Made by a program: the position numbers and the translations under genes. Below, piece by piece: positions 1-64,000 of a DNA stretch of 64,000 bases (the stretch's first letter is position 1; every line of letters begins with the position of its first letter). Under the pieces are notes generated by a model, which saw only the letters and a list, made by a program, of their open reading frames with translations, ran no database searches and was not told the origin of the DNA. The stretch is from Candidatus Hydrogenedentota bacterium (lineage in GTDB: Bacteria; Hydrogenedentota; Hydrogenedentia; Hydrogenedentales; SLHB01): assembly GCA_045863295.1 (NCBI GenBank), contig BTWA01000031.1:9218-73217 (forward strand), in the 5' to 3' direction.

Positions 1-1147
1 TTTGAAGCCCCGACAGACTCGTGTTGTCGGGTCCTTCAAATCCAAAGCCATCGTCAATAGGGCCCCACGAATTGGTGCTGATATGAATCCGGTTGGCCGC
101 GTTGGCGGGGCTCATCTGGTGGGTGAACGCGTTGGCCTCGTCTGTAAAGGTGAATAACCCTGAAATGAGTCGTATTCCCACGAGTTTGGCATTAAAAGCG
201 ACGCCGGTCACGCCGAGGCTGTTATTACCCACAGCAGCGGCCAACCCGGCGCAGCACGTGCCGTGAAAGTCGGTCGAGCTTGGGCTGGGATCGGTGTCGT
301 CGCCGTTGAAGTCAATTCCGAGATCCGCGCGCACGTTGGCCTGCAGATCTTCATGGGTTTGTTCCAGACCGTCATCCACCACCCCGATGTTGACGCCGTC
401 GCCCTGCGCGTCATCCCATGCGGCGGGCGCATTGATGTCGTTGCCCGCCGTGGCGCCGGTGAGTTGTGCGGTGTTGTTGAGGTGCCACTGGTGCGAGGCA
501 TAAAAGGTGTCGTTGGGCGTGAACCGTTTGTCCACTTGTTTTGCAATAACGGGTTCCGCGAAGGTTACCTGGCCGCTTTGCGCGAGCGCGTTGGCTATCT
601 CGAGCGCGGACACCACGTTTGAATCAGTCGATTCCAGCACGAACAAATCTTGCGCGAACGCGAGCTTGTCCACGACGACGACCGGGTAGGTCGCGAGGAT
701 GCCGGCCAAAGAGGTGCCGCCGCCGAGTTGCACGGCGAGCCGGTTGGTAATGACCACGCGCGTCATTTCGCTGCGGGCCAATGGTTCCGCCGGATACGCG
801 ACGGCATGCGCATGGTAGCCCGCCGCGGCGATGGAGTCCGCTTGCTGTTGCAGGTCCGCGCGCGATGCGGCTGCGATGGAGCGCAGGAACGCGCCATTGC
901 CGGCGCCGGCGGACTCCGCGGACGCATGCGGCGCGAGTGACTTCAGCGGGGGCACGGTCGCGCCGGCCTCCGACTTGGGCTCGGTGTAGAGTTCGTTGTA
1001 ATCAAGCCACAATTCGACCGTGCGATCTCCCACAAAGTAGTGCAGGGGTTCGCCGGCGGTCTGCGCGAACGCGCCCAGTGGCGCCACCGCCACCATCCAT
1101 GTGAATGCAACAACGATGCGCCGGAACGTAGCCACCTGTGATCGCAT
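1..1147 (-). CDS. Secreted S8 serine peptidase, kexin/furin-like (3' end outside window)
   Basis: Not in the ORF track because it runs off the edge. Manual translation from ATG 1147 (GGAGA upstream) gives a signal peptide (MRSQVATFRRIVVAFTWMVAVAPLGAFAQ), then NDTFYASHQWHL, catalytic-Asp motif NIGVVDDGLEQTHEDL, His motif FHGTCCAGLAAA and kexin-type NSWGPIDDG. No stop before position 1. Confidence 0.9.
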   Translation of the reverse strand, partial: MRSQVATFRRIVVAFTWMVAVAPLGAFAQTAGEPLHYFVGDRTVELWLDYNELYTEPKSEAGATVPPLKSLAPHASAESAGAGNGAFLRSIAAASRADLQQQADSIAAAGYHAHAVAYPAEPLARSEMTRVVITNRLAVQLGGGTSLAGILATYPVVVVDKLAFAQDLFVLESTDSNVVSALEIANALAQSGQVTFAEPVIAKQVDKRFTPNDTFYASHQWHLNNTAQLTGATAGNDINAPAAWDDAQGDGVNIGVVDDGLEQTHEDLQANVRADLGIDFNGDDTDPSPSSTDFHGTCCAGLAAAVGNNSLGVTGVAFNAKLVGIRLISGLFTFTDEANAFTHQMSPANAANRIHISTNSWGPIDDGFGFEGPDNTSLSGLQ

Positions 1148-1402
1148 ACATATCTCCCGAAACGTGCCTGCCGCGACGCCCCGTCGATCAGCGGCAGGCA
1201 AAATAATTCAACCCACGAGACTGCTTCTGATTATGCCACAACGCATCCCGAATTCGAGACTTGCGATTGCGAACTCATGCGTAATCGGCCACGTGACACG
1301 CAAACGCAATCACGCGCGTAGCGACGGCCATCGTTGGCTTCGAATCGCGGGAAACCGGTATACTGCCGGCTCCGGGCGCAATACCCGGAAAAGGGGGAAG
1401 CA

Positions 1403-3748
1403 GTGGTACCGATTCGCGCCGCCGCGCACACCATCGCGGCATGTTTGTTATTTATCGCACTTATCGTATTTCCCGTTTCGTCCCACGCCGAGGGCACCGA
1501 ATTGTTCAAGGCCGGATCGCCCCCGGGAACGGCCGAAATCCGGACTACGGAACACGTGATCGAAGAGACTGCAGACGGCATTACGTATTTATCCATGGAA
1601 CCGCAAACCGATCCGTATGAGCCCCGGGAACTGGATTTTTACATCGCTGCTCCGGTTCCGTTTCATGGCCGTATTTTGACGGTTGAGATTTCGTTTTTGG
1701 ATCGCGGCGCAGGCGTAATTTCCGTTTCCGCCCGCTCCGGCGATCGCACATTGAAACAAACTCACCAAGCCTCGTATACCCGATTGAATACGGGAACGTC
1801 CCGTAGCGCCTGGTTTGCCTTTCAGTTGCCTCCCAAAGGGAACCCCGGCGACGCCGTTACCCTATCCATTCAAGGGGTGCAGTATTTGCAGTCAATCCAC
1901 GCACACGCGCCGCTGGATCCGGCCACGTGGGACTCGATACGCGCGGCGATCCCCAAAGACGTGACACCTCTGGTTACATTACAACGGCCAATGGAACTTG
2001 TAACGTCCGCGGGGGTGGACGTGCGGGGAGGAACCAATACACTCGAAGATTCGCTGAATAATCTGGCCGATTTGGCGCCGCTTGCGCGTCTGCTCGGGTT
2101 CACGGCGGTGGAAAGTTACGTGACGTGGAAGCGATTGGAGCCGGAAGTGGAAGGCCAATTCGATTTCGCGTTTTACGACGCCATTGTCAACAAGCTGGCT
2201 GAGTATGATTTGAAGTGGTTTCCGTTGCTCATTGTGGGATCGGCCTATGCCCTGCCAGATTGGTTCATCGGCGGCGCGGAAGATGTCGGATTCGTCTGTC
2301 TGGAGCACGGCATCGAAAATCCGATTCAAAGCATTTGGAGCCCTTATCACCAGCGGCATGTGACCCGCGTGTTGCAGGCGTTCGGCGCGCACTACGAACC
2401 CATGGGCGTGTTGCAGGGCGTGCGGCTCGGGCCGAGCGGCAACTACGGCGAATCGCAGTACCCCGCCGGGGGAAATTGGTCGCCCGAAGGCCAGGAGATG
2501 CACATCCATATCGGCATGTGGGCGGCGGATGCCTATGCGATACAGGATTTTCGCGCGGCGATGCGGGCGAAGTACACCACCGTGGATTCACTCAACACGG
2601 CATGGGAAACGCGCTACACAACGTTTGACGAAGTGCCCGTCATGGTGCCGCAATTCATCCGCGTGCCCCGGCAGCGGCTGGACACGGCACAATGGTATAC
2701 CGACAGCATGTCGGAGTGGTGCGCCTGGTGGGTAAACGAATCCGCGAAGGCCTTACCCCATACGCCCATTTACCAGTCTGCCGGAGGCTGGGGATTTCTC
2801 GAAGGCGGCACGGACTATGTCGCGCAGACGGCGGCCATGGTGCCCGTGGGGGGCGGCATCCGGCTGACCAATGAAACCGATAGTTTCGAGCAGAATTTTT
2901 ATGTGACGCGTCTGGCCGCGACGGCGGCGCGTTTGCTTGGCACCGGGTTAGGCTACGAACCCGCAAGCTCGCACACGGCGCGTGGTACCGTGGGCCGTGT
3001 GTTTCACACGGCCACGACCAACGGCGACCACTTCTTTACCTATTTCCACAACATCATGAACCAGCCTATGAGCATTGACAAGTGGATCGAGTATGCGAAC
3101 GTACTTGATTTGAGGCAGGATCCCGTGGTCGAGGTGGCCGTCTACTATCCGGAAACCATGAACCGGCTGGACGACGGCACCTTCCGGCATTTGTACGCAG
3201 GGGGATTTTACCCGCGCGCGCGGGAAGTTCGCCGCGTGGTCGACGTGGACTATCTGGATGAAACGCTGATACGGGATGGATATCTCGAACGATACAAGGT
3301 GCTTGTATTCTGTTGGGGAAACTACATCGAAAGCGACGTGCTTGCCGCCATTGATGCCTGGGTGCAGAAGGGGGGCGTCGTGGTCTATCCGTCGTTTCCA
3401 CGCGGCGATCTACAGACCATCGAAGGAAAAACCAAAGTTTTCGCCGCTTGGACGGCTGGTAAAACCGGGCAAGGTTCGTTCCATCGTTTTCCCGGCGATA
3501 TGGAACCGCCAAGCCTTTACGGCGACTACCTCCGAAAAGTGCTACGACGCACAAGCGTCCTGAATCCGCTGACCTCCCTAGTGATCCAATACGAAATGCC
3601 CGAACACGTGTTCGTCGTCGTTCAGGCCGACGGTCATGCATTGGCGCTCAATTACTCGGAAACGGACCAAGAGTTGGATTTAGGGGGAACGAAGACGGCG
3701 ATCCCTTCCTACGGAATTGCCCGGGTTCCCTTGACTGCAGTTCCATAA
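1403..3748 (+). CDS. Exported glycoside hydrolase, GH42/GH14-like TIM barrel with C-terminal GH42-trimerisation-like domain
   Basis: Signal peptide ending SHA-EG; WKRLEPEVEGQFDFAFYD; LGPSGNYGESQYP; C-terminal VAVYYP...RYKVLV. GTG at 1403 follows GGGGGA. Confidence 0.7.
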   Translation: MVPIRAAAHTIAACLLFIALIVFPVSSHAEGTELFKAGSPPGTAEIRTTEHVIEETADGITYLSMEPQTDPYEPRELDFYIAAPVPFHGRILTVEISFLDRGAGVISVSARSGDRTLKQTHQASYTRLNTGTSRSAWFAFQLPPKGNPGDAVTLSIQGVQYLQSIHAHAPLDPATWDSIRAAIPKDVTPLVTLQRPMELVTSAGVDVRGGTNTLEDSLNNLADLAPLARLLGFTAVESYVTWKRLEPEVEGQFDFAFYDAIVNKLAEYDLKWFPLLIVGSAYALPDWFIGGAEDVGFVCLEHGIENPIQSIWSPYHQRHVTRVLQAFGAHYEPMGVLQGVRLGPSGNYGESQYPAGGNWSPEGQEMHIHIGMWAADAYAIQDFRAAMRAKYTTVDSLNTAWETRYTTFDEVPVMVPQFIRVPRQRLDTAQWYTDSMSEWCAWWVNESAKALPHTPIYQSAGGWGFLEGGTDYVAQTAAMVPVGGGIRLTNETDSFEQNFYVTRLAATAARLLGTGLGYEPASSHTARGTVGRVFHTATTNGDHFFTYFHNIMNQPMSIDKWIEYANVLDLRQDPVVEVAVYYPETMNRLDDGTFRHLYAGGFYPRAREVRRVVDVDYLDETLIRDGYLERYKVLVFCWGNYIESDVLAAIDAWVQKGGVVVYPSFPRGDLQTIEGKTKVFAAWTAGKTGQGSFHRFPGDMEPPSLYGDYLRKVLRRTSVLNPLTSLVIQYEMPEHVFVVVQADGHALALNYSETDQELDLGGTKTAIPSYGIARVPLTAVP

Positions 3749-4051
3749 ACCATGGGTCCGGGACCACGATGAACGCTACCGGCCTTTCGATCCTGAGTGG
3801 ACCCCTCGCGCGGATGCTGGCGTTCCGCCGCTGATCCCGGGACTGCCAGAATCCATGGCGGTCTCAAGCGGAACCAATTGCCGCGTGGAACTTCTTTGCG
3901 GGAAACGGGATGTATTATCGGGAAAATAATCGTGAAATCTGTCGCGGTTGGCCGCGGTTTCAGAATGGCGCGCGACGCGAGAATAATGGTATACTGTCTT
4001 CAAATCGACCCGGATTGCGGGATGGGTAGTCGGTGATGGGGTTGCATCTCG

Positions 4052-4208
4052 AAAAGGGCGGCGGATTGGTTTTGATCCGTTACCAATAGGCGCACTCTAT
4101 CTCGAACCAATTATGTTCCCTTGCGACCGGTGGGCGGTTGTACGATTTCAACTGAATGATAACTGCATACCAGGTTGAGAATGTACGCCTCCCGCCGTCG
4201 CTTTTTTT
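4052..4208 (+). ncRNA. Candidate structured ncRNA, 6S (ssrS)-like rod with central bubble
   Basis: Nested complementarity: GGCGGCGG/CCGCCGTC, AGGCGCAC/GTACGCCT, TCTCGAACC/GGTTGAGA, TATGT/GCATA, apical TGCGACCG/CGGTTGTA. G-U pairs favour the + strand. Ends in a T7 tract. Intergenic. Confidence 0.55.
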
Positions 4209-4298
4209 GTGCCCGGCCGTCGCCGTTGCGTGTGCGCATACCCACGGCTTCCTGTAGAATCACGCAAACCCATTTATTGGCTTACGGAGCGATCATTC

Positions 4299-5192
4299 AT
4301 GAAAACGGCGTTTCGGTGTGGATTGCTTGCGATTGCCGCGTGTCTGCCGGCAGTGGGAGAGGGTGCTGAGGAGAAGGCCGTGGTCAAGGGCCTTGTCGTC
4401 ATGTTTACCGACTACGGCGCGGACTCCATCTATGTCGGCATACTCAAGGGCGCGATGTACGCGAAGTTTCCCGATGTGCGTATCGATTCCATTACCAATT
4501 CGGTGCCTCCTTACGATATTCAGTCTGGCGCATACCAGTTGGCGGAGGCGTGCGGATCGTATCCGCAGGGGACCATTTTCGCATGCGTGGTAGATCCCGG
4601 TGTGGGCACCGAGCGACGGTGCATAGCGTTAAGAACAAAGAGCGGACAAACCTTTGTCGGACCGGACAACGGCCTGCTGACGCTTGTGGCCCAGATGTTT
4701 GGCGTGGAAGAAATGCGCGAATGCACCAACGAAGCAATGTGGCGCAGCGGCAGCCATACGTCGACCACGTTTCACGGCCGCGATATTTTTGGTCCGGTTG
4801 CCGCTTCGCTTGCCGGGGGCGCTAAGTTCGAAGGCGTTGGGCCGACAATGGAATCGATGGTGACCATCGATCTACCGGTAAGCCGTATCGAGAACGGGAC
4901 AGCTTTGGGCGGCGTGATGCGCACGGACTGGTACGGGAACGTGGTGACCACGGTTACGCTGAGAAACCTCACCGAGCTTGGAATTAAGGAAGGCGATTCC
5001 ATCGCCATTGAGTTGAATGGAGAGCGATTTGTGGCGCCGCTCGCACGCACCTATGGCGCCGTGCCCAAAGGCAGCCGGCTGGTGGTGGTGCAGAGTTCAG
5101 GATTCATCGAGTGCGCCATCAATCAGGGCAACCTGGCGGATGCAGCCAAAGCGGAGCCCGGTCAAAAGGTGATCATGAAGAAGGCCAAGTGA
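4299..5192 (+). CDS. SAM hydroxide adenosyltransferase (DUF62, chlorinase/fluorinase family)
   Basis: Motifs FTDYG, VVDPGVGTERR, GPDNGLL, TTFHGRDIFGPVAA, DWYGNVVT. ATG 4299 follows GGAG. Confidence 0.9.
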   Translation: MKTAFRCGLLAIAACLPAVGEGAEEKAVVKGLVVMFTDYGADSIYVGILKGAMYAKFPDVRIDSITNSVPPYDIQSGAYQLAEACGSYPQGTIFACVVDPGVGTERRCIALRTKSGQTFVGPDNGLLTLVAQMFGVEEMRECTNEAMWRSGSHTSTTFHGRDIFGPVAASLAGGAKFEGVGPTMESMVTIDLPVSRIENGTALGGVMRTDWYGNVVTTVTLRNLTELGIKEGDSIAIELNGERFVAPLARTYGAVPKGSRLVVVQSSGFIECAINQGNLADAAKAEPGQKVIMKKAK

Positions 5193-5232
5193 CGCTGCAT
5201 TGCGCCAACCTGAGGTACATTGGGACGATTGC

Positions 5233-5889
5233 GTGAAACGAACACTGATGGCCTATTTCAACCGGATGAGCCGCCACTACGGTCCGACGCAATGGTGGCC
5301 GGGCGATACCCCGTTTGAAATCGCGGTGGGCGCCATTCTCACGCAAAACACGGCTTGGACCAATGTCGAAAAAGCCATTGCGAATCTGAAGCGCGATGGG
5401 CTTCTTTCTCCCCGTGCATTGCTCGAGTGTCCAGACGAAGCCTTGCACGAATCCTTGAGGCCGTCCGGCTATTTCAGAATCAAGACAAAACGTGTGCGGA
5501 GTTTCTGCGAGTATCTCATGCACCGGTACGGCGGCAGTATGAAGCGCATGGGACGGCAACCGCTGGAACGTCTGAGGCCGGAGTTATTGGCGGTGTCTGG
5601 CATTGGTCCCGAAACGGCGGACGACATTCTGCTCTATGCATTGGGCAAGCCGGTGTTTGTCATCGATGCGTATACCCGCAGAATTCTCTCCAGGCACGGA
5701 GTGGACGCGCATTCGCTCGACTATGAGGGTTTGCGCGCATTTTTCGAATCGAACCTCGACAACGACGTTCCGTTGTTCAAGGAGTACCACGGCCTTATCG
5801 TCTGGACCGCCAAAGACTTCTGCAAGACCCGCCCCAATTGCGAGGGATGCCCGCTGGAACCGCTGCTTCAGGGCGGTAGACCAAGCTAG
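5233..5889 (+). CDS. HhH-GPD DNA glycosylase, endonuclease III-related
   Basis: WWPGDTPFEIAVGAILTQNTAW, GIGPETADDILLY, VIDAYTRR, C-terminal CKTRPNCEGCPL. Start uncertain (5233 or 5248). Confidence 0.88.
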   Translation: MKRTLMAYFNRMSRHYGPTQWWPGDTPFEIAVGAILTQNTAWTNVEKAIANLKRDGLLSPRALLECPDEALHESLRPSGYFRIKTKRVRSFCEYLMHRYGGSMKRMGRQPLERLRPELLAVSGIGPETADDILLYALGKPVFVIDAYTRRILSRHGVDAHSLDYEGLRAFFESNLDNDVPLFKEYHGLIVWTAKDFCKTRPNCEGCPLEPLLQGGRPS

Positions 5890-5899
5890 ACCGGGCAGA

Positions 5900-7177
5900 T
5901 TACCCCCGCTTTTCGACCGGGATGTATTCCCGCTTCATTGCACCTGTGTATACCTGCCGCGGGCGATGGATGCGCGTTTCCGGATCTTCCCGCATTTCTT
6001 TCCATTGCGCGAGCCAGCCCGGCATGCGGCCGATCGCGAACATGACGGTGAACATGTTTGTGGGAATGCCCATGGCGCGATAGATGATGCCGCTGTAGAA
6101 ATCGACATTCGGATACAATTTGCGTTCAACGAAAAACTCATCCTTCAACGCAATCTCTTCGAGATTCTTCGCAAGATCAAGAAGCGGATCGCTTACACCC
6201 AATTCATCCAGTACCGCATCGCAGGATTCCTTCAGCAGCGATGCGCGCGGATCATAGTTCTTGTAGACCCGGTGGCCAAAGCCCATCAGCCGGAACCCGG
6301 AGTCCTTTTTCTTTGCCATGTCGATGTATTTCTTGTAATTGCCGCCGTCCTGCTGAATCTTCTCCAACATCTCCAGAACCGCTTGATTGGCTCCGCCGTG
6401 CAGCGGCCCCCATAACCCACTGATGCCCGACGCAATGGCGGAATACAGATTAACCCGGCTGCTGCCCACCATGCGCACCGTCGAGGTGCTGCAATTTTGT
6501 TCGTGATCCGCATGAAGTATCAGAAGAAGATCGAGCGCCTTTACCAACACGGGGCTAGGTTCAAAATCCACCTGCGGCGTCGCAAACATCATGCGCAAAA
6601 AGTTCGCCGAGTAACTCAATTCGGCCCGCGGATAAATTATCGGCTCGCCCTGCGACATCTTGTAAGAAAAGGCCGCAATGGTCTTGGCCTTGGCCAACAA
6701 GCGAACGATGTTCGTGTCAATGTGCTCGTCCTCGTCGGTATCCGGGTAGAACGTGGACATCGACGAAACCAACGACGAAAGAATGGCCATGGGGTGTGCC
6801 GACGGGGGATAGGTATCGAAAAAGTGGCGCATGCCTTCATGCATCAGGCTGTTCATGGTCAGCTGGTTGCGCCAAGCGTTCAGCTGGGTTGCCGTCGGCA
6901 GTTCGCCATAAATTAGCAGGTAACACACTTCGGGAAACCGTGCATGCCGCGCCAACTCTTCAATGGGATACCCGCGATACCGGAGTATCCCCTTCTCCCC
7001 GTCAATAAACGTAATGCTGCTTCGGCAAGATCCGGTGTTGCCATAGCCGGGATCGTACGTAATGGCGCCCGTTTGCGAACGAAGCGAACTGATGTCTATG
7101 GCGGTCTCGCCTTCGCTTCCCACAAATACCGGGAATTCGTATTCTTTACCGTTTAGAATCAGTTTGGCTTTACTCAT
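5900..7177 (-). CDS. gltA: Citrate synthase
   Basis: DPGYGNT, LRYRGYPIE, HADHEQNCST, GPLHGGAN, GFGHRVYK, LYPNVDFYSG. Confidence 0.97.
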   Translation of the reverse strand: MSKAKLILNGKEYEFPVFVGSEGETAIDISSLRSQTGAITYDPGYGNTGSCRSSITFIDGEKGILRYRGYPIEELARHARFPEVCYLLIYGELPTATQLNAWRNQLTMNSLMHEGMRHFFDTYPPSAHPMAILSSLVSSMSTFYPDTDEDEHIDTNIVRLLAKAKTIAAFSYKMSQGEPIIYPRAELSYSANFLRMMFATPQVDFEPSPVLVKALDLLLILHADHEQNCSTSTVRMVGSSRVNLYSAIASGISGLWGPLHGGANQAVLEMLEKIQQDGGNYKKYIDMAKKKDSGFRLMGFGHRVYKNYDPRASLLKESCDAVLDELGVSDPLLDLAKNLEEIALKDEFFVERKLYPNVDFYSGIIYRAMGIPTNMFTVMFAIGRMPGWLAQWKEMREDPETRIHRPRQVYTGAMKREYIPVEKRG

Positions 7178-7560
7178 GGCCTTCTCCGTTCCCTGAAATC
7201 CCGCACGCGCAGACCCAATGAGCGAACCGCATCGCGCCCGGGCCCTCTTTCGATTGACGCAAACCGCATGTCGCAATTGACTTACGACATTCCCCGCGGA
7301 TTGGCAAGGGCACTATACCGTTTGAACGTTGCTTGAATCAATCTTGCGTCGCCAATGTACTGTGGTCGAATCGCCGAGTTGCCTCATAAGACCGGTCCCC
7401 TTTGTTGGAAGTGGTTGATCGTGGATGTATCGAATAGGAAGCGGCCGCTTCACCACAACATGTAGAACGAGAAGTACACAAGGCCCCTATCGGTGTGCTA
7501 CAGTAATGCGGCAAGGCCCGCGTAGTGATAATCCAGACCGCGTTCAAGAGAGGAGTGACC

Positions 7561-8937
7561 ATGCCCGGTAACGAGAAATTGCCGCCGCTAGAACAGAACT
7601 CTCCGCTTCTTACGTTCCTCAAGCAGGATGCCGTAGCCGCTTGCCTGTTGTTGCTATCGGCCGTTATCGCCATGGTGTGTGCCAACTCCGCCGTCCACGA
7701 GTGGTACCACAATCTCTGGCATCAATATGCCGGGTTCTCACTGGGCGATTTCGCGCTGAAGTACAGCCTACACCACTGGGTCAATGACGGGCTGATGTCG
7801 ATCTTCTTTTTTTTGGTTGGGTTGGAGATTAAGCGCGAATTGCTGGTCGGCGAACTGGCGTCGATACGCAAAGCGACGCTCCCCGCGGCCGCCGCCCTTG
7901 GCGGTATGATTTTTCCGGCATTGATTTACACGGTTTTCAATTTTGGCAAACCTACGGCCGGTGGGTGGGGCGTTCCGATGGCCACGGACATCGCATTTGC
8001 CACCGGGTGTCTGGCCTTGTTGGGGAGGCGGATCCCTGCCTCGCTCAGCGTGTTTCTCATGGCATTGGCAATTGTGGACGATCTCGGATCGGTCACCGTC
8101 ATCGCCCTGTTCTACTCGGATCAAATCGCGTTGCGGCCGTTGATCATCGGCACGGCAATGATCGTTCTCTCATACGGCCTTGCCCGCAAGGGCGTACGCG
8201 CTACGTGGGTCTATGTCGCAATCGGGGCCGTAGTGTGGTTCGAATTCCTGCAATCCGGCGTGCATGCCACTATCGCAGGCGTGTTGCTTGCCTTTACAAT
8301 TCCGCCCGATGCCCAGTACGAAACGCCGAACTTCTTTGGCCGAATGTCCATTCTGCTTCGACGGTTCAATGACGCGGAAGACTTCGCCAACCCGCTGCTC
8401 GTGAATGGCCGCCAACAACAAATCATTCGCTCGATCTTGCGGGAGTGCCATCACGTGGAGGCTCCGCTCCAACGCATTGAGCACCTGCTTCATCCATTCA
8501 GCGTGTTTCTTATCATGCCGGTGTTTGCATTCGCCAATTCAGGCGTGCATTTGGATTGGGGCGAGGTGCCGCGCATGATGGGCGAATCCGTGACGCTTGG
8601 CATCATTTTTGGGCTAATCCTTGGGAAGCAAATTGGCATCATGTCGTTCTGTTGGGTAACCGTCAAGTTGGGTTGGGCCGAATTGCCCAAGGGCGTCAAA
8701 TGGATTCAGATCTACGGCGTCAGTTGGCTTGCCGCAATCGGTTTCACCATGGCGCTCTTTGTAAATGAACTGGCGTTCAAGAACGTTGAAGACGCAGAGA
8801 TATATCTTGCGGAAGGTAAAGTGGGTACATTTACCGCGAGCATTATCGCGGGTATCGTCGGCGTCCTGATTCTTCGCGCGGTTTGTCCGCTTCCGCCGCA
8901 AGGCGCCGAGTCAGAAGCACCCCGCAAAGGCCACTGA
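7561..8937 (+). CDS. nhaA: Na+/H+ antiporter NhaA
   Basis: WVNDGLM, GLEIKRE, GWGVPMATDIAF, LAIVDDLG, SGVHATIAGV, IGFTMALF. AGGAG ribosome-binding site. Confidence 0.95.
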   Translation: MPGNEKLPPLEQNSPLLTFLKQDAVAACLLLLSAVIAMVCANSAVHEWYHNLWHQYAGFSLGDFALKYSLHHWVNDGLMSIFFFLVGLEIKRELLVGELASIRKATLPAAAALGGMIFPALIYTVFNFGKPTAGGWGVPMATDIAFATGCLALLGRRIPASLSVFLMALAIVDDLGSVTVIALFYSDQIALRPLIIGTAMIVLSYGLARKGVRATWVYVAIGAVVWFEFLQSGVHATIAGVLLAFTIPPDAQYETPNFFGRMSILLRRFNDAEDFANPLLVNGRQQQIIRSILRECHHVEAPLQRIEHLLHPFSVFLIMPVFAFANSGVHLDWGEVPRMMGESVTLGIIFGLILGKQIGIMSFCWVTVKLGWAELPKGVKWIQIYGVSWLAAIGFTMALFVNELAFKNVEDAEIYLAEGKVGTFTASIIAGIVGVLILRAVCPLPPQGAESEAPRKGH

Positions 8938-8975
8938 TTCATGGCGCATTGCAATGCAGGCCGCCGAGTCCGCGG

Positions 8976-9743
8976 TCAACGAGGCGGCATGCGCAATGCC
9001 CCGTCCAGACGGATAGTCTCTCCATTCAAATAGGGATTCTCCAAGACCTGCCGCACCATGTGCGCAAACTCCACCGCAGCACCCAGTCGCTTCGGAAACG
9101 GGATGGTGTCGGCCAGCGCGTCCTTCTGATCCTGCGGAAGCATGGCCATCAAGGGGGTATCGAAAAGCCCCGGCGCGATGGTGACGACGCGGATACCCAT
9201 GGTGGCGAGGTCGCGGGCCATGGCCAATGTCATGCCGACAATGCCCGCCTTGGAAGATGCATATGCCACCTGGCCAATTTGACCGTCAAACGCCGCAATG
9301 GAGGCCGTATTCACGATTACGCCCCGTTCCCCGGTTTCCAGCGGGACATTGGCCGTGATGGCCGCGGCGGCCAGCCGGGCCACATTGAACGTCCCTATCA
9401 GATTAATGTTGATAACTGTTTTGAAGGCTTCAAGATCATGCGGACCTGATTTGCTCGTGGTGCGCATGGCCATGCCGACACCCGCACAATTGACGGCGCC
9501 GTGCAGAGGCCCAAATTGTGCCACCGCCTTTTGAATCGCCTCTTGGACACTTGACTCGTCCGTAACGTCGGTCCGGACAAAAACCGCCGCATCACCCAAC
9601 TCTTGCGCCAGCGCATTTCCGCCTTCGTCGTTTACGTCGGCAACAATGGCGCGCCCGCCCGCATCCGCGATCATGCGGACCGTCGCCGCGCCCAGCCCCG
9701 ACGATCCACCAGTTACGAATACGGTCTTTCCTGCGATGTCCAT
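8976..9743 (-). CDS. SDR, 3-hydroxyacyl-CoA dehydrogenase type II (HSD10-like)
   Basis: [46 protein letters not shown]. Confidence 0.92.
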
Positions 9744-9833
9744 TGGTATTCCCCAATACAGTCGGATGCCCCTTGATTTCGATTGTCAGTATACCGAAAC
9801 CACAGGGAGGCCGGAATAGGCAGGGTTGGGAAA

Positions 9834-12392
9834 TTAAGGGGTGGGATCCGGCGCGGCAGGCGTTTCGGGTTCGACCGGTTGAGGGAAGACCGTGCCGTCC
9901 GGCGAAACGACTTCCTGGTTCTCGGGCAATACGGGCACGAACGGACGGCTGGCTTCGAAGTCCGCGCGTAAGCCCGCTTCCATGGCCGCCTCCGACACGT
10001 CCGTCACGAACCGTGCCGGCGCATTGGGATGCGCGCGCACAATGACGGTGGGTTTGACTTTACCGGCCGCTGCCTCGAAGAAACGCTTGCGCAGAGCCTC
10101 CAACGTGACAAGGTGGCCTTCGGAATACAGCGTTCCCGCCTCGCCGATGGATACGCTGATTTCATTCGCGTTGCCCGTAATCTTCTGTTCCATGCGCTGC
10201 CAGACGTTCTTCTGCGAACGGCGAAGTTCGTCCGCCGCGTCTGCATCTACCTGGGCGATGGTAGTAGCCTCGGGCTGCGTGAATTCATCCACAATAGTGG
10301 GCGTGATGAAGATAATCAGTTCCCGTTCCTGATTGTCCCGCGAGGTCGTCTTGAACAAGCGGCCCACCAGGGGTATATCGCCAAGCACCGGCACGCGATC
10401 GACGTCATTGCCAATGCTCGTGGCGCGCAGACCGCCAATTACAATGGTCTGGCCGTCGCGCACAAGAATCTGTGTTTCGGCCTTGCTCTGCGTCTTCTCC
10501 GGTACCGTGCTTTCCAGTCCGCCCGCAAGTATGATCTTGTCTTCGGCAGTGCTGTCTTCGGCTTCGATATCCATTAGCACATTTTCTTCCCCATTAATTC
10601 GGGGCAATACTTTCAAAATGGTGCCAACCGGAATGAATTGAATCTGGCCGGGCACCACGCGTCCGGATGCCACATCACTGTTGTCGTCAACAACCACGCC
10701 TTGTGTCGTGTACCCCACGGATTGAAACGCACGATCAGTGGTGTTTTCGAAGATGGCTTCCTGCCCGTCCTGAACCGTCACGCGCGGGCGGGCCAGTACA
10801 GACAACGCACCCTGCCGGTCCAGGTAATTCAGCACCACCGCCACGCGATTGCCCTTGAAATCGGGATCGAGGATGTATTCGGGATCGTCCGGTATCGGTG
10901 CCGCTTCATTGTTGTTGGCGTCATCCAGGAATTGATACAAACGTCCCCAGCCGTCGCGGTAAAACTCCCGGTAAGGCAATCGGCCCACGCTAAAGCGTTG
11001 CCCCTGCTCAGGCGACGCAGTATAGTCGGGCGTATTCTGGCCGCTCTGAATGGCAAACGGGACTCCGGCAATCTCATCGAAATACGACCAATCGATCCCG
11101 AACTCGCGCGTAACGTTCTTTTGCGCCGCCACAAGATAGGCCTCAATCTGCACTTGGCGGCCCTTTACATCCCACGACTGAATCATCTGATCGATCTGCG
11201 CAATGCGCTCCGGTATGGCCGTTACCGTCACTTGATGAGTCAATTCATTGATGGTGACCGTGCCCATTTCTTCCGGAACCATGCCCTCCAACCGTTCCAG
11301 AACGATTTCCGCGTCCGCGTAGTTCAGAGTCCACGTGCGCGTCTCAAGGGCAACATCCAGCGCTTCCACGACCTCGGCGATCTGTTCCTGGCGCGAAGGC
11401 AAGTCCGTGATTACAAGCGCGTTCACGCGAGGATCCACGTGCGCTACGCCTCGCTCAGACAGCAGGGCCGTCACCGTCTCCAGCAGCTTGCTTGCCTCCA
11501 GATGGTTCAGATTGAACACGCGCGGCGCAAGTGGCACATCCAGTGCGGTTACCGTTTGTTCCATGATTCGGATATTGTCGGCGGTATCCCAGACAAAAAT
11601 CTTTCCCGTACGCGGATCCGGCACGATGCGTCCCGTGGAGGAAAGCATCGTCGTTAGAATCGACTGAATGTCCAGCACGTCCGCGTGGCGGATATCGAAC
11701 TCGGATTTGACGGTTTCGCCGTATTCGCTGTCCAGGTATTCGGTATCCGTCATTACATACAGAAACCGGTTTGCCTCATCGAAATCGTAATACACCCCGT
11801 TAAAGCGCAACACTTCCAGCAATTCCTTTGCGTGCGCGCCCTTCAACCAGAAGCGGACCTTTTTCTCTTCGACACCCGGCGAAGCGACAATGTTCCAACC
11901 GGTGGCCTGGGCGATGGCGTCGAGTACTTCGACCACGGGTTTGGGCTCCAGCGCCGCATCCAGATCGACCACGTCTCCTTCATCCGGCACCTCGTTGGTC
12001 GGAACCGGCCGGTTCAAGATGAGATCCAACGGTCCTACAGTGACCCCAGGCGCCGTTCGGCGCGAACCCGTGACCACGTGGACGCCAGCCGGTGGAGTGG
12101 GTGTAGCGCCCGGCCCACTTGGGACCGTGGTCGAGGATCCGGTCGATGGAGAAGTTTGCCCACCCGCTGCGTACGGCGTCGGCGCGACCGTGCCCTGGCT
12201 TACCACTTCTAAGACGTTGCTCTGCAATTGCGGTTCAGGATTGGGCTGAACCGGAGTCTGTTGCGCTCCTGCGTAGGGTAAGGTAAATAGCGCCCCAACA
12301 ACGAAAAGCGTTCGGTTGAGTGCGAGCTTGCTCAGGGATGTACAACGGATTCGGGTCACGGCCGGCCTATTTCCTTCTTCTAAACTGGTCAT
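9834..12392 (-). CDS. gspD: T2SS secretin with C-terminal ExbD/TolR-like domain
   Basis: Signal peptide, Pro/Thr linker, repeated N-domains (DPRTGKIFV, DPRVNALVI), QVQIEAYLV, DGQTIVIGGL, VPVLGDIPLVGRLFK, ELIIFITPTIV. Confidence 0.93.
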   Translation of the reverse strand: MTSLEEGNRPAVTRIRCTSLSKLALNRTLFVVGALFTLPYAGAQQTPVQPNPEPQLQSNVLEVVSQGTVAPTPYAAGGQTSPSTGSSTTVPSGPGATPTPPAGVHVVTGSRRTAPGVTVGPLDLILNRPVPTNEVPDEGDVVDLDAALEPKPVVEVLDAIAQATGWNIVASPGVEEKKVRFWLKGAHAKELLEVLRFNGVYYDFDEANRFLYVMTDTEYLDSEYGETVKSEFDIRHADVLDIQSILTTMLSSTGRIVPDPRTGKIFVWDTADNIRIMEQTVTALDVPLAPRVFNLNHLEASKLLETVTALLSERGVAHVDPRVNALVITDLPSRQEQIAEVVEALDVALETRTWTLNYADAEIVLERLEGMVPEEMGTVTINELTHQVTVTAIPERIAQIDQMIQSWDVKGRQVQIEAYLVAAQKNVTREFGIDWSYFDEIAGVPFAIQSGQNTPDYTASPEQGQRFSVGRLPYREFYRDGWGRLYQFLDDANNNEAAPIPDDPEYILDPDFKGNRVAVVLNYLDRQGALSVLARPRVTVQDGQEAIFENTTDRAFQSVGYTTQGVVVDDNSDVASGRVVPGQIQFIPVGTILKVLPRINGEENVLMDIEAEDSTAEDKIILAGGLESTVPEKTQSKAETQILVRDGQTIVIGGLRATSIGNDVDRVPVLGDIPLVGRLFKTTSRDNQERELIIFITPTIVDEFTQPEATTIAQVDADAADELRRSQKNVWQRMEQKITGNANEISVSIGEAGTLYSEGHLVTLEALRKRFFEAAAGKVKPTVIVRAHPNAPARFVTDVSEAAMEAGLRADFEASRPFVPVLPENQEVVSPDGTVFPQPVEPETPAAPDPTP

Positions 12393-12439
12393 TCACGGTA
12401 CAGTATTTACTGCGTTCTACAATTTTGTCAAGAGTTTTC

Positions 12440-12928
12440 TTAGCGCTGCCGGGGTAATTGGATCGTGTACTCCACCCCCAAGTGTTGCTGCGAAAAAATG
12501 ACCCCGTCCCCAAGTATCTCCTTGATGACACAACCGCGAACCGACTCGCCCACCCGCAGATATTCGCCACGGGGATTGTCAGGCTGTACGATCAATACCC
12601 GCAAGTCCGACCCACTTCCCATCTGCGCACGCTTGGCAATCACGTCTTTCAAGATGGCCGCAAGATCGGGCGGCGGAGCCACCGTCTGTGGAGGCGGAAT
12701 CAATGAATCCCATAAACCGGGTTTGGCATTGAGCGCCGTCCGCATGGCGGCGAAATCGACATTTCGTTCGTCGCCTTCGTCCATAGCCGGAGGCGTCACC
12801 TGATCGAGCGTCGAAAGATACACGTTGCGTTGCGCGCGAACAGGATTCCACAGGGCCACATACGCGCCCAGTACGGCGATAAGAGCCAATGTGCCAAATC
12901 CAATTCGTCCCAACAGAGCGGATCTCAT
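12440..12928 (-). CDS. T2SS assembly-platform protein, GspC/PilP-like
   Basis: N-terminal TM, Pro-rich linker, C-terminal beta domain (YLRVGESVRGCVIKEI). Lies between the gspM-like gene and gspD. Confidence 0.6.
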   Translation of the reverse strand: MRSALLGRIGFGTLALIAVLGAYVALWNPVRAQRNVYLSTLDQVTPPAMDEGDERNVDFAAMRTALNAKPGLWDSLIPPPQTVAPPPDLAAILKDVIAKRAQMGSGSDLRVLIVQPDNPRGEYLRVGESVRGCVIKEILGDGVIFSQQHLGVEYTIQLPRQR

Positions 12929-13989
12929 GGTTTCCCCTCGGCCAGCACATTCACCCGATCCAGGGTAACGGCCGTTCCTGCTTGTTCAATAACGATCACG
13001 GGAACCGCAAGGCTGACACCGTTTCCGGCAGGCACGTTAAAGCGCAATCGGTATCGGTAGAGTTTTCCATCGTTCTTCATGGGCATGCCGCCCTCAAACG
13101 CCTTCAGCGTGAACGCGTCCTGCAGTTCAAGGCGCGCCGTCCCGGTGACAGCCGCATCAACGTCGATCGTCAGCGACACATCGGGGGGTGCCTCCACAAT
13201 TTGATAGATGGCGGCGCCTGCGCTCAGCGCCTTGAAATGCGCGGCCTGCGATCCTTCGGAGTAGGTGGACTTGTCCCGTGTCGCTTCGCAGGCTGGCGCG
13301 TTCCACGAGGGAAACTGCGCGGCCACATCATCCCAGGATTCAAACCCTCCGTTGACGGCGAGGTTCTCAACTTCGTTTACCTCGGGAGCAGTAGTCGCGT
13401 CTGATTTACTGTCGATGATGGTACGCGTCACCGTGATCTGGGCGGTTACCAGTTTTTCCAGCGGCTGGCGGGTCAATACGAGGTTGTCGATACGAAATGC
13501 CTGCGAACTTTGCATCAGCCGTTGCAGGAACTCGACGAGGTTGCGCAAATCGGTCGGCTCGGTGCGGAACGAGACTTGATACGCGCGATACCCAAGGCCG
13601 GACGTGTCCATTATGCCTCGAGGCATTTGCCGGATTTCGACCAACTGCGATCCCGGCGCCGGCTGCGTTTCCGAGGCAGTGGGAGAGAGGTCGCGCATGG
13701 CAAGGCGGGCGATTTCCCGGCGCAACCGATCGTGTATCTCTTCTTCGGTCCAAACGCTGGAGTGCTGCTCGGCCATCGCGTTGTATTGACGATCGACCAC
13801 CTCGGACAGGAGCGCCTGTTCCGAGTAGAACAAGAGATCCTGCTGTTTCTGCAGAATGGTTTCGTCCAACTCGCCGATCACAGACAGGCATCGCAACACA
13901 ATCAATGCACCGGCCGCGGACACCAGGACGCCCGCCGTCACCATGGCGAGCCGCTGCTCGCGATCGGAAAGCTTATTCCACCACGTCAT
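12925..13989 (-). CDS. GspM/PilO-like protein with C-terminal carbohydrate-binding-module-like domain
   Basis: WNKLSDREQRL followed by TM and coiled coil; ferredoxin-like segment LRNLVEFLQRL...FRIDNLVL; then ENLAVNGGFESW. Confidence 0.7.
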   Translation of the reverse strand: MTWWNKLSDREQRLAMVTAGVLVSAAGALIVLRCLSVIGELDETILQKQQDLLFYSEQALLSEVVDRQYNAMAEQHSSVWTEEEIHDRLRREIARLAMRDLSPTASETQPAPGSQLVEIRQMPRGIMDTSGLGYRAYQVSFRTEPTDLRNLVEFLQRLMQSSQAFRIDNLVLTRQPLEKLVTAQITVTRTIIDSKSDATTAPEVNEVENLAVNGGFESWDDVAAQFPSWNAPACEATRDKSTYSEGSQAAHFKALSAGAAIYQIVEAPPDVSLTIDVDAAVTGTARLELQDAFTLKAFEGGMPMKNDGKLYRYRLRFNVPAGNGVSLAVPVIVIEQAGTAVTLDRVNVLAEGKP

Positions 13990-15466
13990 CGGAGCCTTCC
14001 TCGCCCTCTTCTTGAGCAGACGCATCGTCCTTGGGAAACGGCATCACGATTTCGTAATCGAACACCTGCTGGCCGTACTCCTGATCGGCGCGCCACGGGC
14101 CGGTGCTGGCCTGGCTCAAACGCGGCATGGATTCCAAACCGATGCGGCGTAATTCCGCCGCAAGATTGTCGGCACTGCCGGTGTAACCGGTGCGTCCCCG
14201 GAGCCGGGCTTCCTCGCCGTGCGTGTACGAGAACTCCGTGATATTCATGCCGCCTGGCATTTGATCGGAAATGACCGACAGAATTTCGAGCGCGGACCCT
14301 TTGCGATCCAGGTGTTGTTTCAACCGCATCAGCTGTTTGCGCTTGGAAGTTACGTCGTCGGCAATAGGCTGCACAGCGTCGATTCGGCTCTGCAACTCCG
14401 CAATGTACGCACTGCGCTGGTAGACCGCATATCCGTAAACGCACCCCAGCGCGAGCACGTTTGCCAAAACGGTCAACGCCGCTCTTGTCACGATGCGCCG
14501 GGCGGCCAACTGCCGGCGTACGCGAAGCAGCGACGCAGGCACAAGGCTGATGCGGATAGGGGATCGATCCTGTGCCGCCACGGCCGCCCCCAGGGATACC
14601 ATGGGCAGCAGTCCGCCTACGGCATCCGTATGGGACATCAACGTTTGCGCAAAGCGCGCGGGGGCCACCTCCAAACCCGTAATGCCAGCCAGGGCATCCG
14701 CGATCCCACCGACTTGCACACAGTCCGAACTGACATAGACGGTATCTACGCCCTGACCGTCTTCCGATTCGCGTCGGTATGCGGCCAGTGACGTACGCAG
14801 TTCCACCGCCAGCTCTTCGATCGCTTCGGCATTGTCCTGCGTGTGTTCCGGCCACGACTGGGCGACTGCAATACCGCGGCTGTATTCGACACGGCCGCCA
14901 TTTAGAATCAAAATCTCAAGGCCGCCTGGCGCCAAATGCACAATGGCAAACCGCTCGTCGTTGCCTTTGCGGCCCTCAATGGCCGCCGCGGCAAGACACG
15001 CGGTGCTGACCAGGATGTGTTCCGCTTCGATGCCGGCTTGGCGCAACCAATCGACTTGTTCTTCCACCGTGTCGCGATGCGCAAACACGGCGAGGACCCG
15101 CGAATGCCCATCGGCCAGGCGCTGCAAAATGGCCTGATCCACGACGATTTCGTTTGCCGGGTAGGGCACGTATTCGCCGGCGCTCAGCGTGACCATGCCC
15201 TTGATTTCATCCGGATCCTGGGAAGGCAGCACGAGCATACGAGAAGTTAGTGTATGGCGCGGAAGCACGAGACACACGTCGTCCTCCGCAATGCGGTGGG
15301 TCTTCGCAAACGCCTTGAATCCGGCCGCTGGACTTGTATCGTCGCCCAGATTTGCGACGGTAAAAGTGGCGGGATCGATACTGCGGGGCGTGCGCTTCAC
15401 CCGAAGATGAACCACGCGTCCCGCATCGATCTGCACTATGCTGATTGTATTGGACTTGCGCGCCAC
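13973..15466 (-). CDS. gspL: GspL-like protein (actin-like PilM domain, TM, PilN-like domain)
   Basis: Cytoplasmic actin-like region, ISLVP motif, TM, coiled coil and periplasmic domain. Operon position. Confidence 0.75.
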   Translation of the reverse strand: MARKSNTISIVQIDAGRVVHLRVKRTPRSIDPATFTVANLGDDTSPAAGFKAFAKTHRIAEDDVCLVLPRHTLTSRMLVLPSQDPDEIKGMVTLSAGEYVPYPANEIVVDQAILQRLADGHSRVLAVFAHRDTVEEQVDWLRQAGIEAEHILVSTACLAAAAIEGRKGNDERFAIVHLAPGGLEILILNGGRVEYSRGIAVAQSWPEHTQDNAEAIEELAVELRTSLAAYRRESEDGQGVDTVYVSSDCVQVGGIADALAGITGLEVAPARFAQTLMSHTDAVGGLLPMVSLGAAVAAQDRSPIRISLVPASLLRVRRQLAARRIVTRAALTVLANVLALGCVYGYAVYQRSAYIAELQSRIDAVQPIADDVTSKRKQLMRLKQHLDRKGSALEILSVISDQMPGGMNITEFSYTHGEEARLRGRTGYTGSADNLAAELRRIGLESMPRLSQASTGPWRADQEYGQQVFDYEIVMPFPKDDASAQEEGEEGSDDVVE

Positions 15467-15474
15467 GACTAATC

Positions 15475-16440
15475 CTAAAACCCGCCCGGAATATCGTCCG
15501 TGCCTTCAACGCCTTCAGACCACTTGTGGATGACGGCCCCCTCGCCGGTAATTTCAACGACCGCCTTTACTTGCGCGCGTATTTTCCCTTGCCGCAAGGT
15601 GGCAAAGCCTGTCACTGTAAAGAAGCGCGATTCCAGTTTGCAATACCGGCTCAGCGGTGCCAGCCGTTCAGGACTCACCCGGGTCAGGCCCGAAATGACA
15701 TCAAAAGAACGAAACCGTCGATCGTCGGCGGTATTCAAATCGCCATCGGGTCCCGATCGGTAGGCGAGAATGGCGCTTACGATGTCCGAATCCAGATCGG
15801 GAACGGCTTCCAGCACCTCCTCTGAGGCCGTATTCACGTTGATGAGGCCGTCTCCGTACACAGTGAACCGTTCCCGCAGACCCGGAGAATCTTCCGATCC
15901 AAACCACGCGCGATCGGTCACGCCATCGAGATCGCGCACCTCTTCCACGGCGAGAAAAGGCTGGGTCGTATCGTCATCGTCGGAGAGTGGACCGCTACGC
16001 CGCCGCATGATGTCATTCACCGTGGTAAAACTGAGTTCTTCCAGTTCATCCAGTACGTCCTCCGGAGAATCATTCAGCGAGATGCGGCTTTCCTCATCGG
16101 TAATAACAGCCCTTGCCACGTCGCCGAGATACGATCCGGGATCACCCGGGCGGTACACCTTCAATGCGTTGATTAGGTCCGGATGCACCACCGAGACGGG
16201 AGGGGGCGTTTCCATATTGAGCGCATCGTATACTCCTTGCAACGCGGCTTGGTTACGCAACAAGGCAACCCCGTAGTTGCAGGCGCCTGCCGCCATATTG
16301 AGGCAACGTACGTGATCGCCGGCCGTGGCCGCGGCGCGATGATCCAGCAACGCGCGATGACCAAACCCCAGGGTCAACACCGTAAGTACAGCGAGTATCC
16401 AGATGACCGAGACCAACGCGAAACCTCGTTGCGCGTTCAC
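15475..16440 (-). CDS. gspK: Minor pseudopilin GspK
   Basis: G|FALVSVIW (no E5), DEESRISLN, INVNTASEEVL. GTG start overlaps the gspJ stop. Confidence 0.9.
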   Translation of the reverse strand: MNAQRGFALVSVIWILAVLTVLTLGFGHRALLDHRAAATAGDHVRCLNMAAGACNYGVALLRNQAALQGVYDALNMETPPPVSVVHPDLINALKVYRPGDPGSYLGDVARAVITDEESRISLNDSPEDVLDELEELSFTTVNDIMRRRSGPLSDDDDTTQPFLAVEEVRDLDGVTDRAWFGSEDSPGLRERFTVYGDGLINVNTASEEVLEAVPDLDSDIVSAILAYRSGPDGDLNTADDRRFRSFDVISGLTRVSPERLAPLSRYCKLESRFFTVTGFATLRQGKIRAQVKAVVEITGEGAVIHKWSEGVEGTDDIPGGF

Positions 16441-17195
16441 GGTTTCAGTACCTCCGTCTTGCCCAGCATTGGCTCTTCCAAGCGGGTGGAAGGCCCGTTG
16501 ACGTTGACAAACGCGGTAAACGTCGTGTCCCCGTCGTCGGCGTTCGGGTCGTACAGCGTGAGCCGCAAGCGAATACCCTGAGGCATGCCGTCGCCTTCCC
16601 CGAGGTGATCCTGCACAATGAACGCAACAGGAACCGGAGGCTGACCCGCCTGAGTGGCATCGGCCTCTTGTTCGAGGTCCGCCGGGGGTTGCCACAAGTA
16701 TTCGATACTGAAATCACGCACGCCGTTCGCAAGGTCAAAACTTCGCCGAAGCCCCAGGCGCACACGCGTCCGATCGATCTTGCCACCTTCCGGCGGGCGC
16801 GAAGGCAACGGATCTTCCACCACGCGTTCTTCGCGTACCAGCGTTCGTCCTTTCTGGGTTGCATCGTTTCGCAGCCGGTAGCGGATCCACAGCACCTGCG
16901 CGTCGGAACCTTCGGCGGGATGCATTGGCGGGGTCACCGCGTAAAAAACGAACTCCGAGTCTTCTCCCTCAAACAAATGGGCCGCGCCGGGCACGAAGTT
17001 CTGAAGTTCCCGCGTCATGATGGCCATGGAAGTGCGCGCGTCCTGGTACGTTTGCAGGTTGGCCTCCCCAAGGCGCCAAAGGCGAATACCCGAACTGAAC
17101 GCCATATACGCGGCCGTCATCACCAGTGTCAGAATCGACACGGCAACAAGCAGCTCGGCCAGCGTGAAGCCGCTATGGCGTGGGAGTCGCTGCAT
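16437..17195 (-). CDS. gspJ: Minor pseudopilin GspJ-like
   Basis: G|FTLAELLVAVSI prepilin motif; C-terminal PQGIRLRLTL. Confidence 0.85.
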   Translation of the reverse strand: MQRLPRHSGFTLAELLVAVSILTLVMTAAYMAFSSGIRLWRLGEANLQTYQDARTSMAIMTRELQNFVPGAAHLFEGEDSEFVFYAVTPPMHPAEGSDAQVLWIRYRLRNDATQKGRTLVREERVVEDPLPSRPPEGGKIDRTRVRLGLRRSFDLANGVRDFSIEYLWQPPADLEQEADATQAGQPPVPVAFIVQDHLGEGDGMPQGIRLRLTLYDPNADDGDTTFTAFVNVNGPSTRLEEPMLGKTEVLKP

Positions 17196-17658
17196 TCGTT
17201 CCAGTCTCTCTCGTCCAGATTCGTTCAGGTTGCACCAAGGTTTCCGCGGTGAGTTCATACGGCCGGCCTTGGCGTGTCCAAGTCACCGTCACGCGCAATC
17301 GGCCCAGGAAGCGCACGGGCAAATTGATTTGACCCAAGTGGGGCGGAAGCGTTTGCATGATCGGTGGCGGGTCGAAGGGCACGCGATCAACCGACCACGT
17401 ATAGTGGAATCGGCCGTCGGAATCGGAACACACCCCTTTTCCGGAGGTATCCACGGCGATTTTGGGCTCCAGACGCAGACGGCCCATCACATCCTGCAAA
17501 TGAAAGGAGGCTTCGGTGTAGTCCCGGGCGAGTGCGCGGGACACCAGCGCCTGGCCCAGTGCGCGGTTCACCGCGATGATGCCAATGCTCAACACGGCCA
17601 GCGCCACAAGCGTCTCAAGCAGTATCCAGCCGCCACGCCTGTCGCGTCGCGTGTTCAT
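17173..17658 (-). CDS. gspI: Minor pseudopilin GspI-like
   Basis: G|WILLETLVALAV; LRVTVTW. Operon order G-H-I-J-K. Confidence 0.82.
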   Translation of the reverse strand: MNTRRDRRGGWILLETLVALAVLSIGIIAVNRALGQALVSRALARDYTEASFHLQDVMGRLRLEPKIAVDTSGKGVCSDSDGRFHYTWSVDRVPFDPPPIMQTLPPHLGQINLPVRFLGRLRVTVTWTRQGRPYELTAETLVQPERIWTRETGTNAATPTP

Positions 17659-18236
17659 GTGCCTTCCTTGACGGTCAAGCGGCCTAGCCGGCCTTTGGTC
17701 GCGATGGTCAGTATTTTGCGCGGAGCAGTTTCTATCTCGACGGTCGCGTAATCACACGATCCGCTGGGGTAAAATGCGATGTAGTAAGCATCTCGATCAC
17801 CGTCCTTGGCGGCCTGCGGTTTTTTCATCTTGAGCGGTTCCGGCAGCGTGCGTCGCTCGCCACCCACTTCTTCCAGGCGTCCAAACGCTTTCTCGTCTTC
17901 GCCGGAGGCGATGCGGCGCATAGCCCAATACGAATTCGTTTCGTCGTCGATGTAAAAGCGATACTCGCGTGAATCGGCGACCGCGCGTTCCTGACAGTAC
18001 TTCATCAACGCCACCACGTCCCGCTGATAGCGATCCTTTCGAATCCAGGTAATCGAACCCTGAAAGAGCGGTACGACTCCCGCGGTGAGGATGGAGATAA
18101 TGGTCAAAACGACCAGCAGTTCCATCAAGGTGTAACCGCGAATCGCCTTCCATCCAAGTTCCCGCTTGGAAAAGCGTTTGCGATACGCATTGCTCGGATC
18201 GTCCGCCGTCGGCGCCTGGGTGCATTGCGTGCACAT
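17655..18236 (-). CDS. gspH: Minor pseudopilin GspH-like
   Basis: G|YTLMELLVVLTII; IAFYPSGS. Start uncertain. Confidence 0.82.
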   Translation of the reverse strand: MCTQCTQAPTADDPSNAYRKRFSKRELGWKAIRGYTLMELLVVLTIISILTAGVVPLFQGSITWIRKDRYQRDVVALMKYCQERAVADSREYRFYIDDETNSYWAMRRIASGEDEKAFGRLEEVGGERRTLPEPLKMKKPQAAKDGDRDAYYIAFYPSGSCDYATVEIETAPRKILTIATKGRLGRLTVKEGT

Positions 18237-18244
18237 GGCCCGAG

Positions 18245-18622
18245 TCAGTTTTCCGACCACACGGAAATGTCGTCGGGCGTGCCGGCCTGCCCGTCCATAC
18301 CCGCGGTAAACAAATCGTACGGGCGGTTCTTGCCCGGAGTTTTGTAGCCATAGGGCCGGCCCCACGGATCATTTTTGATCTGAACAACATACTGCTTCTT
18401 GCCGTTGACAAGGTCATTCAGTGCCTTCGGATACTGATCGTTGTTCTCTAGCGCATAGGCCTCGATCATGCGCTGATACGTGGACAAGTCCGATTTCGCG
18501 CGCGTCTCGCGCGCTTCCCGGCCGCGGCCCGCCACGCCAACGGCGACCGCGCCGGCCAAAATGCCGATGATGACCATCACCAGCAACAACTCAAGTAAGG
18601 TAAACCCGCTGTTCGATTTCAT
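18245..18622 (-). CDS. gspG: Major pseudopilin GspG
   Basis: G|FTLLELLLVMVIIGIL, DPWGRPYGY, TAGMDGQAGTPDDI. GGAGG ribosome-binding site. Confidence 0.92.
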   Translation of the reverse strand: MKSNSGFTLLELLLVMVIIGILAGAVAVGVAGRGREARETRAKSDLSTYQRMIEAYALENNDQYPKALNDLVNGKKQYVVQIKNDPWGRPYGYKTPGKNRPYDLFTAGMDGQAGTPDDISVWSEN

Positions 18623-18672
18623 GGTATCCTCCGGAATCACCCGCACGGAACGCGTCCGGGCAAGTCAGTTGC

Positions 18673-19887
18673 TCAAATCTGCATTGAACTCATCGTCAAC
18701 ATGGGCAACAACATCGCGATGACCAAAAACCCCACAATAACGCCCATGACCACGATCAATATCGGCTCCATCATCGAGGTCATGGCCTTCACGGCCCGGT
18801 CCACTTCGATGTCGTACGCGTCCGCCATGCGCTTGGTCACCGCGCCCAGACGACCACTTTCTTCGCCCACCGCAAAGGTGTTCACGACAATTGGCGGAAA
18901 ATAGCGGCATAGTTTTAGCCCCGCGCTGATACTATCGCCTTCCGCCACGCGCGCCTCCACTTTCGCAATTTCCGCCGCTACGGCTTTGTTGGTCAGCGTC
19001 TCCACCGTGATGCGCAACGACTGCAAGATCGGCACACCATTGTCCAGCAACGTGCCCAATGTGCGCGCAAACTGAGCGATCACATACTTGTGCGCCACAT
19101 TCCCGACAACGGGGACACGCAGGATCTGCCGGTCGATTTGCAGACGTCCAGCCTCGCTCCGCCAATAGGAAACGAAGGCCGACACGGCGAAGCCGATTGC
19201 GATAAGTACCGCCCACCAATAGCTGCCCATGAATCCGCATAGCAACATGACCATGCGGGTTGGCAGCGGCAAGGTTTGCTGAAAGTCCTGGAATACCGTG
19301 ATGAACTTGGGAAACACGAACGAAAGTAAAATGAAAATGGCAATCGATCCCATCAGCAACAGAAACGCCGGATAAATGGACGCGGTAGTGGCCTTGCCCC
19401 TCAGTTCTTCGTCCTGCTCGCCAAACGCAACGATGCGCCACATGACCTCGTCCAACATGCCTCCGGATTCGCCCGCGTTTATCAGGCTCACGACCATCGG
19501 TGAAAACACCTTCGGATGCCGTTCGAGCGCTTCGGCAAACGTGCTTCCCTTCTGCACGTCGTCACGAATCTGTGCAATAATCGTTTTCAGTTTGACATGG
19601 TCCGACTGCTCTTCCAGCGTGGACAGCGCGCGCGTCAATGGCATGCCCGATTCAAAAAGATTCGCCAATTGCCGAAAGAACACATTGCGGTCTTTGAGCC
19701 GGATCCGAGTCAGCTTGTTTCGCAAAACGTCTTTCTTGACCTTGCCTTCAAACTCTTCGACCGAGATGGGAAAATAGCCCAAGTCCCGCAAGCGCGCCAC
19801 TGCCGACTGCTGACTGTCGGCCTCGAGAACACCGGTGGAGGGTGCTTCCGTGGGCGATCGCTTTACCTCATACTTGAACTGGGGCAT
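18673..19887 (-). CDS. gspF: T2SS inner-membrane platform protein GspF
   Basis: FFRQLANLFESGMPL, AGESGGML, VGEESGRL, MEPILIVVMG. Confidence 0.95.
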   Translation of the reverse strand: MPQFKYEVKRSPTEAPSTGVLEADSQQSAVARLRDLGYFPISVEEFEGKVKKDVLRNKLTRIRLKDRNVFFRQLANLFESGMPLTRALSTLEEQSDHVKLKTIIAQIRDDVQKGSTFAEALERHPKVFSPMVVSLINAGESGGMLDEVMWRIVAFGEQDEELRGKATTASIYPAFLLLMGSIAIFILLSFVFPKFITVFQDFQQTLPLPTRMVMLLCGFMGSYWWAVLIAIGFAVSAFVSYWRSEAGRLQIDRQILRVPVVGNVAHKYVIAQFARTLGTLLDNGVPILQSLRITVETLTNKAVAAEIAKVEARVAEGDSISAGLKLCRYFPPIVVNTFAVGEESGRLGAVTKRMADAYDIEVDRAVKAMTSMMEPILIVVMGVIVGFLVIAMLLPMLTMSSMQI

Positions 19888-21625
19888 GTGCCGCTTCCGG
19901 GAAATCCAGCGCGTCCGACTCCGCGGTCACGCGCATGACTTCCTCAAATGTCGTTATTCCGGCGCAAATTCGCGCCCATCCCGCCTGGCGCAGCGTCCGC
20001 ATTCCTTCCTGCACGGCCTTTCGCTTGATGATTGTCGAAGCAGCCCGCTCGATGGTCAGTTCCTTGATAGTGCCGGAAAACGGCAGGATCTCATAGATCG
20101 CTACGCGGCCCTTGTAGCCGGTATTGCGGCAAGCGTCACACCCACGGCCCCGGCGGAACGTAATACCTGAAACCGAGGCGCGCGTCGCCCCGAAATCGCG
20201 CAGTAACGTCTCGTCCGGCTCGTAGGCTTCCGAACACTGCTTGCAGATGGTCCGCACCAACCGCTGAGCAACCGACGCTATCATGGTGCTTGCGATTAAG
20301 AAAGGTTCCACGCCCATATCCGTGAGTCGCGTCACCGCCCCGGCGGCATCGTTGGTATGCAGCGTGCTGAATACCAAGTGGCCGGTCAGACTCGATCGAA
20401 TTGCCATTTCCGCCGTTTCAAAGTCCCGGATTTCGCCCACCAGCATGATGTCGGGATCGTGCCGCAGCATGGACCGCAGCGCTGTGGCGAAGTCGAATCC
20501 AATCTGGGGCACGATCTGCATCTGCGAGATGCCCTTCAATTGGTATTCAATGGGATCTTCGACAGTGATGATCTTGTGTTCCATGCGGTTGAGTTTGTTC
20601 AACGCCGCATACAAGGTGGTGGTTTTACCGCTCCCCGTCGGCCCCGTAACGAGTATCATGCCGTGCGGCCGCGTAATGAACGTGTTGAAAATCGCAAGGT
20701 CGCTCTCGGCAAATCCCAACTGCTCCATCGTCAGAAACATGGAGGAACGATTCAATATGCGTAGATTGACCGTTTCGCCGTGCGGCGTAGGCAACACCGA
20801 AACGCGCAAGTCAAATTGACTGGCGCCCAGTGACGCACGGATCTTGCCGTCCTGCGGAAGGCGCTTTTCCGCGATGTTCAGATTCGCCATAACTTTGATG
20901 CGCGACACGATGGCGGCATGAAATCCCCTAATCGATGCCGGCGTCGGCACATTGTGGAGAATGCCGTCGATGCGGTACCGGACGCGGAGCTCGTCTTCAA
21001 ACGGCTCCATGTGAATATCGGTCGCACCGGACTGAATCGCTTCCGATAACAGTTCGTTAACGAACTTGATGATGGACGCGTCGATGCTGTCGTCGCCCAG
21101 GTCGGATCCCGCCGCCGAACCATCGAGTGTCAACACCGTTGCGACGCTGTCGCTGTCGCTGAGAATGCGCTCCACGGTGTCCGCGCCGACGCCATACAAG
21201 GCTTTAATGGCACGCTTGATCTCGTCCGGGGCGGCCACCACCGCCTCCACACGCGTCTTCAACACCATGCGAAGGTCGTCAAGGAGGTGGTGGTTCAGCG
21301 GATCACTGACGGCTACGACGAGCGTTCCGTTCCTTTCCTGCACCGGCACGCAGTTGTAGTGCGTGGCGTAACGCGCGGGCATTTTCTTTACCAGCGCCGG
21401 ATCCAACTCTTCCTTGGACGGAGCGACAAACCGCATTTCACAAAAAGCGGCGAGGGCTTTGTACACAGATTCCGCTGTGGCAACCCCTGCGGATACCAGC
21501 GCACTGGGCAGGTCGCGGCCGGTGGCTGTGCATTCCTGCCGGATGCGGCCCAGCGTTGCCTCATCTACAAGGCCTTCCCGGACCAGATGTTTTTCCAAAC
21601 CTCTCTCGACAGCCAAAAGTGCCAC
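19868..21625 (-). CDS. gspE: T2SS ATPase GspE
   Basis: Walker A GPTGSGKTT, TVEDPIEY, RHDPDIMLVGEIRD, GHLVFSTLHTN, tetra-Cys motif. Confidence 0.96.
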   Translation of the reverse strand: MALLAVERGLEKHLVREGLVDEATLGRIRQECTATGRDLPSALVSAGVATAESVYKALAAFCEMRFVAPSKEELDPALVKKMPARYATHYNCVPVQERNGTLVVAVSDPLNHHLLDDLRMVLKTRVEAVVAAPDEIKRAIKALYGVGADTVERILSDSDSVATVLTLDGSAAGSDLGDDSIDASIIKFVNELLSEAIQSGATDIHMEPFEDELRVRYRIDGILHNVPTPASIRGFHAAIVSRIKVMANLNIAEKRLPQDGKIRASLGASQFDLRVSVLPTPHGETVNLRILNRSSMFLTMEQLGFAESDLAIFNTFITRPHGMILVTGPTGSGKTTTLYAALNKLNRMEHKIITVEDPIEYQLKGISQMQIVPQIGFDFATALRSMLRHDPDIMLVGEIRDFETAEMAIRSSLTGHLVFSTLHTNDAAGAVTRLTDMGVEPFLIASTMIASVAQRLVRTICKQCSEAYEPDETLLRDFGATRASVSGITFRRGRGCDACRNTGYKGRVAIYEILPFSGTIKELTIERAASTIIKRKAVQEGMRTLRQAGWARICAGITTFEEVMRVTAESDALDFPEAAHAPVQV

Positions 21626-21646
21626 TCCAAAATCACGTACCCGATC

Positions 21647-21672
21647 TAAGTGCCTGATAAATCAACATGTTA
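21647..21672. promoter_or_regulatory. Back-to-back IHF-consensus sites upstream of gspE
   Basis: AATCAACATGTTA (21660-21672) matches WATCAANNNNTTR exactly. TATCAGGCACTTA on the - strand (21647-21659) has one mismatch. Confidence 0.4.
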
Positions 21673-21751
21673 CCAGATCGTGGCCGGTTTCCGCCAATCG
21701 GACATATGGATCGTGCGGCTGGTTCGGAGATGTGAAATCGGCCGGTTCAGT

Positions 21752-22798
21752 TCACCGGGCCGTGGATTGCAGCCGCGCCATGGCGCTTTGCACACGTTGC
21801 ACCAGCATCGGATTCTCCGATGCGGTCGTTATATGGGCCTTGGCCGCGGTCGCATCCTGAAAGTCGTTGATATACGCCAAGCCAATTTCCAATTCCAGCG
21901 ACGCTACAGCAACAGGGTTGGTGCATCGATCCCGCGCGGACTTCATGGCCAGCACACGATCTTCCGGCTTGTTGGGATCGAGCCCTTGCTCCTCCAAAAT
22001 GGCTAACCCGATTGACTCGGTCGCAAGCGAAGCGACCAGCGTGTCCGGATACTTCGCTATCACCTCTTCGAATCCGCCTATGGGATTCGATCGGTTGCGC
22101 TTCGCGAGTTCAAACGCATACAGCGAGTCGTAGCTCGTTTTCTTGGCCTCGGCAAGCACGTCTCGCCGGTTGGCTACGCGCTTTTCCCAGTCTGGATGGG
22201 CATCCAAAACAGGCGTGTAGTCGGCGCGGACCTTCGTATAAATGGCATACGCATCGTCATACCGTTGCATATCGAATGCGAGATCCGCAGCAATCATCGC
22301 CGCCTCGCCGGACCGCGGATCGGTGGGATGATCGTTGACCACCGCCATGGCCCGTTCGTAGGCAGGGCCCATTTCCCGCCGCTCCAGCAGCGACCGCACG
22401 TCCGCAAGCGCCAACTCCACCGGTGTCTGTCCGGCGGTTTCCATGGTCGCCACGGCACCACCCATGGGTGCGGCAGGCTTGAGTGACAATCCAAGTACAA
22501 CCGCAAGAGCGGCCGCACACAGGGCGCCCACCGGCGCCCATTTCAACATAGGCCGCCACGCGCGAACGGGTTGGGATACAGATTCCGCTGCCAGCCGGGC
22601 TTTCACAAGGGGAAGCAGATCAATCTCCAGCACCGGTTGTGTTTTGGGTATGGCGCGCAACAGCCGGGCCAGGTCTTCGGCTTCGGTTTGCAGGTCGGGG
22701 TCCGACGTCAGGGCGCGCTCCAAAGCGGCAGGATTCGCCGCGTCCGTAACGTGGGCCGCGAGATCAATCCGCTTTTTGTTGCGGCGGCTCCAAAACAT
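21752..22798 (-). CDS. Putative anti-sigma factor (TM plus periplasmic TPR-like helices)
   Basis: Directly downstream of the ECF sigma. Short cytoplasmic N-domain, one TM, repeats such as AVVNDHP and EVIAKYPDT. Confidence 0.65.
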   Translation of the reverse strand: MFWSRRNKKRIDLAAHVTDAANPAALERALTSDPDLQTEAEDLARLLRAIPKTQPVLEIDLLPLVKARLAAESVSQPVRAWRPMLKWAPVGALCAAALAVVLGLSLKPAAPMGGAVATMETAGQTPVELALADVRSLLERREMGPAYERAMAVVNDHPTDPRSGEAAMIAADLAFDMQRYDDAYAIYTKVRADYTPVLDAHPDWEKRVANRRDVLAEAKKTSYDSLYAFELAKRNRSNPIGGFEEVIAKYPDTLVASLATESIGLAILEEQGLDPNKPEDRVLAMKSARDRCTNPVAVASLELEIGLAYINDFQDATAAKAHITTASENPMLVQRVQSAMARLQSTAR

Positions 22799-22803
22799 GG
22801 CGT

Positions 22804-23376
22804 TCAGTCCTCGTATAGGTCCCGCAATTCCACTTGCATCTTCTTCAACGCGCGGAACAAATGCACTTTGACGCTGCCAACGGTACAGCCGATGACTTCG
22901 GCAATTTCGTTTAGTTGCAACCCCTCGTAATGGCGCATCGCAAACACCGCCCGTTGCGTCACGGACAACACCGATAACGCCCGGTTGACGCGTTGGTCAA
23001 TTTCCTCCGCACGCACCTGCTGCTCGGTGTCGCGCGATGCATGCGTGTCGTGCGCGGTCCGCCCGGAGGTTTGTGCCTCGTCGTCCAGACTTTCGTGGCG
23101 GCGCCGGTTACGTTTGCGCACCAGATCGATCGCATGATTGGTGGTCAGGCGCATCAACCACGGTACAAACCCGCTCGTCGGCTGCCACGCGTGGATTTTC
23201 TGAAACGCCTTGACCAACGATTCTTGGGCGGCGTCCAGAGCATCCTCGCGATTCAACGTAATCCGGTAGGCCACGGCATAGACGCGGCCCTGATGGCGGC
23301 GCACCAGTTCCTCGAACGCGCGCGCATTCCCCTCCTGGAGGGCAAGCGCCAGTTCTTCGTCGGTTCTTGCCGCCAT
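22804..23376 (-). CDS. ECF sigma factor
   Basis: AFEELVRRHQGRVY, DAAQESLVKAF, WLMRLTTN, EIAEVIGCTVGSVKVHLFRA. GAGGA precedes ATG 23376. Confidence 0.95.
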   Translation of the reverse strand: MAARTDEELALALQEGNARAFEELVRRHQGRVYAVAYRITLNREDALDAAQESLVKAFQKIHAWQPTSGFVPWLMRLTTNHAIDLVRKRNRRRHESLDDEAQTSGRTAHDTHASRDTEQQVRAEEIDQRVNRALSVLSVTQRAVFAMRHYEGLQLNEIAEVIGCTVGSVKVHLFRALKKMQVELRDLYED

Positions 23377-23405
23377 GTCCTCGGCAACTTGTGTTCTCGA
23401 AAGAG

Positions 23406-23435
23406 TCAACGCGTATGTCCGGCAAAAGGTTTACA
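23406..23435 (-). promoter_or_regulatory. Putative ECF autoregulatory promoter
   Basis: TGTAAAC-CTTTT...(17 nt spacer)-CGTTGA about 30 nt upstream of the sigma start. AAC/CGT pattern with a T-tract, as in SigW-type promoters. Confidence 0.5.
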
Positions 23436-23542
23436 CCAGGTCGAAAATGACCGGTCCGCGAATTGCTCCCCGGTATACTACCCGATTTCGGCAAATCTTT
23501 GTATGTCTATGAAATGGCATGTGTTGCACGCGAAAAAACTCT

Positions 23543-24556
23543 TTACGCAACAAAAACATAGTGCCGTCGTTCCATGTAGCCCCTAAGAGACAGCCACGAC
23601 CGAATCTCGTCCCGCGCCCCCGGCGCGCCCACGGCCACCACCACGAACGGACCCCCGGGAGGCGGCAGTTCGTCCGGAGCAATTACCGGCGCGCCATGGA
23701 TCACGCGGCCAATCTTCCGGGGATTGATATCTACAACGGTCAATGGCCTCTGCGGCCACTCTTTCAACCATTCCTTGCCTACCACCCCGGCGCCCCACTG
23801 AATGAAAGGGTCGCCCGCGCTCAAATGGCACTGCTGAAGGTAGTGCCGTTTGGCTGCGCGAAAGGCGGCCGGCGCATACCGGGGGTGGTTCATGGAATGC
23901 CGGTTGGAGTGGTTTGTCCATCGCAGCAACGGCTTGGCCACGTTGGAAAGTGCGTAGCCCGCGGCATGTAACCGCAATACCACGTCGTAATCCTCGGCCC
24001 ACCCGATATCCTCGTAACCCCCGACCGCTTCAAAGGGTTCCCGCCGCAGGAAGAATGTGGGATGTGCGACCGGGCACTCCACAAACATCTCCCGCGCTAC
24101 GGATTCCGGTGTGGTCAGAGTGTTGATCCACTGTTGGTATCGCTCCCTACCGGAGCCAATGGTTCCAGGCAGCGACTCCACCTGAGTGCCGCAAAGGGCA
24201 ATATCCGGATAAAAGGTCATGTAGTTCAGTTGCTGCGCAATTCGGTCAGGATGCGTCCAGTCGTCCGCGTCCATTCGTGCAAGAAACTGGCCCTGGGCGA
24301 CACTGTGTGCATGGCGTAGCGCCGCGACAATGCCCTCATGCGGTTGGTGAATCACCCGGATGCGGGAATCACGCTTCGAGGCCGCGTGTAACAATGCGTT
24401 CGTGTCGTCGGTGGAACCGTCGTCCACCGCAATCAGTTCCCAATGGGCGTACGTCTGGTCCAGTATCGATTTAATGGCCGTTTCCAACGAAGACTCGCTG
24501 TTCCAAACAGGCATCAGTATCGAAACGAGCAGGTTCGTCATGCGACGAGACGTCAA
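23543..24556 (-). CDS. GT2 glycosyltransferase with C-terminal Rossmann-like domain
   Basis: VSILMPVWN, VDDGSTD, ARMDADD, AEDYD, C-terminal QWGAGVVGK...VDINPRKIG. Confidence 0.9.
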   Translation of the reverse strand: MTSRRMTNLLVSILMPVWNSESSLETAIKSILDQTYAHWELIAVDDGSTDDTNALLHAASKRDSRIRVIHQPHEGIVAALRHAHSVAQGQFLARMDADDWTHPDRIAQQLNYMTFYPDIALCGTQVESLPGTIGSGRERYQQWINTLTTPESVAREMFVECPVAHPTFFLRREPFEAVGGYEDIGWAEDYDVVLRLHAAGYALSNVAKPLLRWTNHSNRHSMNHPRYAPAAFRAAKRHYLQQCHLSAGDPFIQWGAGVVGKEWLKEWPQRPLTVVDINPRKIGRVIHGAPVIAPDELPPPGGPFVVVAVGAPGARDEIRSWLSLRGYMERRHYVFVA

Positions 24557-25248
24557 ACGACGCCGGATTGGTCGAATTGATTCAGATAGGGGTAGATGTG
24601 ACTGCTGATAAAGCTGCGAACGCGCTGCACGTGATCACGCGGCTTCATCTCGGACTGGGCGCTGATTACCGTATTGGGAAAGATGCCCTTCACTTCTATA
24701 TACACTTCGTTTAATCCGTGCCGGTACGACTCGATAATGATGTGCAAGGTACCGGGATGATCCGGAGTCTCGGGAAGCACAAACCGGAGGCCTCCCACGG
24801 CAATGGGCCGTTGAAAATGGGGCCCAATGCGGCCCGCCTGCCGGCAGGCGTTGTCGATGAGAAACACGCGGGCGTCCTGAAAGTGAGTGAGTGCGAATGT
24901 CGTGCGTATTGTAACGGTCTGGGCCACGTAGGCCGGAATCTCCAGCACATCCAGGGCCACCGCCGAGGCCTTGTCCACCTTGTCGAGGAATTGAGCCATC
25001 GGAAGATCTACCCATTCCTCCGCGAACAGAATACGGTCCGGCAGAAACACGGCGGCGGAATGCGTCTTCTCGCCGCGCCTGGAATAGAACTTCGGCGGCC
25101 CGGGCGGCGTAAGTTCAATGTTGTCGAATGACGTCACCCGGCTTTGCGACCAGTCGAAATACAACCGTTGCAACACGGGCACCGCATGCGACTTCGGAAT
25201 GTGCATGAGTTCCGTCGAAAAATGAATGGGTCGATCTTCCGCCTGCAT
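24553..25248 (-). CDS. Conserved hypothetical protein
   Basis: Long ORF with GGAGGA ribosome-binding site; stop overlaps the GT2 start. Confidence 0.7.
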   Translation of the reverse strand: MQAEDRPIHFSTELMHIPKSHAVPVLQRLYFDWSQSRVTSFDNIELTPPGPPKFYSRRGEKTHSAAVFLPDRILFAEEWVDLPMAQFLDKVDKASAVALDVLEIPAYVAQTVTIRTTFALTHFQDARVFLIDNACRQAGRIGPHFQRPIAVGGLRFVLPETPDHPGTLHIIIESYRHGLNEVYIEVKGIFPNTVISAQSEMKPRDHVQRVRSFISSHIYPYLNQFDQSGVV

Positions 25249-25283
25249 GAATCCTCCGGAAATAGTCCGCACACAAGCCGCCC

Positions 25284-26957
25284 TCAGGGCGCTTCCGAAG
25301 TCGGATTGTAGTCCGGCGACCGGTTGATGGGGGACGCGCTCAAGTCCGTAATTTTGCCCAACGTTTCCAGAAAGTAATCGCGATCTTCGTTAATCTTGAA
25401 TACGGCTACTTCCCGGCGGCCCTTCCGCACATGAAATTCATACGGCAAATTGTGGGCGTCCAGCTGCAGTGAAAACATCTTGGGAGAAAGGGCGTTGGCT
25501 TGGACCACCAGCGGTACCCACACCGTATTGCCCAGACAGGCGAGACGCATAACTTCATTCGCAAAATTTGGAGCCACTCCCTTGATGGGAAGGTCGTCGT
25601 TATGCGTGCGCATGGGTAGCCCGTTCTCGTTACGAAAGGTTTCCGGGATGCGGATCACGTCGCCCGTCTTAAACTCCGCCGCGATGAGTTCCGCTGCGCC
25701 GTTCCAGTCGGGCCGCATGGGCCTTTTCAGATCCTCAAGCACATAAGCACAGGTGAATGCGACGGCACCCACGGCCACGAACCGGACAAAACCGCTTCGG
25801 AACGTGGTAATGGCGGCGGCTCCCAGCAGAAACATCGCATACGACGAATGCAACACATACCGCTCCACGTAGCATTCCTTCACGGTATGAGAAAGCACGA
25901 ACAACACAATCATGGGAATAAAAAGCCACGCCAGCAGGTAATAAATTACCGAAACGCTGAATCCACTTCCCTGCGTGAGCGCCACCCAACTGCAGCGGTC
26001 CAAATCAATAATCAACCGGTGATGACTGTCGGAATCCGCCTGCAATTGCCATTGCTTGATCTTGCCCATGCAGAATTTCAGCATCCGAAGCAACAGAAAC
26101 GCAAACACAAGCCCCACAAATAACCCACCCGGATAAATAAGGTGATACAGCTCTTCATTGCCGAACAGCATGGCACCGGTGAATACATAAAGATAGGAAT
26201 CAAAAAGTACTTGAAGCGAGGGCTTCGGTATCCAGCCGATCATGCTCTCAATCTTGGTCTGAGAAAATCCGGACACCCACCAGAAGAACGGAATGAGGAT
26301 GGGAACGTGGGCTGCCGCGAAAACATACGCATGCGGACGTTTCCATCCCCTGCCGAACAACAGTATCAACCCTTGAACAAAAACCAGGGTGCAGCCGAAA
26401 AAGTGCGTCCCCAGCATGGCCGCGTTGGCAAGAATGCAGATCGGCCATACCCAACGCTTCCCCCGGTGATAGGCCAGGTAAAACCCGTATGCCGAAACGA
26501 TTGCGAGCGCATAGTACAGCGAATACATCCGGATGTCCTGGCTATGCCAGATGTGATTCTTGGAAACCGCCAACATGAACATGGCCGTCAAGCCGCAAAA
26601 ATGACCCAACAGCGATCGCCCGAAGGCATAAAGCAGGATCATGGCAATGACGCTTGTTGAGACGGAAAATAGCCGCAATGCATAAATCGAATAACCGGTA
26701 GCGCGGCCAATGTAGTACTCAAACACAAAGTAAAGCGGCATCATGGCGGGGTCTTGCGCGCGTTCCGCATCGATGAATTCCATCAGTGTGGGCTCGTCAA
26801 GCACGGCCACACTGACGGCCTCGTCGAACCAAAGGGACTCGGCATCCAACTTGTACACTCGGAGGCCAATTCCCAAAGCAAGAATAGCGGCAAAGGTGAT
26901 TATCTGCAGTGGGCTTTTCCAAAAAACACTGCTGCCGGCATTAGCTGCATGATCCAT
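25284..26957 (-). CDS. Membrane glycosyltransferase, GT-C fold (GT39/ArnT/PMT-like)
   Basis: LRVYKLDAESLWFDEA, PLYF, SQDIRMYSL, ERY; multiple TM segments. Confidence 0.85.
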   Translation of the reverse strand: MDHAANAGSSVFWKSPLQIITFAAILALGIGLRVYKLDAESLWFDEAVSVAVLDEPTLMEFIDAERAQDPAMMPLYFVFEYYIGRATGYSIYALRLFSVSTSVIAMILLYAFGRSLLGHFCGLTAMFMLAVSKNHIWHSQDIRMYSLYYALAIVSAYGFYLAYHRGKRWVWPICILANAAMLGTHFFGCTLVFVQGLILLFGRGWKRPHAYVFAAAHVPILIPFFWWVSGFSQTKIESMIGWIPKPSLQVLFDSYLYVFTGAMLFGNEELYHLIYPGGLFVGLVFAFLLLRMLKFCMGKIKQWQLQADSDSHHRLIIDLDRCSWVALTQGSGFSVSVIYYLLAWLFIPMIVLFVLSHTVKECYVERYVLHSSYAMFLLGAAAITTFRSGFVRFVAVGAVAFTCAYVLEDLKRPMRPDWNGAAELIAAEFKTGDVIRIPETFRNENGLPMRTHNDDLPIKGVAPNFANEVMRLACLGNTVWVPLVVQANALSPKMFSLQLDAHNLPYEFHVRKGRREVAVFKINEDRDYFLETLGKITDLSASPINRSPDYNPTSEAP

Positions 26958-27059
26958 TACTGCTCCCCATGTGCAAAACGTGATATAACAGCCGCGGCTG
27001 CCCCCAAGACATGCATGACTTTACAAAATGCGGGCGCGGCATACAAGCTGTAGCCGCCT

Positions 27060-27413
27060 TCAACGAAAGTGCTCTTTCCAGTCGTTCTCGTCAAAGCCGG
27101 TCAATCCAAACCCATCGGCCACGACGAATGGCCGTTTCACCAGATTCCCGTTGGTGGAAAGCAGTTCAAATGCCTCCGCTTGTGACATACGAGCCATACG
27201 ATCCTTCAGGCCCAGTGCCTTGTAATCTCCCCCCGACGTATTGAAAAGCAATCGAAGATTGCCGCCCACATAATCCAGCATTTTCTTCAATTCTGCTTTG
27301 CTGGGAGGCTGATCGCGAATCGGGATGACTCTGTGCTCAATTTCGCGGGATTCCAGGAATTTCAAGGCCTTTCGGCATGTGTCGCACTTCGCGTAGGCAT
27401 ACACCTTCAACAT
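27060..27413 (-). CDS. ArsC/Spx (YffB-like) family protein
   Basis: CDTCRKALKFL, LFNTSGGDYK, LVKRPF. Confidence 0.9.
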   Translation of the reverse strand: MLKVYAYAKCDTCRKALKFLESREIEHRVIPIRDQPPSKAELKKMLDYVGGNLRLLFNTSGGDYKALGLKDRMARMSQAEAFELLSTNGNLVKRPFVVADGFGLTGFDENDWKEHFR

Positions 27414-27574
27414 CTCAGCCGCTCCACGTCGATTCCTGCCAAGTGAAAACTCCATCGTAACACGAACCGGAGTCCGCTTGCAGATCGTCAGTGAAAGGGC
27501 GCATCACGTGGAAATCTGGACCGAACCGGATTTTCTACGCTACCCTTGTGCGAGAGAAACGGGAGAGTTATCCA

Positions 27575-28786
27575 ATGAAACCAAAGCGGCTCGTCTCAAT
27601 CGCCGTCCTTATGATTGCACTGGCCGGTTCCTGCGCTACCCAGAGCACACTCTCCGGCCTTCGCGCTGCATGTGTGGGACCGCTGGACCAAAAGAATCCA
27701 GACACTCATCAGGCAGTCCTGCAACATGCGCTCGACAAGGCGGGACCCGGCTCTGTTATCACTGTGGCCCCAGGTACGTATGCCATGTCTGATCCCAAAG
27801 GCCTGCGCGTGTACCAGGGCATGACCCTAATACTTACCGGAGCGACGTTTATTTGGTCCAGCGATGTTTCAGAGGACGGACAGACCTTCCTCGTGGAAGA
27901 CGCCTCCAACGTGAGCATTGAAGGAGGTCGTATCATTGGAATGCGATCCCAATGGGATCCCGGGGTCAACATCGCCGGAGTGCGAGCAATGGGGGAGTCC
28001 CACGACCTCACCATTCGCGGTCTGCATTGCGAAGATCTCAGCAGCAACGCCGTGGGGGTTTTCGGTGCCAGCGACGAAAATCCCATTCGATCCGTGCGTA
28101 TCCAAGAGGTTACCGCGCGCAATTGCTGCAATTTTTACGGCGACTACCTGTCCACTGATCGCGGACCCGCGAAAGGAAGTGTGCGCGAAGATCAAGGCGG
28201 AGTTGCCTTCTATTTCGTGTCCAATTGGCAGGTGGACGGTTGCCGGTTCGAAAGGTCCCAATCCGACGGCACGCACTTTTATCACGCACACAACGGCCAG
28301 TTCGTGAATTCCACGGTGACTCTCAGCCAGATGGGCGGCTACTTTTTGGAAGGGTGCGAAGATGTAGTCGCCATTGGCAACCGGTTCCATTCAAACGGGT
28401 CGCGCGGCGTCACCATTGAACGGGACAGCCGTAGATGCATTCTTGCCAACAATCTCATCGCGGAAAGCGGTCGAGAAGGACTTTGGGCACCCGATGCCGA
28501 ACAACTCGTCGTTTCCCAAAACGTGTTCAAGGAAAACGGAATCAAGGACGACGCCGAAAAGGATTGCCATATCAGAATCGAAGACACAAACGAATACGCC
28601 ACCGTTCCGACGGGAGTCCGAATCGACGGCAACTTGTTTATAACCGCCGAACACCAGACCGCCGCCATTTGGGCGGGGTCCGGCGTTCGTGAGGTCAAAG
28701 TAAACGCCAACTCCTTTATTGGAGAAGGACTGCCGCTAAAACTGGCCGACAACGCCCGTGTCGACGTCAGCCCAAGCAACGGCTAA
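27575..28786 (+). CDS. Exported right-handed parallel beta-helix protein (pectin-lyase-like fold)
   Basis: Signal or lipoprotein-like N-terminus (IALAGSC), VITVAPGTY, repeated IGNRF/ANNLI/SQNVF/DGNLF strands. Confidence 0.8.
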   Translation: MKPKRLVSIAVLMIALAGSCATQSTLSGLRAACVGPLDQKNPDTHQAVLQHALDKAGPGSVITVAPGTYAMSDPKGLRVYQGMTLILTGATFIWSSDVSEDGQTFLVEDASNVSIEGGRIIGMRSQWDPGVNIAGVRAMGESHDLTIRGLHCEDLSSNAVGVFGASDENPIRSVRIQEVTARNCCNFYGDYLSTDRGPAKGSVREDQGGVAFYFVSNWQVDGCRFERSQSDGTHFYHAHNGQFVNSTVTLSQMGGYFLEGCEDVVAIGNRFHSNGSRGVTIERDSRRCILANNLIAESGREGLWAPDAEQLVVSQNVFKENGIKDDAEKDCHIRIEDTNEYATVPTGVRIDGNLFITAEHQTAAIWAGSGVREVKVNANSFIGEGLPLKLADNARVDVSPSNG

Positions 28787-28804
28787 TCGCGCTTGGCCAA
28801 TGCC

Positions 28805-31800
28805 TTACGGCTTGTCCACCGTCTCAGCAGGCGCAGCTATCAAGTCGTGGTAGCGCGCAATCCAGTAAGCCAGCAGCCACGATCCGCCGTCCACCTCCGT
28901 TCGTCCCTCGCCGCTGAGGTCAGGACCAAAGGTGCGCTGGTTGTGCGGAGCCGCGGGAATGCCGGCAACCCGCTGGCGAACACCGTCACCACCGTTGGGC
29001 ATGAACGGATCCGTATTCCATCGTGTGAAGTTTCGTTCGTCGCCGGGAAGAACGCGCGTCAATACCGGGTCGTCATGCCGGTTCAGGCGATCTTGAAAGG
29101 CCACGTCGGCACGATGACTGTTCATCATGGCCCACTGCCGCCGATCGGTCGGAATGTCCCGCAGAGTTTGCGCCGCGCTTTCGATGTCCACGTATTGGCG
29201 ATCGATCGTTGCAGTGGCAAAATCAAAAAAGCTGGAATGCTCCGTTTCCACGATTTGATAGTGCCGGCGGACTGCCCGGTGCAGAACATCCCGCGCCGCT
29301 GGGTCGTATTCCAGTTGTAGAATCGGGTACCACGCAACATAGCCGAGTTGGTTGTCGGAATGGTTGTTCGTATCCGGGAATATCTTTTTCTGCAACTGAA
29401 CGTTGCTCAAGTAATCATGCTCACCAATCAACTTCTCGTATTGCACCTTGTATTTGGGATCGCCTGTGATGTAATGCGCCGTCTTGATGAATGACAGAAT
29501 CTCCAGCGAGTTCAAACCGTTCGCGCCCCACTCAAGCGGAGTATCGTTCAAGCGTTCAGGGTTCCAGTACCCCCAGAGCGTAACTTCTCCATCCCAATCG
29601 ATGAGTTGGTAGTTGTTGTCGAGTATGTAGTCGGTCACGTCGCGCACCTGCTTCTCGATAAGGGCGCGTTCCTCCGGAATGAATTGCGCCACATGGCGCC
29701 AATACGCATAGAACGCAAAATAGTGTCCGTCAATCTCGTCGCTGGACGTGTCGCTCTTCCAATACATCGTCCCGTCCGGAGTAGGACGCCATTGTTCGCG
29801 GCCCGTCTTCGAACGGGACCGCAAAGACTGTTCGCGTTTCTTGATGCCTTCTTCCACGGGCAACACGCTTCGCGCCACCAATCCCGGTATACCGGAGGCA
29901 TTCTGCAACATGACCATGGCGTGCATGCCTGTTTTCGCGGACTCCAGGTATTTCTCATTACCCGTTTCTGCATAGGCAAGAGAGGTTGCGACTACGTGAT
30001 ACGAAGTCCAGAGACCGTCATTGTCATCGTCAATAATAATGGAAGACGTGGGATTGTCGGCGCTGTCGAGCGTACAGGCGGATACCAGACCCAGCCGCCG
30101 GTTAAAGCGATTCAGACGAGCCTCCATGATCTCGGCCTTTTGCTCCAGCGTGCGCGGAATCTCGTCCAGCCGTGTCACGCCAGCTTCAGTCTTGAAATAG
30201 ACCGGCATAGGGGAATCCTTAAACGCGATGGCCTGTACGCGATCGCCATTGAGGTACCGCTTGCCCGCCCGGTAGAACCATTGGCGGCCCTCCGCGTACG
30301 GCTTGTGCAGCGCCGCGCCGTGGGAAGTCCCAATCCACACGTTGTCTAACGAATCAATCGCCAATGCCGTCACGTCCTCCACCGGCAAACCTTGCTTTCC
30401 GCGAATTGCGGTCCAGGTTCCATCCGGGTTGAAGCAGGAAATACCCGCCGCGGTGCCGATCCACAGCACCCCCTTGGAATCCGCCGCCAATCCCGTAATA
30501 CGCGACGACAACGGACCGTCCACGCCGTAATCATCATGGCGTGCCGCGCTGTTGCCCGTGCCCGCATAGAGCCCTTTCAGCGTACCCACCCAAACCTTGT
30601 CGCCGATGCGAGCAATTGAGGTGATCGCCTCCGCGGCCACCGGCGGGTCAAGCGTCACGCCGCCCGCGTCGGGCGCCTTGAACAGGCTCTCTGCTTCGAT
30701 TGCTTCCGCTTCCGTCAAGACAGCCTTGACGTGCTCGCCAAATGGAACATCTTCAACAGGGGGCACTTCCCGATCCGGCTCCATCGCGCGCGGATCATCG
30801 GTATTGCGAATCGGCGGAATAGTGTTCGCCAGCTCGTACGGCGTGTGGATCAGGGCGTCGTCCCAAATCCAACGTTCGTTGAAAGCCTGATGCTTCACAC
30901 CGCCGTCCGGTCGTGCGTACACGACGTGAACTTCGCCTTGCGGCGTCACCGCAAGATTCGGATCGGCATTCGAGGTATCCCCGCGCTCGATGTCGCGAAA
31001 CACATGCCATCCATCGCCCGCGTTTGTCGAAAGCCAAAGCGCCAGCCTGCGGCCTTCGCCTTCCGGAGCCGGATCCAAAGCAAGCAGAATATTTCCGGAA
31101 GGCAACGCCGCCGCCGCGATGGGCGAATTCGAGTTCGGCACCTCGATTTCCACCGGGGCAGACCACGTTTTGCCGTCGTCTCCGGATTCGCTGCGCCAAG
31201 CCTTGTACCGCTTCGAATGCGTTTGCATAAAGCACACAATCGATCCGTCGGCACGTTGCGCAAGGACCGGGCCGCCGTTGCCTCCTTCGCACGACAAAGG
31301 CTCCGACAACGCGAAAGTAGTTCCGTCATCCGTGGAATAGGCTACGCGCGACGATCGGCCACGAGTGTCCTCGATCGGCAGCAGCACCGCGCCTGAGGTC
31401 GTTCGCAAGGGCATGCCGCGCGTTTTCAGTCCGGATTCGCCAATGGCATTGGCCGGTTCGCCCCAAGTCTTGCCGCCATCCGTACTGACCACGGAAGTCA
31501 CCTTGCCGCCTGAGGTCATGTACACCACAATGCTGCCATCCGCGCGAACCAGCGGTGCCGGACCAGAACCGCCTTGCGCCACCAGCACCGCCGGCGTCCA
31601 CGACGCGTTCTTGTTGGCAAGCGTGCTGGCAACAATGGTGCCTCGGCCGCCTTCACCGGTACTCCACACGCATAAATACGAGGCATCCGGCAGGGTCACC
31701 AACGCCGGGTTGGACGAATGCCTGTACGCGCCGTTCGGCACGGTCACTTCGTCGGCCCACGCGATGGCGGGCTGTTTCAGGTAGTCTGGCCGTTCCTGGG

Positions 31801-31846
31801 CCTGCGCGGTTGCACACAACATGATGAAGGCGAAAAATGGACGCAT
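28805..31846 (-). CDS. Exported multidomain protein: BNR/Asp-box sialidase-like, small regulator-type propeller, helical-barrel domain
   Basis: Asp boxes STDGGKTW, STDDGTTF, SGDDGKTW; LWIGT/VWIGT repeats; C-terminal DNDGLWTS, DTSSDE, NHSDNQL. Confidence 0.8.
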   Translation of the reverse strand: MRPFFAFIMLCATAQAQERPDYLKQPAIAWADEVTVPNGAYRHSSNPALVTLPDASYLCVWSTGEGGRGTIVASTLANKNASWTPAVLVAQGGSGPAPLVRADGSIVVYMTSGGKVTSVVSTDGGKTWGEPANAIGESGLKTRGMPLRTTSGAVLLPIEDTRGRSSRVAYSTDDGTTFALSEPLSCEGGNGGPVLAQRADGSIVCFMQTHSKRYKAWRSESGDDGKTWSAPVEIEVPNSNSPIAAAALPSGNILLALDPAPEGEGRRLALWLSTNAGDGWHVFRDIERGDTSNADPNLAVTPQGEVHVVYARPDGGVKHQAFNERWIWDDALIHTPYELANTIPPIRNTDDPRAMEPDREVPPVEDVPFGEHVKAVLTEAEAIEAESLFKAPDAGGVTLDPPVAAEAITSIARIGDKVWVGTLKGLYAGTGNSAARHDDYGVDGPLSSRITGLAADSKGVLWIGTAAGISCFNPDGTWTAIRGKQGLPVEDVTALAIDSLDNVWIGTSHGAALHKPYAEGRQWFYRAGKRYLNGDRVQAIAFKDSPMPVYFKTEAGVTRLDEIPRTLEQKAEIMEARLNRFNRRLGLVSACTLDSADNPTSSIIIDDDNDGLWTSYHVVATSLAYAETGNEKYLESAKTGMHAMVMLQNASGIPGLVARSVLPVEEGIKKREQSLRSRSKTGREQWRPTPDGTMYWKSDTSSDEIDGHYFAFYAYWRHVAQFIPEERALIEKQVRDVTDYILDNNYQLIDWDGEVTLWGYWNPERLNDTPLEWGANGLNSLEILSFIKTAHYITGDPKYKVQYEKLIGEHDYLSNVQLQKKIFPDTNNHSDNQLGYVAWYPILQLEYDPAARDVLHRAVRRHYQIVETEHSSFFDFATATIDRQYVDIESAAQTLRDIPTDRRQWAMMNSHRADVAFQDRLNRHDDPVLTRVLPGDERNFTRWNTDPFMPNGGDGVRQRVAGIPAAPHNQRTFGPDLSGEGRTEVDGGSWLLAYWIARYHDLIAAPAETVDKP

Positions 31847-32029
31847 ACGAATACCCCGCGACTTGATTTGTAGATTAATGACATTACAAGGGCGCTCACC
31901 GCAAACGGTATCACAATGCGGCGCATCCGTCCAGTTAGCCAATCGCGCGAATTGTGACAGAACGTTGCCAATGGCATCATGGTATGGTTTACGTGTCTGA
32001 ACGACGCCCAGCTAGTATGAGGTACGTCC

Positions 32030-34519
32030 ATGACCAGTCTGTTCGCAGTCACGTGTTATTTCTTTGTCGCCTTGCAGAGTTCCGTGCCAGAGGCCGATCC
32101 CCGAACCGCTCCGCAAGGAATGGCATTTGATATCGAAGTGGCCTACGGAAACGAATCCGCCCGTCAGGTGCTCGATATCCTCTATTTCAAGGAGATTCGC
32201 ATCGTACGCCCCGCGGTGATTCACATTCACGGCGGCGGGTGGTACACCGGCGACAAGGGCGGGGAAAGCACGTTCGCCCTCATGAAGCGATTCGCCGAGG
32301 CCGGGTTTGTTGCCGTATCCATGAACTACCGGTTCTCCGATGAGGCGCCTTTCCCCGCCGCTGTGCAGGATGCAAAACGGGCCGTGCGCTGGCTCAAGGC
32401 GAACGCGGAAAAATACGGTGTAGACCCCAATCGCGTGGCGGCCATCGGCGCCTCTGCGGGCGGTCACCTCGCGGCCATGCTTGCGCTCACACAGCCCAAA
32501 GACGGCTTGGAAGGCGAAGGCATTCTTGAATACCCCAGCTCGGTCCGCGCCGCCGTGCCGGTATGCGCACCGTTTGATCTGGCCGAGGAGATCTTCTTCA
32601 AAGTTGCGACAGAAAAGGACCCGAACATCGGCAAGTTTCTGCCGGGCACGCTGGAGGAGAAGAGATCGCTTGCGCCAAAGGCCTCGCCATTGACGTATGT
32701 TCATCCCGAAGGGCCTCCCATGCTCATCGTACATGGAACAGACGACAAGGCAGTGCCTGTCGATCAGGCTCAACACATGGAAACGGCCCTGCACGAAGTG
32801 AACGCCCCCTGCGAATCCATCATCGTCGAAGGCGGCAAACACGGCATGGGCATCGCCCGCGAAGAACCGGTGCTTACGCGAATCGTCGAATTCCTTAAGC
32901 AACACCTGCACGCCACACCGGGCGCGCCAACCCAAACCATAGCCGCCTGGCAACAGAAGAAGTTCGGCATGTTTGTCCATTGGAACCCGTCCAGCCTGCG
33001 CGGCGAAGAAATCAGCTGGTCGCGCGGCGGCACTCGGCCGGGACTGCCAGACCTGCCACCCGGCGCAATCCCGGTCGAGGAGTACGACGCACTGTACAAG
33101 GAGTTCAACCCAACGAAGTTCAACGCGGACGAGTGGGTGGCGATTGCGAAGTCCGCGGGCATGAAGTACCTGGTAATTACGACGAAACACCACGATGGTT
33201 TCTGCATGTTCGATTCCAAACTCACGGAATTCTCCATCATGCATTCCCCATTCGGCCGCGATATCGTGGCCGAACTCGCCGAAGCATGCCGCAAGGGCGG
33301 AATCGGCTTCGGCGTGTACTACTCGCTCCCTGACTGGCATCACCCGGACTTTTTGACCGATCGACATGCAGAGTACATCGAGTATCTGCACGGCCAGATC
33401 CGCGAATTATGCACCAACTACGGTCCACTCGAATGCGTCTGGTTCGACGGCGGCAAATCAGGCACCGTGGAAACCTGGGATTCCGAACGGCTCCTGCAAC
33501 TCGTTCGTGAGTTGCAGCCCGCCGCGCTTGTCAATAACAGGACGCTCCTGCCCGGGGATTTTGATACGCCCGAACAAGTCGTGGGCCGGTACGACTACAT
33601 CCGGCCATGGGAATCCTGCATCACCATTGGCCAACAGTGGGGATGGAAGCCAAACGACGACCTGAAGTCAGTCGACGAATGCATTATGCTGCTCGCGCGG
33701 TGCGTCGGTGGCGGCGGCAATCTTGCGCTGAATGTCGGCCCCATGCCCACTGGTGAAATCGATCCCAGTCAGGTGCATCGATTGAAACAAGTGGGGGAGT
33801 GGATAGCCAAAAACGGTCATACCCTCGTCGATGCGCAAGGGGGACCGTATCCTCCAAGCTACTGGGGGGCCAGTACGCACCAGGGCAACTCGGTCTTTCT
33901 GCACCTGTTCGAGGGGTGGGAGTCTGGCCTCATACTCCCGCCGATGGAACTGTCCATCACGGGCGCGCGCACGGCCGACGGCTCCTTTATCGACATTACA
34001 CAGGACAGCCAAGGCCTGCACGTCAACGTGCTGGAACCACTTCGCCGCCAACCACTCACGACGGTCGCTCTGGATCTGGAGGGGTCCGCTGCGACTATTG
34101 CCATCAAACCCACCGGCGTAGGCATCCCCGAGGGCACAACCGCCAGCGCCTCCAACGTCCGCCGCAACGAACCCAATTACGGCGCGGCCATGGCCGTGGA
34201 TGATGATCCGCTGTCGCGCTGGGCCACCGACGACGGCGTGACGGCCACTTGGATAGAAATTGCCTTGCCGCATCCGATTGCATTTGATGTCATACTGATC
34301 GACGAGGCATTTGGCAGTCGCGTGCAGGCTTTTCATCTGCAGGCGAACGAGAACGGAGAATGGAAGACATTCTACACGGGAACCACCATGGGCCGGAACT
34401 GGGCGGCGAAATTCGCTCCGGTGAGGACGCAACAGATCCGGATCGATATTCCCAAGGCTACGGACGGGCCAACAATTCGCGATGTGCAGTTTCATTACGT
34501 GTCGAACGAGGGGGAATGA
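32030..34519 (+). CDS. Fusion of alpha/beta-hydrolase esterase, GH29 alpha-L-fucosidase and F5/8 (CBM32-like) domain
   Basis: HGGGW, GASAGGHL, HGTDD; KFGMFVHW, TTKHHDGF, VWFDGG, PWESC, LNVGP; AVDDDPLSRW. Confidence 0.9.
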   Translation: MTSLFAVTCYFFVALQSSVPEADPRTAPQGMAFDIEVAYGNESARQVLDILYFKEIRIVRPAVIHIHGGGWYTGDKGGESTFALMKRFAEAGFVAVSMNYRFSDEAPFPAAVQDAKRAVRWLKANAEKYGVDPNRVAAIGASAGGHLAAMLALTQPKDGLEGEGILEYPSSVRAAVPVCAPFDLAEEIFFKVATEKDPNIGKFLPGTLEEKRSLAPKASPLTYVHPEGPPMLIVHGTDDKAVPVDQAQHMETALHEVNAPCESIIVEGGKHGMGIAREEPVLTRIVEFLKQHLHATPGAPTQTIAAWQQKKFGMFVHWNPSSLRGEEISWSRGGTRPGLPDLPPGAIPVEEYDALYKEFNPTKFNADEWVAIAKSAGMKYLVITTKHHDGFCMFDSKLTEFSIMHSPFGRDIVAELAEACRKGGIGFGVYYSLPDWHHPDFLTDRHAEYIEYLHGQIRELCTNYGPLECVWFDGGKSGTVETWDSERLLQLVRELQPAALVNNRTLLPGDFDTPEQVVGRYDYIRPWESCITIGQQWGWKPNDDLKSVDECIMLLARCVGGGGNLALNVGPMPTGEIDPSQVHRLKQVGEWIAKNGHTLVDAQGGPYPPSYWGASTHQGNSVFLHLFEGWESGLILPPMELSITGARTADGSFIDITQDSQGLHVNVLEPLRRQPLTTVALDLEGSAATIAIKPTGVGIPEGTTASASNVRRNEPNYGAAMAVDDDPLSRWATDDGVTATWIEIALPHPIAFDVILIDEAFGSRVQAFHLQANENGEWKTFYTGTTMGRNWAAKFAPVRTQQIRIDIPKATDGPTIRDVQFHYVSNEGE

Positions 34520-34560
34520 GGGAGCATGCTCGCCACCGGGTGGGGAAGTGAGATCGGGCC

Positions 34561-37500
34561 ATGAATAGAAGTACCACCGTGAACCTGATGATTGGATTGG
34601 CCTTCCTGGTTGGCGCAGCGGCGGCGCAACAACCAATCGACCTGTTCCAACAAAACATCGTATCGCACACCCAGGGGTGGGGCGTGCCCGGTACCGGTGT
34701 TGCCGCGCACGCGCCAGACAAGGAACCCATGCGCATGCGCATTGATGCCACGGAATACACGTCGGGACTGGGCACGCACGCGCCATCCGTAACCGTAGTG
34801 ATGTTGGAGGGTCAATACAGATCTTTCTCGGCGGACGCAGGCGTGCAATGGCAGGAAACTGGACCCGGCAGCGTCGTCATGCGGGTCGAACTGGACGGCA
34901 AGGAAGTCTTCAACAGCGGCACCATGAAGGGTACCGATTCAGCCAAACATGTCGACCTTCCCGTCACAGGGGCCGGCGAGCTGCGGCTCTACGTGGATAA
35001 CGCCAACGACGGGATCGAAAATGATCTCGCGAATTGGGCCAATGCCACGCTGACACCCGATCCCGATGCAACCAAAGTAAGTCTTGCCGACGCCGTCGAC
35101 ATGGCGCTGTTCGCGACCGTGATGACGTGGGATCCCGCTCAGATAGAAGGCACCAAAGCGACTCGTCTCGAGACTATGCCCGAAGAAGATCTGTTTCCGG
35201 GGACCGCGTTACGGCCGGATGTGGACGGGGTTTATTCACTGCCGCCCTATGCGGATGGGCGTGGTAGCATCGGCCTGGAATGGATCGAGCGGCGGCGCGT
35301 ATCGCAAGTATCGGTCGAGTTCGCCGAGGCCCGCGACAACGTGCCCGGCGCGGAATGGCAGTACTGGAAGCGCACGGATCGAGCAGGATCGCGCTGGCAG
35401 GGATCGTGGGCGCCCATCAAGGGCGAGGAAACGCGCGAAGGAGCGACGTGGACGGTCAAGCCCACATGGGAAAACGCAAGCGAATCGCGTGGCGGAGTGT
35501 TGAAAATTCGATGCGTGTTTCCAGCGTCTTCAATGCCAGTGCGTGTGAATGCCTTGCATGCATACACCTTGACCCGATGGAGAGAAGCGGACCTCCTGAT
35601 CCAGTCGGATCAGTCCGGCGATGGGGCGTTCACTGTGTACAACGGCGCTCAGGTGGGATCCAGCAACTCGCGGGTGGAATGGAATCTGCAAGACCCCCTG
35701 CGTGTGCGTGTTCGCTATTGCCCAGGGCGCCTCTGGGAGTTGACCGACCGGACAATCATTCGCTTTGCGCTTCCGAAAGGCGCGTTTGGCGTCGCGGTGG
35801 ACGACGTCGTGAACAATGGCAGCGTCTATGTCGAGCATGCGGGGCTGCTGGTCAGTCTGGCGGACAAAGCGTCCACATTGGAAGAATACAGGCAATCCAC
35901 GCTATCCAAGTCAACACTACTCGACAAGGTACGCGCCATGCCCGACCAAACAGCCGCGCAGGCCATGCGCCACGTGCATCGTGCCGACGGCGACCTTGGG
36001 CCCACCCTGTTGTCACTGGCGGCGGACAACCGGAAGTTTCTTGTGCAACGCGAAGGTGAGATCAGTTTCGATCGACGGCGTGAACGGTACGACGTGTTCG
36101 AGAAACCTGTCTATGAACCGTTTGCCTGTCTCGTGAAGCCGGCATTTGGAAGCGGCCCGCACGATTTCGTAACCCGCTCGTTTCAATCCGATTGGTTGCC
36201 GGTGCAGGTGTTGACCGTGTCCAACGGCGGTGTTGAATACAAGCAGCGCACCTTTGTCGCACCCTATGGCGAGGAAGCGTCGCAAGGTACGCTGGCCTGG
36301 GTGCAGCATCGCGTGTTGGGTGTGGCGGAATTCTCGATGCTGAATCGTGGCAACGAACCCGCTGACGCGATGCTCTCGATTCAGTTCATGGCAAATGCCC
36401 CCGCGGGCGTCGCGGCCGATGTAGCGGAACACGATGGACAATTCATAGTCAGTAAAGACGGCGTGACAATCGCCGTGGTGACGTCGCCCGATTGGAAGGG
36501 GCTTTCCGTGACAACAGAGAGCGGATCTGTGCACATTGCGGGTTCCCTCGCGGCCAAGTCGGAAGCGCGGTGTGTCGTATTTATGCCGCACTGGGAAGCC
36601 GCATCCTCGGCCGATCTCGTGGGTGTGCCGGATCCAGATTTGCTCGCGAGCCAGACCGAAGCGTACTGGCGCCGCATCATGGAACCCGCGATGCACGTTG
36701 AGGTGCCGGATGCGCTCTTCAACAAGCTGATTCCAGCATCGCAGATGCACTGCCTGATGGCGGCGCGCAACGAAGATGCCGATCGGGTCGCGCCTTGGAT
36801 AGCCTCGTGGCATTATGGCCCCTTGGAAAGCGAGGGGCATTCCATCCTGCGCGGCATGGCCTACTGCGGTCACCCGGACTTCACGCGTCGGGGTCTCGAA
36901 TATTACATCGCAAGGTATAACGATCAGGGCTTCCTCACCACTGGCTACACCGTCATGGGCACCGGCTGGCATCTGTGGATGCTCGGCGAATTCTACACTC
37001 TCACACGAGACAAGACATGGCTGCGACAACACGCTCCGGCGATCGAAAAAGTCTGCCAATGGATCATAAACGAGCGCCGAAAGACAATGCGCACCGACGA
37101 TAAGGGCAACCGCGTGCCGGAGTATGGCCTCATGCCTCCCGGCGTCGGCGCGGATTGGGAAGTCTATTCCTACTATTTCTATTTGAACGGATACTACTGT
37201 GCGGGTTTGAGCGCCGCGGCGGGCGCCCTCGCGGATATCGAATGGGAGGGCGCACAAGCCATGGTCAGCGACGCCGCCGCGTTTCGCGATGACATTGTGC
37301 GCGCATATCACTTCGTGCAAAGCCAGGCGCCCGTGTTTCCATTGCGAGACGGCACGTGGGTGCCCGAGTATCCCACGCATGCGCTGTCGCCCATGCCCAT
37401 CGAGTTCCTGTACCCGGGCGAGGATGTCGGGCGAAGTTGGTGCTATGACGTGGAGCTCGGCGCGCATCACCTCATCCCCATGGGTATTCTGCCAGCCGAT

Positions 37501-38169
37501 GGCCCCGATTCCACCTGGATAATGGACCACATGGAAGACGTTCAGTTCCTGCGGCCCGGTTGGTTCTACTACGAAGATGCGAAGAAAAACGAAGCCGATT
37601 GGTTTAACCTCGGCGGATTCGCCAAAGTGCAGCCCTATTACGCACGCACGGGTGAAGTGTACGCCCTGCGTGACGAGGTTAAGCCGTTTTTGCGAACGTA
37701 TTTCAACAGCGTCATGTCGCTGTTGAACCGAGAGGACCTCTCCCTATGGGAACACTTCATGAACGGGGCCTACAATAAGACCCACGAAACCGGCTACTTC
37801 CTGCATCAGACCCGCCTCATGCTCGTTCACGAACGTGGAAACGAACTGTGGCTCGCGCCGTTCGTAACGAACAATTGGATGCGCGAAGGCATGCGTGTGG
37901 CCATGCGAAATGCTCCGACGGCCTTTGGCCAGGTTGATTACACAATCACCTCGCACGTGGACCAAGACTACATGGAAGCGACCATTGTCCCGCCCACAAG
38001 GCAGGCCCCAGAGGCCATCGTCATTCGTCTGCGGCACCCGGAGGGCCGGCGAATGGCGTATGTCAGCGCCACCGGCGGGGAGAGTCACACGTTTGACACG
38101 GAAGAGGAGACCGTGCGGCTGATTCCCAAGGGGGAGGAAATTAGAATTCGGGCTCATTTCTCGCCATGA
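34561..38169 (+). CDS. Large exported protein with NPCBM/NEW2 domain and probable (alpha/alpha)6 glycosidase-like C-terminal domain
   Basis: Signal peptide; GLGTHAPS...DGIENDLANWANA (NPCBM); helical C-terminal region with GWHLW and GLMPPG; PTAFGQV beta tail. Confidence 0.75.
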   Translation: MNRSTTVNLMIGLAFLVGAAAAQQPIDLFQQNIVSHTQGWGVPGTGVAAHAPDKEPMRMRIDATEYTSGLGTHAPSVTVVMLEGQYRSFSADAGVQWQETGPGSVVMRVELDGKEVFNSGTMKGTDSAKHVDLPVTGAGELRLYVDNANDGIENDLANWANATLTPDPDATKVSLADAVDMALFATVMTWDPAQIEGTKATRLETMPEEDLFPGTALRPDVDGVYSLPPYADGRGSIGLEWIERRRVSQVSVEFAEARDNVPGAEWQYWKRTDRAGSRWQGSWAPIKGEETREGATWTVKPTWENASESRGGVLKIRCVFPASSMPVRVNALHAYTLTRWREADLLIQSDQSGDGAFTVYNGAQVGSSNSRVEWNLQDPLRVRVRYCPGRLWELTDRTIIRFALPKGAFGVAVDDVVNNGSVYVEHAGLLVSLADKASTLEEYRQSTLSKSTLLDKVRAMPDQTAAQAMRHVHRADGDLGPTLLSLAADNRKFLVQREGEISFDRRRERYDVFEKPVYEPFACLVKPAFGSGPHDFVTRSFQSDWLPVQVLTVSNGGVEYKQRTFVAPYGEEASQGTLAWVQHRVLGVAEFSMLNRGNEPADAMLSIQFMANAPAGVAADVAEHDGQFIVSKDGVTIAVVTSPDWKGLSVTTESGSVHIAGSLAAKSEARCVVFMPHWEAASSADLVGVPDPDLLASQTEAYWRRIMEPAMHVEVPDALFNKLIPASQMHCLMAARNEDADRVAPWIASWHYGPLESEGHSILRGMAYCGHPDFTRRGLEYYIARYNDQGFLTTGYTVMGTGWHLWMLGEFYTLTRDKTWLRQHAPAIEKVCQWIINERRKTMRTDDKGNRVPEYGLMPPGVGADWEVYSYYFYLNGYYCAGLSAAAGALADIEWEGAQAMVSDAAAFRDDIVRAYHFVQSQAPVFPLRDGTWVPEYPTHALSPMPIEFLYPGEDVGRSWCYDVELGAHHLIPMGILPADGPDSTWIMDHMEDVQFLRPGWFYYEDAKKNEADWFNLGGFAKVQPYYARTGEVYALRDEVKPFLRTYFNSVMSLLNREDLSLWEHFMNGAYNKTHETGYFLHQTRLMLVHERGNELWLAPFVTNNWMREGMRVAMRNAPTAFGQVDYTITSHVDQDYMEATIVPPTRQAPEAIVIRLRHPEGRRMAYVSATGGESHTFDTEEETVRLIPKGEEIRIRAHFSP

Positions 38170-38178
38170 GGACATGAC

Positions 38179-39621
38179 GTGAATCAGAATGCCATCTACT
38201 TCATCAACACCGCAGTCAGTCGGCGAGCCTTTCTTCAAATGGCGTCGGCATGCGTGGGTGCGTCGCTTGTGCGATCCGCATTCGCGGATCAGCAAGCCAA
38301 ACCCAACATCGTCCTCATTCTCATCGACGATCTCGGGTGGATGGATTTCGGGTGTTATGGAAACACCGTCATCGACACGCCTAACTTCGACCGCCTTGCG
38401 CGAGAGGGCATGCGATTCACAAACGCCTATGCGAACTGCCCCGTCTGTTCCCCCAGCCGCGCTGCCATTCTAACGGGCAAGTATCCGGCACGATTACGCT
38501 TCACGGGACACATCACCGCAACGGGAAAACACCGCCATCCAGAAAACAGCGCCATTCTTCCGCCGGACGATCGCATGCATGTGCCATTGGAAGAAACGTC
38601 GCTGGCCGAAGCGCTGAATCACGCAGGATACGTATCCGCGCACGTCGGCAAGTGGCACGTGGGGGAGGAGGGCTATTGGCCCGAGCAGCAGGGTTTCGAC
38701 GTGAACATCGGCGGATGGACCGCCGGGAGTCCTCCGAGTTATTGGTATCCGTATACCCGGCCTGGAGTGGAATGGAATCCGGCAATACCCACCCTGCAGG
38801 GAGGCAAAGAAGGGGAATACCTCACCGATCGCTTGACCGACGAGTCTATCGCGTTCATCGAGGCCAATCGAGACAAACCCTTCTTCCTGAACCTCTGGCA
38901 TTATGCCGTTCACACGCCGCTGCAGGCACTACCGGATCTCGTCAAAAAGTATAAGGCAAAAGTGAAACTGTCCGATCGCAAGATCGATCCCGTTTATGCC
39001 GCTATGGTGGAACGCACGGATGCACAAGTAGGCCGAATCCTCGATGCACTCGACCGCCTCGGCCTTACAGACAATACCGCCATCATCGTGACGTCGGATA
39101 ACGGCGGCCTCAGTACCGCCACGGACAACCGGCCACTGCGAGAAGGCAAAGGCTTCCTCTACGAAGGCGGCATCCGCGTGCCGCTCGTCGTGAAATGGCC
39201 GGGACACACGCCCCCCGGCGCCGAGTGCGAGACCCCCGTCATCGGCGCGGATTTGTATCCCACCATTGCGCACATGGCGAGTGCCGGGGAAAGCACCGTG
39301 GATGGAGTCGACCTCACATCGCTTCTGCACGGCGAACAGTACTTCCCTGAACGTCCCCTCTTCTGGTACTACCCCCACTACAGTCCGCAGGCCAACCAAC
39401 CCGGCGCCGCCGTGCGCCTCGGGCAGTTCAAACTGATCGAACACTACGATCCACCAGGAATTGAACTGTACGATTTGCATGCTGACCCCAGTGAGAAATT
39501 GGATTTGGCCGCCGCATCAAAGGAAAGGGCCGCCGCGATGTCGGGAATGCTGAAGCAGTGGCTGGTCGATGTCAACGCGCAAATGCATACCGCGAACAAT
39601 TCCATTCCATTGACCCCTTGA
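38179..39621 (+). CDS. Sulfatase S1 (Cys-type, Tat signal)
   Basis: SRRAFL, PNIVLILIDDLG, CSPSRAAILTG, GKWH, TSDNGG. Confidence 0.95.
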   Translation: MNQNAIYFINTAVSRRAFLQMASACVGASLVRSAFADQQAKPNIVLILIDDLGWMDFGCYGNTVIDTPNFDRLAREGMRFTNAYANCPVCSPSRAAILTGKYPARLRFTGHITATGKHRHPENSAILPPDDRMHVPLEETSLAEALNHAGYVSAHVGKWHVGEEGYWPEQQGFDVNIGGWTAGSPPSYWYPYTRPGVEWNPAIPTLQGGKEGEYLTDRLTDESIAFIEANRDKPFFLNLWHYAVHTPLQALPDLVKKYKAKVKLSDRKIDPVYAAMVERTDAQVGRILDALDRLGLTDNTAIIVTSDNGGLSTATDNRPLREGKGFLYEGGIRVPLVVKWPGHTPPGAECETPVIGADLYPTIAHMASAGESTVDGVDLTSLLHGEQYFPERPLFWYYPHYSPQANQPGAAVRLGQFKLIEHYDPPGIELYDLHADPSEKLDLAAASKERAAAMSGMLKQWLVDVNAQMHTANNSIPLTP

Positions 39622-39632
39622 CTGCGGCTGCA

Positions 39633-39692
39633 GGATAACCAAGCCCGTCCAAGCGGAGAAACCCGCCTGAGCCTCACACTCAGTTGTTAGGC
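39633..39692 (-). other. Degenerate attC-like imperfect palindrome
   Basis: The - strand reads GCCTAAC...GGCGGGTTTCTCCGCTT...GTTATCC, just downstream of the 39725 gene. Confidence 0.25.
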
Positions 39693-39724
39693 AGTTGACG
39701 AAGAAACCGCCAGTTCGTTACCCA

Positions 39725-41326
39725 TTATGAGGTCGGTACAAGAGGCGAAGCTTGCGAACCACCGTTTTCATTACGGTCAGAAGGCAATGTATTTAACACA
39801 TCGCGCGCCCACAATACTGCAATCGGCGCCCACATGGGATAGAGCGTAGCCCACTGCGTCGCAAGACCACCCATGGAGATACCGGTCGCACCCGCCGCGG
39901 CCATACCGACGCTGGGTACGCCCCAAAGCATCGCAATTCCGATAAACGCCACAACCTCGGTAACCAAGACCCCTATGAACACGCGAATCATACGTGTCTT
40001 CAACCGCACAAATTGTACGCCGCATACAAGCAGGATCAAATAACAGACCGACATGAGCATGCTAAAGAAAAGATAGATAGGAAAGAAAAAAGGTGTGGAC
40101 TCCATATCGGAATGGTCTATCAAGACACTTATGACGATAGGCAAGGTGTACATAATGCCAAGCGCGCCAAATACCAGAGTAAGCAGGCCCAACGCAACCA
40201 TGACACCCTTCGCCATGCGAAGCCGGCCCAGATATATATTCGCTGTCGGTGGAAATAGTATGTAGCCGACCCGGTCGTGTCTTCTGGAGATCCATCTAAA
40301 CGCCGCTCCCAGTACAAAAAGGTAGTACGTGCTTCTCCAGAAACGAGGTGGCACTTCAGCAAGTGGAGAGTGACGGTTCACAGGAATGTTCTCTGCGCCG
40401 TTCAACGCAAATAAAAACTCGGTAATGAGTACCATGCCAGGTCCAATCAGCATCATGATGCCGAATCCCAGGAACAGTCCGCCCAATGCGCTGGCCACTT
40501 TCGGGAAGGCCGGTGCCGAGCACTGCCTGTTTGATTCGAGAATCGACGGACCGTGCATAATCGATTCGCTGCGGGAGACCAATACCATGCCCGGCAGCAA
40601 CAGGGTTAAACCAGCGAATCGAAGCCAATCATCCATTCGCTGTGCCACGTCGTCCGTTAGTGCCAGACTGTCCCGTAAAATATCGATAAGGAATCCCGCC
40701 GGCAACAAAACGAACGGCGACAGAACAAACATTACTCCGGTTGTCCAGCATACCTTGCCAAGCCAACGGCGTTCGATCGGATTGAAAAAGTCGCGCGGCA
40801 CAAACACATACCCCGCGGTCTCCCGGCGGCGGATAATCCAGTACCAACACAACCCCAACCCCACAGCCAGGGCTCCGTAACGCAACTGCCCTGATTGAGC
40901 AGCCTCTAAAATGCCCGATATGTCCAGTTGCAGTATCGATCGGCCGTCGGTTGACTTCACCAGCATACCCAATCCAATCGTATTCGCCAGCGGCAAGCCG
41001 ATCAGGACAATTCCGATCGCTGTCAGCAAATAGGGCCCCAGAAGCGAAGTGCGCTCCGCATCATCCGGAGGCCAAGCGTAGGGCTCGATCCGTGATCGCC
41101 AATACGATCCCGTTGAATACAACAGAAGCCCCAAAACCAGCGGAACCGCTCCCGCGAGGGTAAGCACAATGGCCGCGTTCGCAATTGGAAGTTCATCCAA
41201 CCCCAGCCACCGGCGAACCGGCGGTTCGCCGGCTAAGTAACCGGCGGCCGACAGGAAGATCACAGGCGCGAACAAAAGGATTCGTCCCAGCACCATCAGT
41301 ATTTTGGAGGCGAACAAGGCTTTCAT
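39725..41326 (-). CDS. Polytopic membrane protein of unknown function
   Basis: Many hydrophobic segments; C-terminus resembles that of the upstream gene. Confidence 0.75.
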   Translation of the reverse strand: MKALFASKILMVLGRILLFAPVIFLSAAGYLAGEPPVRRWLGLDELPIANAAIVLTLAGAVPLVLGLLLYSTGSYWRSRIEPYAWPPDDAERTSLLGPYLLTAIGIVLIGLPLANTIGLGMLVKSTDGRSILQLDISGILEAAQSGQLRYGALAVGLGLCWYWIIRRRETAGYVFVPRDFFNPIERRWLGKVCWTTGVMFVLSPFVLLPAGFLIDILRDSLALTDDVAQRMDDWLRFAGLTLLLPGMVLVSRSESIMHGPSILESNRQCSAPAFPKVASALGGLFLGFGIMMLIGPGMVLITEFLFALNGAENIPVNRHSPLAEVPPRFWRSTYYLFVLGAAFRWISRRHDRVGYILFPPTANIYLGRLRMAKGVMVALGLLTLVFGALGIMYTLPIVISVLIDHSDMESTPFFFPIYLFFSMLMSVCYLILLVCGVQFVRLKTRMIRVFIGVLVTEVVAFIGIAMLWGVPSVGMAAAGATGISMGGLATQWATLYPMWAPIAVLWARDVLNTLPSDRNENGGSQASPLVPTS

Positions 41327-41338
41327 TGCGAGTCTCGA

Positions 41339-42148
41339 TCACATGGTCGCGTGCGGTATGACCTCGTCGATATTGTCCATGTCCCTATCGTTTTCCGGAT
41401 TGCCTTCACCCACATTTAGCCGATCGGATGCCCACGTAGCCAACAAGGGCGCCCACACAGGAAAGAGTAAAAGGCCCTGAAAGACCAATCCCCCACTGGC
41501 AACGCCCGCGGCGGCGGATATGTTCGATCCAAATCCGGGAATCACGGAGATCGCAATCATCGTGAAAAAGTAGACGATCTCGCAAAGCAGGATTCCGATG
41601 AACAAGGACAAGATCCCGTTTCGCGCTCGAATGAAGTGCCAACCGCAATACGCAAGGCCAAGGAAAGAAGCGACGCATATACCCGACATGACACAGTACA
41701 CGGGGTAAAAATAGTGAAGCTCGTGTTCAACTGTCAGCTCTTGCAGGTACGAAACTCGGGATAAGGAGACCGTATTATACAAAAGCCCCGCCACGGCTAC
41801 GAACAACGTCACGGCTCCGACGGCCACAAGGACGATTCGCGCGTCTCGCACTTGTCCAGAGGCCAACTTCTGGCCGTAATACGCTCTCATCCACGCAGGA
41901 TCTTGCCGGCTACGTACGCGCTTTCGCCAGATCAGCCCTGCCGCGATCAGGAATGCGCCTGGAACGACAAAATTCATCCCGAATACGGTCATCAAGAACC
42001 CGGATTGAATGCCCGAATGCGCTTGATCGCTGCGGCTTTCGAAGTTCGCGGCCATTGTGGAGGTAGTTATCACAAGGCCCCACAGTGGTCCGGTGAGAAA
42101 AACGACTCCCAAAGCCAACAGCATTTTCGGTCCACGTATGGCCTTCAT
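41339..42148 (-). CDS. Membrane protein with N-terminal ExbB/MotA-like helical hairpin
   Basis: GPLWGLVITTSTMAANF...SGIQSGFLMTVFG; AGGAGG ribosome-binding site. Confidence 0.7.
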   Translation of the reverse strand: MKAIRGPKMLLALGVVFLTGPLWGLVITTSTMAANFESRSDQAHSGIQSGFLMTVFGMNFVVPGAFLIAAGLIWRKRVRSRQDPAWMRAYYGQKLASGQVRDARIVLVAVGAVTLFVAVAGLLYNTVSLSRVSYLQELTVEHELHYFYPVYCVMSGICVASFLGLAYCGWHFIRARNGILSLFIGILLCEIVYFFTMIAISVIPGFGSNISAAAGVASGGLVFQGLLLFPVWAPLLATWASDRLNVGEGNPENDRDMDNIDEVIPHATM

Positions 42149-42258
42149 GCCTGCCTCCTAACCCGCGTCCTACAATACTATAGTCTGTGTTTTCAGGCAA
42201 CCGCCCCTAAGACGGAGGATTGGTTTGTCGAGTCTCCGCGCTTGCCACGCGGTGCGAT

Positions 42259-43815
42259 CTAACCGTGCCGGCTGTTTCCTCGACTTCGATACGCATCCAA
42301 CAATTCCTGCAATTCCTTCACCAACTCCGGCTCATCGCTAAACAGATTTTTCGTCTCGCCGGGGTCCGATGCCATGTCGTAGAGTTGCCCCGGCGGGTCG
42401 CCTTCCTGTCCGGGGCCTGACCAACCGCCGGACCCTTTGCCTTCGATGTATTTCCATGGCCCCTTGCGAATTGCGAACATGCCTTGCACCGAATGATGGA
42501 CCAGGGCCTCGCGAATAGGGGCCGTATTCGTTCCTTCAAACGCGGCCAGCATATTGCAGCTGTCTCCAGCCGCGCCTTCCGGAATTACATATCCCGTGAT
42601 CGCCGCGAGCGTGGCCGCAAGATCCATCGAGCAAATCAGCTCGTCCGACACCTCACCCTCGGGCACGTGCCCCGGCCAGCGCACGACAAACGGCACACGA
42701 TGTCCGCCTTCCCAGATATCCGCCTTGATGCCGCGAAAGATGTGACTGGGATTGTGGCCGAAGCGCCGCAGCGATCCCACTTCGCCGTTCATGTTCTCAC
42801 CGTCCCGCGCGGGCGATCCATTGTCGCTCGTAAAAATGAGAATTGTATTCTCCACCTGCCCCGTTTCCTCCAAAGCCTGCATAACGCGTCCGACGGTATC
42901 GTCTACCTGGCAGACATAATCCCCATACCGATGCGCCATGCTCTTGCCGATGAATTCCGCAGCGGGTGCGACGGGCGTATGCGGCGCGGTCAGCGGGAAG
43001 TACAGAAAGAACGGACCTTCAATTTTGTTGAAGGGATCATCGCCCGGTTTCGCCTTGATGAAATCGACGGCCTTCTGCGTGATCGCGGGCATGACGGCAT
43101 CCAGCTTCCAGCCTTCCACCATCGGCCCCGGCGTGCCAAACATCGCGTCGGGCTTCGGCACCGTGGGTATCGCCGTTACGCGGTCGTTCTCAATAAAGCA
43201 ATACGGCGCGAAGTTCGGCACGTCATCGCCAAAATAATAATGAAAACCCCGCGTGGTGGGTCCTTCGCCGATCGGCTGCGCGAAATCCACCTTCCACCCG
43301 AACGGATCGCGCACCGCCGGATCGCTTTTGCCGATGGCTACCATGTCATTCACGCGAGAACCGTCCGCCGTCGGCCAATGCCACCCCAGGTGCCACTTGC
43401 CAATACAGGCCGTTGTATACCCCTGGTCCCGCAACATGTGGCCAATCGTCCAACGGTCTCTGTCAATCAACGGCTCATCCCACGTCCAGAGCACGTGCTC
43501 CTTGAGCCGCGACCGCCATGCGTACTCCCCGGTCAGGATGCTGTAGCGGGTCGGGGAGCACACCGCACTTGACGAGTGCGCATCCGTAAAACGCATGCCT
43601 TGTGTTGCCAGGCGGTCCAGATTCGGCGTGGGTATCTTCGATTCCGGGTTTTGGCATGCCATGTCGCCAAAGCCCATGTCGTCCGCAAGGATGAAGACGA
43701 TGTTGGGCCGAAGCGACGATGCTTCGGGCGCCGCGGAACGCATGGTTGATGCCGCAAGTGTTGCGGCTACGGCCGACTTCAAAAAATCCCTGCGCGACCT
43801 CATGACGGTGTGCAT
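42259..43815 (-). CDS. Sulfatase S1 (arylsulfatase A-like, Tat signal)
   Basis: SRRDFLK, PNIVFILADDMG, CSPTRYSILTG, GKWHLG, WEGGHRVPF. Confidence 0.95.
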   Translation of the reverse strand: MHTVMRSRRDFLKSAVAATLAASTMRSAAPEASSLRPNIVFILADDMGFGDMACQNPESKIPTPNLDRLATQGMRFTDAHSSSAVCSPTRYSILTGEYAWRSRLKEHVLWTWDEPLIDRDRWTIGHMLRDQGYTTACIGKWHLGWHWPTADGSRVNDMVAIGKSDPAVRDPFGWKVDFAQPIGEGPTTRGFHYYFGDDVPNFAPYCFIENDRVTAIPTVPKPDAMFGTPGPMVEGWKLDAVMPAITQKAVDFIKAKPGDDPFNKIEGPFFLYFPLTAPHTPVAPAAEFIGKSMAHRYGDYVCQVDDTVGRVMQALEETGQVENTILIFTSDNGSPARDGENMNGEVGSLRRFGHNPSHIFRGIKADIWEGGHRVPFVVRWPGHVPEGEVSDELICSMDLAATLAAITGYVIPEGAAGDSCNMLAAFEGTNTAPIREALVHHSVQGMFAIRKGPWKYIEGKGSGGWSGPGQEGDPPGQLYDMASDPGETKNLFSDEPELVKELQELLDAYRSRGNSRHG

Positions 43816-44178
43816 GCGATATCCGCCCTGTGTGTGTTGTGCCGATGCTTGAGTATAAAACATGGCAAGTCGATGACAACGCTTTTTCTCTTGATGGTTG
43901 CTCGTTCCTTGCGTTTCTTGCCGGTCTGCCCGTGCGGCGTATTTCGAGGTGCGCGTCATACACCCAAGGCTCTGAGGTGAGGCCAATGCCCCCTATAGTC
44001 TTGCCTTTTCCGTTGCATTTCCTTAGCGGATTGAAACAAGGGTAAATGATGGAATTGCGCGATTTTCGCATCTATGGTTTGGCGCGGAATGCGTAGTTGC
44101 GGTGCAGGGGACCGTCCACGTTTTAATTCGTAGTCCCTGAATTTTTCTAAATTTACTGTGGATTTAAACCCGTACCGC

Positions 44179-46017
44179 TCAGTCTGCTCGACCGATTACC
44201 ACGTAATTCCACACCAGATTCCGGCCCTCGGCAGCGATCCCGATATCCGCCGGCGTGGATACGGGATCGCCGTTGGGATCGTAGACCGTTACGACGTACT
44301 GTTGATTGGCTTCGACCTGTTCGATGGAATACTCGCCTTCCGACCCGATCACCGCTGAATAAGGGGGGATTTCCTCGTCGGTTGGGCCATCTTCATGGCT
44401 CAATGCATCTATTTCCACGGTATATCCGTGCGCGGGTTGGCCATTGGCAAGCGAGACTCGCCCCAATACGCGGGTTGTGCCGGCCATCTGCAATTCGAGT
44501 AATTGACCGGCGCTTACTTCAATATCGCCAAACACAGTCCGGCCGTAATCGCCGTGGAATATGTAGAAAGTGAGCTTGCCCTGATCCGGAGGCAGGCTTA
44601 AGTAGAATGTCCCATCCTGTTGAGTCTGAATTGAAAAGGCCGTATCCGCACAAAACACAGTCGCGTCAGCCAATCGAGTTCTCGAAGGCGAGAACACGAT
44701 CCCTTCGATGCTCCCTCCCGGCAAAAGCGTGAAGTTGACGTTGTCAATCACTGCGCCCGGCGAAATAGTCACTTCACCCTCCGTCCGGTTCTCAACCACG
44801 TAGTCGCGCGCATTCACCGATACCAACGCGGCCCCGTCGAACCGTATACCCGTAAGTTCATACCATCCGTCCGCGCCAGTGACCCCGTACGATATGTGTC
44901 GCCCATTGCCGAGTATCCGGCTTAGCGTGGAAGCATTGTCGAAGCCCGGCTTCGTAATCGGAATTCCCGGCGCCACGAGCGCCACCTGAGCCCCGGCGAC
45001 CGGGTGTCCTTCGTGATTCGTGACCGATCCGCGGACCCGGGCATATAGAGAAGGATCGGCAATTTCACCGGGTTCAAGCGCCGGCCTTATTGACGCACGC
45101 AATGCGCTAACTAGATCCGCAGCCGGTTTTGGACCGGCAGGGGACTCCAAGGGTGCGGCCAATTCACCCGCCGCCCGATCCATTTCCACGCGCGGCAGGG
45201 TGTTCTTCGGAATCGTTGCGATCGGTGTTTGTTCCGGTATCAGCATGTATACAGCGGCAACAACGACAGTGGCCACGGCAATACCCGCGACGGCTTTTTT
45301 CACGGCCAATCCTCCCAACATCCAATAGGCGCTTTGCGTAGAGGCCAACGCGGATCCGGCGGGTGCGGCAATGTGTCCCGTGCCGGCCAAGGCCAGTTTG
45401 GCTAAAGACAACGACAATCGTGCAGGAACTTCCGCGGATACCGCGCCCTCCAAAAGAGAAACCACCGCGATTGCCGGCAAAGGTACGCCGGACTTTGTTA
45501 ATACAGCCCGCAACGCGTCTATTGCCCTTTTTAGCCGGTGCGACACGGCTTGCTGGGTAATTCCTTGCTCCTCCGCAATTTCTTGTTGTGTGCGGCCTTG
45601 CAGAAAATGGGCAACGATAAGGTTTCGCTCGTTTTCGGCAAGCGCTGCAATGGCGGCGTCAACGTGCTGCACTAGATCGTCCAAGGGAATTCTCGAATGT
45701 GCATTTCCGGCCTGAACACCGCTCCGTTCCGCGCGTTTCCGGCGTCGCGAGTCCATCTTCCGGCGATCGAGCGAACGGGTCGTGGCCACCCGGTGAAGCC
45801 ATGGACCAATGAATTCCGCGATATGGGCAGGAGCCTGCGCAAGCAACACAAAGCAGTCTTGCGTAATCTCTTCGGCATCGTGGCTGTTCCGGAGAATCCG
45901 CAAGCACGTCCCATACACCATGCGCGAATGCCGTTGAATCAGGGCATGGAACGCTTCGCCATCCCGGCGAGTCTGCCATTGCTTTAATAGTTCGGCCTCG
46001 TGGGTCATATCGATCAT
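44179..46017 (-). CDS. ECF sigma factor with TM and carboxypeptidase-regulatory-like extracytoplasmic extension
   Basis: AFHALIQRHSRMVY, DAEEITQDCF, WLHRVA, EIAEEQGITQQAVSHRL; TM; VRGSVTNHEGHPVAGA-type repeats. Start 46017 or 46008. Confidence 0.85.
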   Translation of the reverse strand: MIDMTHEAELLKQWQTRRDGEAFHALIQRHSRMVYGTCLRILRNSHDAEEITQDCFVLLAQAPAHIAEFIGPWLHRVATTRSLDRRKMDSRRRKRAERSGVQAGNAHSRIPLDDLVQHVDAAIAALAENERNLIVAHFLQGRTQQEIAEEQGITQQAVSHRLKRAIDALRAVLTKSGVPLPAIAVVSLLEGAVSAEVPARLSLSLAKLALAGTGHIAAPAGSALASTQSAYWMLGGLAVKKAVAGIAVATVVVAAVYMLIPEQTPIATIPKNTLPRVEMDRAAGELAAPLESPAGPKPAADLVSALRASIRPALEPGEIADPSLYARVRGSVTNHEGHPVAGAQVALVAPGIPITKPGFDNASTLSRILGNGRHISYGVTGADGWYELTGIRFDGAALVSVNARDYVVENRTEGEVTISPGAVIDNVNFTLLPGGSIEGIVFSPSRTRLADATVFCADTAFSIQTQQDGTFYLSLPPDQGKLTFYIFHGDYGRTVFGDIEVSAGQLLELQMAGTTRVLGRVSLANGQPAHGYTVEIDALSHEDGPTDEEIPPYSAVIGSEGEYSIEQVEANQQYVVTVYDPNGDPVSTPADIGIAAEGRNLVWNYVVIGRAD

Positions 46018-46120
46018 CCAGCTTCCGCCAGCGTGGGCTCTGACTGCTATAACGACGCCGGAGGCACAGATACAAATAATCCATCGCAAATAGAAGGCCG
46101 TTGGCGCTGAGCGTGGCTAT

Positions 46121-47332
46121 TCACACGTCAAAATGGTCAAGAAGCCAATTCGCCACGTGCTCGCCTAGGCCAATGCACTGAGTGATACCCCGGCCGTTTG
46201 ACGGCTGCACATAGAGTGTCATAATCGGCGCGTTCAGCATCTGGACGGTCGGATTGCCCATCGGTTGCACGCATCGTGCGTAACTGGCGATTGACGTAGC
46301 GGTTAGAGGCATGTGGCCGGCCGGGTCACCGGGCAATACGGATCGATGCACCAGGCGTCCCAACTGATCCCGAATTCTTGCCGCGCATTCGGGGGTGTTG
46401 GCGGCGGCCTGTTCCCAGTTCGTAAAGTGCGTGTCCAGCATGCGGCGCAACCCAGGCACATCGGTCAGCAACGGATGGATGTCGAACTCCCGTACGGCCT
46501 CCTGCAAATGCGGCTTGATTCGTTGACGCGCTGCACCAAAAATCTCGTAGCGCGCAATGGTCGCTTCGCCGGCCACCGAGTAGTCGAGCGAAGGCATGTG
46601 AGCGGGGGACCGGTAATCGAACACATGCAAAAATGTTGTCTCCGATTCGGGTAAGGCGCTTGGAAACAACAACCGGTGCACTCCCGTGCATAGAATGGCA
46701 GCCCGCGCGGCAAGCCGGACGGTTTCCGATGCGGATGCCGCGATGAAATGCGTTCCGTCGAATTCCGTCACGGTATAGCCAAAATAGGGCCGGACGGATT
46801 CATGCGACGCGGCCCATTGGGCAAGTTCCACAACCAGCCGCCGTGGATCAACCGCGAGCGCGGACTCATCGCACACTGCGAATGCGATGTCACCGGCCTT
46901 TAAGAATGGAAAGCGGGCGAGATCCTGTCCATAGATATGTTTGAACGATCTCAGGCGTCCCTCGCACCATGCGGCATCGAGGGCATCGCGCGCGGCGATA
47001 TCCACAGCTTCATTGCCATTGCGCGCACACACCAACCACGGCCGATGTGAAACCGAAATGATATTGGCACGCGCCATATCATTCATAGCGGCCAGTGTCC
47101 GCCGCGCGAGATGGCTTGCCAACGTATCCGGATCGAACGAGTTCGCCAGTATCTGACCCGCTGCGTACGGGCCGCTCGCACTCAGGCCATCAAAGGAGCC
47201 TTCCAACGGCCGGTTCGAGTCAAACCAGAGTATCCGGCCCCGGCGCTTTGGATGCGCCGCCAGCGCAGCCACCGTGGCCGCGCCCACCGGCCCTCCGCCC
47301 ACGACCGCAATGTCGTCCGTCACCTCACGCAC
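46121..47332 (-). CDS. FAD-dependent oxidoreductase (DAO-like, divergent)
   Basis: DIAVVGGGPVG, VDPRRL, ILCTG, NGRGIT. Confidence 0.7.
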   Translation of the reverse strand: MREVTDDIAVVGGGPVGAATVAALAAHPKRRGRILWFDSNRPLEGSFDGLSASGPYAAGQILANSFDPDTLASHLARRTLAAMNDMARANIISVSHRPWLVCARNGNEAVDIAARDALDAAWCEGRLRSFKHIYGQDLARFPFLKAGDIAFAVCDESALAVDPRRLVVELAQWAASHESVRPYFGYTVTEFDGTHFIAASASETVRLAARAAILCTGVHRLLFPSALPESETTFLHVFDYRSPAHMPSLDYSVAGEATIARYEIFGAARQRIKPHLQEAVREFDIHPLLTDVPGLRRMLDTHFTNWEQAAANTPECAARIRDQLGRLVHRSVLPGDPAGHMPLTATSIASYARCVQPMGNPTVQMLNAPIMTLYVQPSNGRGITQCIGLGEHVANWLLDHFDV

Positions 47333-47477
47333 AGCAGTGCCCTCCCGCGATCAATGTACCGGAAGTGGCCATTGCCAGCGAAGTTGCGCGGACGTATTGC
47401 ACCAACCCGGATTCGGGTATACAGTATCGGCCCATGCGCTCTGCCAGGAGACATGGCTGCGCGGGGGGAATGCGGGA

Positions 47478-48695
47478 ATGACACAAAATGTATCGACTAC
47501 GGCGGAAACAACCCAGTCATCGGGTATGCCTGTCCGGTTAACCTCGCTTGACGGTTACCGCGGTTTTGTCATGCTGTTGATGATGGCCGAAGTGCTGCGC
47601 CTGGGTGCCGTGGCCGCGGCGAATCCTGAAAGCGGATTCTGGAAGTTCCTGGCCCACCATCAGAGCCACGTTGAGTGGGTGGGCTGTTCGCTCCACGATC
47701 TGATTCAACCTTCCTTCTCTTTTATTGTCGGCGTCGCATTACCGTTTTCCATCGCGGCTCGCACTGCAAAAGGACAATCCAAACTCCGCATGTCGCTTCA
47801 CGCATTCTGGCGCTCCTTGCTACTCATTCTTCTTGGCGTCTTTTTGCGTTCCACCCACGCGGGCCAGACAAACTGGACTTTTGAAGATACGTTGTCTCAG
47901 ATAGGCCTTGGCTACGGGTTTCTTTTTCTGCTCGGGTTTCGAGCGGCTATCTGGCAATGGTCTGCATTCGCCTTTATCCTCCTTGGCTATTGGATCGCCT
48001 TCGCGCTCTACCCGCTGCCGGGTCCCGAATTTGACTGGGCCGCCATCGGCCTCGCGCCCGATTGGCCCGGCAATGCGGCGGGGCTCGCCGCGCACTGGAA
48101 TAAGAACACTAATTTTGCCTGGGCATTCGACACCTGGTTTATGAACCTGTTCCCGCGCGAGAACCCGTTCGTGCGAAACGGCGGCGGATACTCGACGCTC
48201 AGTTTCATTCCCACACTCGCCACGATGATTCTCGGACTGATTGCCGGTGAAGTGTTGAAAAGCGATCGAAGCCCGGTGAAGAAGATGCAGTGGATGCTTG
48301 CGGCGGGGCTCGCCTGTCTTCTGGCCGGTTGGCTGCTGGGCGCGCTCGGTATCTGTCCGGTCGTCAAACGCATCTGGACCCCAAGCTGGGTCCTGTTCAG
48401 CGGCGGGTGGTGCTTGCTGCTGCTGGCCGCGTTCTACGGCATCGTGGATTGGGCCGCATACAAGGCGTGGTCATTCCCATTGATTGTGATAGGCATGAAT
48501 TCCATCGCCGCTTACTGCATTGCCCACTTGTTTGACGGTTTTATCGCTTCCAATCTGAAAACCCATCTGGGACAGGATTTCTTCAAGCTGTTCGGCGACA
48601 ATTACGAAGTGTTCTTCCACGGCGCGGCCATATTGCTGGCCTATTGGCTGATACTTTACTGGATGTATCGCAGAAGGTTGTTCTTGCGGATTTGA
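47478..48695 (+). CDS. HGSNAT/NagX-like membrane acyltransferase (DUF5009-type)
   Basis: RLTSLDGYRG, HVEWVGCSLHDLIQPSF, KRIWTPSWVL, GMNSIAAY. Confidence 0.85.
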   Translation: MTQNVSTTAETTQSSGMPVRLTSLDGYRGFVMLLMMAEVLRLGAVAAANPESGFWKFLAHHQSHVEWVGCSLHDLIQPSFSFIVGVALPFSIAARTAKGQSKLRMSLHAFWRSLLLILLGVFLRSTHAGQTNWTFEDTLSQIGLGYGFLFLLGFRAAIWQWSAFAFILLGYWIAFALYPLPGPEFDWAAIGLAPDWPGNAAGLAAHWNKNTNFAWAFDTWFMNLFPRENPFVRNGGGYSTLSFIPTLATMILGLIAGEVLKSDRSPVKKMQWMLAAGLACLLAGWLLGALGICPVVKRIWTPSWVLFSGGWCLLLLAAFYGIVDWAAYKAWSFPLIVIGMNSIAAYCIAHLFDGFIASNLKTHLGQDFFKLFGDNYEVFFHGAAILLAYWLILYWMYRRRLFLRI

Positions 48696-48726
48696 GCGAT
48701 GAATCCGTTGCGTGCATCCTGCTGAA

Positions 48727-49404
48727 TCACCGATCGGCCTTGTGGGCAAGCATGATCAGACCCGGCGTGCCGGGGATGCGATGCGCGTCTGAATTGTCGA
48801 CGTCCAAACCCGCGAACAAGGCCATGGCATCCACCAGATCCAGCGATTGGCCTGCCACAAACGTGCGAAATACAGGCAAAAAGACTGGCTTCAAAATGCC
48901 GGGAATTCGCCAATGCTTGACAAAACTCCGGGCATCCTCCAGCCTGCATCCGCGATCGGCTTCCACAATGGCCAGACGCCCGCCCGGTTTCAACACGCGT
49001 ATACACTCGGATACGCCTTTTGCCTGATCGGGCCAATGCTTGATGGACGCGATCGAAACCACCGCGTCGAAGCGTTCATCCTCAAAAGGAATTTCCAGCG
49101 CGGAGCCCTGCACGAACTGAACCCGGTCGCCGTAGGGTGCCGCGCGCCTGGTCGCCCTCGCCACCTGGTCCGGCGACAAATCAAGCCCCGTTATCTTTAC
49201 ACCGTTCAGTGCGTCCGCAAAATGAATGGCCATGTGACCGCCGCCGCAACCCACATCCAGCAATTCCGCGTCCGACGGGATATGTCGAACCAAATGCTCG
49301 TCAATGGCGCTCCCCAATTCCATAATGGCGGGAGCAATGACGCGGTCGTAGATCCAACCTTCAACCTTGCTGTATGGAGACGTTACACGATTCAAAACGG
49401 GCAT
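48727..49404 (-). CDS. Class I SAM-dependent methyltransferase
   Basis: LLDVGCGGG, GLDLS, FDAVVS, RVLKPGG. Confidence 0.9.
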   Translation of the reverse strand: MPVLNRVTSPYSKVEGWIYDRVIAPAIMELGSAIDEHLVRHIPSDAELLDVGCGGGHMAIHFADALNGVKITGLDLSPDQVARATRRAAPYGDRVQFVQGSALEIPFEDERFDAVVSIASIKHWPDQAKGVSECIRVLKPGGRLAIVEADRGCRLEDARSFVKHWRIPGILKPVFLPVFRTFVAGQSLDLVDAMALFAGLDVDNSDAHRIPGTPGLIMLAHKADR

Positions 49405-49575
49405 GCTTGCACGAACCTTTCAATCAAGACACCAACTGCGGGATACCCGGCTACGAACGCCTGAAGTACTCAGTGTACGTGAATTGGGATTCGAAAGAAA
49501 TGAAAACCCCATGGTGGGTCTTGAACACGCGTTGCCGTCGCCGCGCGCCCCAGTGTTCGATGGAATTTGGCGAGA

Positions 49576-52355
49576 TTACCAGCGCGTATTCGAGCTTAAC
49601 AAGTCGGTTGCCGATGCCGCATCGATTGGTTTCGAGAACAAATATCCTTGACCCTGATCGCAACGCATTCCCCGCAGCAATTCAAGATGTTCCGGCCGCT
49701 CCACCCCTTCGGCAATCGTCGACATCTCCAAGGCATTGGCCAGCAACACGATTGTCTTTACGATTTGAAGGCTTTCCGGCGTCACCGTCATGTCGCGAAC
49801 AAAGGCCTGGTCAATCTTGAGATTGTTCATGGGAAACCGGTGCAAATAGCTCAGGGACGAATAACCGGTTCCAAATCGTCAATCGACAATTGGATATTCC
49901 GTTCCCGAAGACGCTTTAACGTCGTGGTCACAAAATCGATGCTGTCGATAAAGGCGCTCTCGGTAATCTCCAGTTTCAAATACTGCGGTTCCAGACCCGC
50001 ATACAACAAGGTCGATTCGATCGATGGAATCAGATCGCGCTTGGTAAACTCTTTCACTGAAAGATTTACGCTGATGCCAAGATGCCGGGCGTGGGGTATC
50101 TGGATTTGCCATGTGCGAAGTTGACGGCAGGCGCCACGAAGCACGAATTCTCCCAGGGGCACGATCAGTCCCGTCTCTTCCGCGATTGGAATAAACTCGC
50201 CCGGGGAGACGATGCCGCGCTCGGGATGTATCCACCGGACAAGCGCTTCAAACGCGCTGATTTCGCCGGAGCGAAGATCCACGATGGGCTGATAATAGAC
50301 GCTCAGCTCGTCGCGCTCGAGCGCGCGGCGCAAATCGTTCTCCACCTGCAGTCTTGCCAGCGCCCGCGAATGCATGTCTGAATCGAACAGGGCGAATTGG
50401 TCGCCGCTCTGTGCCTTCGCCCGGTACATGGCCGTGTCTGCATTGCGCACCAACTCTTCCGGCTGAGTGTAGCTCGTGTCCCCAACAGCAATCCCGATGC
50501 TTGCCGTCGTGAAAATCTCCTGACCCTTGATCGTAAATGGCTCTTTCAAAACTTGCCTGATCCGCTCCGCCACATTGGTCGCATCCGAAACATCGTGGAT
50601 GCTCTCCAGCAACACGGCAAATTCATCCCCGCCAAGCCGTGCGACCGTGCCACCGAATTGAGCGACGCTATCCGTAGATCGCAACGACTTGGTCAACCGC
50701 TCGGCAAAGGACGAAAGCAGCGTATCGCCCACCACATGGCCCAGGCCGTCGTTAATGATCTTGAAGCGATCGAGATCCAGGAACAGCACCGCGTAATCAT
50801 GCTTCTTGGAGCGCTCTCCGCGCCGCATTGCCTGCTCGATGCGATCGAACAGCAGTGTGCGGTTGGGCAAAGACGTCAGCGAATCGTGCAACGCCTGATG
50901 GCTTAACTGTTCTTCAAACAATTTCCGGACCGTGATGTCCGTCTGCGATCCCGCCATGCGCGAGGGCTTGCCGCTCTTGTCGATCACGGCCGAGCCCCGG
51001 CACAGCACCCAGATGTAATTGCCCCCCTTGTGTCTCATCCGATGCTCGGATTCGAGGTGGCCCCGTTCCTCCGCCAAGTGGGCATCGATAGCCGCGCGAA
51101 GATTCTCCAAATCGTCCGGATGCACCCTGCTGAACCACTCCTCGGGCGATGTGCCAATCTCTTTTTCTTCGTACCCCAGCATGCCTTTCCATCGAGCCGA
51201 GAAATGGATTTCTTTTCGCGCAAGATGCCAGTCCCAAAGGCCGTCATTTGCGCCCTTGACCGCAAGCGCGTAGCGTTCTTCGCTCAATCGCAACGCCTCT
51301 TCCGTCTCCTTGCGCCGCTTCAAATCCGATTCCAACCGACCAACCATGCTGTCGAAATGGCGCCCCAACGCACCTATCTCGTCCGAACGTACGAGATTGA
51401 TCCGGCGGGAGAGATCGTGTCCCGTTTCAATTTCCGTCGCGTGATTCGTTAGCCGTGTGATAGGTTCCGTGACAACGCGCCGGAACAGGATGACCAGAAC
51501 CGCAAATGCCGCCACGACAATGCCCACTTGAACCAGCAGCCCGTTCTGAACTGCTTGCTGCGCGATCGCCAGCGTCTCCCGCTGAATATCCGCTTGGAGC
51601 GCGAGGGCCGGCTGCGCGTCCAGACCCGCGATGGTCGTGAACACGCGAAACGTCTTCCGGTCCGTGGCCACGGATTGAACGCCCCCAACGCCCTTGGCCA
51701 GCGCGTCTTGAATCTCGCGCGGCATGTCTGGATCGCCGGGAACCCACATCTGAAACGCGACGCCCGTCTGCCGGAAAATCTGAAGCAATACCGTCTGATC
51801 CAGAATTCGCCCAATCACGACCGACCCCAAGGCCCGCCCATCCGACTCCAGTACGGGGTGAGCCGCGACCATCACCGGCCCCATATCCGTGTTTAATATT
51901 CCCTTGATTGGAGTCCCGGATGGACCATGCTGCAACAACGGGGAGGTCTCAGACCATTGCCTGCTATCAAATGCGTCGATGACGAGTTCGGTCTGCGTCT
52001 TGAGATCCAGAGCGCCGCCCCACGCTACGGTCCCGTCCGTGCGAACCAGGTAGAGAAGGCTTATTTTGTCCCCCACAAGCGCCTCATTCACCTGTTGACG
52101 GTTGGGGATTCCGCCGTGTCCAGTGAGCGAATGTGCGGCTTCCGGACGCGCGGCCAGATCCCGCGCCGTGCGCGCGATCCGGGTAATGGCCTCGACCAGA
52201 GCGTCCTCACAGCGCTGTAAATCGCGCGCCGCCACTTCCTCTTCCACGGGATCGAGTTGCGGCAACACAACGTACCGCTGGAGTCCGTACCCCAGTCCCA
52301 TCACGAGGCCGAAGGCAATCAGGAGCGCCAATTCGACCTTTGTGCGCAATGACAT
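49576..52355 (-). pseudogene. CHASE4-like/HAMP/PAS/GGDEF/EAL c-di-GMP enzyme with a 1-nt frameshift in the EAL domain
   Basis: GGDEF and FEALVRW are intact. GAC GAT TTG GAA is one T short of GAC GAT TTT GGA (DDFGTGYSSLSYL) at 49873-49875. The rest (LKIDQAFV, AEGVE, GQGYLFSKP) continues in another frame. Confidence 0.9.
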
Positions 52356-52569
52356 TCTCAAATTCCTCAAAAGTGAGCGAGAAAGCGCACCACGATGCAA
52401 TACACCACTTCCCCAACATACCCATAGACGCCAACCTATACTATCGTATCAAGACCACTTTCGGATAATCATCCGCACCAGAGCAAGGCCGGTTGACCCT
52501 GGCGGTCCGGGATTGGATAATCGAATTCGCGCCTTGCGGGGCGCCAAGGAACAATTGGGGGACTAAGGT

Positions 52570-53898
52570 ATGCGAGGGAACATCAGCAGACGCGTCTTTC
52601 TATCCAGCGCGGCGGCAGCAGGCCTGGGGGCCGCTGCACCGGCCTTCGCGGGTACGCCCGGAGATAAGCTCAACATAGCCGTCATAGGTGTCGGATCCAT
52701 GGGCAGCGGAAACCTGCGCAACGTGGCCAGTGAAAACATCGTTGCCCTGTGCGACGTGGACCACGAGTACGCCGGCAAGACCTTCAGCCAGTTTCCAGAC
52801 GCCCGCAAATACACGGATTACCGCGAAATGCTGGAACAACAGGCGGATATCGACGCTGTTGTGATTGCCACACCCGATCACACCCACGCCGTTATCGCCA
52901 TGGCGTGCATCCGGAAAGGAAAGCACGTTTATTGCCAGAAACCGTTGACGCACACCGTGTACGAATCGCGGATGCTGGCCCAGGCCGCGAAAGAGACCGG
53001 GGTCGTCACGCAGATGGGCATCCAGGGACATTCGACTTCGGACATTCGACTTATTCGCGAATGGATACAAGCCGGCGTGATTGGCGAAGTGCGGGAGGTT
53101 GATGCCTGGTGCAGCCTGACGTATTACCCGTGGGGCCATGCCAACTGGAGTTCCCCCGTCGGCGCGCGCCCGGCGGAGATGCCGCCCGTGCCGGCGGCGT
53201 TGGATTGGGATCTGTGGATCGGACCCGCGCCCGAACGGCCCTACCACCCTTGTTATCACCCGCGCACGTGGCGAAGCTGGTGGGATTTCGGCTGCGGCAT
53301 GATGGGAGACCGGGGAGCACACACATTCGATCCCATCGTATGGGCACTCGACCTCGGCGCGCCCACTTCCATCGACGGTAACGCCACCGATCTCAATGAG
53401 GAAACGCACCCCATTGCCTGTCTTGTGCGCTATGAATTTCCCGCCCGCGGCAGCATGCCGCCCGTGACGCTGACGTGGTATGACGGACTGCGCCCGCCGC
53501 GCCCCAAGGAACTCGCCGCCGACGATGTATTGGGCAATCCCCAGGAAGGCGGTGTGCTTTTTAAAGGTTCAGAAGGCATGTTGACCTGCGGGGTCTACGG
53601 TGACAAACCACGACTGCTTCCCGCATCGCGCATGGCGTCCTTCGCACCTCCGGCACCCACAATCCCCCGAGTGGAAGGCACGCACGAAGACGATTGGATT
53701 CGCGCGATCAAATCCGGTGGCAAAGCCTGCGCCGACTTCGCCTACGCCGGCCCGCTCACCGAAACCTGCCTGCTCGGCAACGTCGCCAAACGCATGAACA
53801 CAAAGCTTGAATGGGACGCCCAAAACATGAAGTTTACCAACAAACCTGAAGCCGACCCGTTCGTACATAAAGTCTACAGGGAGGGGTGGACACTATGA
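52570..53898 (+). CDS. Gfo/Idh/MocA oxidoreductase (Tat signal)
   Basis: SRRVFL, IGVGSMG, ATPDHTH, YCQKPL, GDRGAH. Confidence 0.93.
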   Translation: MRGNISRRVFLSSAAAAGLGAAAPAFAGTPGDKLNIAVIGVGSMGSGNLRNVASENIVALCDVDHEYAGKTFSQFPDARKYTDYREMLEQQADIDAVVIATPDHTHAVIAMACIRKGKHVYCQKPLTHTVYESRMLAQAAKETGVVTQMGIQGHSTSDIRLIREWIQAGVIGEVREVDAWCSLTYYPWGHANWSSPVGARPAEMPPVPAALDWDLWIGPAPERPYHPCYHPRTWRSWWDFGCGMMGDRGAHTFDPIVWALDLGAPTSIDGNATDLNEETHPIACLVRYEFPARGSMPPVTLTWYDGLRPPRPKELAADDVLGNPQEGGVLFKGSEGMLTCGVYGDKPRLLPASRMASFAPPAPTIPRVEGTHEDDWIRAIKSGGKACADFAYAGPLTETCLLGNVAKRMNTKLEWDAQNMKFTNKPEADPFVHKVYREGWTL

Positions 53899-54027
53899 TC
53901 AGGAACCGCGCCGCATAATAAACGTGATCGCGTCAAGCAATTCGTAACGAGGCAGACGGACCGTGGAATCCGTTTGCCTCCTTTCTCGAATCCGCCAGGC
54001 CACATACCCTGTTTTGGACGCAAATTT

Positions 54028-54843
54028 TCAACTGTCCACCAGGTTCGGATAAGCACCGCGCAGGCAGCCGGAATGAAATCGAACGTCTCCGGACGCCAAC
54101 GCGGACTCAAGCATCGTGTGGTCACCGTTGAATAGCTCACCCTGCTCGCCAAGCACGCATAATCCGACATGCTCGGAAGGAAGTAGGCGCACGAGGTCCA
54201 CAGCGTCCTCTAAGATGTCATGCCACTGTTCCGAAAGGACCCTCGCATCCGGCGATGGACCTTCAAGATCCAATGTATCCAACTCAAGCTTTGAATACCG
54301 CGCGGAACGACCCGCCTGTTCCAGAATTTTTACAGGACTGATGGCCGGATCTTTACTGGAGGCCGCCCAAGCCAGATAGCCCAGACGCTGAATTCGTTGA
54401 TGGCAATAGATAACGTCAACCCAGTCCCTCGCCTCCAGCCGCCCAACCAATGCAAGTACCTTATTGGTCGCCAAATCAAACGGATGTAAAACGAGCCCGA
54501 ATTCAGCATGCTCCACCAACGGAAAGAAACGAATCGCACTGTCGGCCGTCCACTGCATAAGTACTTCGCCGGACTCCACACGCACCACCGCCTCCACATA
54601 ACCGGCACGTTCCCGGATAACGTCGGTCTCGTATCCGTGTTGCTCCAACAATGCACGGTCCGCCTGCCAACTTGCATCGACGGCTTCTACCCTGTCATGA
54701 AACAAACCGATGTCGCGCGATAAGCGGGCGGAGCGAGTGGCCTCGCCCAACGCGGTGCCGCCTGCCACGTAACTTTCTCCGCTGGCAATCCGGTTGCCGG
54801 CTATTAGCTTGCAGATGTTTCGTTGGAATTCTGTGAGAGCCAT
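54028..54843 (-). CDS. AbiEii/AbiGii-like nucleotidyltransferase toxin (possibly inactive)
   Basis: VAGGTAL, RLSRDIGLF, ATNKVLAL, RLEARDWVD. Confidence 0.75.
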   Translation of the reverse strand: MALTEFQRNICKLIAGNRIASGESYVAGGTALGEATRSARLSRDIGLFHDRVEAVDASWQADRALLEQHGYETDVIRERAGYVEAVVRVESGEVLMQWTADSAIRFFPLVEHAEFGLVLHPFDLATNKVLALVGRLEARDWVDVIYCHQRIQRLGYLAWAASSKDPAISPVKILEQAGRSARYSKLELDTLDLEGPSPDARVLSEQWHDILEDAVDLVRLLPSEHVGLCVLGEQGELFNGDHTMLESALASGDVRFHSGCLRGAYPNLVDS

Positions 54844-55031
54844 CGTCTCAGTTCCGCCGCCTTCTTGTATGCCGCAAGGTCGCCGTGACGTTCAATCGGA
54901 CTAAGCACATGATCAATCTCATTCTGGGTCACGGGATAGTAATCGGTGCGCAAATATCAAAGGCAACGCGTACGGTATTCGTCGACAAGCGCGCGAATTC
55001 GCCCTGCATTGGTTGGTGAACCGGTGTCCAT
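54804..55031 (-). pseudogene. Small putative antitoxin with an in-frame TGA
   Basis: MDTG...LVDEYRTRCL*YLRTDYYP...IERHGDLAAYKKAAELRRWLSQNSNETSAS. The frame stays open past TGA 54957-54959 and overlaps the toxin start. Confidence 0.6.
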
Positions 55032-55239
55032 GGGCAAAATTGTACCTGTATTACCCCGGTCTCTTCCAAAGCAGCCAAGCACAGGTAAGAAGTTGCCAAC
55101 AACGTGCGTTACATCCAGTCGTAAGTGGGGGCTACAACTCCCACTACTTTTGTCTGCGCTTCTACCCTTCGAAGCCGTCGCCCAATGCACAATTGCCCGC
55201 CTCCTCCCAATGAATGCTGCCTTCCAGCATTCGTCGCTT

Positions 55240-57516
55240 TCATGGCATGTAGGGCACAGGCGCCCTAACGCGCTGCCAGTGGGGTGTTATCGAAGCCAGG
55301 GCGTTCGGCACATCGCCACCGCCGCCTTGCAACACGCCGCGCCACGCGCCCTCATTGTCGCGCCACAAGGCCACGTCAACCCGGTCCTCAAGTCTTATGG
55401 CGAAGTCATTCGTTCTTATCGATTTCAAGCCGCCGACCGCAAGTGCCTGTACGTTTCCTGACGCGTCCAGCCGCACGGCCACGATCCCCTCGGCATCTGC
55501 GGCCACTGCGTGTCCATTCACGGCAAACGTCGTGTGTATCGGATCCCCCAACACGCGTGACTCCCCCGACGCCACGATCACCGTGCCGTCAATGAGCCGG
55601 GACATTCCCTTTCGGCGCGGCACAGCCGATTCAGAAAAACCGTGTTGCCCGCGCGATTCCGAAGGAGTCTGTGGCTCTTTGCCTTGTTCACGAAGTTGCG
55701 TCACGATGTCCGCCACGCACGCATCCGCATCCATCACCATCATGCCCTGTGGCAAGTGAGCTGCGCCGTCGAAGGCCCGCCCATCGAAATCCATTGTCCA
55801 ATCGCCCACGCGATAGCACGCCGTGCCGCTGACATTCGAGAACAACGCGGCCACGTCCGCACGTGAAAACTGCGGACGGTACAACACCGCGGCGGAGTAC
55901 TGCTGTATTCCATACTGCAGCCGGCCATCGTCCGCAACGGTGAGCGCGCCTTCACCAATCTCGCTGCTCGGTATCAGATCGGCATAGTACCCGGCACGCC
56001 ACAACGCATCGCACAAGCCGACGCCACTGTCGCCCAGGGACGGCCCAGCCCAGTTCATCGCGGCCGCATGGCCAAACACCACCGCCACCGGGCAATCGAC
56101 CGGCGAACTCGAAATGTAATTCAATAGCCGCACCCGCTGCTCCGCGCGCATTAAATCACCGTCCAGCAAGCTCACCGTCATGTGTTCCAGTTCGCCCGGA
56201 TACACCGGATGAAAATTCACTCGGCCGCCTGCAAGCGCGGCGCGCCAAAGTTCATCGGCGTAATCCTCTCGCTTGCCGCTGTAGTACATGTTGTACCAAA
56301 TCGGACTCCGCCACTTTTTGGCAAGCGCGGTTCGCGCGCTGTACGGCGTGGTCTCGTCCGTCTGTGCCAAATCCCGTTTGCACGCCCACCAGCTCAATCC
56401 ATTCTTAAAAACTTCTTGTTTGCCCGGAAATGGATACCACGTGGGGTGTGTGGCCAACATCGCCTCACCGCCAAACACTTCCTTGACGGCCGCGCAATAT
56501 AGATTCTCGATGTCACGGTTGCGTTGCCAACTCATCTCCATATAGTGGTTGATCGCCGCAATGCGTTCCCCCTCGCGCCCATCTTCCCCCCGGGCCATCA
56601 ACAGCATGTCCCGCACCAGATCGTGGCCGGGCCGCAGTAGAGCATAGGCTGCTGCCATGGCATCCGAATACCAAAGATCGTCCGTGCGCACTTCGAATCG
56701 CCCTGGAAATCCCCACTCGTCCTTGCAGGCCCCGGTTAACGGCACATCGGCATACTGCTTAAGGATATCCCGCTCAAACTCCGGCAAGCGCGGGGAAAAT
56801 ACATCCGGCGTTAACAGAGTAAAAGCGGCGACAAGTGAAACCGTCATTCCTTCGGTCGAAGCGTCGCACGGAATCGCGATTGTCACGTCTCGCACATCCG
56901 CGTTTACTATCCTGCAATGATCCGTAATGTCCGATACGGTTGCCGGTGCAATCCCTTCCGGCCCGGTCCGGTAGGCATACACCCTCACAACCCGGCTGGA
57001 AACTGTTCGATACGTGTTTGCGCTGCGAAACGTGTAGTGATCGCTCAGGTCCATCGACTCAACCGAAACGGTTGCCTCGCCTGTCCCGGGCAGAACAACA
57101 TCCCGAATACGCACTATCTCCTGAAGGTCATCGGGATACTTGCGCCAAAACGCCTCCCGCGCAAGCCGGACATCCAGATCCATCACCATGCCCAGCCCGT
57201 GCGACTTCGCATACAGCGCGGCCCGCTTGATCTGATCGTGCACTTCGGGATCCGTGACCTCGACCGGATGCCGGATGCTGGTGGTCAACAATTCGATTCC
57301 CGTGTGCTCGGAATAGAGATCGACAAAACGCTTGTACCCGTCCGGCTGAAATTCCTCGTCAGTCCAGAACCAACATCCAATGCCGGGCCATGAAGTGCGA
57401 ATCGCGTTGTCTGGCGCATTCGGCAAGTCGATCCGAAGCGATCGCACCGGTTCGCTCGCAAGTACTTCCAGGCAAACAAAGATCCCCAATACCGCGAATA
57501 CGAAAAGACGGAACAT
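55240..57516 (-). CDS. Exported hypothetical protein, probably glycoside-hydrolase-like
   Basis: AAGGAGGAG ribosome-binding site, signal peptide MFRLFVFAVLG, Trp/Tyr-rich, DEWGF, C-terminal VAVVFG segment. Confidence 0.65.
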   Translation of the reverse strand: MFRLFVFAVLGIFVCLEVLASEPVRSLRIDLPNAPDNAIRTSWPGIGCWFWTDEEFQPDGYKRFVDLYSEHTGIELLTTSIRHPVEVTDPEVHDQIKRAALYAKSHGLGMVMDLDVRLAREAFWRKYPDDLQEIVRIRDVVLPGTGEATVSVESMDLSDHYTFRSANTYRTVSSRVVRVYAYRTGPEGIAPATVSDITDHCRIVNADVRDVTIAIPCDASTEGMTVSLVAAFTLLTPDVFSPRLPEFERDILKQYADVPLTGACKDEWGFPGRFEVRTDDLWYSDAMAAAYALLRPGHDLVRDMLLMARGEDGREGERIAAINHYMEMSWQRNRDIENLYCAAVKEVFGGEAMLATHPTWYPFPGKQEVFKNGLSWWACKRDLAQTDETTPYSARTALAKKWRSPIWYNMYYSGKREDYADELWRAALAGGRVNFHPVYPGELEHMTVSLLDGDLMRAEQRVRLLNYISSSPVDCPVAVVFGHAAAMNWAGPSLGDSGVGLCDALWRAGYYADLIPSSEIGEGALTVADDGRLQYGIQQYSAAVLYRPQFSRADVAALFSNVSGTACYRVGDWTMDFDGRAFDGAAHLPQGMMVMDADACVADIVTQLREQGKEPQTPSESRGQHGFSESAVPRRKGMSRLIDGTVIVASGESRVLGDPIHTTFAVNGHAVAADAEGIVAVRLDASGNVQALAVGGLKSIRTNDFAIRLEDRVDVALWRDNEGAWRGVLQGGGGDVPNALASITPHWQRVRAPVPYMP

Positions 57517-57520
57517 CCCG

Positions 57521-59695
57521 TCACTCCTCCTTAAACAATCCATGATACCGGCCCATCCAATACGCCAACAGGTACGATGCCCCCGAATCCTCCCGCATGC
57601 CTTCGGGATCCCCGCCATCGGGTTCATACGGATCCTGGTTCCATTTTTCGAAGTTGCGCTCGTCCGCAGGCAGGCAGTCCAAAAGTACCCGGCGTCCAAA
57701 TCGATTCGGACGGCGATCAAACACAACATCGGCGCGATGACTGTTCTCCATACGCCACGAACGTCGATCCACGGGCATCTCCGCCAAAGTCCGCACCCCG
57801 CCCCGGATATCCGCGTGATTAGGGTCAAGGGTGGCATAGACAAATGTGAAGAAACTTGCGCGTTCCGCTTCTTCAACCATCCAGTGCCGCCGCACGGCTT
57901 GATGCAGGGCCAGTCGAATGCGCGGATCCCGCTCGGTTTGTAGAATTGGATACCACGCGCAGAATCCCAACTGATCGTCGGAATGATTCACCTCGTCCGG
58001 AAAGACTTTTTTCTCCGTGAGGATGTTACTCAAATAGTCGTGCTCCTGCATCAAGTCTAAATACAAGTCCCGATACTTCCGGTCGCCCGTGACGTGAAAG
58101 GCGGTGTTAAGAAACGAGCAAATCTGCAATGCGTTCAGCCCATTCTCCAAGTAGCGCGAAGGATCCTGGTTCAGCGTCTTCGGATTCCACGTGCCCCAGC
58201 GTGTGGGCTTGCCGTCAATATCGATCACAACCAGATCATGATCGATCAGATAGTCGGTCATCGCGCGCACCTGCCGGAGCAACACCTCCGGCTCCGCCGC
58301 GTCATGCCGCGCTATGTGCTCCCAATAGGCGAAAAAGGCCATGTAGTGGCCGCAATACTCGTCCGACGAAGTGTCGCCTCGCCAATAAAGCGTTCCATCC
58401 GGATTCGAATGCCACTCATCGTCGACACGCGGTGCTTGACTATTGCGACGCTCCCTGTCGTTCCATTCGTCCGGCGTCAGAACACTCCGCGCCGGCAATC
58501 CCGGCACCCCGGAGGCGTTTTGCAACATGTACAACGCCTTCATACCTGTGCGCGCGGACTCTTTATACGACTCCTCGCCGGTCGCCCCATATGCGAGACT
58601 CATTGCCGTCACATGGTATGCCGTCCACAAGCCATCATTGGGCTGATCCCGGATCACAAACGATGCCGTATCCGAGGGATCTTCAAACTCGCATGCCGCC
58701 ACAAGCCCCATCCTGCGGTGTCGCTCATTTACCAACCCCTCGATCGCATCCGCCTTTTCGCGGAGCGTCGTCGCCTCAACATGCAGCAAACTCAGTCCAG
58801 CAGGCGTGGCCACATACACCGTGCGCCCGTCCGCCGACAACGCAAGATCGCTAACCCGGTCATCCGCAAGATAACGAGGTCCGGCACGGTAAAACCATAC
58901 GCGATCCGAATCAGAAGGCCGGTAGTGAACCAACCCGCGTGTCGTTCCTATCCAGAGGTTGTCCTCGGCATCCACGGTCAGCGCCGTTATATCTTCGTAG
59001 GGTAAGCCATCTATGCCGCGCAGACTCTTGAATGGGCCCTTGGAAATGAGTCGGGTCAGGCCCACCGGAGTGCCGATCCAAACGCTGCCGTCACGCGATG
59101 CCGCCATCGCCGTAATACGCGACGCCAAGGGTCCATCTACACCATAGTGCTCATGCCGAATCGGTTCCGATCCGTAATCACGGCGAAAAAGGCCGGTCTC
59201 CGTGCCGATCCACTGCGTATCGCCCACACGAACGGCATCGTTCACGGAGATACTTCGCCCAACAGCCTCCGCCCCAAAATCAACCGGACTACTGCCTGCC
59301 AGACGCTTCCGCAATTGGATCCGCGCGGAAGCTTGTACATCGAGGCTTGCATCGCTCGGAACGTGAACATCTGCGGGTTCGAACGCGTTCTGTTCGTTCA
59401 GTGCGTAAACTTCTCCTTCGGACCAAACATAAACCGATCCGTTCCACACCGCGACCGCTTCCGCGCCCACCCCGGAAGGCACCTTTATGAGTGCACCCCG
59501 GCGGTGCTCCAGTTGCCTCCCCACACGGACCGGCAATTCCTTGTGCTCGCCAAGTTCCTCAAGCGGAGGTACCATATTGCGGGGCCGGTACCCCGGCTCC
59601 AATTCGGTTTTCAGCGAATCCCAATCGCTCGCCCGAGGCGTACTGGCCCCCAAAAAAAGCAGCGTAAAAACGAATCCAATCCATGTGCGACTCAT
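57521..59695 (-). CDS. Exported propeller plus helical-barrel protein, paralog of 28805-31846
   Basis: YGVDGPL, WFYRAG, NDGLWTAYHV, MLQNASG, DTSSDE, NHSDDQL. GGAGAGG ribosome-binding site. Confidence 0.8.
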   Translation of the reverse strand: MSRTWIGFVFTLLFLGASTPRASDWDSLKTELEPGYRPRNMVPPLEELGEHKELPVRVGRQLEHRRGALIKVPSGVGAEAVAVWNGSVYVWSEGEVYALNEQNAFEPADVHVPSDASLDVQASARIQLRKRLAGSSPVDFGAEAVGRSISVNDAVRVGDTQWIGTETGLFRRDYGSEPIRHEHYGVDGPLASRITAMAASRDGSVWIGTPVGLTRLISKGPFKSLRGIDGLPYEDITALTVDAEDNLWIGTTRGLVHYRPSDSDRVWFYRAGPRYLADDRVSDLALSADGRTVYVATPAGLSLLHVEATTLREKADAIEGLVNERHRRMGLVAACEFEDPSDTASFVIRDQPNDGLWTAYHVTAMSLAYGATGEESYKESARTGMKALYMLQNASGVPGLPARSVLTPDEWNDRERRNSQAPRVDDEWHSNPDGTLYWRGDTSSDEYCGHYMAFFAYWEHIARHDAAEPEVLLRQVRAMTDYLIDHDLVVIDIDGKPTRWGTWNPKTLNQDPSRYLENGLNALQICSFLNTAFHVTGDRKYRDLYLDLMQEHDYLSNILTEKKVFPDEVNHSDDQLGFCAWYPILQTERDPRIRLALHQAVRRHWMVEEAERASFFTFVYATLDPNHADIRGGVRTLAEMPVDRRSWRMENSHRADVVFDRRPNRFGRRVLLDCLPADERNFEKWNQDPYEPDGGDPEGMREDSGASYLLAYWMGRYHGLFKEE

Positions 59696-59852
59696 ACAAC
59701 CTCTCCCAATTCGGCGCCACAAAACGCCATAGCTGGAAGTATGCCGTAATCGCATCGTTCGATACAGAGACTGGGGCGCGAGATGCCAACCCTGGCGACC
59801 GTGTGATACATTGGCCTTTGCTGTCCAAGCGCAATTACAGGAGCCCGAGCAA

Positions 59853-61088
59853 ATGAGAACCGCCGTCGTACTTGCAACCGTTCTGTTGGGTGCTCTACAA
59901 AGCCCGGCCGGTGAATCGCCCCAGTTTCGCGGGCCTGCCCGCGATGGCCGGTTTCTGGAAGAAGGACTGCTAAAAACATGGCCTGAAAACGGCCCGCACA
60001 AGGCGTGGGTCGCCACAGGCATCGGCCGCGGTTACTCGTCCGCTTCCGTGGCGGACGGAAAAATCTTCGTCACCGGCATGCGCGACGACGAGATGGGCGT
60101 TCTCTCCGTCCTCGACCTGCAGGGCACGGTAGTTCGCACGATTGACTACGGCAAGGAAACAACCGAGAAGCAAGCCCCAGGCGCGCGGTCGACCCCAACG
60201 CTGGATGGCGATCATGCGTTCATCCTGTCTGGCACCGGCGTCCTGTATTGCATTGATTGGTCAAAAGGCGAGACCGTCTGGGAGGCCAATATCCTCGAAC
60301 GTTTTGAAAGTCAGTTGCCGATTTGGCACTACTCCGAATCGGTACTGATCGACGGCGACCATGTCATCTGTACGCCCGGTGGAAAGAAAGGCGTGCTCGC
60401 CGCGCTGAACAAGAAGACGGGCGAAACCGTCTGGGCAACAATGGGACTGGAGGACACTGCTTCCTATTGCTCGCCCACCATTTTTCAACACGGCGGCAAG
60501 CGAATCCTGACTACCGCCACCGCAGGCCATATCGTCGGTGTCGATCCGTCAAACGGCGCGTTGTTGTGGGCATTCGCGCACAAAGGTCCTTACGACATCC
60601 ACGGCGTCACGCCCATTTACAGCAACGGCCTCCTCTACTACGTCGCAGGCGACGGATTCGGAGGAGGCGCCCTCGAGTTGTCCGCGGACGGCACCAGCGT
60701 CACGCCCAAATGGGAAAACAAAACCCTTGATTGCCTGCACCACGGCGTCGTTCTCGTCGATGGCTATCTTTATGGCGCGGGATACAAGGGCGGCGGGGCG
60801 CTCGAATGCCTCGAAATGGCCACTGGAAATGTTATGTGGAGCACCAAGGACGTGCGCGAAGGAAACGTCGTCTATGCCGACGGCATGCTCTACGTTTACG
60901 AAGGACCAAAGGCCGGCGCCGTCAATCTCGTAAAGGCCCAACCCTCCGGATTCGAACGAACCGGCACATTCACGATTGCCGACGGGGGCGACGACAAACA
61001 CTGGGCCCACCCAACCATCGCAAATGGAGTCCTGTATATCCGCCACGGCGATGCCCTGGTCGCATACAATATCCAGAATGCACCATGA
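59853..61088 (+). CDS. PQQ-binding-like beta-propeller protein
   Basis: PQFRGPARDG, GYSSASV, RSTPT, GETVW repeats, WAHPTIANGVLYIR. Confidence 0.88.
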   Translation: MRTAVVLATVLLGALQSPAGESPQFRGPARDGRFLEEGLLKTWPENGPHKAWVATGIGRGYSSASVADGKIFVTGMRDDEMGVLSVLDLQGTVVRTIDYGKETTEKQAPGARSTPTLDGDHAFILSGTGVLYCIDWSKGETVWEANILERFESQLPIWHYSESVLIDGDHVICTPGGKKGVLAALNKKTGETVWATMGLEDTASYCSPTIFQHGGKRILTTATAGHIVGVDPSNGALLWAFAHKGPYDIHGVTPIYSNGLLYYVAGDGFGGGALELSADGTSVTPKWENKTLDCLHHGVVLVDGYLYGAGYKGGGALECLEMATGNVMWSTKDVREGNVVYADGMLYVYEGPKAGAVNLVKAQPSGFERTGTFTIADGGDDKHWAHPTIANGVLYIRHGDALVAYNIQNAP

Positions 61089-61152
61089 TTCCTGTCAAAT
61101 ATCCCGGACCGAAACGCATCCCACGGGGCCGCCAAAAAAAGGATGTGGACAC

Positions 61153-62052
61153 ATGAACCGTAGAACTTTTATCCGCCGTGCAAACGGCGCCCTCCTCGCA
61201 GGCATTGGCCTCGCAAGTAAACACACGGAAGCCGCCACGCCGAGGAAGAACGAAGCCGATGCCGTGCGTAAGGAGCAGATTCCCTACAAAGTCACGCCCA
61301 GCCGCGCACTCAATCTCACCGTCTACTATCCACCGGATTGGAAAGTTGGCGACCACAGATCCGCCATCGTGTTCTACTTCGGCGGAGGATGGCAAAAAGG
61401 AAACGTCGAACAGTTCGCGGTCCAATCAACCCATTTCGCCCGAAGGGGACTCGTCGCCTGCTGCGCGGACTACCGCGTGAAATCGAAAGACAACGTTACC
61501 CCAGAGGTTTGTGTGGAAGACGCCAAGAGTGCCGTGCGTTGGCTGCGAATGAACTGCGAACGCTTCGGCGTCGCTCCCAGCCGCATCGCCGCGGGTGGCG
61601 GCTCCGCCGGGGGCCATCTCGCCGCATGCACGGCGCTCACGCCCGACATCGTAGGCCCTGGGGAAGACGCTGCAATCCCATCCACCACATGCGCACTTGT
61701 GCTGTTCAACCCCGTCTTGGATTTCACCGGCGTGCCCAGGCTCATGGAACGCATCGCAAATTACGAGGCACTGGCAAGAACCATCTCGCCCACACAGCAC
61801 CTCAACGAATCCAGCCCGCCGACCGTGCTTTTCTACGGCGCCGAAGATCCCTTGCTCGATCAAGGAAAGGCCTTCGCGGCAAAAGCCAAAGAGTTGGGGC
61901 TCCGCGCCGATCTCCACGTCACACCGGATCAAAACCACGGATTCTTCAACCGGCCCCCGTTCCAGGGAAGCACCCTGAAAATGGCCGACGAATTCCTCGT
62001 GTCCATAGGCCTTGTTTCCCCGGCCCTGAAATCCGGATCGAGCAGCCGGTAA
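61153..62052 (+). CDS. Alpha/beta hydrolase (esterase; Tat signal)
   Basis: NRRTFI, FGGGW, GGSAGGHL, HGFFN. Confidence 0.9.
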   Translation: MNRRTFIRRANGALLAGIGLASKHTEAATPRKNEADAVRKEQIPYKVTPSRALNLTVYYPPDWKVGDHRSAIVFYFGGGWQKGNVEQFAVQSTHFARRGLVACCADYRVKSKDNVTPEVCVEDAKSAVRWLRMNCERFGVAPSRIAAGGGSAGGHLAACTALTPDIVGPGEDAAIPSTTCALVLFNPVLDFTGVPRLMERIANYEALARTISPTQHLNESSPPTVLFYGAEDPLLDQGKAFAAKAKELGLRADLHVTPDQNHGFFNRPPFQGSTLKMADEFLVSIGLVSPALKSGSSSR

Positions 62053-62207
62053 CCCCAACCCCACTCGTGGCAAATGCCCCTTCTAAATCACGGGTCAACT
62101 CAATGTCCTTAGCACCCCTTGTGTCTTTTCCACCCCTTGTCATCCGTGCAACGTGCCGTTCGGTTCCCTTTGCTCCAAAAGAAGCAAAAGGCAAGTCCAA
62201 AAAACGG

Positions 62208-62960
62208 CTAGGGCAATTCCTTGACCATCAATTTCCGGAACTCGATTCGGTACCCTTCGCCCTCGACACCCATTAATCCCTTCGGATTGCCACACTCCGT
62301 GAACTCGCAAGTCACCGCCCCATTGATCCACAACGTCAACGTACTCCCGCGCGCGGTAATCTCCATCGTGTTCCATTCGCCCGCGGGTTTGACCCGCCCA
62401 TCCGTAACTTGATCCGACAGACTGAAGGACTTCTTCTTTCCCTCCGAATCCAATGTGCCCCCAAACAAATAACCGCCGTTGCCATCGCCAAACTGCGCCT
62501 GATGCCAAACCGATCCGTCCGCATTGTTCCGCACGTAAATGCCGCTGTTATACCCCGAAGCACCGTCGACCTTCGTATAACGGAACTCGAAATGATGGAT
62601 CGCATCCCCAAACTCGCGATCGCAAAGCAACATGTCGTGACCGCCGTCTCCGTCGCAGATCAACGTCGTGCCCGCCGAATCCACATGCCATTGCTGCTTG
62701 CCCAACGGATCACCCGGCGGCACCGGTACCCGAGACCATCCCTTCAAATCCGCCCCAGGCATCACGTCGATCCAGCCGCTCCCATCCAATTCCAGCGCAC
62801 TCTTCTCCAACTCGCCCGCCGTCCAACCCGGTTTCGTCATGCATACCAACCCCGCCAATAACCCTATGCGGAGCAACAACACGCCACCGCGTCCAGCGCC
62901 GTTCGTGTTTTGAATACAAGAACGTACAAGACGCTTCGCAATCCCCCCAAACTTTCGCAT
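62208..62960 (-). CDS. DUF1080 (3-keto-disaccharide hydrolase family) protein
   Basis: DLKGW, NSGIYVR, GEWNTMEI, IEFRKL. Start uncertain. Confidence 0.85.
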   Translation of the reverse strand: MRKFGGIAKRLVRSCIQNTNGAGRGGVLLLRIGLLAGLVCMTKPGWTAGELEKSALELDGSGWIDVMPGADLKGWSRVPVPPGDPLGKQQWHVDSAGTTLICDGDGGHDMLLCDREFGDAIHHFEFRYTKVDGASGYNSGIYVRNNADGSVWHQAQFGDGNGGYLFGGTLDSEGKKKSFSLSDQVTDGRVKPAGEWNTMEITARGSTLTLWINGAVTCEFTECGNPKGLMGVEGEGYRIEFRKLMVKELP

Positions 62961-63561
62961 GGCAAATCTCCCCTGAATCGAACGCGCAACGCGTATCCCC
63001 GATACACACCGTACGCACGCCCAAAAGATCGGCGACCACGGTACTGGCAAACCACATAGTTTTGTCCTCTCAGTGCATCACATTGCTGGCCCGGTCCGCA
63101 ACACGGCTCCATCGGCCCGCACCCGTGAGTTAAACGTCGTTGCGATTCAGTCAGCCCATCCTCATGAACCACACTCCCGTGCAGGATCCATGCCGTGTTC
63201 AGACACTGACATCCGCTGTACGAATTCTTTACACCAGAATATTTATTCAGTCCATTGCCTCAATCCAACGATAATACTAAGCCTCTATACAACAGTGACT
63301 TGAGGTGCTTGATCCAAGACTGGCTCGAATCTTGCTTCATAAGGCCCGCGTCGCGGGATCTCGTACCGAGTTTCAAGGGAGCACGATCGAATAGATCCCG
63401 CATCGATGAAAAGGTGCGTCTTTATCGAGTGCGCAAGGAAACCAATCGAAACCTGCAAGGGCAAGCAACGAGGTGACCAGTGACAACGAAAACCCAATCG
63501 CTCTACTCGCTCCCGCAATCGTCCTCCGGCGGCTCGAATCTCAAGAAAGAACGTGACTAGC

Positions 63562-64000
63562 ATGCACTCCCGCTCCCCAACCGTCATGCAAGGTTCGAAC
63601 GCGCGAAGCTCCATCTCCGCCACAGTACGCCGAAGGGGTCTCTCGACGGGTATGCGAATTGGAACTCTCTTGCTCTGCCTGCTCCCGGGATCCGTGCTGG
63701 CTCTCTCCCAAACAACCAGCTTTCAATCGGAACGGCTCTGGCCCACACTTCAACAGCCTTGGTATTTCTACACGCCGTATGGCATGGCATCCGATTCAAG
63801 CGGCATGCTCTACTTCATTGACTCGCTCAACTTTCGAGTCGTAAAAATGACGGAAAGTGGTGTCCGGATCTCTGCCTGGGGTTCATTTGGAACAGGCTTT
63901 GGACAATTCAGCAATCCGCGCGGTATCGCGATCAGCCCCGACGACAAGATATACGTCACCGACGACAGCCTGAATCCCAATATTCAGGTTTTCGATACCG
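63562..64000 (+). CDS. Exported NHL-repeat protein (partial, runs off window)
   Basis: Manual translation gives ERLWPTLQQPWYFYTPYGMASDSSGMLYFIDSLNFRV...WGSFGTGFGQFSNPRGIAISPDDKIYVTD...IQVFD. Start 63562, 63586 or 63652. Confidence 0.85.
   Translation, partial: MHSRSPTVMQGSNARSSISATVRRRGLSTGMRIGTLLLCLLPGSVLALSQTTSFQSERLWPTLQQPWYFYTPYGMASDSSGMLYFIDSLNFRVVKMTESGVRISAWGSFGTGFGQFSNPRGIAISPDDKIYVTDDSLNPNIQVFDT

Follow-up and report, generated by a model that had tools for sequence, protein, structure and literature searches.

The type II secretion system (T2SS) secretin encoded in the 64,000-nucleotide stretch of Hydrogenedentota DNA analyzed here (the window) continues past its S-domain into a C-terminal domain whose resemblance to ExbD/TolR is beyond chance, both in sequence-profile homology and in predicted fold. 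This fusion is kept by almost the whole phylum and is not a misassembly. A second observation, new here, is that in both phylum genomes that fall outside the window's order the secretin orthologue has no tail and an ExbB-ExbD-TPR-VWA module comes directly after it, while in tail-bearing genomes the module and the secretin are unlinked.

Type II and type III secretion, type IV pili, and the export of filamentous phages all pass the outer membrane through secretins that act as gates, and their fastening and assembly vary by lineage, usually through separate helper proteins. Here a mostly uncultured phylum has fused a domain of the Ton/Tol motors onto a secretin, which presents the ExbD/TolR domain as a reusable periplasmic module and provides a simple protein for probing what an ExbD domain binds without its motor, whether the wall, a second copy of the domain, or a strand that it captures. 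That fusion and adjacency complement each other also poses a testable question: do proton-motor modules talk to secretins? A literature search covering titles and the opening parts of abstracts returned no description of a secretin-ExbD architecture.

Secretin gene and T2SS operon

One stop-free frame at positions 9834 to 12392 (minus strand, as are all features given with positions below) translates to a GspD-type secretin of 852 amino acids plus stop; the start codon is uncertain, and versions of 841 and 727 amino acids are present in databases. Pfam searches with the whole protein identified PF00263 (Secretin; 144 bits; E value, 4.5e−42) and three stretches of PF03958 (Secretin_N; 122.9 bits). 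Against the NCBIfam GspD model TIGR02517 it scored 209 bits, below the cutoff of 351 (351.35), and therefore represents a divergent GspD-like protein rather than an equivalog by that model. The β-barrel core, defined by PF00263, spans residues 524 to 702 (10287 to 10823) and ends in ELIIFITPTIV; in an AlphaFold2 model of residues 500 to 852, residues 527 to 709 matched solved secretins in VIA with Z scores of 9.5 to 7.9. An S-domain-like helix-turn-helix follows at residues 708 to 739 (10176 to 10271), placed by the translation, alignment with GspD chains, and the same model, in which helices were predicted at residues 708 to 727 and 730 to 739.

The secretin gene is the last in a T2SS operon that otherwise encodes GspE, GspF, pseudopilins, GspK, and GspL-, GspM-, and GspC-like proteins. 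Leaving aside the secretin and the 162-amino-acid gene next to it, the operon occupies positions 12925 to 21625, where six Pfam families were matched on the same strand: GspE (T2SSE; 19868 to 21625), GspF (T2SSF; 18673 to 19887), pseudopilins (N_methyl, two matches; 16437 to 18365), GspK (T2SSK; 15475 to 16695), a PilM/GspL-like protein (PilM_2; 13973 to 15466), and a GspM-like protein (T2SSM; 12925 to 14025). Between these and the secretin, an open reading frame at 12440 to 12928 encodes a 162-amino-acid protein with an N-terminal membrane anchor. It had no Pfam match and was classed as GspC/PilP-like by position and composition only; a weak tblastn match was found at the equivalent operon position in G001, one of two phylum genomes that fall outside the window's order. 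This protein also contains a proline-rich linker. Downstream of the secretin, the window carries genes for a short-chain dehydrogenase/reductase (SDR) and a Na+/H+ antiporter.

Identification of the ExbD/TolR-type domain

A preliminary description made from the sequence had proposed that this secretin, after its barrel signature and a helical S-region, continues in frame into an ExbD/TolR-like domain reading NEISVSIGEAGTLYSEGHLVTLEALRKRF...TVIVRAHPNAPARFVTDVSEAAMEAGLRADF. The translation bore this out, and the proposed location (9955 to 10166) was essentially exact, the domain comprising residues 742 to 813 (9954 to 10169). When the tail alone was searched with PF02472, it scored 26.4 bits (E value, 7.9e−6), above the gathering cutoff of 25.4 bits, but the whole protein, at 24.0 bits, fell slightly short of it; the alignment paired secretin residues 738 to 809 with profile positions 48 to 119 of 128. 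The tails of all six close homologues also matched PF02472 at an E value of ≤1 (best, 2.2e−6). In a search of 1.84 billion representative sequences, the tail profile retrieved canonical ExbD proteins of 132 to 145 amino acids, and hhalign of 42 tails against seven canonical ExbDs gave a probability of 98.05% (E value, 1.5e−13) over 72 columns.

Fold comparisons were consistent with these matches. The AlphaFold2 model of the tail had a mean pLDDT of 84.7, rising to 94 to 97 over the ExbD-like domain. As monomer models, the predictions carry no reliable inter-domain geometry. The five best Foldseek matches of the tail model were all periplasmic domains of E. coli ExbD (two chains of 8p9r, then 8vgc, 8vgd, and 8pek), with TM scores normalized by target of 0.78 to 0.81, except for 8pek at 0.61, and a root mean square deviation of 2.3 to 2.4 Å over 72 to 73 columns; matches ranked after ExbD were unrelated (E > 0.01). 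With the model of residues 500 to 852, VIA recovered TolR (5by4, Z of 7.9; 2jwk, Z of 6.0) and ExbD (8p9r, Z of 7.8), and comparison of the tail fold with the ESM Atlas gave TM scores of 0.76 to 0.79. Sequence-profile searches of the PDB with tail alignments of 6 and 42 rows returned no ExbD or TolR, only unrelated proteins such as ribosomal protein L16 and a kinase at E values of ≥0.048; the link to solved ExbD/TolR structures thus rests on the fold comparison together with the Pfam and hhalign matches. Canonical GspD had been expected to end at the S-domain, and of the 19 matches to chains of solved secretins, not one extended past residue 730.

In ExbD and TolR, an N-terminal transmembrane helix contributes a conserved Asp to the proton path. 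In the secretin, the 40 residues preceding the PF02472 match form a polar helix (the S-domain), and no transmembrane helix is present. Queries with ExbB, ExbD, TPR, and VWA proteins found no match in the window or in 31 related loci, 19 of which extend for 7.5 kb or more past the tail; the ExbB genes of the window's genome sit on contigs C8, C28, and C35. Lacking both the transmembrane helix and a nearby ExbB, the ExbD-like domain is therefore not a proton-driven stator.

Conserved motifs and the C-terminal end

Two short motifs are near invariant in the tail family, HPxAP and PFVP. The first, HPNAP in this secretin (10017 to 10031; family consensus, HPRAP), occupies the loop between a strand at residues 782 to 787 and helix 2 in the model; H788, P789, A791, and P792 were unchanged in all six homologues. 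PFVP (9933 to 9944) directly follows the last strand of the domain, and its four residues (P817, F818, V819, and P820) were likewise unchanged in all six. Across 42 tails, which share 23 to 50% identity with the window's tail, G47 and G50 (tail numbering) were invariant and P86, P89, V116, and P117 were at least 90% conserved. By topology, the HPNAP loop would be the counterpart of the dimer-contact loop of E. coli ExbD, and the two best-conserved motifs of the tail thus appear to lie at the places used by ExbD for dimerization and for strand capture.

The protein ends in a Pro/Glu-rich stretch (9837 to 9932) that is unconserved and probably disordered (pLDDT, 68 to 77). The length of this end in relatives ranges from only a few residues up to about 270, and in one relative (P0010, from a cluster of four members) a SPOR domain has been added after the ExbD-like tail. 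SPOR is a peptidoglycan-binding domain, so this arrangement fits a C terminus that reaches the wall. Complex prediction with two copies of tail residues 36 to 125, run without controls, scored 0.06 and 0.20 where the mark is 0.42, which weighs in neither direction on self-association.

Distribution across Hydrogenedentota

The tail profile matched 118 of 135 phylum genomes (80 of the 86 of high quality), once in each except G125, which had two matches. The fusion is thus widespread in the phylum and not a product of misassembly. A search for related loci with the 6-row tail alignment yielded only five close loci, all from Hydrogenedentota. Among the genomes with no tail match, two had the secretin gene cut by a contig end, and in one genus all four genomes tested lacked this secretin. 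G001 and G002, which represent the phylum beyond the window's order and belong to different families, have a syntenic T2SS operon ending in a tail-less secretin orthologue, and hence this T2SS can exist without the ExbD-like domain.

A proposed peripheral crown for passive fastening

Published GspD structures place the S-domain of solved secretins along the outside of the barrel, in the periplasm. With one ExbD-like domain per subunit directly beyond it, the domains would be expected to make up a peripheral crown beneath the outer membrane. The explanation we favor, at a somewhat less than even chance of being correct, is that this crown anchors or stabilizes the secretin, serving passive fastening and not powering. 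By analogy with ExbD and TolR, the crown could bind glycan strands of peptidoglycan and so hold the multimer to the wall, and/or the domains could pair with or capture strands of their neighbors through the strand-helix 2 loop and the edge strand, thereby clamping the subunits together. Either way, the crown would take over a role that falls to separate proteins or domains (pilotins, TsaP, and AMIN domains) in other secretins.

The domain follows a helix-turn-helix at the position of the S-domain in solved GspDs, and the tail is under selection, as judged by its phylum-wide presence and conserved residues; both observations are in favor of a crown. ExbD is described as dimerizing through the loop before helix 2 and recruiting a foreign β-strand to its last strand (PMC10907165), and as contacting the glycan chains of peptidoglycan weakly and transiently, with TolR also binding peptidoglycan (PMC10771500). 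That weak and transient contact (PMC10771500) counts against a crown that ties the secretin to the wall, as do the tail-less orthologues in G001 and G002. Most of the solved T2SS entries matched contain 15 secretin subunits, and because two-fold dimers cannot pair all subunits of such a ring, this also speaks against the crown.

A possible built-in pilotin or assembly aid

The domain could instead replace a pilotin lipoprotein, chaperoning the S-domain and aiding outer-membrane targeting and oligomerization. Pilotins bind the S-domain region in Klebsiella- and Vibrio-type systems. Pilotin-bound entries were among the structure matches (6hcg, PulD-PulS; 5zdh, AspS-GspD), and the ExbD-like domain begins directly after the S-domain helices. 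The mature N terminus of the secretin has a signal-peptidase-I-type site (AGA/QQ) with no lipobox cysteine, indicating that the secretin is not self-lipidated, and no lipoprotein-like gene was recognized by Pfam within the operon, both of which would suit a built-in substitute. However, ExbD/TolR domains are not known to have a chaperone or Lol-targeting role, and G001 and G002 have tail-less orthologues. We therefore consider an assembly role unlikely, if still worth keeping in mind.

Relationship to the ExbB-ExbD-TPR-VWA module

In G001 and G002, genes for ExbB, ExbD, a TPR protein of 784 to 792 amino acids, and a VWA protein come directly after the tail-less secretin gene in the same orientation, spaced by 0 to 106 nucleotides. 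Of the tail-bearing loci, 19 include 7.5 kb or more of downstream sequence, and none of these showed such adjacency, making tail and adjacency complementary; in tail-bearing genomes the module lies 47 to 821 kb from the secretin or on other contigs. The module itself was present in 126 of 135 genomes, including all eight of the genus whose four tested members lack this secretin, and thus has a T2SS-independent job. In the window's genome an intact copy, with its ExbD encoded on contig C28 and a TPR protein of 815 amino acids, precedes pilMNOPQ in the same orientation at a distance of 2.7 kb.

This arrangement raises the prospect of motor coupling, with the ExbD-like tail acting as a docking point for the module on the outer-membrane side. 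The tail could pair with the periplasmic domain of a genuine ExbD or capture a strand of the TPR protein of about 800 amino acids. In this scheme, the secretin (its assembly, opening, or positioning) would come under the influence of the proton-motive force with no need for TonB. The direct succession of secretin and module in G001 and G002, the complementarity of fusion and adjacency, the position of the module near pilMNOPQ, and the capacity of ExbD domains for homodimerization and strand capture (PMC10907165) count in its favor. Yet the genome set contains only two outgroup members, which perhaps share the arrangement by descent, and the link is weakened by the near-universal module, its persistence in the genus without this secretin, and its distance from the secretin in tail-bearing genomes. 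The tail is not specially similar to module ExbDs, the ExbD next to the G001 secretin scoring 10.6 bits and the window genome's own module ExbD 16.7 bits against the tail profile, compared with 24 bits for another of its own paralogues and 43 bits for an unrelated ExbD. Module ExbDs also formed their own clade that excluded the tails (SH-aLRT, 98), in a quick and poorly resolved tree of 100 domain pieces and 77 columns with 55 of 97 branches open and four spurious secretin N-domain rows. Moreover, with a genuine ExbD held at the inner membrane and the C terminus of the secretin close to the outer membrane, it is uncertain whether the one could reach the other. Coupling of this kind appears doubtful. 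The preliminary description had suggested that a Ton/Tol-type motor contacting the domain could gate the secretin; none of the results speaks for gating.

A more specific version, to which we give slightly less credence, is a TonB-less force link in which a housekeeping proton motor acts directly on the T2SS secretin, the tail being the secretin-side half. Secretin and motor would be cotranscribed in lineages outside the window's order, and the ExbD-type domain acquired in the main order would pair with the motor ExbD or share its TPR ligand. If so, proton-motive force would power or time secretin assembly or opening.

Two further ideas about the origin and partners of the tail were considered and set aside. 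Its formation by deletion-fusion of a downstream exbD such as that of the outgroups was unsupported, as the window's genome keeps an intact module, the module-type ExbD had the lowest tail-profile score of the ExbDs tested except for a paralogue on contig C8, and module ExbDs fall in a separate clade of the quick, poorly resolved tree. An ExbD paralogue with an HPDAP loop, encoded on contig C35, was considered as a general partner of the tail, but at an E value of ≤1e−10 it was found in only 41 of 135 genomes compared with 118 for the tail.

Unlikely readings: strand capture and artifact

Improbable, in our view, is a role as a strand-capture dock, in which the edge strand binds an extended, proline-flanked segment of a GspC-, GspL-, or GspM-like protein or of a secreted protein. 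ExbD binds the TonB D-box, a proline-flanked strand, at its last β-strand (PMC10907165); the equivalent strand is present in the tail, with the conserved, proline-flanked PFVP directly after it, and the linker of the upstream 162-amino-acid GspC-like protein is proline rich. However, no partner motif was identified, PFVP with two residues between its prolines is too short for a D-box-like strand, and substrates travel through the lumen and not along the outer face. That the tail is an assembly artifact or a functionless, decaying remnant of a neighboring exbD can practically be dismissed: the whole-protein Pfam score falls 1.4 bits under the cutoff and exbD lies two genes downstream of the secretin in both outgroup genomes, but the frame is single and open, the fusion and its invariant residues recur in 118 of the 135 genomes, the fold is predicted with confidence (pLDDT of 94 to 97 over the domain), and the genome retains its intact ExbB-ExbD-TPR-VWA module elsewhere.

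Comparison with known systems

The tail is predicted to share the fold of ExbD/TolR (PF02472; 8p9r, 8vgc, 8vgd, 8pek, 2pfu, 5by4, and 2jwk), a β-sheet with two helices on one face, at a root mean square deviation of 2.2 to 2.4 Å over about 72 residues, and keeps both the edge strand and the loop that precedes helix 2. It differs in having no N-terminal transmembrane helix and hence no proton-path Asp, and in place of the segment that forms the swapped N-terminal strand of ExbD it has the S-domain helices. The loop motif is HPxAP, whereas the canonical ExbDs compared have an "(A/G)D..." stretch. In addition, no ExbB/TolQ partner gene is found near the secretin, and the fusion partner of the domain is an outer-membrane protein, in contrast to the inner-membrane stators of which ExbD and TolR form part.

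With GspD secretins that have an S-domain and a pilotin (PulD-PulS, 6hcg; GspD-AspS, 5zdh; Vibrio GspD, 5wq8), the protein shares the N-domains, the double-barrel core, and the helical S-region, and as in those systems its gene is the last of a gspE-F-pseudopilin-K-L-M-C operon. Compared with solved GspDs, it has an extra folded domain of about 72 residues followed by PFVP.

Peptidoglycan-binding accessories of secretins include TsaP, a LysM protein found around PilQ, and the AMIN domains of PilQ. An entry titled "PilQ bound by TsaP" (6ve2) was among the structure matches. The likeness to the ExbD-like tail would be one of function only, a putative wall-binding module at the secretin periphery. 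The folds are different. TsaP is a protein in its own right and AMIN domains sit at the N terminus; the ExbD-like domain, by contrast, is C-terminal and fused.

Other fusions of ExbD domains were also found, namely BlaR1-M56 proteins with ExbD (plus Big_5, TonB_C, or Secretin) and FecR proteins with two to eight ExbD repeats. In these the domain belongs to inner-membrane-anchored sensors or lies N-terminal to a secretin domain (P0081 and P0086), unlike here, where it forms the C terminus of a canonical T2SS secretin. Together, these fusions indicate that the anchor-less periplasmic domain of ExbD is a mobile module outside the Ton/Tol stators.

The secretin gene and its operon

The secretin gene (window 9834 to 12392, minus strand) is one open frame of 852 codons and is the final gene of a co-directional operon that also encodes GspE, GspF, two pseudopilins carrying N-methylation motifs, GspK, a PilM/GspL-like protein, a GspM-like protein and an anchored 162-aa protein that occupies the GspC position and had no Pfam match. 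A short-chain dehydrogenase gene lies 3′ of the secretin, followed by a Na+/H+ antiporter gene on the opposite strand. Pfam identified three Secretin_N domains and the barrel (residues 524 to 702; 144 bits), and the top NCBIfam model was GspD, above PilQ, with 209 bits (below the 351-bit equivalog cut-off). The nearest named relatives were from Candidatus Hydrogenedentota. The start codon is uncertain (window 12264 to 12392), with the longest frame giving 852 aa versus 841 aa in the ESM Atlas and 727 aa in the protein collection (P0003); the mature N terminus, AQQ(S/T)PxQPxPxP, is kept among homologues. In the GspM-like protein (window 12925 to 14025; 366 aa), the T2SSM match was confined to residues 13 to 70, and the C-terminal extension of ∼290 residues matched no family.

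An ExbD/TolR-type domain behind the barrel

The secretin extends 150 residues past the sequence ELIIFITPTIV. The preliminary description had placed an ExbD/TolR-like domain in this tail at 9955 to 10166; translation confirmed these coordinates, since nt 9954 to 10169 (minus strand) code for the domain. Its assignment was also borne out, as five independent lines (Pfam, profile search, hhalign, fold comparison and ESM Atlas) identify the domain as ExbD/TolR type. PF02472 scored 26.4 bits with the tail alone (cut-off, 25.4) and 24.0 bits with the whole protein, profile positions 48 to 119 aligning to residues 738 to 809, and all six tails from close homologues matched it at an E value of ≤1 (best, 2.2e−6). 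A profile of six tails run against 1.84 billion representative proteins returned 81 matches (E value, ≤1e−3), which were sorted by Pfam. The first 48 comprised 39 secretin domains with the tail behind and 9 short fragments; among the other 33 were 24 PF02472 proteins, including ordinary ExbDs of 132 to 145 aa, 6 unnamed fragments and 3 clearly spurious matches to cadherin, Sel1 and cuticle repeats. Using hhalign, 42 tails aligned to seven canonical ExbDs over 72 columns (probability, 98.05%; E value, 1.5e−13). Sequence-profile searches of the PDB with the tail did not reach ExbD or TolR. At loose thresholds, the tail profile gave weak matches in the N-domain region (residues ∼219 to 266) of four secretins (P0004, P0008, P0010 and P0032), probably through chance similarity of small alpha/beta units; the four tree rows from these N-domains are spurious and sit on a long branch.

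AlphaFold2 modeled the last 149 residues from a 42-row alignment with a mean pLDDT of 84.7, as a long helix followed by a strand-strand-strand-helix-strand-helix-strand unit at tail residues 41 to 111 (pLDDT, 94 to 97). When the barrel was included (residues 500 to 852; mean pLDDT, 75.3), the long helix became two, at 708 to 727 and 730 to 739, which resemble the S-domain of solved secretins, and the folded domain spanned residues 744 to 813. With the tail-only model, Foldseek ranked five Escherichia coli ExbD periplasmic-domain chains first in the PDB (TM by target, 0.61 with 8pek and 0.78 to 0.81 with the other four; rmsd, 2.3 to 2.4 Å), followed by HIV integrase cores with E values of >0.01. 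With the longer model, VIA-align recovered TolR 5by4 (Z, 7.9 over 85 residues) and 2jwk (Z, 6.0) and ExbD 8p9r (Z, 7.8; rmsd, 2.2 Å over 72 residues), the barrel part being covered by secretin structures. The ESM Atlas model of the secretin matched ExbD/TolR clusters with a TM of 0.76 to 0.79.

Distribution and conservation

A 42-tail profile (E value, ≤1e−8) matched 118 of 135 Hydrogenedentota genomes, 80 of the 86 of high quality, and 57 of 66 genera, which disposes of the possibility raised earlier that the fusion is a misassembly absent from homologues. Each genome had one match except G125, with two in tandem; these lie on one strand of its contig C27 (8354 to 11362), 2.6 kb apart, within two open frames (845 and 839 aa), and suggest that the tail-bearing secretin was duplicated in tandem. 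Eight of the 17 genomes without a match belong to a single genus, and no secretin orthologue was found at an E value of ≤1e−20 in the four of these tested. The secretin gene is truncated at a contig end in G043 and G038, G119 yielded no match, the one in G060 was weak, and the orthologues in G001 and G002, the sole genomes outside the window's order, are tail-less; G042, G071 and G090 are also among the 17. All matches bearing organism names were Hydrogenedentota, but many bear none and could come from other phyla.

The 42 tails share 23 to 50% identity with that of the window. Residues G47 and G50 (tail numbering) are invariant, and HPxAP, before helix 2, and PFVP, directly after the last strand, nearly so. 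Given this conservation and the phylum-wide occurrence, the fusion is real, old and under selection. The sequence beyond PFVP is Pro/Glu/Ala rich and variable in length; the C-terminal end is a SPOR domain in the P0010 cluster (four members) and ∼270 Pro/Lys-rich residues in the P0022 cluster.

Possible roles of the tail domain

In solved secretins, the S-domain occupies the outer, periplasmic side of the barrel, so one ExbD-type domain per subunit would form a peripheral crown. By topology, the two best-conserved motifs would sit at the ExbD loop before helix 2 and at the last strand. According to PMC10907165, ExbD monomers touch via the loop before helix 2, and in the dimer the last strand of each sheet recruits a proline-flanked strand of TonB. 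PMC10771500 has ExbD binding peptidoglycan glycan chains transiently and TolR binding peptidoglycan following rearrangement. Passive fastening to the wall, to neighboring subunits, or to both ranks first, at somewhat short of even odds. A pilotin-like assembly aid, ranked second, is an unlikely role.

Docking of an ExbB-ExbD-TPR motor, ranked third, is less likely still and draws on the outgroup. G001 and G002, from two other families, carry secretin orthologues of 735 and 811 aa (34 to 41% identity over residues 66 to 726) that end ∼60 residues past the barrel. The same pseudopilin, GspK, GspL-like, GspM-like and GspC-like genes lie upstream, and the next same-strand genes encode ExbB, ExbD, a 784- to 792-aa TPR protein and a VWA protein, with gaps of 0 to 106 nt. 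The four G001 proteins used as queries had no match in the window or in 31 related loci, 19 of which include ≥7.5 kb of sequence on the downstream side of the tail. Fused tail and ExbB-ExbD adjacency are thus complementary in the genomes sampled, a pattern suggesting a functional link between secretin and module. The link is weak, however, because the outgroup is two genomes, the module TPR protein occurs in 126 of 135 genomes, including all eight of the genus in which the secretin was absent from the four genomes tested, and the tail shows no special similarity to the module ExbD (by tail-profile comparison and a quick, poorly resolved tree). In three genomes with both on one contig, 47 to 821 kb separate the TPR gene from the tail.

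The window genome's own module is on contig C28 (G001 queries; E values, 1e−38 to 1e−106), in the order module, GHMP kinase gene, pilMNOPQ. In this region (L037, 10979 to 16448, and L038, 136 to 6660), the module lies ∼2.7 kb upstream of pilMNOPQ on the same strand with only the kinase gene between, and encodes an 815-aa TPR protein; a 779-aa protein without a Pfam match precedes ExbB, and the pilQ secretin has 1,121 aa. Strand capture for another partner ranks fourth and is improbable.

Other proteins with ExbD domains

In an ExbB-ExbD-ExbD operon on contig C35 of the window genome (18442 to 20005), the second ExbD bears the loop motif HPDAP, similar to the HPxAP of the tail; this paralogue occurs in only 41 of 135 genomes. 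On contig C11 (∼86.2 to 89.2 kb; L001, 4220 to 7236), a BlaI-type repressor gene precedes that of an 867-aa BlaR1-M56 sensor with two Big_5 domains and an ExbD-like domain (PF02472; E value, 9.7e−10), a further anchor-less one in this genome. Two metagenomic proteins, P0081 (1,047 aa) and P0086 (1,551 aa), join a BlaR1-M56 peptidase domain and one or two ExbD domains to a secretin domain at the C terminus, and P0084 and P0085 combine TonB_C with ExbD. In P0057, P0059, P0063 and P0072, one of them named Candidatus Methylacidiphilales, a FecR domain precedes between two and eight ExbD periplasmic domains in tandem; P0058, P0060, P0062, P0069 and P0070 have ExbD repeats but lack FecR.

Comparison with known secretins and stators

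The literature searched, judged by titles and the starts of abstracts, yielded no account of an ExbD/TolR domain on a secretin. New here are the count across the phylum, the reasons for misses, the placement of the motifs, the SPOR-bearing variant and the outgroup synteny with ExbB-ExbD-TPR-VWA. ExbD/TolR stator subunits are defined by a transmembrane helix, which the secretin lacks, as its PF02472 match starts at profile position 48 and the preceding residues form a polar helix; no ExbB gene lies near the secretin in the window or in the related loci examined. The protein contains an ExbD-type domain but is no ExbD. It matches 19 solved secretin chains, none of which aligns beyond residue 730, and its accessory domain is new for a secretin.
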